Assembly (NCBI GenBank): GCA_965285935.1
Contig: OZ260666.1
Span: 51,088,001-51,152,000 of the forward strand
DNA: 64,000 nucleotides
Direction: 5' to 3'
Source of the DNA: Ophelia neglecta
Taxonomy: Eukaryota
Position numbers and translations under genes: made by a program. Positions within the stretch are counted from its first letter, which is position 1. Each line of letters begins with the position of its first letter. This document shows positions 1 to 64,000 of this stretch, piece after piece. The notes under the pieces were generated by a model. It was not told the origin of the DNA and searched no databases. It worked only from the letters and a program-made list of their open reading frames with translations.

Positions 1-543
1 GCTATCTTTGTGTTGGCCCAGGTAAAATCAAATTTCTAAAGGACAAGAACACTTTGGTCAATCAGGGCCCAGACTTTCTTAGCAGTCCCTCCCTCAACAC
101 TCGTATCATGGGATGATCACCCACTTGGGGTGCACGCTTCACGAGTGTTGAAAACAATCCCAGTCTTAGGCAATGGTCATTGCTTGATATTTTCAAAAGA
201 ATTTCAAAGACATAGACTAATTATTTAAATTTGCTTAAGATTTGTAATGTCTTAATATGTACATTTCATCAGTGGGAGGGTCCGAGAGATCCCTGGACAG
301 ATCACACCCTTATCTATATTTTAAATTAATTACATAGATATCCCATCTCATTTTAATATTATTTCGACTGTACTTGTTTCTATATGGTTACAGCACTTTT
401 CTGTGCATTAGAATTGTTTGTATTTTGTGAACTATAAGTGCTAATATTAAATTATACACAATAAACTCATCCTTATTGATGAGAGATGTTTAATGTGACA
501 AGCAAAATATAAAAAATGACTGTGCAGAGAGCATATAACTCAC

Positions 544-2975
544 AGCATATACACTTCTTAATTTGATGTCATCTCTTCTGTCTTTTGTGTTTTCGGGCAG
601 TGGTTTGGAAGGAGACCGCCTGATCTTAGACCCATCTTCATTCACCTGATCAACAAATTGAAAGACATTATATGCTTTGGACTTAGAAGTACATGTATTA
701 CCATTCAGTAGGTTTATTTGCATATCATGTAAACATTTCTGTGAATCTAGTGTTAGTTAATTTGGTCCAATAAACAATTTCTACATAACATAAATATAAC
801 ACGATACATGCACATTTTAAGCACTACAGGAATTTCTTATCAAAGTACAATGAACTATATACCTCCATGAGCTTTGAACTAGACTTTTTCAAAGCTTCTG
901 TGATTATTTTAGTGTCATTGGAGATCTCTGCCAGACGTTTAAATTTTAGCATGGTTTCCATAGAAACCCCTTGGAATAGTTAAGGATACCACTTGAACAT
1001 TATACAAATCAGTAGATGTATTTAATTAGAACTAGTGACATGATAAATACTAAACTAGAATGAACAATTGAAAACAAAGTGTTTAGAGGAGCAGGTAAGG
1101 ATCATTATCCAATGATGATCCATTTATTTGCCAAAAGGTATGTTCCAACTTTGTATGGACCCTGCTCCCAAATAGCCAGGCCTTTGGAGGCATTCAGGGC
1201 ATGGATAAAATCATTTAAAAATATGCTGTGGGTAAAACATAAACATTCGGCTTGGCATCATTGAGTAAACCTTGATTTAACCATTAGTATAGTATTTTGT
1301 ATTGTGTACAATATGTACATGTGTTAAGACATAAAAGGATACATCCTTCTTCTTTTTTGGCTTCTTCTTGCAGAAATTTGTCACGGGCAAGATTAATGTC
1401 ACCAAAATAGTACTGAAAAAAAAAATTACAATATAATAAGAATACATGCAATTAAGGTAATTACCATTTTTGAAGATAACTAGATAGGGTAACCCTGTGT
1501 AACGTCCCCCGGCTATAACCAACAGTTGGGGACATCTCTTGATTTGCCATGGCTATAAGGGGTACCCAAAATAAATAAATCTGTTTAAACTAACCAATAG
1601 TTGTACAGGTTAGAGAGTAATCCTTAAAGCTATACAAGTTCTGTTTCCATGGTACCTAAATATGTCTAGAATTTTTGCTAATGACATCACCAGCTATGGA
1701 ACATTTTGCCTCACCATAATACCCATGGAGTCATTTACCTGGGGATGCCAATAACCAGTTTCACATCAACATTTACAACCAAATTAGCCAAGGGGATGAT
1801 TCGACCTTGAAAAAAAAGGCCAAGCTCCAATTCAAGGTCAATGATGGTACCCTATACTGCATTTTTGAATATATCATAGGCAATTTTAAACTAGTAATTA
1901 TACACTTGGGGTGTGGATAATACACAGAAGCTAAACTTCTCAAGTTTTCTAGTGGACAGATTAGCTAAAATTGTGCCGGTGTGTGATACTGGAGTGAATT
2001 GTCCATTTATCACAACAGGGTCAAAAAAATTCAATAAAGTGATATTATCGCAAAATGCTGCAAAAATCGACAGGCTCACAGTTAATTTGGCTGATTAATC
2101 CCCCAATATTGATCTCAAATCAAAAGACAGCTGCGGACTATTGCAAAGAATCCCATAAAGTTATGAAATTATCCCCAAAATAGTTTAAGAGATGTTGCAT
2201 CAAGAACAAATCTTGTCCACCACATTGTGGCAGCCATCTTGGTTTTCCAATCAGTCTAATAATCTTATAATTTTGTGTCTCCCTCTGCAAAAAAACACTC
2301 CTATGAAGTAGCACAGAAACTGCACTTTTATTGACTTATATCTGATCAAACCTTACCAATGAACCGACCACCTGACTATATGATGCTTTTAGTTGCTTTG
2401 AAGCAGAGGTCTAAAAACTGCAAGGGTATGCTTTTATCACAGAAAAAAGGTAAATAAGTTTTGCACCCCATATTGTTTTTTATGAATGATGCTCGAAAAG
2501 AGTCCCATGCCAGTTTTCAGCATATGCCTTAACAAAAGAATGAAAAACTTAAAGTGTCTTATCATGTGACAAAAAATGAGGATGAAAGAGTTTAATGAAA
2601 AATGTTTCCCTTCTAAGTATGGGGGATATAACAAAATAACATTCAATGATTTACATCAAAGTTATTTTTTTAATAACTAACTTCAACTTGTTTAATAATT
2701 TTTTTCTCCAGGGCTGTTGGGACTTCAACTTCCTTTTTCACTGACGGGACTTCAACTTCCTTTTTCACTGACGGGGCTGTTGATTCCCTCTCCACTGATG
2801 GGAATGTTGATTCTTTTTTCAATGATGGGGATGTTGGTTCCTTTTTCATTGAAGATTGCTCCTCCATTGATGGGGATGTTGGTTCCTTTTTCACTGAAGA
2901 TTGCTCCTCCACTGATGGAGGTGTTGCTTTCTCTTCCACTAAAGCAGCCGTTGATTCTCCATTGGCTTCAGCCAT
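544..2975 (-). CDS. SSB: Lupus La protein homolog (La motif plus start of RRM1), 3'-partial; gene continues beyond the left edge
   Basis: Coding exons 2975-2682, 1412-1343, 969-863 and 645-544, all GT-AG and phase-consistent. They give MAEANGES...TALEKKIIKQVE|YYFGDINLARDKFLQEEAKKEEG|WVSMETMLKFKRLAEISNDTKIITEALKKSSSKLME|VNEDGSKIRRSPSKPLP...RSVYA, the canonical La motif leading into RRM1. Non-coding exon 1 donor (GTAAGT) at 4434; exon 2 acceptor at 3002. Confidence 0.93.
970..1342 (-). other. U12-type (minor spliceosome) GT-AG intron in La
   Basis: Donor GTATCCTTTT (1342-1333). Branch sequence ATCCTTAAC (987-979) ends 9 nt before the exon. No polypyrimidine tract. Confidence 0.88.
1490..2415. 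mobile_element. Degenerate non-autonomous interspersed element (HINE/MITE-like) in La intron
   Basis: Contains GACCTTGA...TCAAGGTC inverted motifs (1803-1840), a GGCAGCCATCTTGG module and a palindromic 3' end. These resemble molluscan Helentron-associated repeats. Boundaries approximate. Confidence 0.35.
2715..2925 (-). repeat. Coding tandem repeat in La N-terminus (2 x 45 nt then 4 x 27 nt)
   Basis: PSVEEQSSVKKEPTS / PSMEEQSSMKKEPTS / PSLKKESTF / PSVERESTA / PSVKKEVEV / PSVKKEVEV. Confidence 0.9.
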
Positions 2976-4469
2976 AATGATCAATTCGTTTAGAGGCAGA
3001 GCTGTAAATAATATAACAGTTTTCATATAAAATATACTGATACTATTCCGTCAGTTCAATAGCTGGTGTTAAAAACTAGGAATTGAGTTAATATTTTATT
3101 CATCAATATGAGATCTGTTTACACAACAAAATCTGGACACATTATTTGAAGGCTGTCAAAAGTGCCAACAGTAAAACAAAAAGAAATAGCTACAGACTTC
3201 AGAGCTACAGGCAGGCACCAAAAATCTGGCAAAGTATTACATTTCAGAAATGAAACATGCTTAACTGTTTGAACATTTGCAAAAAGAATGCCACCAAAGA
3301 ATTCTAAAAGATTATAACTATAACCAAGAAAGTTCACAACAACCTTTATTTGCTTTATTACAAATGACTTAATTGGAAGTCCAGAGAGCACTGAAAAAGT
3401 TGTCACCCATTTGCTTGAATATGTCACAGATGGGGGCAAATCTTCCATTCATGCTTGCATCCAAAATAATCGCTGGGTTACCAATTTACTTTTAGGCTCT
3501 ACATTTCAAACGAACTTAATTAGCAAAGGCAGAGGTGACCCCAATACCACTTGAACTTTGCCAGTACCATAGGTGCCCAGTCAACTCCCGCGGGTGCTAG
3601 CTCAAGCGGGCCACAACTCGGGCATGATATTATTTTCAGTTATGGTGTATGCATGGTTTCTCTACAGTTTGCACATTGCATACATATACAATGTACAATT
3701 AGTAACTTATGAATACAATTATGAATACAATGCTCAAGATAGGCCAAGATAGTTTTTACTCCCTCCACAACCAAACGAATGTGGACTGCCATTCCCGGTC
3801 TGTGAAAAATGATCATCCATAATAGCAGGTACGAGGCCGTGTGAAATGAATTCATAGGCAACCTCGAGTTGTAATTTGGATGTATTCTTGGGACATCGAA
3901 CAAACTATGAAGAAAGGTGACAGAGGCAATGCCTATTTGCATGTTGGACCTAAAAGTCCCGGCTTTTCCCGATCTACTCCCTCCAATTTCCATAACGTCC
4001 TGAGTTTTGGACCCTATCCCACATGAGACCAGATTGTAGTTATGTGTGAATCCAGAAAATATTTACAATTTTATCTAGTTCTTATATTTCGATCTTGATG
4101 TACCCGACCATGCATAGATCGTATTGTGATGTTGTAATTATGTCATGAGAGCTTTTAATTTAGTTTCTTTTGGTATACTACCAGCGGAAACGTTCTAGGC
4201 TTGGCAGAGTAACCAATTTTTCCTTGTATTATTGATACATGTATATATATCATATATATATAAATAAAAATATATATATATATACCAAGGGAAGAAGTAA
4301 ACATTCAACCACACAATGTTACGCTTCGATATTGCTTCCCTAGATCACGTCCACATGGTTAAACAAATAATGGTCCATAAATAATTACATGAATCCATAG
4401 ACTAACTAACGAAATAAAAAATTCATGAACTTACATACGCTGTTCTTGTGGCTTACAGGCGCACTCTTT

Positions 4470-4900
4470 CTAACAAATAAACTCTTGTCTACAGCACAGC
4501 TTAATAGATTTCATATGACATTGGGTGCTTACCGTCTGTGAAGTGATCTTTCTAACCAGTGATAGACACGAGCTGAGCGATATTTCTAGAGGAAACCACG
4601 TTTTTGCATCAACCGGAAACGTTGACTTATTAAAAGACGAATTCCTCCGACAATGGTTTCCGAAACAAAACAAGAAATCGTATTATGACTTAATACACAA
4701 ATTATAATTCTGGGTTTGGCTTAAATGTTTTAAATCAGTTGCAAAAAATAAACCTGATGATTGGAACGTACGAAACTTTTTCGTTTTTATGAATTCATCT
4801 AGTCCAAATACAAGCTGTTGAATTCTAATTTTAGTAATTCCCCAGGCATAACATGCGCACAATTCATATCCGGAAGTCCATGCAAAGAAGAAAAATTTCA
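4470..4900. promoter_or_regulatory. Bidirectional promoter La / PHB1
   Basis: Lies between the La non-coding exon 1 (donor 4434, minus) and the PHB 5' end (exon 2 acceptor 5034, plus). ETS/GABP motifs CCGGAA (4613) and CCGGAAGT (4870-4877); NRF1-like CATGCGCA (4852-4859). Confidence 0.6.
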
Positions 4901-5097
4901 CCTTGAGTAGGAAATTTTCTTTTTTCTCCAAGTTAAAGATAATTCAAAATTTGCCAATGCAAAAAAAATGTTGAACAAGCCTTTGGGCAATTTCTAATGT
5001 AATAGCTTTGAAACCAAGTTGCGTCTTTTTGCAGGGAGGTTACCTGGTTACACCGGTTTGACAAGGGGTCGAAGCTCGACATTTTTATCCAGAAAGC

Positions 5098-7945
5098 ATG
5101 GCAGCCAGGTTATTTAACAGAATTGGTGCATTGGGTTTGACAGTTGCTGTTGGAGCCGGGGTGATTAATTCTGCATTATACAATGGTTCGTTTCAACAAA
5201 TTACATTATCCACATATAACATATTCGTGCTTGTGTAATAATTGGTCAACATCTATGAACATTTCATCATATATGTTGTAAATAAGAAGGGTCAGGCGAA
5301 ACACCAGAATAAAATTTGAAATGCCAAAATAACAAAAAAAATGTGTTTGGTACTTTAAGTATATTATGTTTAAACTGTACCATTTTTCAACTTTACACAA
5401 ATCTACACGATCAACCAATCACACACCTGCGCGTCTGTCACTCTGTTGTCCAGCGCTGTGTGAAGTTGCTGTGAAGATGGAATCTTTCCTATGGTACAAG
5501 AGTCTGATGAGAATTGCTCAGTATTCTTTAAACTCAACCAAAATTAAGCATGTTTTCACCTGCCAAAGTCTGCCATGTTCATTTTATCATAAAGAATCAG
5601 ACTCCCATAAAATACTCATGGGTTTTTTTTGGGCTATAGATCAAAATGATATCCAGAGGTCTGAATCTGATCTAGAAATTTGGTATCATTCTATGGCTTG
5701 GATGTATCATTATCAGGTTCTACTCTTGCCCAAACTGTGCTATAAGAAACACAGCTTTTGTCATCTGCATAATATAGAAAATACGGCATACTACTATGTA
5801 TATGTATGGACAAATGAAAATACTGTATGGTTTCAAGCGACTTGAAGATAGCATTTACACTTGTATTACAAACAAAAAAAAGGATAAATTGCATCTTTTA
5901 ATGGTCTAATAGTAACAAGATATGATAGCTGTTGCACTAAGATAAAAGTCAGGTTGAAAAGAATGTATTATCTAGTGAATACCGCCAGATATTTGGGCAT
6001 TCTGGATTAACATGAGTAACTATATTTCTCTCGCATAGTATAAATTGTTAGTTTGCATTTATCAATTTCTTTTGCTATGGAATTAAGTTATACAATATTT
6101 ATCTGCAGTTGATGGAGGACATAGAGCTGTAATATTCGACAGATTTCAAGGAGTGAAACAAACAGTGATAGGTGAAGGCACACATTTTATGATCCCATGG
6201 GTACAGAGACCTATAATCTTTGATATTAGGTCCAGGCCAAGGAGTGTACCTACTATAACTGGAAGCAAAGGTATTTCAAACAAACTGATACATTTCTATG
6301 CTTCTAAGGGTAAGGGTTTTGCTGCATGCATGATAGTTGAGAGAATGTGAAGCGTTCAATGTGATATTTATCTGTTCTGTACTCGCAAGGATCTATAAAT
6401 AAGACAACTCCATGAATACAACAAATAATGCCATGATTCTTTTTTTTTTTTTAAACACATTTTTTAGTGCTGTAACAAAAGGTTTGAAGCCTTTAAGGTC
6501 ATATGACAATCATATCAGAAAAGTGTTTGTTATGAACCATTCCCTTTGTCAGTTATTCCTCTCTTTCATATGGACAGTAAGACTTCAATTATTGGTTATT
6601 TTCAGATTTGCAGAATGTGACCATTACCCTGCGTGTAATTTTCAGGCCATTAGCTGACAGACTTGCACTTATCTATACAAATTTAGGTATAGATTATGAT
6701 GAAAGGATCATGCCTTCAATTGTTAATGAAGTGCTGAAAGCTGTTGTTGTAAGTAGATGCTTTCTGACATTTGTGGCAATGTGTTTGTATTTTACCATAT
6801 CTCTTGAATAGAGCATTTGAAATTTCAATACTCCAAAATAAAAGTGTGGTTCAGTCTGCTGCATTAGCACTAGTCAGATGCCTGTATATAGTAAAGTTTC
6901 ATTTGTGCCAGACAAAAAGCTCAAAATAGGGGTAAAGAATTATATTTTCTTCATCCTGCTTACTGTGTGAGCACCAGACTTTTACCCACAAGGCCACAAC
7001 ACAGTTGTTATTGCAGAGAGGAGCCATAATGGCAAATTATTGTGTAATTGCACAAATGATGAGCACAACTTAAATTGTGTATGAAATTTCTGCTGTGACC
7101 CCACCATTTTTTTAGCAGCAGGATCTAAATAAAATAATTACTTGCAGGCCCAATATGATGCTATAGAACTAATTACACAGCGAGAAGCAGTTTCAATGAA
7201 AATCAGTGAGGAGCTAACCAACCGAGCGGCACAGTTTGGAATTGTCCTAGACGATATTGCCATTGTAAGTAATAAAATAGTACCGCATATATTTTCTCAG
7301 CCTGAGCATTCACATGTAGTATTCTTACATACACATAATGCCTACCCATGTCTTCTTGTGAATAAATTTTGTACTAAGTGCAGCAGTGCAAATTAATGTT
7401 GTATGGTTTAATGTGCTTTTAAAATGTCAGCAGTAATTATAGAAGCAGTGTCACCCTAAATGAATATGAATACCCTGTTAAACTTGCATTGATATTCCAC
7501 CAGACCCATTTAGCATTTGGCAAGGAATTTACAGAAGCTGTAGAATTGAAGCAGGTTGAACAGCAGTCTGCTGAGAGAGCAAGATATCTTGTAGAAAAGG
7601 TAAGTTGATATATTTATATAGTAAATATTTGATATAGAATCTATAAATCCTCAAAGACTTCCAAATAACTATTTTTGAAACATGTTTTAGTTAAATACGT
7701 ATCTTCACTCATATTATTATGTCTAATTGTAGGAAGAACAAAGAAAAATAGCTGCAATTGTTCGAGCAGAGGGAGATTCTAAAGCGGCTGAACTCCTTGC
7801 GAAGGCCTTTGGTGATGCTGGAGAAGGTCTTGTTGAGTTACGGAAACTGGAAGCTGCCGAGGACATTGCCTACCAAATGTCACAGTCACCTAATGTTGTC
7901 TACTTGCCAGAGAGACAACAAACATTACTGGCTCTGCCACAGTAG
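5098..7945 (+). CDS. PHB1: Prohibitin 1 (272 aa)
   Basis: Exons 5098-5185, 6109-6270, 6606-6748, 7148-7264, 7504-7599 and 7733-7945 (88/162/143/117/96/213 nt; 819 nt total). Motifs [65 protein letters not shown]. Confidence 0.97.
6854..6993 (+). ncRNA. Candidate intronic H/ACA sno/scaRNA in PHB intron
   Basis: Weak hairpin GTCTG...CAGAC, ANANNA box (6912-6917 or 6923-6928), then hairpin GGGTAAAG...TTTTACCC with upper stem TGCTTA/TGAGCA, followed directly by ACA (6988-6990). No target identified. Confidence 0.35.
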
Positions 7946-8022
7946 TATAGCTGACAACTTTTTTGCCAGTTTTACCGTAGTTCACCTGATCAAATTTCAG
8001 CTTTTGACATACAATTATTTTA

Positions 8023-8397
8023 AATAAAAATTTCTAAGGATTTCCAAGATTCCAAACTATACCTACATTGATCATGTCATGATAGTGCTTTCCAATGAAT
8101 GGGTCTTTGTACAATAACACATTTACTTTGACTGAGCAATAGAGTACCAAGTTAACCAATCAAAGGAGAATGCAGTACGCTAATTGATTTTTCTGTTCTA
8201 CAAGATGGTGTGAAAGGCATGAACAATTAATTCGAGTGATATTCCATTATTCGATTTGTTCAACACATTGGTGCATACTTGCTGGGTTCACCAGCATGAC
8301 CCTCGGGTCATCTTATGAACCCATTTTGTGTGAAGTAGTATGGTAGACTTTTATGATTGTTTGTCGCACCTTTATAAATGTTTGCCCATACAATAAA
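8023..8397 (+). terminator. Two PHB polyadenylation signals (AATAAA 8023-8028 and 8392-8397)
   Basis: Canonical hexamers downstream of the stop codon at 7945. Confidence 0.55.
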
Positions 8398-8499
8398 ATT
8401 TAAAAAACCAAATGTTTGATTTGTCATGTCTGTTATATTAGAATGGTAGAACTTTATCATTAGACATCTGAGTCAAAATAAAGTAGAATACTGTACTGG

Positions 8500-9260
8500 T
8501 AAAAATGTTCACCCAAGTTAAAATAGGCATACCCAATGTATTGAACACTTGCAGGTAGCCGTATGCAGGGAATGTTTTATGACTATAAACCTGACCTTGA
8601 CCTTTGCTTTAAGCGCAATGCATGTGTCCCAAATTCTCATGGTACATGATAGGCATGCCAAATGTATTGAACACTAATAGGAAGTCGTATATATATTAAA
8701 GTGGATATTTTGATGGCTACAAACTTAATTTTGAACTCTGCTTAAAGGTCAAATCATGTAGACTAATCTGAATTTTCCAACTCTGTGTAGCTTAATGGTG
8801 CAAGGTATCCATGAATAATGGATTGAACACTAATAGCAAAATATACTTGATAAATGTAATGAACAATAATAGGAAGTCCTATACAGGGAACCTTTTGAAG
8901 GATACAGAATTGACCTTGACATCTGCTTGAATGTCAAATCCTGAGATCCGAGTTTTCAAGCCTTCATATGGCTTAAAGACAGGCATTTCAAATATATGAA
9001 ACATTATTCGTAAAATAAGCAAAATTATAAAGCAGACTCCTGCTAGAAAAGCTGCCCCCCCCCCCCACTTGGTGTATGAAGCAGTATAGGTAGCCTGTTG
9101 GATAAGAAGCAGTATATGTAAGTAGTATAACAAACTAGTAATTGGTTGCCCATTTGGATCCATTATGGTAGCCTTTAGGGAAGGATATCTTGGGCATTTT
9201 ATAGAGTTCTCAAATTCGACCTTGGGGTCTATTTCAAGGTCAAACAGCAGAAATCATGAT
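8500..9260. repeat. Degenerate ~125-nt satellite-like array with TGACCTTG/CAAGGTCA motifs
   Basis: GGCAT..AATGTATTGAACACT..AGGAAGTC recurs at about 8526, 8652, 8820-8870 and 8982. TGACCTTGACCT at 8592. Confidence 0.55.
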
Positions 9261-11945
9261 TTCTGCCTTCGCTTTATCGGCAACAGCTTAGAACTACACT
9301 GGAATCTACAGGTATCCATCTTGCATCTTTATAAACAAGTTTTTTAGGTGTGCGAGTTGAATCAGCCATCCTCTCTTGCCCGTCTTGCCATCTTAAGCTT
9401 GCTGGAGCTTCATGGTCCAGTTTGTTAGGCAAATTTAGTTGCATATAATGATTTTTAACTAATTGTTAGCTTTCCCATGAGATCAATCCATGGTTAACTT
9501 GGTGGTATCGATCGCTCACCAAAAACAACCTGACTGCTGGTGAAAAAAAAAGATATATATTGCCATGGCAATGTAACCTGTATGATTTTTGGCCACTACT
9601 CAATAGCCTGTTAAGCTCTTGGTTTATACAGGGAACATTTCACAGGGATATTCTGTCTAGTTAATATTAAAAGTAACTGCAATAATGTAATGGCGGTCAC
9701 CAGGGATGCACATCTTGTATATAGGCCTAGTTATAAGTGAGGCTATGTCCAAATTATTAAAATGTAACCTAATGTTGATAACTTTGGGAGTAAATTGATT
9801 AATTTAGAAAATATAAAACACAATTTAAATGGGAGGTATGTGTGCAGGACTGAACTAAGGGAACAGAGTTGTGTTTTTAAGTCAACCCTAGTAGCATCCA
9901 GGTATTGTATGCTTTACAATTTCACCTCAGGAGGTCATACTCTTTGCGATTTTGTGTACAGACTTGTTGATTGACAAATAATTTATTTGAAGAAGAGGCA
10001 GTCATAAAATTGTGGGCATCTGGAAATTAAGGACAAAATCCAATGAGTGCCCTTAATTCACAGATTCGACTGTATGTAAATGTCTTTCACCCCAGAGCTT
10101 TTAATGTACAAGAATTTATAAATGTGAGTTATAACTAAAGTTACACAGGACTGTACCAAGCTCAATACATAAAAGAGTGGTTATGTTGCTAAACTGTTGT
10201 AAAGTTTGATATATTCAGTTGCTGTTTGATTTTTAATACATATTTTATTGTATGGCCCAAATAAATTATGCCACTGTATTTTTAATACTTACCAAAAAAC
10301 ATAATGTTTATTCAGGTGGACTAGAGCAGGTAACTGATTCTGATTATATCATTACATTCCAAAGACAACCATTCTTTTTTTCCAAATTGATCAAAATGTG
10401 ATTTCCCTAGCCTGAATGGTCATTTGGTTGTACCTAGATGGCATAATGTGTTGATCTTGTGTTACTGATACTAACATCAACTATGTAATGCATTTCTATA
10501 TCCAGTCTGATTGGTAGCCTACTTTATGGGGCTAGATGCTGGCCGATCACAAACAATTAAAATTAAGATAGGTTTTCAAGGGATAGCACTCTCAATAGCC
10601 TGTCACTTTCATGAATAGTTAATCCATGTTAAATGTGATCAACATAAATGCGAAGCATTATTAATGTACAAAATTGCCCAGTGCCTGCCACTGCTGGGTA
10701 TTGTTTGGTGCATGTGTGTAGAATGTTGACATTCTGTATTAAATAGTTCAATGACTCCTGTTGGTCAATTGTTATGCTTGGATGCCTTGTTCTACCATAT
10801 GTAGACCATTTTAATCAGATGTCTTGTACACTGACCACCAAATTGTTTGGCTTTATTCAAATAGTACAAAGCCATTACTTTGGTTGTATCTGGGTTATGT
10901 TCCCTCTCAGAATGATTGTATGCAAAAAAAAATCAATCTATTTGAACCAGTTAAAATTTCTTACAAGTACCAGGTAAAGTGTAATGGTTTTTCTTTACAA
11001 GTGAGATATGGCTCAGTTTTCATAAACTATATGGTTGATTAGGGAAACTCTGGTAGACTAAGCCTTTGTTACCAATATCTATCGAACTTAAATTTCCCAA
11101 GACTTTAAAATAAAAGATTAAAAGTTACACCAAGCAAAGAGATATTCACCTAAATGGGTAAACTGGTTAAGATTACTTAAGAAGTGTTGGGTACCTTCTT
11201 TTGGTATGTGAGTGTATTGTGCAGTAACCTTGGTCACGGTAGTGGACACAAGTGGACACTGTAGAGGTTTATTAATTGCTGAAACATACAAAAGGAGGAA
11301 ATCCATGTGTTAGGAAGGCCACCACGCACCATTGAGGAAACAAGAAATGTAACGTATAATAAGCATGCTGTGCTTGGAGGAACATCAAATGAAAACACAG
11401 ATTGATAATTACTGATGCTACACATTAATATCCTGTTTGTGACATGATCTGTATTACATTCATATCTCTTGGAACCTGCTAACAAGGTATCTGTTCAACA
11501 AGGTAAAATTAGTTGTTGCAAAAGTTACTTTGATTCTTCAAACTTTATATTTTAAGTCAGTCAGATAGGTTTGAACAACAAAAAATTGTGTATGAGATTT
11601 CAATGTATATTATAGACCTATAAGCCTGTATGATAAGTAGATTATTACCAGACTTCCATCCCTCAGAAATCTGCAAACCAGTTTGAAAGCTATAATTATA
11701 GTCTTACACATTATTAGGAGAAAGACGATATACACACATTGCTGTGCATGTATATATTCAGTAAAGGATTCTGAGAAAAACACACCTATGTAAAAACATT
11801 TAGCCAGGCTTATATATGTGAATATTCACTTGCATATCATTAATTGCAGTTCAATAAATATTGGAGCAGAAATTTCACAAGCCATTGTGAGAAAAGTAAA
11901 GCATTTACTAGGTCTTGGCTCTATCTTTTTAGGATTTTTCCTCCC

Positions 11946-11972
11946 ATGACATTGCTCAGTTGTTTATTCTGA
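11946..11972 (+). promoter_or_regulatory. uORF (MTLLSCLF*) ending 1 nt before the predicted sulfotransferase ATG
   Basis: ATG ACA TTG CTC AGT TGT TTA TTC TGA-A-ATG, inside the exon that follows the acceptor TTTTAG at about 11932. Confidence 0.5.
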
Positions 11973-11973
11973 A

Positions 11974-14464
11974 ATGCGAGCCCACTTCCCAACAGTCATG
12001 GTGACCAAATACAGAGGCTACCTATGGGCCATCTTAATAACAGCTAACATTGTGACCTTCTACCATGCACGCCAGGGTTCGCAGCCAACAAATGGTAGGC
12101 CATACAGCATATAATCTACTTATGAATTGTTGTGAAGAAACTACTAGCTTTAGATAACAAATGCTTAAAGCTCTTGTGTATTATGCTATTATTTTTGTAA
12201 AAAAGTGTGTTTTATCTCAGCCTACATATTGCTATTGCATTATCTAAATTTCCTGAACCTCTCAAAATTAAGTGAGTGGTTTCAAGTAAGTGTTGCGGTG
12301 CATAAACCTTTTTGTCATCATTCTTTGATTTTATTCTATTTGTACATGTTCTTAAAATGTATAGATATGTAGAGAAATATGTATCTTTTATGTAGAGAAA
12401 TATGTATCTTTTATACACTAAGGCATAGCTAGTGAATCCATCTACTTGTATCTAACATTACTCATCTTGTAGGTGATGTAATGGCAGAGACAGACTCCTA
12501 CAGTGTCAGATCTGCTGGTGAGATAGAAACTCAGTCCAAATTTGTAGGTTCCATCTTTAATATATAATACTTTACTATCATTCTCCTACTTGCACATGTA
12601 CATATCTAGATAACTATTTAGAAACTGAATATTTTCAGTGAATAATTCATACCTCCTTAGCTGTCAAATTAGTCCCGGTTAATATATTTATAGTGTAAAC
12701 AAATATAAATACGGAAATTTTGTACCATGTTTTCAGCCTGGATTGAAGTTTGAAGCTGTTCCTCTACCGCCTGACCTTCCTCGCAAAATCTGGATCATTT
12801 CCTATCAGAGATGTGGCTCCAGTTTCTTTGGAGAAATCTTTGATGAGAATCCAGAGGGGTTTTACATGTATGAGCCTTTGGATGCTCTGTACAGTGCTAT
12901 GTACGGTGTCGAGCAGGGATGGAATGTCCCCTCAGAAATCACCTCATTCTGGAACGGCAGTGCAAGGTGATAAAACAGCTCTTTTGAATTAATATGATGT
13001 TACTTTGCATGCATGGGCCACTATCATTAAACTTCATGTGTTGGGAACTGTTTATTTTACAAGACTATATAAAATAATGCTATCCATTCTGATTCTGTGC
13101 CGAGTAGTTAAAGATGAAGGCACACATTTGCTACTCAATAAAAAATATTGTTCCATCTAGAAAAGTTCCCAACAAATATTTAATTATTTGGCCCTTGTTC
13201 CTCTTTTCTACACTACAACAGTATGCTAATACAGGTAACATATATAAATATTATACAGAGCATATTACTCAAGTGATTGAAACTTAATGCATTCAAAGAG
13301 TTCTATAGTGTAATACAATATTATTTATGTTTTTTTATAAATTGAATAGACTTAAGCTTATGACAGTGATAGAACAGCTATGCTGTAGGTCATCATCATA
13401 TTCCAAAACTAGAAATAAGATAATCTTAGTCCTTCTTATTCTTTTATATTTGGAAAACACCTATGTTCAGATCTATGATATTTACCCCTCTAAATAAAAA
13501 TGTCATGGCATAGAACATTTTTAGTCATGTTTCTAATTAATCATTTATCCATCTTAGGTATCCCTTACCAGAAGTTGAAGCTCTTTCAGTGGCTGAGTAT
13601 ATCAACGATCTTCTCTCCTGTAAAATCACATCACTGCCAACTGAACTGTTTCTTAGCAAGTTTCATCTGATGTTCTGGAATTTCCAAGATTCAGTTACTC
13701 CTTTTCTCAAATGTCTCAAAGTGAATTCCACCAGGACTGTTTTAACAGAGTGCCGTAAGGAGCTGGCCTCCGAGTGTCCCTTTAGACTGGGAGAGGAGGC
13801 CAAGATGGAAAAATGTCTGACACATCTTTGGTTACAAAGGCGTACATTGTTGCCCTCTTCAATGAATGCATTTGGAAAATATTGGGGATGCATCCAGGAA
13901 GCAGAGAAGAAAATCCGATACTGTGCTCATGTTCTTGAAGATGTCTGCAAAAAGAAGAAAGTGAGAGCAACAAAAACTGTACGTGGCACAATGGAGTCTG
14001 CAGCCCTGGCCTTGTCCCGGGATCCTAACTTGAGGATTATACACTTGATGCGTGACCCGAGGGCAGTGGTTCTGTCTCGCGAGGCCCTAGATAATAGCAC
14101 TCAGAGTGTGTTCTCCCAGGGAGACCTCATCAAAGAAGCTGCTCTCTACTGCAGAACTGTGGTGAGAGATGTTATAATTAGAAAACAGCTGGAAAAAATA
14201 TACCCAGGAGCCTTCTTACAAGTCATTTTTGATGACTTAGTTCTTGACCCAGTTGGGAACGTTCGAGAAATTTACCGCTTTGCAGACACTCCCCTCCATA
14301 ACAAAACTATAGAATGGATAGAGCTGAACACAAAGACAAATAAAGACTCTCGGTCTATAGCCGAAAAGTGGCAGAAAAAAATCAGTTTTTGGCACAAAAA
14401 ATATGTTGATAAAGTGTGCCATGATTTCTTTAAAGTTGTTCCATATAACTGGATCATTAAATAG
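11974..14464 (+). CDS. Golgi type II membrane carbohydrate sulfotransferase (CHST1/CHST3/GlcNAc6ST-like), about 442 aa
   Basis: Exons 11974-12094, 12473-12543, 12737-12966 and 13558-14464 in compatible phases. N-terminal hydrophobic anchor YLWAILITANIVTFY; 5'-PAPS motif SYQRCGSSFFGE and YMYEPL; KTVR; 3'-PAPS motif IHLMRDPRAVVLSR. The two 5' exons are less certain than the two catalytic exons. Confidence 0.85.
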
Positions 14465-15194
14465 TGTAGAATATAGATTGAATGAATTATAAATATTATT
14501 ATTTAATCGAAAAAAAAAACAGTTTCATGAATGTTTAATTTTGTGATAAAATCCCATGACTGACATGACTCGAGTGTTCAACTTTTTTGCCTGTCACACA
14601 AGTCAATACATGTACATGTACTTGGTCTTCCTGAAGTCATATTTGTTTCAGCTTGTTACTAAATCAGTTGATATCAAAGGAATTCTTTGCTTACAGTTGT
14701 TCAAGCATGATAAAACAAATTGTTTATGGCAGAATTTATGATCCAATGGTAACCTGATTACCCTACATGTAAATAAGTCAGTGGTAAAAAGGAAACCATG
14801 TCAATTTCTGCATGTCACGGATGGCCTGACGCATGCTATTTTATGCTGTGTAAAGATTTCTACAGAAGATCACCTTAATAACATTGACAGTTCACTTCTC
14901 TCATGGCCTGCCCCAACATACCAATAATTTCAGGTGCTGCTTGGAACTTAAGCTCATTGGATTCCTTTTATAGTGTTAGTTCACATGACCAAGGTGGCCA
15001 GTGTTATAAGCTGTTCTACATATCAGACTACAGAATCCTAAATTACAGATCATTAACTGTAATTTGTTTGAAAAAAATTGTATTTATATCTTAAGTTCTT
15101 GAAATGAAAAACTGCCAAAATATTTCGCGATCATTACAGAGTTACCTGTTTTGAATTAGTTGTGTTAAATGTACCAATCATAAAGCTGTCTTGC

Positions 15195-15372
15195 CTGTAC
15201 CGTGGTCCATGCAATGTAGGGCCACCCCTATATCCAAGGAAAAGTGGCCCTACATTGCAGGTGGCCCTTCATCAGAGGTACTTTAACATGGTAAAGATAG
15301 GACTTGGGAATTCAAAAAGTGGCCTGCCATCGCAGGTGGCCCTTCATTGGAGGGGCCCTACATCGCAGGTAT
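15195..15372. mobile_element. MITE-like palindromic element (GGCCAC/GTGGCC family)
   Basis: Inverted repeat TGCAATGTAGGGCCAC / GTGGCCCTACATTGCA plus repeated GCAGGTGGCCCTTCAT modules. Confidence 0.6.
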
Positions 15373-16820
15373 TAAATTTGCATTGTTTGTATCTCTACTA
15401 GACTACTGTTGGTTTTATGATCTCTGAACTCTCTAAATTAAGACATACACACCAAGTAAATGCACCATTCTAAGTTTTTTACTTGAAAGCATGAAAAAAA
15501 CTTTATTGTTGTAGCATGGATATAGTTGCACTACATCAATGGTTGTGGTAACAAAATATAGTTCAACATACATACAATAATCTAACATATTTTTCTGAAT
15601 TTTACATATTGTTACGGTGTGTTAGAACTGGTTTGCTTTACCACATGCCTGTTTTGTAAATAATACCTATAATGAATTTATTTATCTATTTTTTTGCAAG
15701 CAGTTTTGGACTTTTGGCAAAATATTGCCACCAATGTTGCTGTGGTTTTGATGATTTTTCATATATATGTTTCAGGCCATTGGAATGCTCCAATCAAGCA
15801 TGGGAGTCTGACCAAGATTTGTGGTGTCATTGAGTTATTTTCTGCATTTATAGTTATTTGTAATATGGTAGATACTAACTAGTATGCATCTGTGTGAAAT
15901 TCTATGTGAGTGCTTCAAACACCCTCTTTTAAGTGTTCAAATCAGGGTGATACAAACCGCACTACTTACAGTTTATTACCACACCCTGATAATGAGTTAA
16001 TTTCTATTACTATAATATATAGCAGTATTGATAAAGCTATGTACGAAATAAATTTACATATTCATGAATATACGATTACACAATTATTTTTTCGTTACTG
16101 GTATAAGTAATCTTTTGGGGAGTAGTATACATGTACATGGACAGAAACTAGTTGCCTGACTAAGATTACACGCTTAACTTATCTAACAAAAACTAGGAGC
16201 AGGGGGTAATGTACTTATCTATCACTGCCTTTCTGACAAATGAAAATAAAAAAGTAGATCATCTTTTGCCCTTTTTAAGTGTTAAAAGGGCACAACTACA
16301 TATATATATCGTTTATTCTAGGACACCTAGCTAAAAAAAATAAATAAAGTAAAAAAAAACTTCATGTGGTTCAATTAGGGGAGAATTGCAACTGTTTTGT
16401 GTGGCACCATATGAAAATAGTAAATTTGTGTGTACAATTTAATGTGGTGAATTTCAGATATCACATCAGATCCTTTTTAGTGCCAAACCTTAAAAGATTT
16501 ATCCTGGGGGGAGGAGAGGGCACCGCCTTGTGATGCATTGTTGACATATTCAATGAGATGGCCCTAGAAACTAACCGAAATCATGTTCCAATGCACCATT
16601 TTCTCCCCCATATATACTTTATTTGACCTAGTGAGAGAAATACTAAATTAATGTGGTCAGATACTACCGACCCCCAGCAGATGGCAAAAGGCATGTGAAT
16701 CCCCCCCGTGTGTAAAACATATAAATATGGTATACTATCCACCAGTTTTGGTGATCAACTCCAGAAACTAAGCATGAATGAACTCAGTGACAGGCACTTG
16801 GACCAACACATGGACTGATA

Positions 16821-17655
16821 AAAACTAGGCCAACGCTGTCGGGGGGCCGACAGCAAGGGGTATACCGGCGAATGTATGCAACAGTCAATGGGGAACTTGG
16901 CATAAGGCGAGGTAGTGAATATGGCAGTTTTTAGTTGGCAAGAAAGATAACGACCTAAACTAATTTTTGTTTAGGTCATTAATTAAGTTAACTAGTTAAC
17001 TTATTACACAGTACTAGTTAACTTATTACACAGATTGTAGTAGGTTCTATATGACCTCAATAATAATGCAGGTCATTCTTATAGTTGGTTCCATATGACC
17101 TCAATAATAATGCAAAACGACCTTAACTAATTTTTTTCAGGTCATTAATAAAGTTAACTAGTGTACTTATTAGTAGGTTCCATAAGACTTCAATAACTAG
17201 TTAACTTATTACACAGATTGTATATAGTTATTACATGAATCATGACACAAAAGTTCAAGCCAATATCATCTATACTTTTGAATATTTGATAGAAAATGTG
17301 TTTTTGACATAATAAATTAATTATTTTAACTAATTAATAATTATCCGAAATTCACCAGAATAGATCCAGGTCTTCCTCTCAATAAGGTCTATGGCTTAGA
17401 CAAATTTGATAAAGATGTATCAAATATGTTTTGGGCAATTGCAGAAAATGCGTTTCTGACATAATTAAATAATTGTTTTAACAAATTAATAATTATTAGA
17501 ATTTCACCAGAATCTAATTAGTTCCTCCTCTCAATAAGGTCTATGGCTGTGTCAAATTTAAAAAAAGATGTAAGAAATGGTTTTTGAGTTATCGCGTTAA
17601 CGACTAAAATCTGTGGCGGCGGCGGCGCGGTGCTAGTGATTCCATAATATCCGCA
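16821..17655 (+). mobile_element. HINE/DINE-like (Helentron-associated) non-autonomous element with internal tandem duplications
   Basis: Starts AAAACTAG with palindrome GCTGTCGG..CCGACAGC (16835-16854). Repeated ACTAGTTAACTTATTACACAG and CCATATGACCTCAATAATAATGCA units; duplicated TTCACCAGAAT..TCTCAATAAGGTCTATGGCT core; (GGC)n near the 3' end. Confidence 0.6.
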
Positions 17656-17754
17656 TAAATATAATTTCCTACACCCCCCCCTTTGGCCATAAAAATTAAT
17701 CCCTAAAAGTAATTTCGTGGTTCACAGTAAATTAAAATATCAATTATAGAGTTC

Positions 17755-17993
17755 CAGTGGTGGATACAGGATTGCAACGCTACCCCCCCCCCCCCCCAAA
17801 GGGGCCAAAATGTATCAAGCTGTAGTTTTTGAAACTACCAAGTGGTAGTGCACTTCGGGCCTACCTACACAAGCCGAGGCCTAGGGTAGGCCGTAGTATA
17901 GTGACTTGTACATTGGCACCCATATGGTTGTTTAAGTATATTGACCGCCTGGGGGGGGGGGAGGGCCAAATCCAAGGGCTAAATTCACCACTG
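17755..17993. mobile_element. MITE with CAGTGGTGGAT / ATTCACCACTG terminal inverted repeats
   Basis: TIR-like ends with internal poly-C and poly-G tracts that mirror each other. Confidence 0.55.
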
Positions 17994-18840
17994 AGGTCAC
18001 AGTTGCTATTGTAGGGCATAGTTCACAGAAAATGTAACCTTTGTCTTTTCACTGATCCCAGCAAGTTTTCATTTCACATACGTCACACATGGGCCTTCAA
18101 GTCGGTGGTAACACTACTGTCTTGTAAGTAAAAGCACACACATATTTTACATGCTGCCTGTGTACAGCCAATTGGTCATTCAGATTTGAAGACCTCCTAT
18201 ATATTTCGACTACCTGTCTATTCAGACTATCGGTATTTACATAAAGACTTATATTTGCAATGTTATATAGCCTTTCTAAACAGGCCGCCTCCATAAGAAG
18301 AACAGCATGTTTCACTGGGTGGTCAACATTAGGCATGCTGCTCACTAGCATGTTGTGTATATATGGGCTTTTTTCCAAAAACCCTTTTTCGCAGCAGACA
18401 GGCGCCATGCTCAGTCTTCATTATGTGTTTAATACACTGAGTTTTAACCTATAGCATATTTACCCGTTTATGGCAGAATCAGTGGCATTTCACTCAAAGT
18501 CTGATACAAAGTATTAAAACTTAATCTGACAAAATTTACCGGGGCTGCCTTGTTAGTGCTGCTACCTACAGGTGAACAATTTTCAGAACGCTTGACAAGT
18601 GCGACCGACATCTAGTGGCAAATTTTGTGGATAAGAAATAGTTCTTCATAATTCTACATACTGATCTGTTTCGAGAGAAAATAAAATGCATTCAGTTTTT
18701 GAAAATGAAAACAAATTTTACCATTACTTTCTTTCATAAATTCTTTCTTTCCTCAATAGAGTCATTCATTTGTATGAGCCTGTTTGTATAAGTACGCCAT
18801 TTAATTTTTCGAAGTCGAGGCTCTCTGACGGTTATCCGGT

Positions 18841-18850
18841 CTCTTTTCCG
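18841..18850 (+). promoter_or_regulatory. TCT initiator / 5'TOP tract of RPS26
   Basis: CTCTTTTCC 27 nt upstream of the exon-1 ATG|GT, the typical ribosomal-protein gene start. Confidence 0.8.
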
Positions 18851-18867
18851 GCTAGCAGGTCTTCAAG

Positions 18868-20654
18868 ATGGTGGGTTTCGCTCACGTGTTTCCATAAAAA
18901 TAGTATATAAGTCTTTGAATGAAGCGTTAACGTTAGATCGCATAAGAAAACAGTAAAATCAAACTGCTCTGCCTATACATATTGCAATAAGTAAGCAGAA
19001 AATGGTCATAATATTGTTAAAAATCGCGTTATTTGTGGCCTTGCGAATACTCCCCATGTACGAGAGTAAACTTATAAGCTATGATTTCATGAATTATGGT
19101 GGATTTGACAGCTCATTTCAGTCTTTTTCCTGGCTTGATGATAAAGCTGTGCTTTCCTACGCAATAAAGTGTGCTTGCAAACAATGTTATGATGTATATG
19201 GCTCATACACGAGCGGCAACACTCAAATGCTTCCATTTAGGATACTTGTCAAGTACCAGACCAAGTTGTTTAATTAAACATGCACACAAGATGATGGCTG
19301 GCATCCATGTCTAAAAATTTAATGGACACTAGCCTTCAGTACCTAATGATTGTAGTGCTATAATAAAATGGAGTTTACTTTGGTCAGTATTCTCATCAAT
19401 AGGACACTGACCACTCACCTCCAAACATCTAAATCCTATCACTATTCATATGGCAAATGTATCACAGTTCTGCTATTTTTACTCTAATAGCTGGTATTGC
19501 CAAGTAGAACTTGACAATGACACATTAAAAATTGCTATGTTTTATTTTTGTTGTAGACAAAGAAGAGGAGGAATAATGGACGTTCCAAGAAGGGTCGTGG
19601 CCATGTCAACCCTGTGCGATGCACCAACTGTGCTCGCTGTGTGCCTAAAGACAAAGCTATCAAGAAGTTTGTCATCAGAAATATTGTAGAGGCAGCTGCT
19701 GTCCGAGATATTGCTGATGCCTCTGTATACCCCTGTGAGTTTCAGACATTTCATTTCTAGATATTATATTAAAGTTAAGTCAAGGTTTGATCTATTTGTA
19801 TTGTCCTGGTGTTGTATAGAGCTGTAGCCTTGTATGATTGTTCCAAATTAAACCATAGAATGTAAAAATGTGTTCTTCACTGCATGCAAGTCAATCGGTA
19901 TGTATGAAAACATGCATATGCTAGCAGTCTATCGGTAAAATGTTCTTTATTTTTCATTCAGCTGGTACATATGTCCTGCCCAAGCTGTATGCAAAGCTTC
20001 ACTACTGTGTAAGCTGTGCTATCCATAGCAAGGTTGTGCGTAACAGATCCCACTCCGACAGGAAAGACAGGACTCCTCCCCCTAGGTTCAGGCCTGGAAT
20101 GAAGGTATTAATTATTTGAAATTAATACTTTGTTAGGAATTTACCAACAGTTCCTTGGTTTCAAGTGCCTGTTATTATCTGTGATGACCATTACAAAGTG
20201 ACATGAGGCAGAAATAACAAAGGTTGGTTGGTGAAAAAATGGCTGGAAGGTCCTATGACAGCTACCCATATTAAGCCATTAAAAGTGGCTTTTTAGCAGC
20301 TGCCATTAATCTTCAATAAGGTGGCTTTTAACCAATCTTATTTTGTAAACGCTGCCTGTACAAGTGTTAAGGTACAATTGGAACTAGCTTTAATCACTTT
20401 TAAACATTGTCACGGGTCACTGAAAGTTATATCTAATGAAAATAGCCATGCCTTGTATGCAATAAATCTCCATGATTAATACCTCTCATTACATCATATT
20501 TCTATGTGTTCCCTTAATTTTATATTTGATATTTTCACTGTGACCTTCAATGTTACTTTAGTGAAGATCACATGCATTAATATCTGATAGCTTTTTCTTT
20601 TAAATGTACAATTTTATTTTTCAGCCAATGGATAGGCCACAGAAAGACCTGTAA
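18868..20654 (+). CDS. RPS26: 40S ribosomal protein S26 (eS26), 117 aa
   Basis: Exons 18868-18870 (ATG), 19557-19734, 19962-20104 and 20625-20654. [52 protein letters not shown]...[33 protein letters not shown] at 20720. Confidence 0.97.
19281..19430 (+). ncRNA. Box H/ACA snoRNA in RPS26 intron 1; 3' hairpin predicted to guide 18S rRNA Psi822 (human numbering; SNORA44-like target)
   Basis: Two hairpins, H box ATAATA/ATAAAA (19360-19368) and ACA (19425-19427) plus 3 nt. Pocket strands CTTTG (19378-19382) and CACTC (19412-19416) flank upper stem GTCAGT/ACTGAC and pair with conserved 18S GAGUG-U-U-CAAAG. Confidence 0.78.
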
Positions 20655-23508
20655 CTCCAACACGGGTCATAAAATGGAAATAAGAATTGATGCATTTTCC
20701 ATTTGTATTATAAGCACAAAATAAATACAAAAAAGAAAAAAACAACCACTTGTATGTCATTTTTTGTCTTTAATGGGGTTATTATACCCAACTGGGTGCT
20801 ATGCATGTTGCTATTTGTCTCTATTATGGAGTGAATATATAATTATTATATTGGGAGCTAGAAAAACGCTTCAAATTTACTGGTCAATTGAGGTCAATGT
20901 TGGTGTTTACATTCCTATACAATTTTGCACTTAAAAGGTGTCCCTCTAACCTTACTGGCTGAGCCTATTGAGAAACTAGCCTAAATGGCTTCTAGGTTGG
21001 CCTCCCTTTCCCAAACCAGAGTAGTCACTTGATGTGCCCACCATATGTTAAACACCATACAAATCAGTAATAGTACCCTATTTTAAACAAAACCCTTTGA
21101 AGTAGGTTTATTTAGCTCGCCTAAAAAAGGCCATGTGTAAAGAATTAAGTCTGTTCTTGATATGCAAACTTAACTTCCAAAAATTTTTCCAAATCTGTTG
21201 CCTGGCCTTATCGATAGCTATTTGTGAAAACCCTTACTAGAAATTTCTCGGCACAAATTATTTGATTACCCTTTAATTTAGTGTTTGTGTGTGCCACAAT
21301 TGATGCAGAGTGGCCGTCTTACAGGTTCTACACCCTTTACCATCAGACAGACTCTTGCCCCATCAAGACAAAATATAAATGCAGGATTGAGGGTACAAAT
21401 CTTACTTGATGTCAATATACCTGTAGGCCTATATAAATCCACTAGGGATTAGAATTAGTAAAGAACCGTTCCTTTTCTTCAATAAAAAGTGACATGCCTT
21501 GCTATTTTTAGCAACATTGTGACACTAAAAAGTTCCTGAGAAATTCCAGAAAAAATAAATAAAGGTCACTTCCATCCACAAAAAATATATGTTAAATAAA
21601 TGATTGTAGTTACCCAAGGAATGAAAATAATACAAGTTGCCATAAGACAACAAATATTCAATGCTTATACAAAAGGGAGGCTTTAAGTTGCAGAAAACCC
21701 TAGTAATGTAATGGTTAAAATATTAAACTGGTTTTAAAATTGCATAATTTGTGCTATTAACATTAGCTCATATTGTTTTGGCATGTCCAAATAGGACCTA
21801 CATACATGTACCTTTTCAGGTGAAATTAAAAAGCCGCAAAGTGTTGTTAACAAAGAAACAGCAAATTTAAACCAGCTTAAACATTTTACCATTACAACAA
21901 GTCATTTGTTGCTTCTGGTGAATATGCATTATAAACAAGGAATGGCAGTCCTTTTTCGATAAACAATGCTCATTTTTGTTGGCATCAGTGATTCTCTCAG
22001 TGTAGATCTAATGCATGCACCAACATTCTCTGCTTCCATACTGTTCCCTCAATACACATGCTAAGGCTATTGTAAAATTTAAATGGGTGTCCCTTCACTC
22101 TACTACCAAGTTTTTAATTTTGGCCCCCTCTCTCCACATATAGGTATGTACAAGATTTTCCAGCTTGCCAAGCAGGACATTTTCAATGTAAAAGTCCTTA
22201 GGTCATCTTCCCATTTGATTTGAAGATTTTCTTATAAGCCTCCTGTTTTACAAAAGTTAAGAAAGTTTCTACTCTCTTATTCCTATGGAATATTCAAATT
22301 TTATCTAAGCTGATCATTTTTCATTCAATGGTTCATAAACTTTATGAGGGGGAAAAACCTCACTGGGGCTGGGTCTGTCAGATAAATAAAAAAGAGCCAC
22401 TGAAAACTTTGTGAGCCCTTTATTTCGCAAGTAGGGTCAAACCGTGAAATTAAAGGAACAAATATTAAGGGCCTGCAAGAAACTATTGTGCGAAGCTCGG
22501 ACAATCCAAAATTAAACAGCAGCAACTTAATTTGAGTGTGAAAACCACAAATATTATGGACCCCAAAATATCAGGGTTTTGCAGTAATTTCCAAAAATTT
22601 AGTTTTTTATTTAAGTATCTAAATTGAAACAGCATACAGTCTACTGTGACACAAGTCACAGAGGAGTGAATTTATTTTTACAACTATACAAGGGACAAAA
22701 TTATGTCTGTATTCCCACCATTCTCTGTTGTCTTTGGGAGCATATCAGGATAACTTATTTATGCACTTGTTGGGGCCACATTTCTATGTGTACCTATCTA
22801 TATACCTATATATCAATAAATTATCTTCAAATGGGCCTCCAGTAAATATGAATGGCAAGATTATCAGTTGAAATGCATGTTTATTAAAACATTTATGACA
22901 TGATTTAACTTGAATTTACAAAACAAACTCATCGTTATTATCCCATAGGTTTTTCCTTTACTGAAATCCATAGTTCACATCTTGCATAAAATTAAGCATT
23001 CACAACTAAAACACAAATTAAGACAAAAACATCAAATATCCAGTTAACTTTTACCTAGATGCAACGCCATGGCTTGCTGATTTTGTCACACTGCCAGAAC
23101 ATCAAAGGCCTCAAAAGATACAGACTAAAGAAACATATGCAATCAACAGTAACAAGATCCTCTTGAACCAAGTCCTGCTATTTAAATGATACAGCCCACT
23201 GTAAAGGGCAGATACCCCTTCAAGTACAGATATTCCGAATCAAAAGGGTTACAGACCAAAGAAATTTTTTATTTTAATGGTTTCTTGTACTAACCATGAT
23301 TTCAATTTCTTATTCACAAATCATAGAATTCATACCAATGTTATTTGAACATGATCACTTGATTTAGATTCTTCACATAACTATTGAATGAGTTTATTCA
23401 ATTAGCATAATAACATTACCCTTTCAATATATACAACTTTCATTCATGACTCTTCGAAACTCCTCTAGTAAGATTAAGTATAGATCTATTGTCTCCTACA
23501 TGCTACAA

Positions 23509-46592
<23,084 letters not shown>

Positions 46593-46599
46593 TTTCTTA

Positions 46600-46890
46600 T
46601 ATCGCTGTCTTATGTGGTAGTATATTAGCACCTAAATGTCGGTTTAAATGGTGACAAAATGGGAAAAAACAGACAACGTTCCGGAAGTCTTTAGGCACAG
46701 CGAACTCTCGCGATATTGGAGGGAGAAATTTATTAGCCAATCACAGTCAGCGATCTGGTAAAGAGCGCCGGTTTCGCGCGGAAAGCGATTGTTGTGGAGC
46801 GGCCGGATTAAAGGTCTCAAGTCATATCTATAGGAGATATTGTTAAATACTGCAGACAGATTCAAACATCGCATCAACAAATCTTGAGGT
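46600..46890. promoter_or_regulatory. Bidirectional CWC22 / CDC6 promoter with E2F, CCAAT and ETS sites
   Basis: CCGGAAGT 46681-46688; ATTGG 46715; CCAAT 46737; overlapping inverted E2F sites TTTCGCGCGGAAA 46772-46784; CDC6 non-coding exon donor GTAAGT at 46889. Confidence 0.75.
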
Positions 46891-47134
46891 AAGTCTTGGG
46901 ACGATACCACTTTACCAGTTCCATCTTCTAGACTATGTAGAAACATACATATTTTCTTTAAAAACTGAAGAAATGCTGACAAAACTTTCACTGATCATGA
47001 CGCCACCATCCACGGTGTCGTAATGCAACCTGTGCCAGCTGGTTGCTCGCTGTAAGTTCTAAATTCCCCTTTAACTTTTTCCATTTATAGTAGAACCTGA
47101 AACCTCATTATCACTTTGTAATTTTGCAGGCAAA

Positions 47135-50100
47135 ATGTCCCAGCAGGCTCAACTTGAGTTCAAAGTTAGGAAATCGTTACGCGCAACCAGATCGTCTGCC
47201 AAATTAAATTTGGAAGCCTCCAAGGATGCTCCACCAAAATCTCCTTTAAAACGCACGAGATCCAGGAGATCGTGTTTACGGCCCGAAGCAGGTATTATGT
47301 TGCAAGGTTTTCAATTTACTATTGAAAGCATTTGGAAATATACTGAAATTTTTATTTCTTTAAGATAAATCTGACTTATAGAAAAATTAAGTGTAAATAA
47401 GTCAACCTTTGAATAGAGTTTTATTCATTTCAGAAAATGCAGTCTGTTCACCCGTTAAAATTGAAAAGAAAGGAGATGACAGGGAAAATGTGCAGGGAAA
47501 GAAATTACAATTCAAAATACCGCTCCCCCCTCAAGAGGTCAGGATTCCACTGTCTCCAAGGAAAGATTTGGCCAATGTTAGAACACCTACAGAACGGCCA
47601 ATATTGGGTGCAGCTCCACTTACTTTGAGATCTCCTTTTTCAAACAGACCTACGCCTGATCAGAATAGGAGGGTTAGTCCAGGGAAAATACGTGCTTTGA
47701 GCTTCAACTCGCCAACCAAAGAAGCGGTGCCAACACCGGAAAAAGACTTATCAAAGGATAGAATAACTAAAGCCAGAGCACTGACCTTTTCCCCTACAAG
47801 GGCAGACACCAGAAACACTCTGGTTTTGTCACCAGTAAAATCACCAAGAAAATCTGCCATAAACAATGAAAACTGCATTTCACCCCATAAAAGTCCCAGG
47901 AAAAGGCTGTTGATAGATGATAGCTGTGGTTCACCTAGAAAGTCCCCGAGAAAACATTTGTTATCTAGTCCTAACAAAGCCAACAGAAGTTTGCTGTCAC
48001 CTTTCAGGATAGCCAAGCAGGAAGGTAGGATAATTGGCCCAGTTGTAAACTACAATAGACTTCTGTGCTAATCTATGAGGGTTTGTTTATTCCTGTGGCA
48101 AAGAACAACATACCGTCATTGTTTGAATTATCACACCTTCTATAATTTGATAGCCACTAATGAATGGAATAAACTGTAGCTGATTTTAAGCAAAGAAAAT
48201 ATCCCTAGTTTCAATAACATTTATAATTAGTTTTGATAACTGTTATTTCAGGACTTTGTTACCAGAAAGCCAAAAAGGCTCTGCACACTGCTTTGCCTGA
48301 AAAGATTGTGGGGCGAAAAAAGGAGCAAGAAACTGTCAACAACTTCCTGGAGACTCACCTGTGTAAATCCATACCTGGAAGTTTATACATATCTGGAGCT
48401 CCTGGAACAGGAAAAACGGCCATACTTTCACTTACACTGAGGAGAATTAGGGTAATTTATATATTATATAAAATAATGTACTTGTCTTTAAAAAATTAAA
48501 AAGTCCCCTTAACTTTTAATAAGTGAATTTGTTGGCAAGATAACATCTCAGCAACATTTCACAATACTACAATCCAATGAAATAATTGTGTACATTAACT
48601 TAATATCTTGAATCATTCTTATAGGATGAGTGCAACTATGAGGCATCATATGTCAACTGCATGAGCCTCAAAAACTCACAGGCCATTTACAACAAAGTTC
48701 TTGGTCAAATAAAAGGAAAGGAGACCTCACTGAGCACAAAAGAAGCTTCAAAACAACTGGAGAAATGTTTTTCAAGCTCTGGATCAATGATGTAAGATCA
48801 TGTTTTTTCTCACACTATGTACTTGTCTTTTATTTCCTTAGGGATAAGCTATTAGGGATCATGTATATATTGTTGTGATTATGTTCATAGAATATTTTTT
48901 TTCTGTCTTTCAGTGTCCTTATCTTGGATGAAATTGATTCTTTGGACAGCAAATCGCAAGAGGTGCTCTATACTATGTTTGAGTGGCCATCCCTGCCTAA
49001 TTCCAGACTTGTTCTAATTGGTGAGTATGAAAAAAAAGAATATAAGGTGTAGCACTAGCAGTATCCATTCGCAGTGCATAAATAGAAAAAAGTGTTCCAA
49101 GGAAAGTATACAAATTGTTTATTCTTTTGTTGTAGGCATTGCCAATGCTTTGGATTTGACTGACCGTATTTTGCCAAGACTGCAAGCAAGACCTAAATGT
49201 AGACCTGAGCTGCTTAATTTCTCACCCTATTCAAAGGACCAGATTGTGGCTGTTTTAACAGAAAGATTAAGCCAGGTAAATTTACTTTAAAAAGCTGTCC
49301 TATATCCTTGACCAAAAAGGAGTATTAAACAAAGTACTATGCATTTCTTTATTTTGTAAAATTGGACATTCTCTCATTCAGACCCCGAAATGTAAGTGGC
49401 AAACAATAGCCAGTTTAAAATACAAAAATGTAACATTTCTAAATCAAGATAAATTGCAGCCATATTTCTGCTGTTTCAAAATAAATACGGCATGCAAACC
49501 TAATACATATTTTTTTATACATAAGTTGGTACTTTGCTCAACATGTTGCCTCTGAAGATCATGTAGGCATTTTTTCTGAACAAGTGTGTAAAAACTCTTT
49601 TAACCTTTTGACTATCTTTCAGGTTGAGGTAGATGGGGAAAAGGTTTTGGAGCCCTCTGCTATACAGTTCTGTGCCCGTAAGGTTGCTGCCGTTGCAGGA
49701 GACATGAGGAAGGCTTTAGACGTGTGTAGAAGAGCTGTGGAAATGGTGGAGGCTGACATCAGAAAGCAGAGAATATTGGCCTCCCCTGGTAAGTAATCTG
49801 GTCGTAGGTCTATATATGTAATAAATGATCATTATCCTTTTGTTTTAATGGGACTGTATTTAAAAAACATATGTAAAAAATTTTCACATTTATTTTTGCA
49901 GGAACTAGAAGCCCGTCCAAAAGGTCAGCTGTGCCCAAAAAAATCACTGTGGCTCACATTTTAAAGATAATTAATGAAGTTTATGGGACACAGGTAGTGT
50001 CCCAACAGGGCAAACAGCAAACTTTACCTCTTCAACAGAAACTAGCTGTCTGTGCATTGCTGTTGATGTTAAAGACTGGCAAAGGCAAAGAGGTGATTCT

Positions 50101-50484
50101 CGGCAAGGTAAGGCAGTCATGAACTTTTCAGTTACATGCTATTATTTTGAATGAAAAACCTGTAGTGGTGCCTCCGTTTTGAATCAGGATATTGACCGAT
50201 AAACCATTGCTTCTTAGTCATGATGGTAATACAATTGTATTATATTCCAGTTCCATGAATGCTTCACAAAGATCTGCACCAAACAAACTGTCAGTAAGAT
50301 GGATCAGTCAGAATTTCACTCTATGCTCTCCTTGATTGAATCTCGTGGCATTGTTGCGGTGAGGCGTGGCAAAGATACCAGGAATTCCAAGGTGACCCTA
50401 AAGCTGGATGAGAGGGAGCTGGAAGTGGCTCTTCAGGACAAGACTCTCATTACTCAGATACTACAGGGGGGCATTCCCAAATAA
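47135..50484 (+). CDS. CDC6: Cell division control protein 6 (AAA+ replication licensing factor)
   Basis: Coding exons 47135-47291, 47434-48024, 48252-48451, 48625-48791, 48914-49020, 49136-49275, 49623-49788, 49902-50107 and 50251-50484. Walker [20 protein letters not shown], Walker [56 protein letters not shown]. Confidence 0.97.
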
Positions 50485-53400
50485 GTACTTGCTACTCATT
50501 AGACTTTGTTTTATTGCACTTTGTGCTATAAAATATCTCCTATTTTCCCTGCATTTACCGCCTACTTCTGTGGTGTGATTGTTCTAGATAGTATGAATGC
50601 ATTTATAGATAGGTATAATATCTGGGGCTTACTCACCATCAGAATTTAGCATTTGTTCATTTGACCTTGCCATAATGCATTTTAAAAACCAGTTGTGCTA
50701 TAACATGAACTATCCAGTTTTTTTTTCTTGTTTTTTTCTTTTGCAGACCCCACACGGTATGATTCAAATTTAAGTTTATAATAGTCTTACATAGTTGCAT
50801 TTTAACTATAAATGTTGATTCAAATTTTATTGGTCTAGAGACTATAATTTATTATTTTATTAAAAGTAATTGTAATTTTATTCTAAACGGTAATTAATCA
50901 TGTATGAATGTATGTATAGGCTTCTATGGCTTACATATACATTTTAAAATTTTATCATATTAATCTGAAGGAGTAATTGTTTTAAGATTTAATTTTTGAC
51001 TACCAGAAAAAGGAGATATTTTAATATGTATATAATAATTGTTTGGCTGACCAAGTAATATTGTTTGCAAACAAGTAGTTCAAATAGTCAACTATTGAAA
51101 GTTTGAAGAAGGGGAGAACGACAAACAAGTTCATTAATATTCACTTGTATGATGTAATAAGCTTGTCCCAAGTAATAATTAACAAGCTGTATGGATTTCC
51201 GTGATAAAATATAAAAAAAAACATGTAAAATCAATATTGACAAAAAAGTAGATGTGTTCCTTTAGAATTGGAAATTTTATAGCTGATGCTGTTTGTCGTA
51301 GAATCACAAACTCCTGTTCTCTCCAGAAGGTACAAAGTGTTTTTAGGATTCTTCTTTTAACTTTGATAGTTTGTGAATGTTGCTGTTTGAGTCCAGGCAT
51401 TTCCATGTATACCAATATTTATGTGTTGCTCAATTAATCTGGCAATCTATAAAAAAAATGTGTTGAATTACTTGCTTGATAATTCAGGTGGAACATGGTG
51501 GATCACATGATAAAATAGTTGTAAACTTTTATGTGATTCTGAAATAAAATATTTTACTGACTTTACTAGTGAGTTTTGCTTTTTTTCTCACAGTATGGGA
51601 GCATACAATGTGTGAGCAATAACTTAAATAACTGATAAACCATTGGAAACTTTTTCCTGAATGCATAATTTTCTGTCATGTGACTGGATAATTGCTTAAC
51701 ATGGGGAGGGGAAGGGGTTGGAAAAAGAGTGTAGTAGTGTGGGCAGTTGCTGTTGCCAATAGAGTTGCCATAAAGACATGCTGGTAATGTTGGGGGGGGG
51801 GGGGGGGGGGCAGGAGCTAAAAGTGAGCAAGATGAATTAGTCCATTTATTATATGGTATGCCCCTTGAATCATATGCTGTTACTATGATGGTAAACTTAA
51901 GTCCCTCTTTCATTTTTTATACAAGAATCATCAAACAAATAAATAAAAAGTTTGTATCATTTTCAACAAAAAGGGCTTAGAAATTAAGAGTGACCATGTA
52001 GATCAGACGACAAACCTTCATTAGCTTAGGTCATAATGTCAAATCATTAATAAAAAATGCATGGTTTGGGGACTTTTTTGTACAGGATTTTTGGTTTGCC
52101 ATTGTAAACTCAAAATGATATCATATGTTTCTCCCAAAAAATCTTGTTAAGAGAGATTACAGAAAACAAACTGTTGTATTGTCAGTCAAATCTTTATTTT
52201 TCTAATTAATTCTATGTTTTAACCTACATTATTTTCTTTCCCCTGAAATTTAAAACATATTGGCTTCTGTCACATCCATGTTATGGTAAAATAATAATAT
52301 AACCACTATTATCTGTATTACATCTTCATGCTGCAAATGATTCCTCAATTAATATGAGGCCATGAAAGTAAACTGAAGTAAAAACTAAAGTAAACTAGAA
52401 GTGCTGTTTTGATTGAATTTAAACACTTCTTATATCTTAAGTTGTAATATTTCTAATTCTTCATGGTATAACTATTAATTAGCATTTTGCAAACCAAAAT
52501 GTTAAACATAAAAAGCAGGATTGGTGAGACCCGTATATGTTACTAAGTATATTATTTATATCATATGACTACTGTACATATAGCCCTTATATCAACACCC
52601 CAAGAGGCTCGTTTCTAAAGACATCTCCATACTGTTAACACCGGTATTTCATTGAAAAATGCAAAACCTTTTAAAACTGTTCATAATATCTTCTAATAGC
52701 AGTAAATGGGTTGTACAGAGGTAGAACAAGTCTTTGGGGTCTGAATAGAATAAATCCATTATGCATTTACATACATCAACATATCCACATTTTGGACAAG
52801 CAGCACAATCTCACATTTTATATTTTGGGGCACCCTGTTATATCCCAATCTATGACCAGTTTCCCTGGGAACATCAACAGCAATCATGGAGAATTGAAAT
52901 ACTTTTGAATATCAATTACACTAATTTGTTCGACTACAAATGCAAATTCTAATCTATTTTATAACCAAAAATGTAGGTACCGGGTGTAAATAATTGGTAA
53001 CCTTTAATCTAATAATACATTGCAATAGTTCTCCTTATTGGAAAATCCCAAAATTCATTGGTGTTTTTCAGTAATATTCCTTTACATACCCTGTGACCAA
53101 TTTACACATTAGCAGTAGTAGTCTGCTCCACATCACATCAAAAATGTGAAGGAAAATACACATTAGATAAACATTTTATACAATTAACAATTTCAAATTA
53201 AGTTCAGTTGGAGTAAAGGCCTCATGACCTTGTGATTTAACCCTGAAATCAAGCCTACTGTAAAGCCCTTTCGTTTTCCCTCCATCCTTCCTGCTTGCAG
53301 TTTTGGAGCACACATTATTTTGCTACCCACTACACTTCATGACAGGACACATACAGGAAATTAAACAAGATAACACACAAACATTGTAATAAGAAAATCT

Positions 53401-55747
53401 AAATTTCTCCTATAAACTCAAATACATAACGATGATTTCATTCATACATAACAGAGTTGCACTGAAGTGACAAGGAAAATACCTGACAAAAAGATGGTTG
53501 CTTCACGATTATCATAGGCAAGACATTTGCTTGCATCCATGTGATCAAAGTGCATGGACATCTTTCAGCACAAGAAAATACCCGCTACAAGGGGATACAA
53601 GGGTATTCTCCTTTGATTATAATAATTTGCACAAAATAAAACCATGCTTGTTTTTTGCTATATCTTAAAGTATAAAAATACATGGCATGAACTGTTTCAC
53701 CAAATTAAATATAATGTGTAAATAGGTACACAATTTATGACAGATATAATAACTCTGTTGACCATGGATAATTATCCCTATATATATTGAAGCCCATGTT
53801 TTCCCTGAGAATGTAAGGCAATGATGAATTCCTGAATATATGTACAGAAAATAGGTTTAGTAAAAAGTCCAAGGCGTATGTTATGGTATTGACCATTGCC
53901 ATATAAATACTGCTGGAGCATCCGTTCTCTACTGTTGCTGTCCAACATGTGTAACCCATTTTACAGCAGAAAATAATATAAAACTACTAAATAATTATAT
54001 TTCCTTTTCAAGTATAGTATATAAGGCTCTCCAAAAAAAGATTGGAACTCTTTCAGAAAAGTATCGCTTTTTGAGTTCTCACTTCCCCTTTTATAGGTCA
54101 TGATGTCATAAACAAAAATGACACATTGTTTGAGCCTTCATGATTCCGGGAAAATCACTTTAAAATGCACATACACAATTTCTGATTTAGTCTGTGTTTG
54201 TTCACAAAATCTATTTATATTTTGCATTTAAACAGAAAGAGTTATAGTAGCAATTTCTATCAGTCTAATCATACGATAGTGAAAACAATATAGTCAAGGA
54301 TCTACGGTACTGCTAAGCATACGGTTTCAAATGATAAAAGGCCATAAAGTTGATTTCATTAACATAAAGATTCATGGATACTGACTTGCTTTCTATGTAA
54401 AGTACAAACCCTGTTTTACCGAAGCCAGGACCATCATCACTCTAGTTGAACCCTGGTGCCATATAGTGATTGTCACCCTTTCTTATAATAAGGAGGGAGA
54501 TTTTTTGCTGCATATCCAAGTTAAAGACATCTGTTGTCGTTGTCATGAAATAATGTTGTCAAATTTTAACACATTTAGCATATGACTTATGTAAAGAGGA
54601 TGGCATATCTTGACTAAAGAAATATAAACATATTATAGCAGACAAAAGATCTACAGGCATGTATTGAACAACATAAACATGCTTGCATGTCGTATAGAAA
54701 AAAACATTAAATATTGTATGCAAAATTTCATTGACATATAAAAAATAAATATTATAAAGTTGATTTATACCCTGAATTTCAACCGAACTTATATTATCCT
54801 TCACAAACCTGAGTATTGCAGACAGGCAAATTATATACACAGTGTTGAGGTATCTATGGTATAAAACCCTGAGAAGTGACATAATACCCAAAACTCATCC
54901 AAATATAAGTCATAATAATACAAAAAATGCACCAAAGTACACTTCTCAATACAGTGTACATTAACACTGACCGTAATAATACATTATACAATCATATATA
55001 TTGATGAAACATCCTTAAAAAGATTCCAGGCATAGTAATTCACAGGGATGACATCAATTTTATGCCTATTGGAGAATTTACAAATCACCGGTTAGGATTT
55101 CAATTTATTTTTGGAGAACACATGGCATCTCTATCTGCTGCCACAACAATCAACAGCAGCAGCTAAACAGGAGCAGTAGAAACCACTGCTCGGTGTGTAT
55201 ACTACATGCACATAAACTAAAGGTGTTAGGATGAAAACCTCCGTCTGTTGGTGGTGTAGCAATGCTGTATTCTTTACTTTGGTCCTAATCACAGTTTATT
55301 ATACTACTTAGATCTGTATTTGAACCTAAGTAGGTCTGTATTTAATTACCACATTTTGTAATATTCTACCCTGTTGCTTCGATTCTTAAATATCAGCCCA
55401 GTAATGTCAGCAAGCATGTCTATACGGAGGCCTAATCAAAGTACATTACTTTATGCTCTCAAAACACAATCCAAATCAAAGTCATTTCTTCTTCACAGAA
55501 ATCAAGACATGTCATGTGAAATATTTTTTTCCACACTTCTAGTCAAATAAAATCGTCACTACACATCAAATTGCTTGATATAGCCACATCTAAAACGTTC
55601 CTCTGTAAGCTGCCTTTATATTATCGCTGGGTGGTTGCCATTCAAGAGGCCATCTACAATTCTGCACCAAACATTGCATCCCAAATGGTTTGTTCAGGGA
55701 TCTGTTTATCAATTCTTAAACTATCTAGCAGATAGATACCCAGACAG

Positions 55748-55906
55748 GTATCTGTACCCATATCCTGGAGGAGGTATCTGTTAATGTGTATCCTGGTGGG
55801 GAATGTGTACACATATCCTGGTGGATGTATCTGTCTATGTGTATCCCAGTGGGGTCACTGTACACATATTCTGGAGGAGGTATCTGTCAACTTGTATCCC
55901 GGTGGA
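55748..55906. repeat. 53-nt (26+27) tandem repeat x3 immediately after the RAR stop codon
   Basis: GTATCTGTACCCATATCCTGGAGGAG-GTATCTGTTAATGTGTATCCTGGTGGG and two diverged copies. Confidence 0.8.
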
Positions 55907-55909
55907 GTA

Positions 55910-58900
55910 CTACGGAATACACACATTTTCTGCCCTGTTCAACATCTCCAGAATCAGAGGTGGCAGTTCCTGGTCAGTTTCCATTCTCAAATGTAGAACT
56001 CTCTCTGCACCTAAAACAACCAATTAAACTTGTTATCTAAAATACAAAATCAACTCAGAGCGGGCCCACTTTAAACCTCCCCAGCACATCATTACAAAAT
56101 TAGTATGCCTTCTTGGTAGCACAGTTCTCATTTGTAGGCCTACTCACCAGGCCAAATAATAAATTATTCAATAATGAAGAATTAGTGAAACAGAAGAAGA
56201 AAAACATAACTTGACAGATCAGAATATATTATAGGAACCACTAATATTAACCTTTGACACTAATACTCCTCAAATCAGTCAGTTTAAATAACATTTTGGC
56301 AAAGCTATGCGGCTGGGACACTCTTCGTTGTCGTACATAGTGCTTGAAAGCCTCGAGGATTGGCTCCTGGAGTTTCTCCACCTTCCCTGGCTCCTCCAGT
56401 CCAGATCGGTCTAAGTAGTACAAACAAATACGGGCAAATTAACAGGCAAACTATTACATACTTACTGGTCATTTATATCAATAGTGAGTACCTCTGACAG
56501 TAAAGATAATGACCAACATAGCTTAAATATAATTATTAAATCATACAATACTAAAGGTTTTAATACAAACTCTTACTGACCAGCAAAACAAGTTATACAT
56601 TTGATTTATTTGCTTATTTTTTGCTTATTATTATTTTTCCACATTTTATTAAAGGTGTTTAACCAATACATGATTTCTGACTAGCAGCTGAGAGTATTCT
56701 ATTCCCAGGTAGCAGTGAAAAGAGATTTTGCATTACCTCCGCTAACCAGGCATATCGCAGATAAAAGGGCATATTCACTGTCATCAACTTCCATTTGGTG
56801 TAGAGATTTTGCAAATCTAAAAATAGTATCTGTGAGGGTGCCAAAACCCCCGACTTCCAACTGTTTTCTGGTGAGTGTCAAGCCACTGCTGAAGGTCATT
56901 GTTTCTTCTTCATCATCATTGGTGGCATTGTAGCGTATACCTAGACGCAATACCTAGATTTGGGAAGAAAACACAAAATAAGCCAGAAGTAATGGGTGCT
57001 TACTCATTTCTCTAGGAACTCATTTACATATGCTGTTTTTCTCCTTTGTGTCTTATGCAAATTCAGAGAAAATTCCCAACCCAAATCTATTTTAAGGTAT
57101 GCTGCCAATTGGCCTACAAATTAAAGTAGGTAAGGATGTGAATCTTCGGCAGTCATTACTGAAATAACCACCCTCTGCTTATTGTAATCAGGCCCTAGTA
57201 CATACGCTTGGTTGTATCAGTAACGATAGCAGTCAAGCCATAATAAAATCACCTGGTTGTATCAGTAATGATAGCAGTCAGGCCATAGTACATACGCTTG
57301 GTTGTATCAGAAATGATAGCAGTCAAGTCATAGTAAAAGCACTTGGTTGTATCAGTAATGATAGCAGTCAGGCCATAGTACAAGCACCTGGTTGTATCAG
57401 AAATGATAGCAGTCAAGTCATAGTACAAGCACTTGGTTGTATCAGTAATGATAGCAGTCAGGCCATAGTACAAGCACTCGGATGTATCAGAAATGAAAGC
57501 AGTCAGGCCATAGTACAAGCACCTGGTTGTATCAGAAATGAAAGCAGTCAGGCCGTAGTACAAGCACTTGGTTGTATCAGAAATGATAGCAGTCAAGCCA
57601 TAGTACAAGCACTTGGTTGTATCAGTAATGATAGCAGTCAGGACATAGTACAAGCACCTGGTTGTATCAGAAATGATAGCAGTCAGGCCATAGTAAATAC
57701 AGTAGTTTGTATCAGTAATGATAGTCTATGATATAAAGGAGCATACACAAACAACATCACACTCACTGTATGGAAAGTAGTTAACTGAGTGCTGGATTTT
57801 ACAACTTACCAGTATTTCCAGGCAGGCTGCTTTGAGCAAAGTAATTTGATCAGAAGTGGTTAGAGTCCCAAAGCCAGGCATTTGTTTACCAAAATTGACA
57901 ATTCTTATGATTCCAGCAGTAGAAAGTTCATTGACTCTCTCCCACAGAAGAACATTGCCTTTTTGTAACTCCTCTTCAGTCTGCAAAAATGGTTTTAATG
58001 GCAATGAAAAAACTATACAGTGCAAGCCCCTCACTCACCTCCCCACCTATGTAAAGGATAGTAAACATGTCTGTTGGACAGTCCACTCCAAACAGTCTAA
58101 ATTAAAGTATAAGCACAAAAATGTCAAAAAAACTAACACTTGCAATGTCTATAAAAGCAAAGAAAGAAAAAATTGTGTTCACACAAAATAACCTTCCCCC
58201 CTCACCCCCTTGCACATCAATATCTTAATAGACCACTGATAAATACCCCTTGGGGACTGGTTTTAATTTCATTAAAAATGGGAAGGAAAGAGAAGATCTA
58301 GGAAATTAGGCTCTCATCCTGAATAAGAAACTAAATAGAGAGAGAGAGAGAGGGCACTGACCAATTTGAACTTGTCATCATCTCCAATGAGTGGACTTGT
58401 CTCCTCATGGGCCTTCACCACTTTGTCTATGATCTCCTGGTCTTGACTGGTCAACTCCTCACAGGACTGGGATGAAGAACAGCCCTCCTCCTTCTGTTTA
58501 CGCTTCTTATTTCGGTCATTTCTAACGGCTGTTTTAAAGTTGAAAGTAAGCACCATGAACCAGTTTGTTTCAACAACAAAAAATGATATGCAGAAATTTG
58601 GATGCCAGACAACAGATGATGCCATTCACAAAAAATGTTGACCCCCTTCTACATGACATCATTATAGCTCTGAATCAGAATATCATTTACATTAGACAGT
58701 GGTGGTGGGGGTGAACAGTACAGATCAAGTTGCCTTTCACTCCCCCCATTTTAAAATCAAATAGCTTCAACCTATAGAGAGAACCATGTTCATATAGTAT
58801 CAGATTAATTATTTTCATAAATGGTAATAATAAGGCCACACTTTATATCTAAACCTGGGAATAATTAGTGCTTACATCTTAAAAACTGATATAAACCAAA

Positions 58901-60295
58901 TGCAGCATAACCATGCTGTTGAATTAAGGAAATTAAACTTGTGGGTTATCTTACCTTCTTTTGACATGCCCTGGGCAAAGCATTTCTGCAGACGACAATA
59001 TTGACACCGGTTTCTTGTAGTTTTATTAATCACACAACATTTCTCTTTATGGCAAGTATACTGCATATTCTTTTGAACACTTCTACGGAAAAAGCCCTAA
59101 AATTGAATATATTCATTTTATAAATCACATGAATGTTGTCAAACCTCTCATGCCATTTTCAATAATAATTAAATGAAAATCAAAGCCTCAGCAATATGAC
59201 ACATATCTAAATCCCCTGAAGACGGGAAGTGAGGACAGGAGTAAATGGACCAGCCCTGCTCACCTTGCAGCCCTCACAGGAGCTGACCCCGTAGTGGTAA
59301 CCCGAGGACTTGTCATTGCACACCACACAGGGCTTGTAGCTACGAGGTGGGGGAGGGGGCGATGGACTCAGGTCTCCAATGGTGGTGGAGCTCTGTAACT
59401 CAGACTGGTAACCTCCGGAAGGGAAGTTAAACATCATATCTGAATAAAAAAAAGGTGAGAGGCCAAAACCAACATTAACACCAAAAGTTGAAATAATTTA
59501 AAATACAATTAAACTGGAGTACCTGTTTTTTCTTGTTCCAAATCTAAATGATTTATTTGGGATAAATAGTTTAAACTTGGTTTTTTCACAGTAAGTAATG
59601 ATTGGGAGATGAAAATTCGGGCTTGTGTATGAACAGTTTATGAACAGGCACGTAACTAATCTGGGACTTACGATGGTTAATTCCCATGTTTGTATTGTAC
59701 ATCACAGTTTTGTGGTGGTCAGTGCTGCCATTTGGGGAGAACTGATGGTAGCCCGATGCCTCTATCTTGGTCACTCCTGGAGCCTCCATCCGATCATTTT
59801 TAATTGAGTTTGGCAGCTCAGTTTTAATGGGCGACCCATTGGTGCTTCCTGACATTAACATATTCCGCCAAAACCCTGTAATATGACAAACATTTTATAT
59901 AAGCCGATGGTTGGTTTGAATCTCATCAAAATTTGAAATCTACAGAAATAAAAAATCTCAAATCCACAGAGATGTAAAGAGTGTACTGACTTTGATTTCC
60001 ATAATTTTGAACAACAATATCTTTAAATGTTTTTGAAAAAGATAGTAATGATCCACACCAATAACTTTTCAGTTGTGCAAGAAATGGTTCACAAGATATC
60101 CTTGGGCTATAAGTTTGCAGTGACCATTTTCTCTAGCGCAGATGGTTAAAAGTAGAAATAAGGGAACATAGCTAGTGACTAAGAGATGAGAAACTGACCT
60201 GAAGCCACGTCAGTGGTGGGCGATCGAAGCTGAGTGGTAGGAGCCATTTTCTTGTCGCCGTTTTCTGTGGTGTTGATCAACTGCTGGTGGAACAT
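55910..60295 (-). CDS. RAR: Retinoic acid receptor (NR1B), about 477 aa
   Basis: Exons 60295-60199, 59875-59672, 59439-59264, 59096-58955, 58528-58362, 57980-57810, 56953-56737, 56410-56252 and 56010-55910 (1434 nt). [47 protein letters not shown]-box [41 protein letters not shown]-2 PPLILEML. An in-frame TGA lies upstream of the ATG within the first exon. Confidence 0.95.
57188..57726. repeat. 45-nt minisatellite, about 12 copies, in RAR LBD intron
   Basis: Unit GGTTGTATCAG(T/A)AATGATAGCAGTCA(G/A)GCCATAGTACAAGCAC(T/C)T; period 45 (57211, 57256, 57301...). Confidence 0.95.
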
Positions 60296-60297
60296 GT

Positions 60298-60312
60298 TTA
60301 TCTGATATCCAT
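60298..60312 (-). promoter_or_regulatory. uORF (MDIR*) ending 2 nt before the RAR ATG
   Basis: ATG GAT ATC AGA TAA-AC-ATG within exon 60334-60199. Confidence 0.55.
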
Positions 60313-62149
60313 GAGGAAATAGACCTCAGCAGCACTGAAAATGTAAGAAACCCTTAACAACTGGACAATATAAACCTATGGATCTGACCCGCAGCACACG
60401 TGAGGGCTGGGTGCTGTGGGTTGGTGGTTGGAAATACAAGAGAAACACCCAGAAGGCATCAAATTTCAAAGATTCAAAGAAAAAAGTTTAAGAAATAATG
60501 AATTTCTTTGCATTTGAATAGCTATTATGTAAAACAAGGCAATTAGAGAAGTAAAACCCACCTTTTAAAAAGTATAATAAATGTGTCTGTCATAAAGTTA
60601 TCTCCTGAGAACACATGTATAAATAAAGTACGAACTTAAAGAGACCCTTCTTTAACACCACTAGAAATGTCCAGAAATGCAAAAGAAAGTGAACTTATTT
60701 TTAATACAAAAACTATAACAGGCCAAATAAAGCATAACCCCTGAAAAAATCAGTATAGCCCTCATGATCAGCAAGCCCGGAGGACACCACAAATCACAGG
60801 CACTTTTTTAATTAATGTGCCAAAATAATAATGACGATCTCTAATTTTAATAAATCAAAATTATATGATTCGTGTACTTACACAAAGATATGTGCAGATC
60901 ATTCCATTCTGTCTTTTTTACCGCTTATCACATCATGGTTTTTCTGTCATCATCCTGCAGAAAAATATATATCTTGTTAAAAATTGCAGAACATTAACAA
61001 GATATTTCCAAGGCACCAAACTAAGGGTCAGTGCTGGAAAATAATGTTGACGTTTTTTTTCTGAGTTTTGCATTATGCTTTTAAAATGGATGAGATTTAT
61101 TTGCAACTGACAGGTCCGAATGTTATAAACAAGAACAACAGTCGAGGTACATAAAGACTAATACAATTTAATTAGACATTTTATATTGATGGTTCATGCA
61201 GTGGTATATATTTGGGAAAACTGCTTGTCAGATCTACGTGACAAGTATCTGTGGGAATATTTTAAATGCAGACAAAGTTATGTTTGAATCTGAGAAAAGA
61301 CAGTAATGCCTAGTTCTGATGTTCTAGGGTCTGATGTAACTTTTAAAACCTACTTGCCCGAAACTTTCAGCTTTGTTCAGATAAGACACATGTAAATGGA
61401 GCTGAAATTCACTTTCCCAGTCAGTTGGGCATTGGCTTACATCACATCCTGTGTTTGGTGCAAGTCAACTCACTGCCCAAGGACTAATTAATTTAAAATC
61501 TCCCAATGTGCATCAATGAGCAATAACTCTGGAATACTTAAGTACAGGTGATCTCACCATACGCAGACCCCAATATATATGTGATGTGTGTATCAGAGCC
61601 AGGGGACTGATGTAGGGTATAACCAATAGCCTGAACACTGCCAGCATGACCTGCTTTCATGATGTTATGTAATACCTCAAGTCTTACACACTTGGTCAAT
61701 GCAAAATTGATATCCTGCCAAGTTAATCTGCTGGTGACATTTATACCACAAAGTACTTGCATTGTTTCTGCAGCATTTCTGAACCCATAAACCAGATTTG
61801 TAAGCATAAATTGTATCCCAATAAGTTCTTTCTCAACAGCTACAAATATGTTACATAAATTTAGTAACTTTAAGATGCTTAACACAGATCAGCCGGTGGA
61901 GCTTTCAGATTTCAGACCCAGGGGCTATTAATGAGCATAACCAAAAGGTGAACAAATCTATATCCAAATAGCCTGATATTTGGAAATCATGTTACATACA
62001 TATATGTAAATTGTGTTAAGAATAGTAATGATATAAGTAGGTGAGTTACTAGGTAAGTTATATCTGTTCAGAAGACTATGGACAGCAACAAGGACATGGT
62101 AAGCATGTCATGACTAGATAGTGGAGGACTGTATGTTGGGTGACATAAA

Positions 62150-62161
62150 GGGTCATGACCC
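62150..62161. promoter_or_regulatory. IR0 (TREpal-like) nuclear receptor element GGGTCA-TGACCC
   Basis: Perfect 12-bp palindrome of RGGTCA half-sites, 1.85 kb 5' of the RAR ATG. Confidence 0.4.
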
Positions 62162-62550
62162 CTGGCTAGTTGGAGAATTCCTATTAGGTAATTCTTACAC
62201 CAGATGGATGACTGTGGTTGAAAATCCCCTACATCAACAACCTGTAGCTACAAGTCACTGCCAAAATGGAGTTAGTGGCCCAATCGAAATATCATGGTTT
62301 GCTAATGTCAGGTGCATTTGAACAGAGCTATGGTCATTGTAGCTTGGTGTTAATACATCCATACACATCCCAGGACAAACACAAATCCCATCAGGTCAAG
62401 AGCAAGCTTGCAGCGTTACAAAATTATTGGCTAACAATGGAAAAAACTCAACAAAATTCAATGGTCTCACTTTTAGAACTATTTACTACTGAAAAGTTAC
62501 AGTCCTCCCCCCCCCCCCCACACACACACACACACTTCAACCCTAAACAG

Positions 62551-62597
62551 AGGTCATAGCAAGGTCAAGTCAGGCCATCTGACCTATGAAGTGACCT
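62551..62597 (+). promoter_or_regulatory. DR5 RARE (AGGTCA-TAGCA-AGGTCA, 62551-62567) in a half-site cluster 5' of the RAR coding exons
   Basis: Followed by AGGCCA (62572), TGACCT (62580) and TGACCT (62592); further half-sites at 62393, 62643 and 62669. Confidence 0.55.
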
Positions 62598-64000
62598 TGA
62601 ACAGGCCACTGACATGAAAGGGAGGAAAAGGGTTGTCACATATGACCTTATTTGAAATCGGTAGTGCTGGGTCAAGACAAGCACCTGAAAGCAAGTCTGA
62701 TCCCTTTGGAAGTAAACACAGAGGCAGGAAGTGATCAAGCCATTAAGATGCAGGTGTTTATAGGAATACTACCCCAGATAGCACAAAGCCTTGGCCCAAC
62801 ATTTGGCCAGCATGGGACAGTGCTACCTTGGAAGCGGGTGACCGAGGAACACCTGAGAGTCGGTGCCCAGACATGTAGCATTCCATAACCACTAGGGAGT
62901 GTCAAGTTGTGGTATATTGGGACTTTTTTTGTGAGCACACAACAACAGATTTGATTTGGATGTACCTAGTCTAGCTGTATCACTTCTGAATTATTCGATA
63001 CATGTATGTTCAGCTTAACTGTGTCACTTCTGAATTATTAGATACGTGTCTCTTACTTGGAATGCCACAGACTCGATTCCTGTGGCCCTAGAAGACTCAA
63101 CTTTTGGAGCATCTGAACCAGTATATATATACAACTAAATCAGAATAAGTATTCTGTCACAGTCTCAGGGATTAGGTTTGATAAAAACTTTGTGCTCTAG
63201 AAACAAACAGGCCAATTTGGTTTTTTTCTTGACCAGTCAAAGAGGGATGATATATGGGATGTTAGAATCACAGCTTTCCCATTTTCGTCGGGTTGGCAGT
63301 TAAATGTCCGGTGCCGGAGACGATACCACAGAAAACGTGAAGAGTTTAGCCAAAAGCTATTCTAATTTATAGTAGAAAGGCTGTAGTTTTCAGACAGTCA
63401 GATGTTTGAGTAGTCATGAAGCCGGTAAACATTTGGCAAACCATAATTTGCTTCCTTCATGCACATCTGAATACATGTATCATGTTCATTCACTATATGC
63501 ATGTCAAAATTCAATGAAGTCCATCTATTGAGGAGCTGCTATTGCAAGTTACTGGACATACAGATAGATTCCTATATATCTCCTATATTCTTTGCATGGA
63601 GGGGGAGGGGAAATTACGGGTGATAATGGTTCTAGCCTCTGTTCTTTGTGCCAACCCCAAAAAATCACCTAAAACAATGATTCAGCTTGTTCATAAACCT
63701 AACATTCATGTGATTTAATGTGGCTTAATATAAATTTACATTAAAGTACATGTTCCAATTAAAGTATGATTTTTATGAAGGGTTTAATTACTACAGGTAA
63801 CTGCCCTTGAGACAGACCTATAAGCATGGCCACAGGGCAGGCAGACAGGCTGTAATTGCTGATCACTGTACAGGCACCTAGCACTAATGAGTGTCACCAT
63901 TATATTCCCATTTCGAATATGCACACAATACCAGGGGATGTTTTAATGTTTGAAATGACAGCCTTAGCAGAATGGGGAGAGAAGTGTGTAAAGGACAATA

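What the first reader, a model, noticed from the sequence alone, without database searches (positions are those of the whole stretch)
62150..62675. Candidate autoregulatory RARE cluster 5' of an apparently RA-insensitive invertebrate RAR
Seen: within about 525 bp, 1.8-2.4 kb 5' of the first RAR coding exon (which has a splice acceptor, so this is probably a 5'UTR intron), there is a perfect IR0 (62150-62161) and a perfect DR5 AGGTCA-N5-AGGTCA (62551-62567). The DR5 overlaps an imperfect DR4 and is followed by two TGACCT sites spaced by 6 nt, with three more lone half-sites nearby. Established: DR5 is the canonical RAR/RXR element, and vertebrate RAR isoform-2 promoters are autoinduced through DR5 RAREs. 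Inference: RAR autoregulation may predate chordates and persist here as a loop driven by unliganded RAR repression or RXR ligands, even though this receptor's pocket looks RA-incompetent. Caveat: TGACCT-rich repeats are common in this genome (e.g. 8500-9260).
Basis: partly seen in the sequence, partly recalled or inferred. Interest (0 to 1): 0.8.

Follow-up and report, generated by a model that had tools for sequence, protein, structure and literature searches.

The report
Receptor half-site cluster beside RAR gene
A single-copy stretch of about 100 bp packed with nuclear-receptor binding motifs, including a perfect retinoic-acid-type DR5, does lie about 2.2 kb upstream of the first coding exon of a spiralian RAR gene, but only the motifs themselves suggest that it regulates that gene.

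Summary
All motifs are at the stated coordinates: IR0 GGGTCATGACCC, a perfect DR5, an overlapping imperfect DR4, two TGACCT sites 6 nt apart, and three lone half-sites. RAR lies on the minus strand, with its putative first coding exon at 60199-60334.

The segment is single-copy in the 762-Mb genome, so it is not a high-copy repeat. Five perfect half-sites in 98 bp cannot be explained by random placement.

The background is noisy, though. Perfect DR5s occur 1413 times genome-wide against 183 for the control, mostly in 11-bp tandem arrays and interspersed repeats. AGGTCA sites cluster more than 95% of comparable hexamers.

No alignable relative exists; the best RAR match is about 72% identical. 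Eight other spiralian RAR loci have no perfect DR5, and degenerate DR5s are no commoner there than DR1, DR2 or DR4. No RNA runs exist.

CpG depletion (o/e 0.12) places the cluster in DNA methylated in the germ line, probably RAR intron 1, about 7 kb from a sharp switch to CpG-rich DNA. It is therefore not promoter-proximal like the vertebrate RAR-beta2 element. A thyroid-hormone-receptor gene lies head-to-head upstream, so TR/RXR is an equally good candidate binder.

Autoregulation remains an untested hypothesis. I could not establish that this RAR is RA-insensitive. Other first-stage notes of this scan flag similar half-site arrays elsewhere in this genome.

The parts
62150..62161 (.). Perfect 12-bp palindrome GGGTCATGACCC (IR0, resembling the classical palindromic element TREpal)
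   Evidence: Read directly. No polymorphism in the read-derived contigs.
62393..62398 (+). Lone AGGTCA half-site
62507..62535 (.). Simple repeat, C13 followed by (AC)8, directly beside the cluster. It is the only part of the segment with matches elsewhere in the genome.
   Evidence: Read-derived contigs break here.
62551..62567 (+). Perfect DR5, AGGTCA-tagca-AGGTCA
   Evidence: It is the only perfect DR5 in the 80 kb examined.
62562..62577 (+). Imperfect DR4, AGGTCA-agtc-AGGCCA, sharing its first half-site with the DR5
62580..62597 (-). Two TGACCT sites (AGGTCA on the minus strand) 6 nt apart. They form a 12-bp tandem unit present in 1.9 copies. The second site, with its flank, reads TCAAGGTCA on the minus strand.
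   Evidence: Tandem Repeats Finder: 62580-62601, period 12.
62560..62599 (.). Imperfect inverted repeat, CAAGGTCAAGTCA / TGAAGTGACCTTG (85% complementary), that pairs the plus-strand and minus-strand half-sites
   Evidence: pair I6. As single-stranded DNA it folds at -10 kcal/mol, z = -2.45.
62643..62648 (-). Lone TGACCT half-site (reads ATAAGGTCA on the minus strand)
   Evidence: A G>T SNP lies 6 nt away at 62654.
62669..62674 (+). Lone GGGTCA half-site
60199..60334 (-). Putative first coding exon of RAR: acceptor AG at 60336-60335, ATG at 60295, donor GT at 60198-60197, and a short upstream ORF at 60312-60298
   Evidence: Read. No RNA support is available.
55913..59875 (-). Remaining RAR coding exons: A/B domain, two DNA-binding-domain exons with the P-box CEGCKG, hinge, and four ligand-binding-domain exons
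   Evidence: ORFs, tblastn hits, Protein Data Bank matches.

Best explanation
The cluster is a single-copy array of AGGTCA half-sites that most likely arose by local micro-duplication. It has 11- to 12-bp units, one set on each strand, and together they form an imperfect palindrome.

It sits in CpG-depleted DNA, which indicates methylation in the germ line. This is probably the first (5'UTR) intron of RAR, inside the 16-kb interval between the divergently oriented RAR and thyroid-hormone-receptor genes.

By sequence, RXR heterodimers could bind it: the DR5 suits RAR/RXR, and the DR4-like element and IR0 suit TR/RXR. I judge it more likely than not to be a neutral product of a mutational process that is very active in this genome, not a selected autoregulatory element.

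Shown: the motifs, their uniqueness, the genomic background and the genomic position. Inferred: the origin by duplication, the intronic position and the neutrality.
For: - Periodic units and the inverted repeat are visible.
- Perfect DR5s number 1413 genome-wide against 183 for the control, mostly in 11-bp arrays with an AGGTCA core.
- The subclass AGGTCA-T-NNN-A-AGGTCA, to which this DR5 belongs, numbers 300 against 12.
- In a random 200-kb sample, 17% of AGGTCA sites have a neighbour within 40 bp, which is the 95th percentile among hexamers of similar abundance.
- No perfect DR5 occurs in 8 other spiralian RAR loci, and DR5 spacing is not enriched there over other spacings.
- CpG o/e is 0.12 in 62150-62675 and 0.16 over 60335-69400, against 0.81 from 69401 onward. 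The site is therefore not promoter-like, unlike the vertebrate RAR-beta2 DR5.
- Other first-stage notes flag similar half-site arrays at unrelated genes in this genome.
Against: - The segment is single-copy, and its composite arrangement is unique in the genome.
- Random placement would give fewer than one cluster of 5 perfect sites in 98 bp in the whole genome (my estimate from the rate).
- The hexamer cores are intact at 17 of 18 positions in the plus-strand half, while the spacers differ. That pattern would also fit selection on the cores.
- Roughly 1 DR5 locus occurs per Mb (my estimate from the first 100 places), so the chance of one within 10 kb of the RAR 5' end is about 1%. That figure is post hoc.
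- Spiralian RAR/RXR bind DR5 in vitro (PMC5821490).
Confidence: 0.5

Rival explanations
1. The cluster is a RAR/RXR response element through which RAR regulates its own gene. It would act by repression when unliganded or through RXR ligands, as an intronic enhancer or silencer.
For: - A perfect DR5 lies within a dense, single-copy half-site cluster 2.2 kb from the first coding exon.
- The RAR P-box is CEGCKG.
- Annelid and mollusc RAR/RXR bind DR1, DR2 and DR5 (PMC5821490, PMC9656583).
- RAR is treated as a direct RA target in amphioxus (PMC8387019), and vertebrate RAR isoform-2 promoters are auto-induced through DR5s (established knowledge).
Against: - There is no conservation, expression or chromatin evidence.
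- The motif is absent from 8 other spiralian RAR loci.
- The genomic background of DR5s is high.
- The site lies in CpG-depleted DNA, not in a promoter-like context.
- A perfect DR5 also lies 1 kb from the DNA-binding-domain exon of an unrelated NR2C-like gene.
Confidence: 0.15
2. The cluster is a working nuclear-receptor response module, but it is used by receptors other than RAR. Candidates are TR/RXR, via the DR4-like element and the IR0, and monomer-binding receptors of the NR5A/ERR/NR4A type, via the extended site TCAAGGTCA. It may act on RAR, on the divergent thyroid-hormone-receptor gene, or on both.
For: - The thyroid-hormone-receptor gene lies head-to-head upstream. Its DNA-binding-domain exon is at window-equivalent position 97886, and its ligand-binding-domain exons match TR-beta structures best, at E = 1.7e-25.
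- IR0 and DR4 are the classical TR element types (established knowledge).
- TCAAGGTCA and GCAAGGTCA extended half-sites are present.
- The RAR-to-THR interval holds 21 AGGTCA sites against 10.4 expected, P = 0.003.
Against: - Outside the core cluster the enrichment is not significant: 15 sites against 10.3 expected, P = 0.10.
- The CA flank before AGGTCA is the commonest flank genome-wide, at 16% of sites.
- The DR4 is imperfect.
- No functional data exist.
Confidence: 0.2
3. The cluster is a decayed relic of a transposable element or of one of the genome's AGGTCA-core 11-bp minisatellites. It is too diverged for BLAST to recognise and has no function.
For: - The DR5 belongs to the T...A spacer class carried by arrays and by an interspersed family that holds two DR5s 122-165 bp apart.
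- A poly-C/(AC)n tract abuts the cluster.
- A 95-bp interspersed repeat lies 1.1 kb away.
- Foldback motifs of the TGACCTT...AAGGTCA type also occur in the Owenia and Pecten RAR loci.
Against: - No second copy is detectable even at E <= 10.
- Perfect cores beside unrelated spacers are not what uniform decay of an old copy would give.
Confidence: 0.12

Closest known systems
Vertebrate RAR-beta2 / alpha2 / gamma2 promoter DR5 elements (beta-RARE), which give RA auto-induction of RAR
   Same: A direct repeat of RGKTCA half-sites spaced by 5 nt, linked to the 5' part of a RAR gene. In both cases it lies downstream of a probable distal promoter.
   Different: The vertebrate elements sit about 35-55 bp upstream of a defined transcription start and are conserved across vertebrates. 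This one is about 2.2 kb from the nearest exon, in CpG-depleted DNA that is probably intronic. It is embedded among extra inverted half-sites and has no conservation or expression evidence. Its half-sites are AGGTCA, not GTTCA-type.
Thyroid-hormone response elements: the palindromic TREpal (AGGTCATGACCT), and DR4 elements such as the one behind auto-induction of Xenopus TR-beta
   Same: An IR0 palindrome and a DR4-spaced pair are present, next to a thyroid-hormone-receptor gene.
   Different: The IR0 uses GGGTCA half-sites. The DR4 has one mismatch (AGGCCA). The thyroid-hormone-receptor coding exons start at least 13.6 kb away.
Nuclear-receptor elements born in repeats (for example the DR2 elements in primate Alu), and the AGGTCA-core 11-bp tandem arrays of this genome
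   Same: The half-sites are phased at 10-12 bp and were created by duplication. The DR5 spacer belongs to the T...A class that is 25-fold over-represented here.
   Different: This copy is single-copy, has only 2 to 2.5 units per strand, and combines both orientations. No family membership could be shown.

Membership tests
DR5-type retinoic acid response element (RARE) | Two RGKTCA half-sites as a direct repeat with a 5-nt spacer | tested here: met
   AGGTCA-tagca-AGGTCA at 62551-62567.
DR5-type retinoic acid response element (RARE) | Bound by the RAR/RXR heterodimer of the same organism | not testable with these tools
   Only indirect evidence. The P-box is CEGCKG, and published work shows annelid and mollusc RAR/RXR binding DR5 (PMC5821490, PMC9656583).
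DR5-type retinoic acid response element (RARE) | Makes a linked gene depend on the receptor or its ligand | not testable with these tools
   No RNA runs exist for this organism.
DR5-type retinoic acid response element (RARE) | Conserved at the orthologous locus in related species | tested here: inconclusive
   No close relative is available; the best RAR match is 72.6% identical. At motif level, 8 distant spiralian RAR loci have no perfect DR5, and DR5 is not enriched over other spacings.
Auto-inducible RAR isoform-2-type promoter element | Lies immediately upstream of a transcription start | tested here: inconclusive
   No transcript data. As a proxy, CpG o/e is 0.12 at the cluster, and the nearest CpG-rich (promoter-like) DNA starts at about 69.9 kb. 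This argues against a promoter-proximal position.
Interspersed repeat / transposable element copy | Several similar copies elsewhere in the genome | tested here: not met
   62100-62500 and 62540-62700 match only themselves at E <= 10. Only the C/AC simple repeat has other matches.
AGGTCA-core 11-bp tandem array | Three or more head-to-tail units of about 11 bp with similar spacers | tested here: inconclusive
   The plus-strand half has 2 perfect cores and 1 imperfect core at 11- and 10-bp spacing, with dissimilar spacers, and Tandem Repeats Finder does not call it. The minus-strand half is called at period 12 with 1.9 copies.
Thyroid-hormone response element (DR4 / IR0) | Half-sites arranged as DR4 or as a palindrome without a spacer | tested here: met
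   IR0 at 62150-62161. DR4 with one mismatch at 62562-77. Binding was not tested.

The most novel reading that the evidence does not exclude
RAR and the thyroid-hormone-receptor gene form an ancient head-to-head gene pair. On this reading the half-site cluster in RAR intron 1 is a shared auto- and cross-regulatory module of that pair: the DR5 for RAR/RXR, and the DR4-like element and IR0 for TR/RXR. Receptor feedback of the vertebrate type would then exist in a spiralian, and would operate even if this RAR senses retinoic acid weakly or not at all.
Probability: 0.1. Interest if true: 0.7.

Novelty: new member of a known kind. Interest (0 to 1): 0.3.

Why it matters
If the cluster is bound and used, it would be the first cis-regulatory evidence for RAR feedback outside chordates. 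It would also give a handle on what a weakly liganded or unliganded spiralian RAR actually controls.

As it stands, it is a well-defined, cheap target for DAP-seq, ATAC-seq or a reporter assay, not a result.

The analysis also carries a warning for the rest of this scan. This genome produces perfect DR5s and phased AGGTCA arrays at many times the control rate. Nuclear-receptor motif finds here therefore need copy-number and background checks before they are read as regulation.

Tried and rejected
- **RNA evidence.** The run search found no RNA run, only three DNA-like runs from one sample. Laying them confirmed the sequence and showed SNPs and indels. No differences in the 110-bp core, against about 1 expected, says nothing about constraint.
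- **Alignment with orthologous non-coding DNA.** This was impossible. The profile-free protein search and the word search gave no RAR closer than about 72% identity. One look-up, for Lineus P0183, found no record.
- **High-copy repeat or TE.** Rejected.
- **Structured RNA, tRNA or SINE.** Nothing found.
- **THR upstream of RAR in other species.** I looked in the 10-kb flanks of the other species' loci. Only RAR's own ligand-binding domain cross-matched, so the synteny stays untested elsewhere.

Full report
**Observation.**
- A perfect palindrome, GGGTCATGACCC, at 62150-62161.
- A perfect DR5, AGGTCA-tagca-AGGTCA, at 62551-62567.
- A DR4 with one mismatch that shares the second half-site (62562-62577).
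- Two TGACCT sites 6 nt apart (62580-62597).
- Lone sites at 62393, 62643 and 62669.

RAR is on the minus strand (ORFs, tblastn). The putative first coding exon is 60199-60334, with an AG acceptor at 60336-60335, an ATG at 60295 and a GT donor at 60198-60197. This gives the stated distance of 1.8-2.4 kb. Contigs built from reads of three runs of one sample cover 62544-62653 without a difference.

**Is it more than chance?** In the window AGGTCA occurs 52 times against 34 expected. Over the 80 kb made up of the window and 16 kb further upstream, 62551-62648 is the densest AGGTCA cluster. AGGTCA is also almost the only hexamer that is not simple sequence to reach 5 copies in 100 bp. A random 200-kb sample of the genome has 0.66 sites per kb, the same as the control hexamer, and no cluster of that density. 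At that rate, random placement would give fewer than one such cluster in the whole genome (my estimate). So the cluster was made either by local duplication or by selection.

**Is it a repeat?** No.
- BLAST of 62150-62675 against the 762-Mb genome found only the C13(AC)8 tract again.
- 62100-62500 and 62540-62700 matched only themselves at E <= 10.
- The composite of a DR5 plus an inverted pair is unique in the genome.
- A 95-bp interspersed repeat lies outside the finding, at 61326-61418.
- Rfam and tRNA scans found nothing.

**Background in this genome.**
- Perfect AGGTCA-N5-AGGTCA occurs 1413 times against 183 for the reversed control. Most are in 11-bp tandem arrays that share the AGGTCA core.
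- The subclass with a T...A spacer, to which this DR5 belongs, occurs 300 times against 12. It includes an interspersed family carrying two DR5s 122-165 bp apart.
- In the random sample, 17% of AGGTCA sites have a neighbour within 40 bp, against a median of 4% for hexamers of similar abundance. Most are inverted pairs from one repeat family that is also present at window 16973-17144.
- The CA flank that makes CAAGGTCA is the commonest flank genome-wide.
- Other first-stage notes on this genome flag similar half-site arrays near Hox4, P450 and ZFHX genes.

The cluster itself shows 11- to 12-bp units and an imperfect inverted repeat that pairs the two strand sets (pair I6). The single-strand fold is modest, at z = -2.45.

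**Relatives.** I searched the exons apart, by reference, and built no joined model. The RAR exons match annelid RARs best:
- Capitella, 72.6% identity.
- The siboglinids, about 67%.
- The Platynereis RAR ligand-binding-domain structure 6eu9, the best hit among solved structures.

No closer relative is reachable, so non-coding alignment is impossible.

As a weaker test I fetched eight spiralian RAR loci with 10 kb upstream: Capitella, Owenia, Lamellibrachia, Ridgeia, Tubulanus, Liolophura, Lingula and Pecten. None has a perfect DR5. Across all nine loci, DR5s built from RGKTCA half-sites number 3, against 3, 4 and 5 for DR1, DR2 and DR4. The half-site clusters in Owenia and Pecten are foldback or tandem repeats. 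Nothing supports an ancient RAR-linked DR5, although enhancers turn over at these evolutionary distances.

**Genomic setting.** Upstream and divergent from RAR lies a thyroid-hormone-receptor gene. Its DNA-binding-domain exon is at C9:51185886, which is window-equivalent position 97886, and its ligand-binding-domain exons match TR-beta structures best, at E = 1.7e-25. A possible first coding ORF lies at window-equivalent 76283. The interval between RAR and that ORF holds 21 AGGTCA sites against 10.4 expected (P = 0.003). Outside the core cluster the excess is not significant, at 15 sites against 10.3.

CpG o/e is bimodal in this genome.
- RAR gene body: 0.28.
- 60335-69400: 0.16.
- The finding itself (62150-62675): 0.12, with a TpG/CpA excess.
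- From about 69.9 kb onward: a sharp switch to 0.81.

In invertebrates with mosaic methylation, CpG depletion marks transcribed gene bodies, and transcription starts stay CpG-rich (established knowledge). I therefore infer that the RAR start lies near 69.9 kb and that the cluster is in intron 1. It differs from the promoter-proximal vertebrate beta-RARE.

**Ligand question.** This RAR shares the H3 valine common to spiralians (bioRxiv 10.1101/2025.03.09.642214). It keeps the H5 arginine and the beta-turn serine. It has alanine where human and Platynereis RARs have the H3 lysine. Platynereis RAR binds RA weakly (PMC5821490) and mollusc RARs are reported not to bind it, so whether this RAR is RA-insensitive cannot be decided here.

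**Reading.** By sequence the site could bind RXR heterodimers, and annelid and mollusc RAR/RXR bind DR5 in vitro (PMC5821490, PMC9656583). Beyond that there is no evidence of use. My odds are:
- about 0.5 for a neutral product of micro-duplication;
- 0.12 for an unrecognisable repeat relic;
- 0.2 for a working element used by TR/RXR or other receptors;
- 0.15 for RAR autoregulation as proposed.

The finding is a reasonable bench hypothesis, but it deserves much less than the 0.8 interest first assigned.

Noticed in passing
L053:1766-2765 (G000:C9:51184386-51187523, window-equivalent about 96.4-99.5 kb); DNA-binding-domain exon at C9:51185886-51186023 (+): A thyroid-hormone-receptor gene lies head-to-head with RAR, with RAR on the minus strand and THR on the plus strand. 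Vertebrate THRB and RARB have the same divergent arrangement, so the linkage may be ancient. THR was not found within 10 kb upstream of RAR in 8 other spiralian loci, which is too short a reach to test the synteny.
   Followed up: partly
window-equivalent 69.4-70.0 kb (L013:9400-10000): CpG o/e switches sharply from about 0.1 to about 0.8-0.95 at about 69.9 kb and stays high to at least 80 kb. The RAR body and 9 kb upstream of it are CpG-depleted, while the side toward THR looks like unmethylated DNA. This is probably a methylation domain boundary and the shared promoter region.
   Followed up: partly
L014:6283-6885 (+) = window-equivalent 76283-76885: A 200-aa ORF rich in Ser, Pro and Thr lies inside the CpG-rich domain, where GC reaches 0.49. 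It may be the first coding exon of THR or a separate gene.
   Followed up: no
window 61326-61418: A 95-bp interspersed repeat with at least 39 copies at 74-80% identity across the chromosomes. Read depth rises over it.
   Followed up: partly
window 16973-17144; L029:9313-9843; L030:8107-8449: A repeat family carrying phased TGACCT/AGGTCA inverted pairs (TGACCTcaataataatgcAGGTCA). It accounts for most of the close AGGTCA pairs in the random sample.
   Followed up: partly
genome-wide, e.g. G000:C2:28463683/28463845 and C5:77613684/77613821: An interspersed family with two perfect DR5s, AGGTCATCAAAAGGTCA and AGGTCATCAGAAGGTCA, 122-165 bp apart. There are also many 11-bp tandem arrays that all share the AGGTCA core but differ in their spacers. 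Why this core is favoured is unexplained.
   Followed up: no
L047:370-386 (G000:C1, about 120.24 Mb): A second perfect DR5, AGGTCAcaaaaAGGTCA, lies about 1 kb from the DNA-binding-domain exon of an NR2C (TR2/4)-like or RXR-like receptor gene.
   Followed up: no
L019:58-74 (Tubulanus polymorphus, about 9.9 kb upstream of the RAR coding start): A DR5 made of AGTTCA half-sites, AGTTCActcgaAGTTCA, which resembles the vertebrate beta-RARE type. It is a single occurrence and consistent with chance.
   Followed up: no
window 60312-60298 (-): A short upstream ORF, ATG GAT ATC AGA TAA, lies in the putative first RAR coding exon, ahead of the main ATG at 60295.
   Followed up: no
window 62038-62060 (+): A 12-bp tandem duplication gives two consensus 5' splice-site-like sequences, AGGTGAGT and AGGTAAGT, on the plus strand, which is the THR orientation.
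   Followed up: no
window 61219 and 62321: Structural polymorphisms appear in the read-derived contigs: a 28-bp deletion at 61219 and a 29-bp insertion after 62321. SNP density is about 0.9% over 60.1-64.0 kb.
   Followed up: no
window 57249-57653 (-): A tandem repeat in a RAR intron reads through as a 134-aa ORF with repeating units of the form [15 protein letters not shown].
   Followed up: no
L017:24920-29650 and L021:18620-23876: A GRASP55/65 gene lies just downstream of RAR, convergent with it, in both Lamellibrachia and Lingula. I did not check this in the window.
   Followed up: no
window-equivalent 68997-69022 and 67673-67693: Two more everted AGGTCA pairs: TGACCT-N14-AGGTCA, with palindromic flanks, and TGACCT-N9-AGGTCA. 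Both lie close to the CpG boundary.
   Followed up: no
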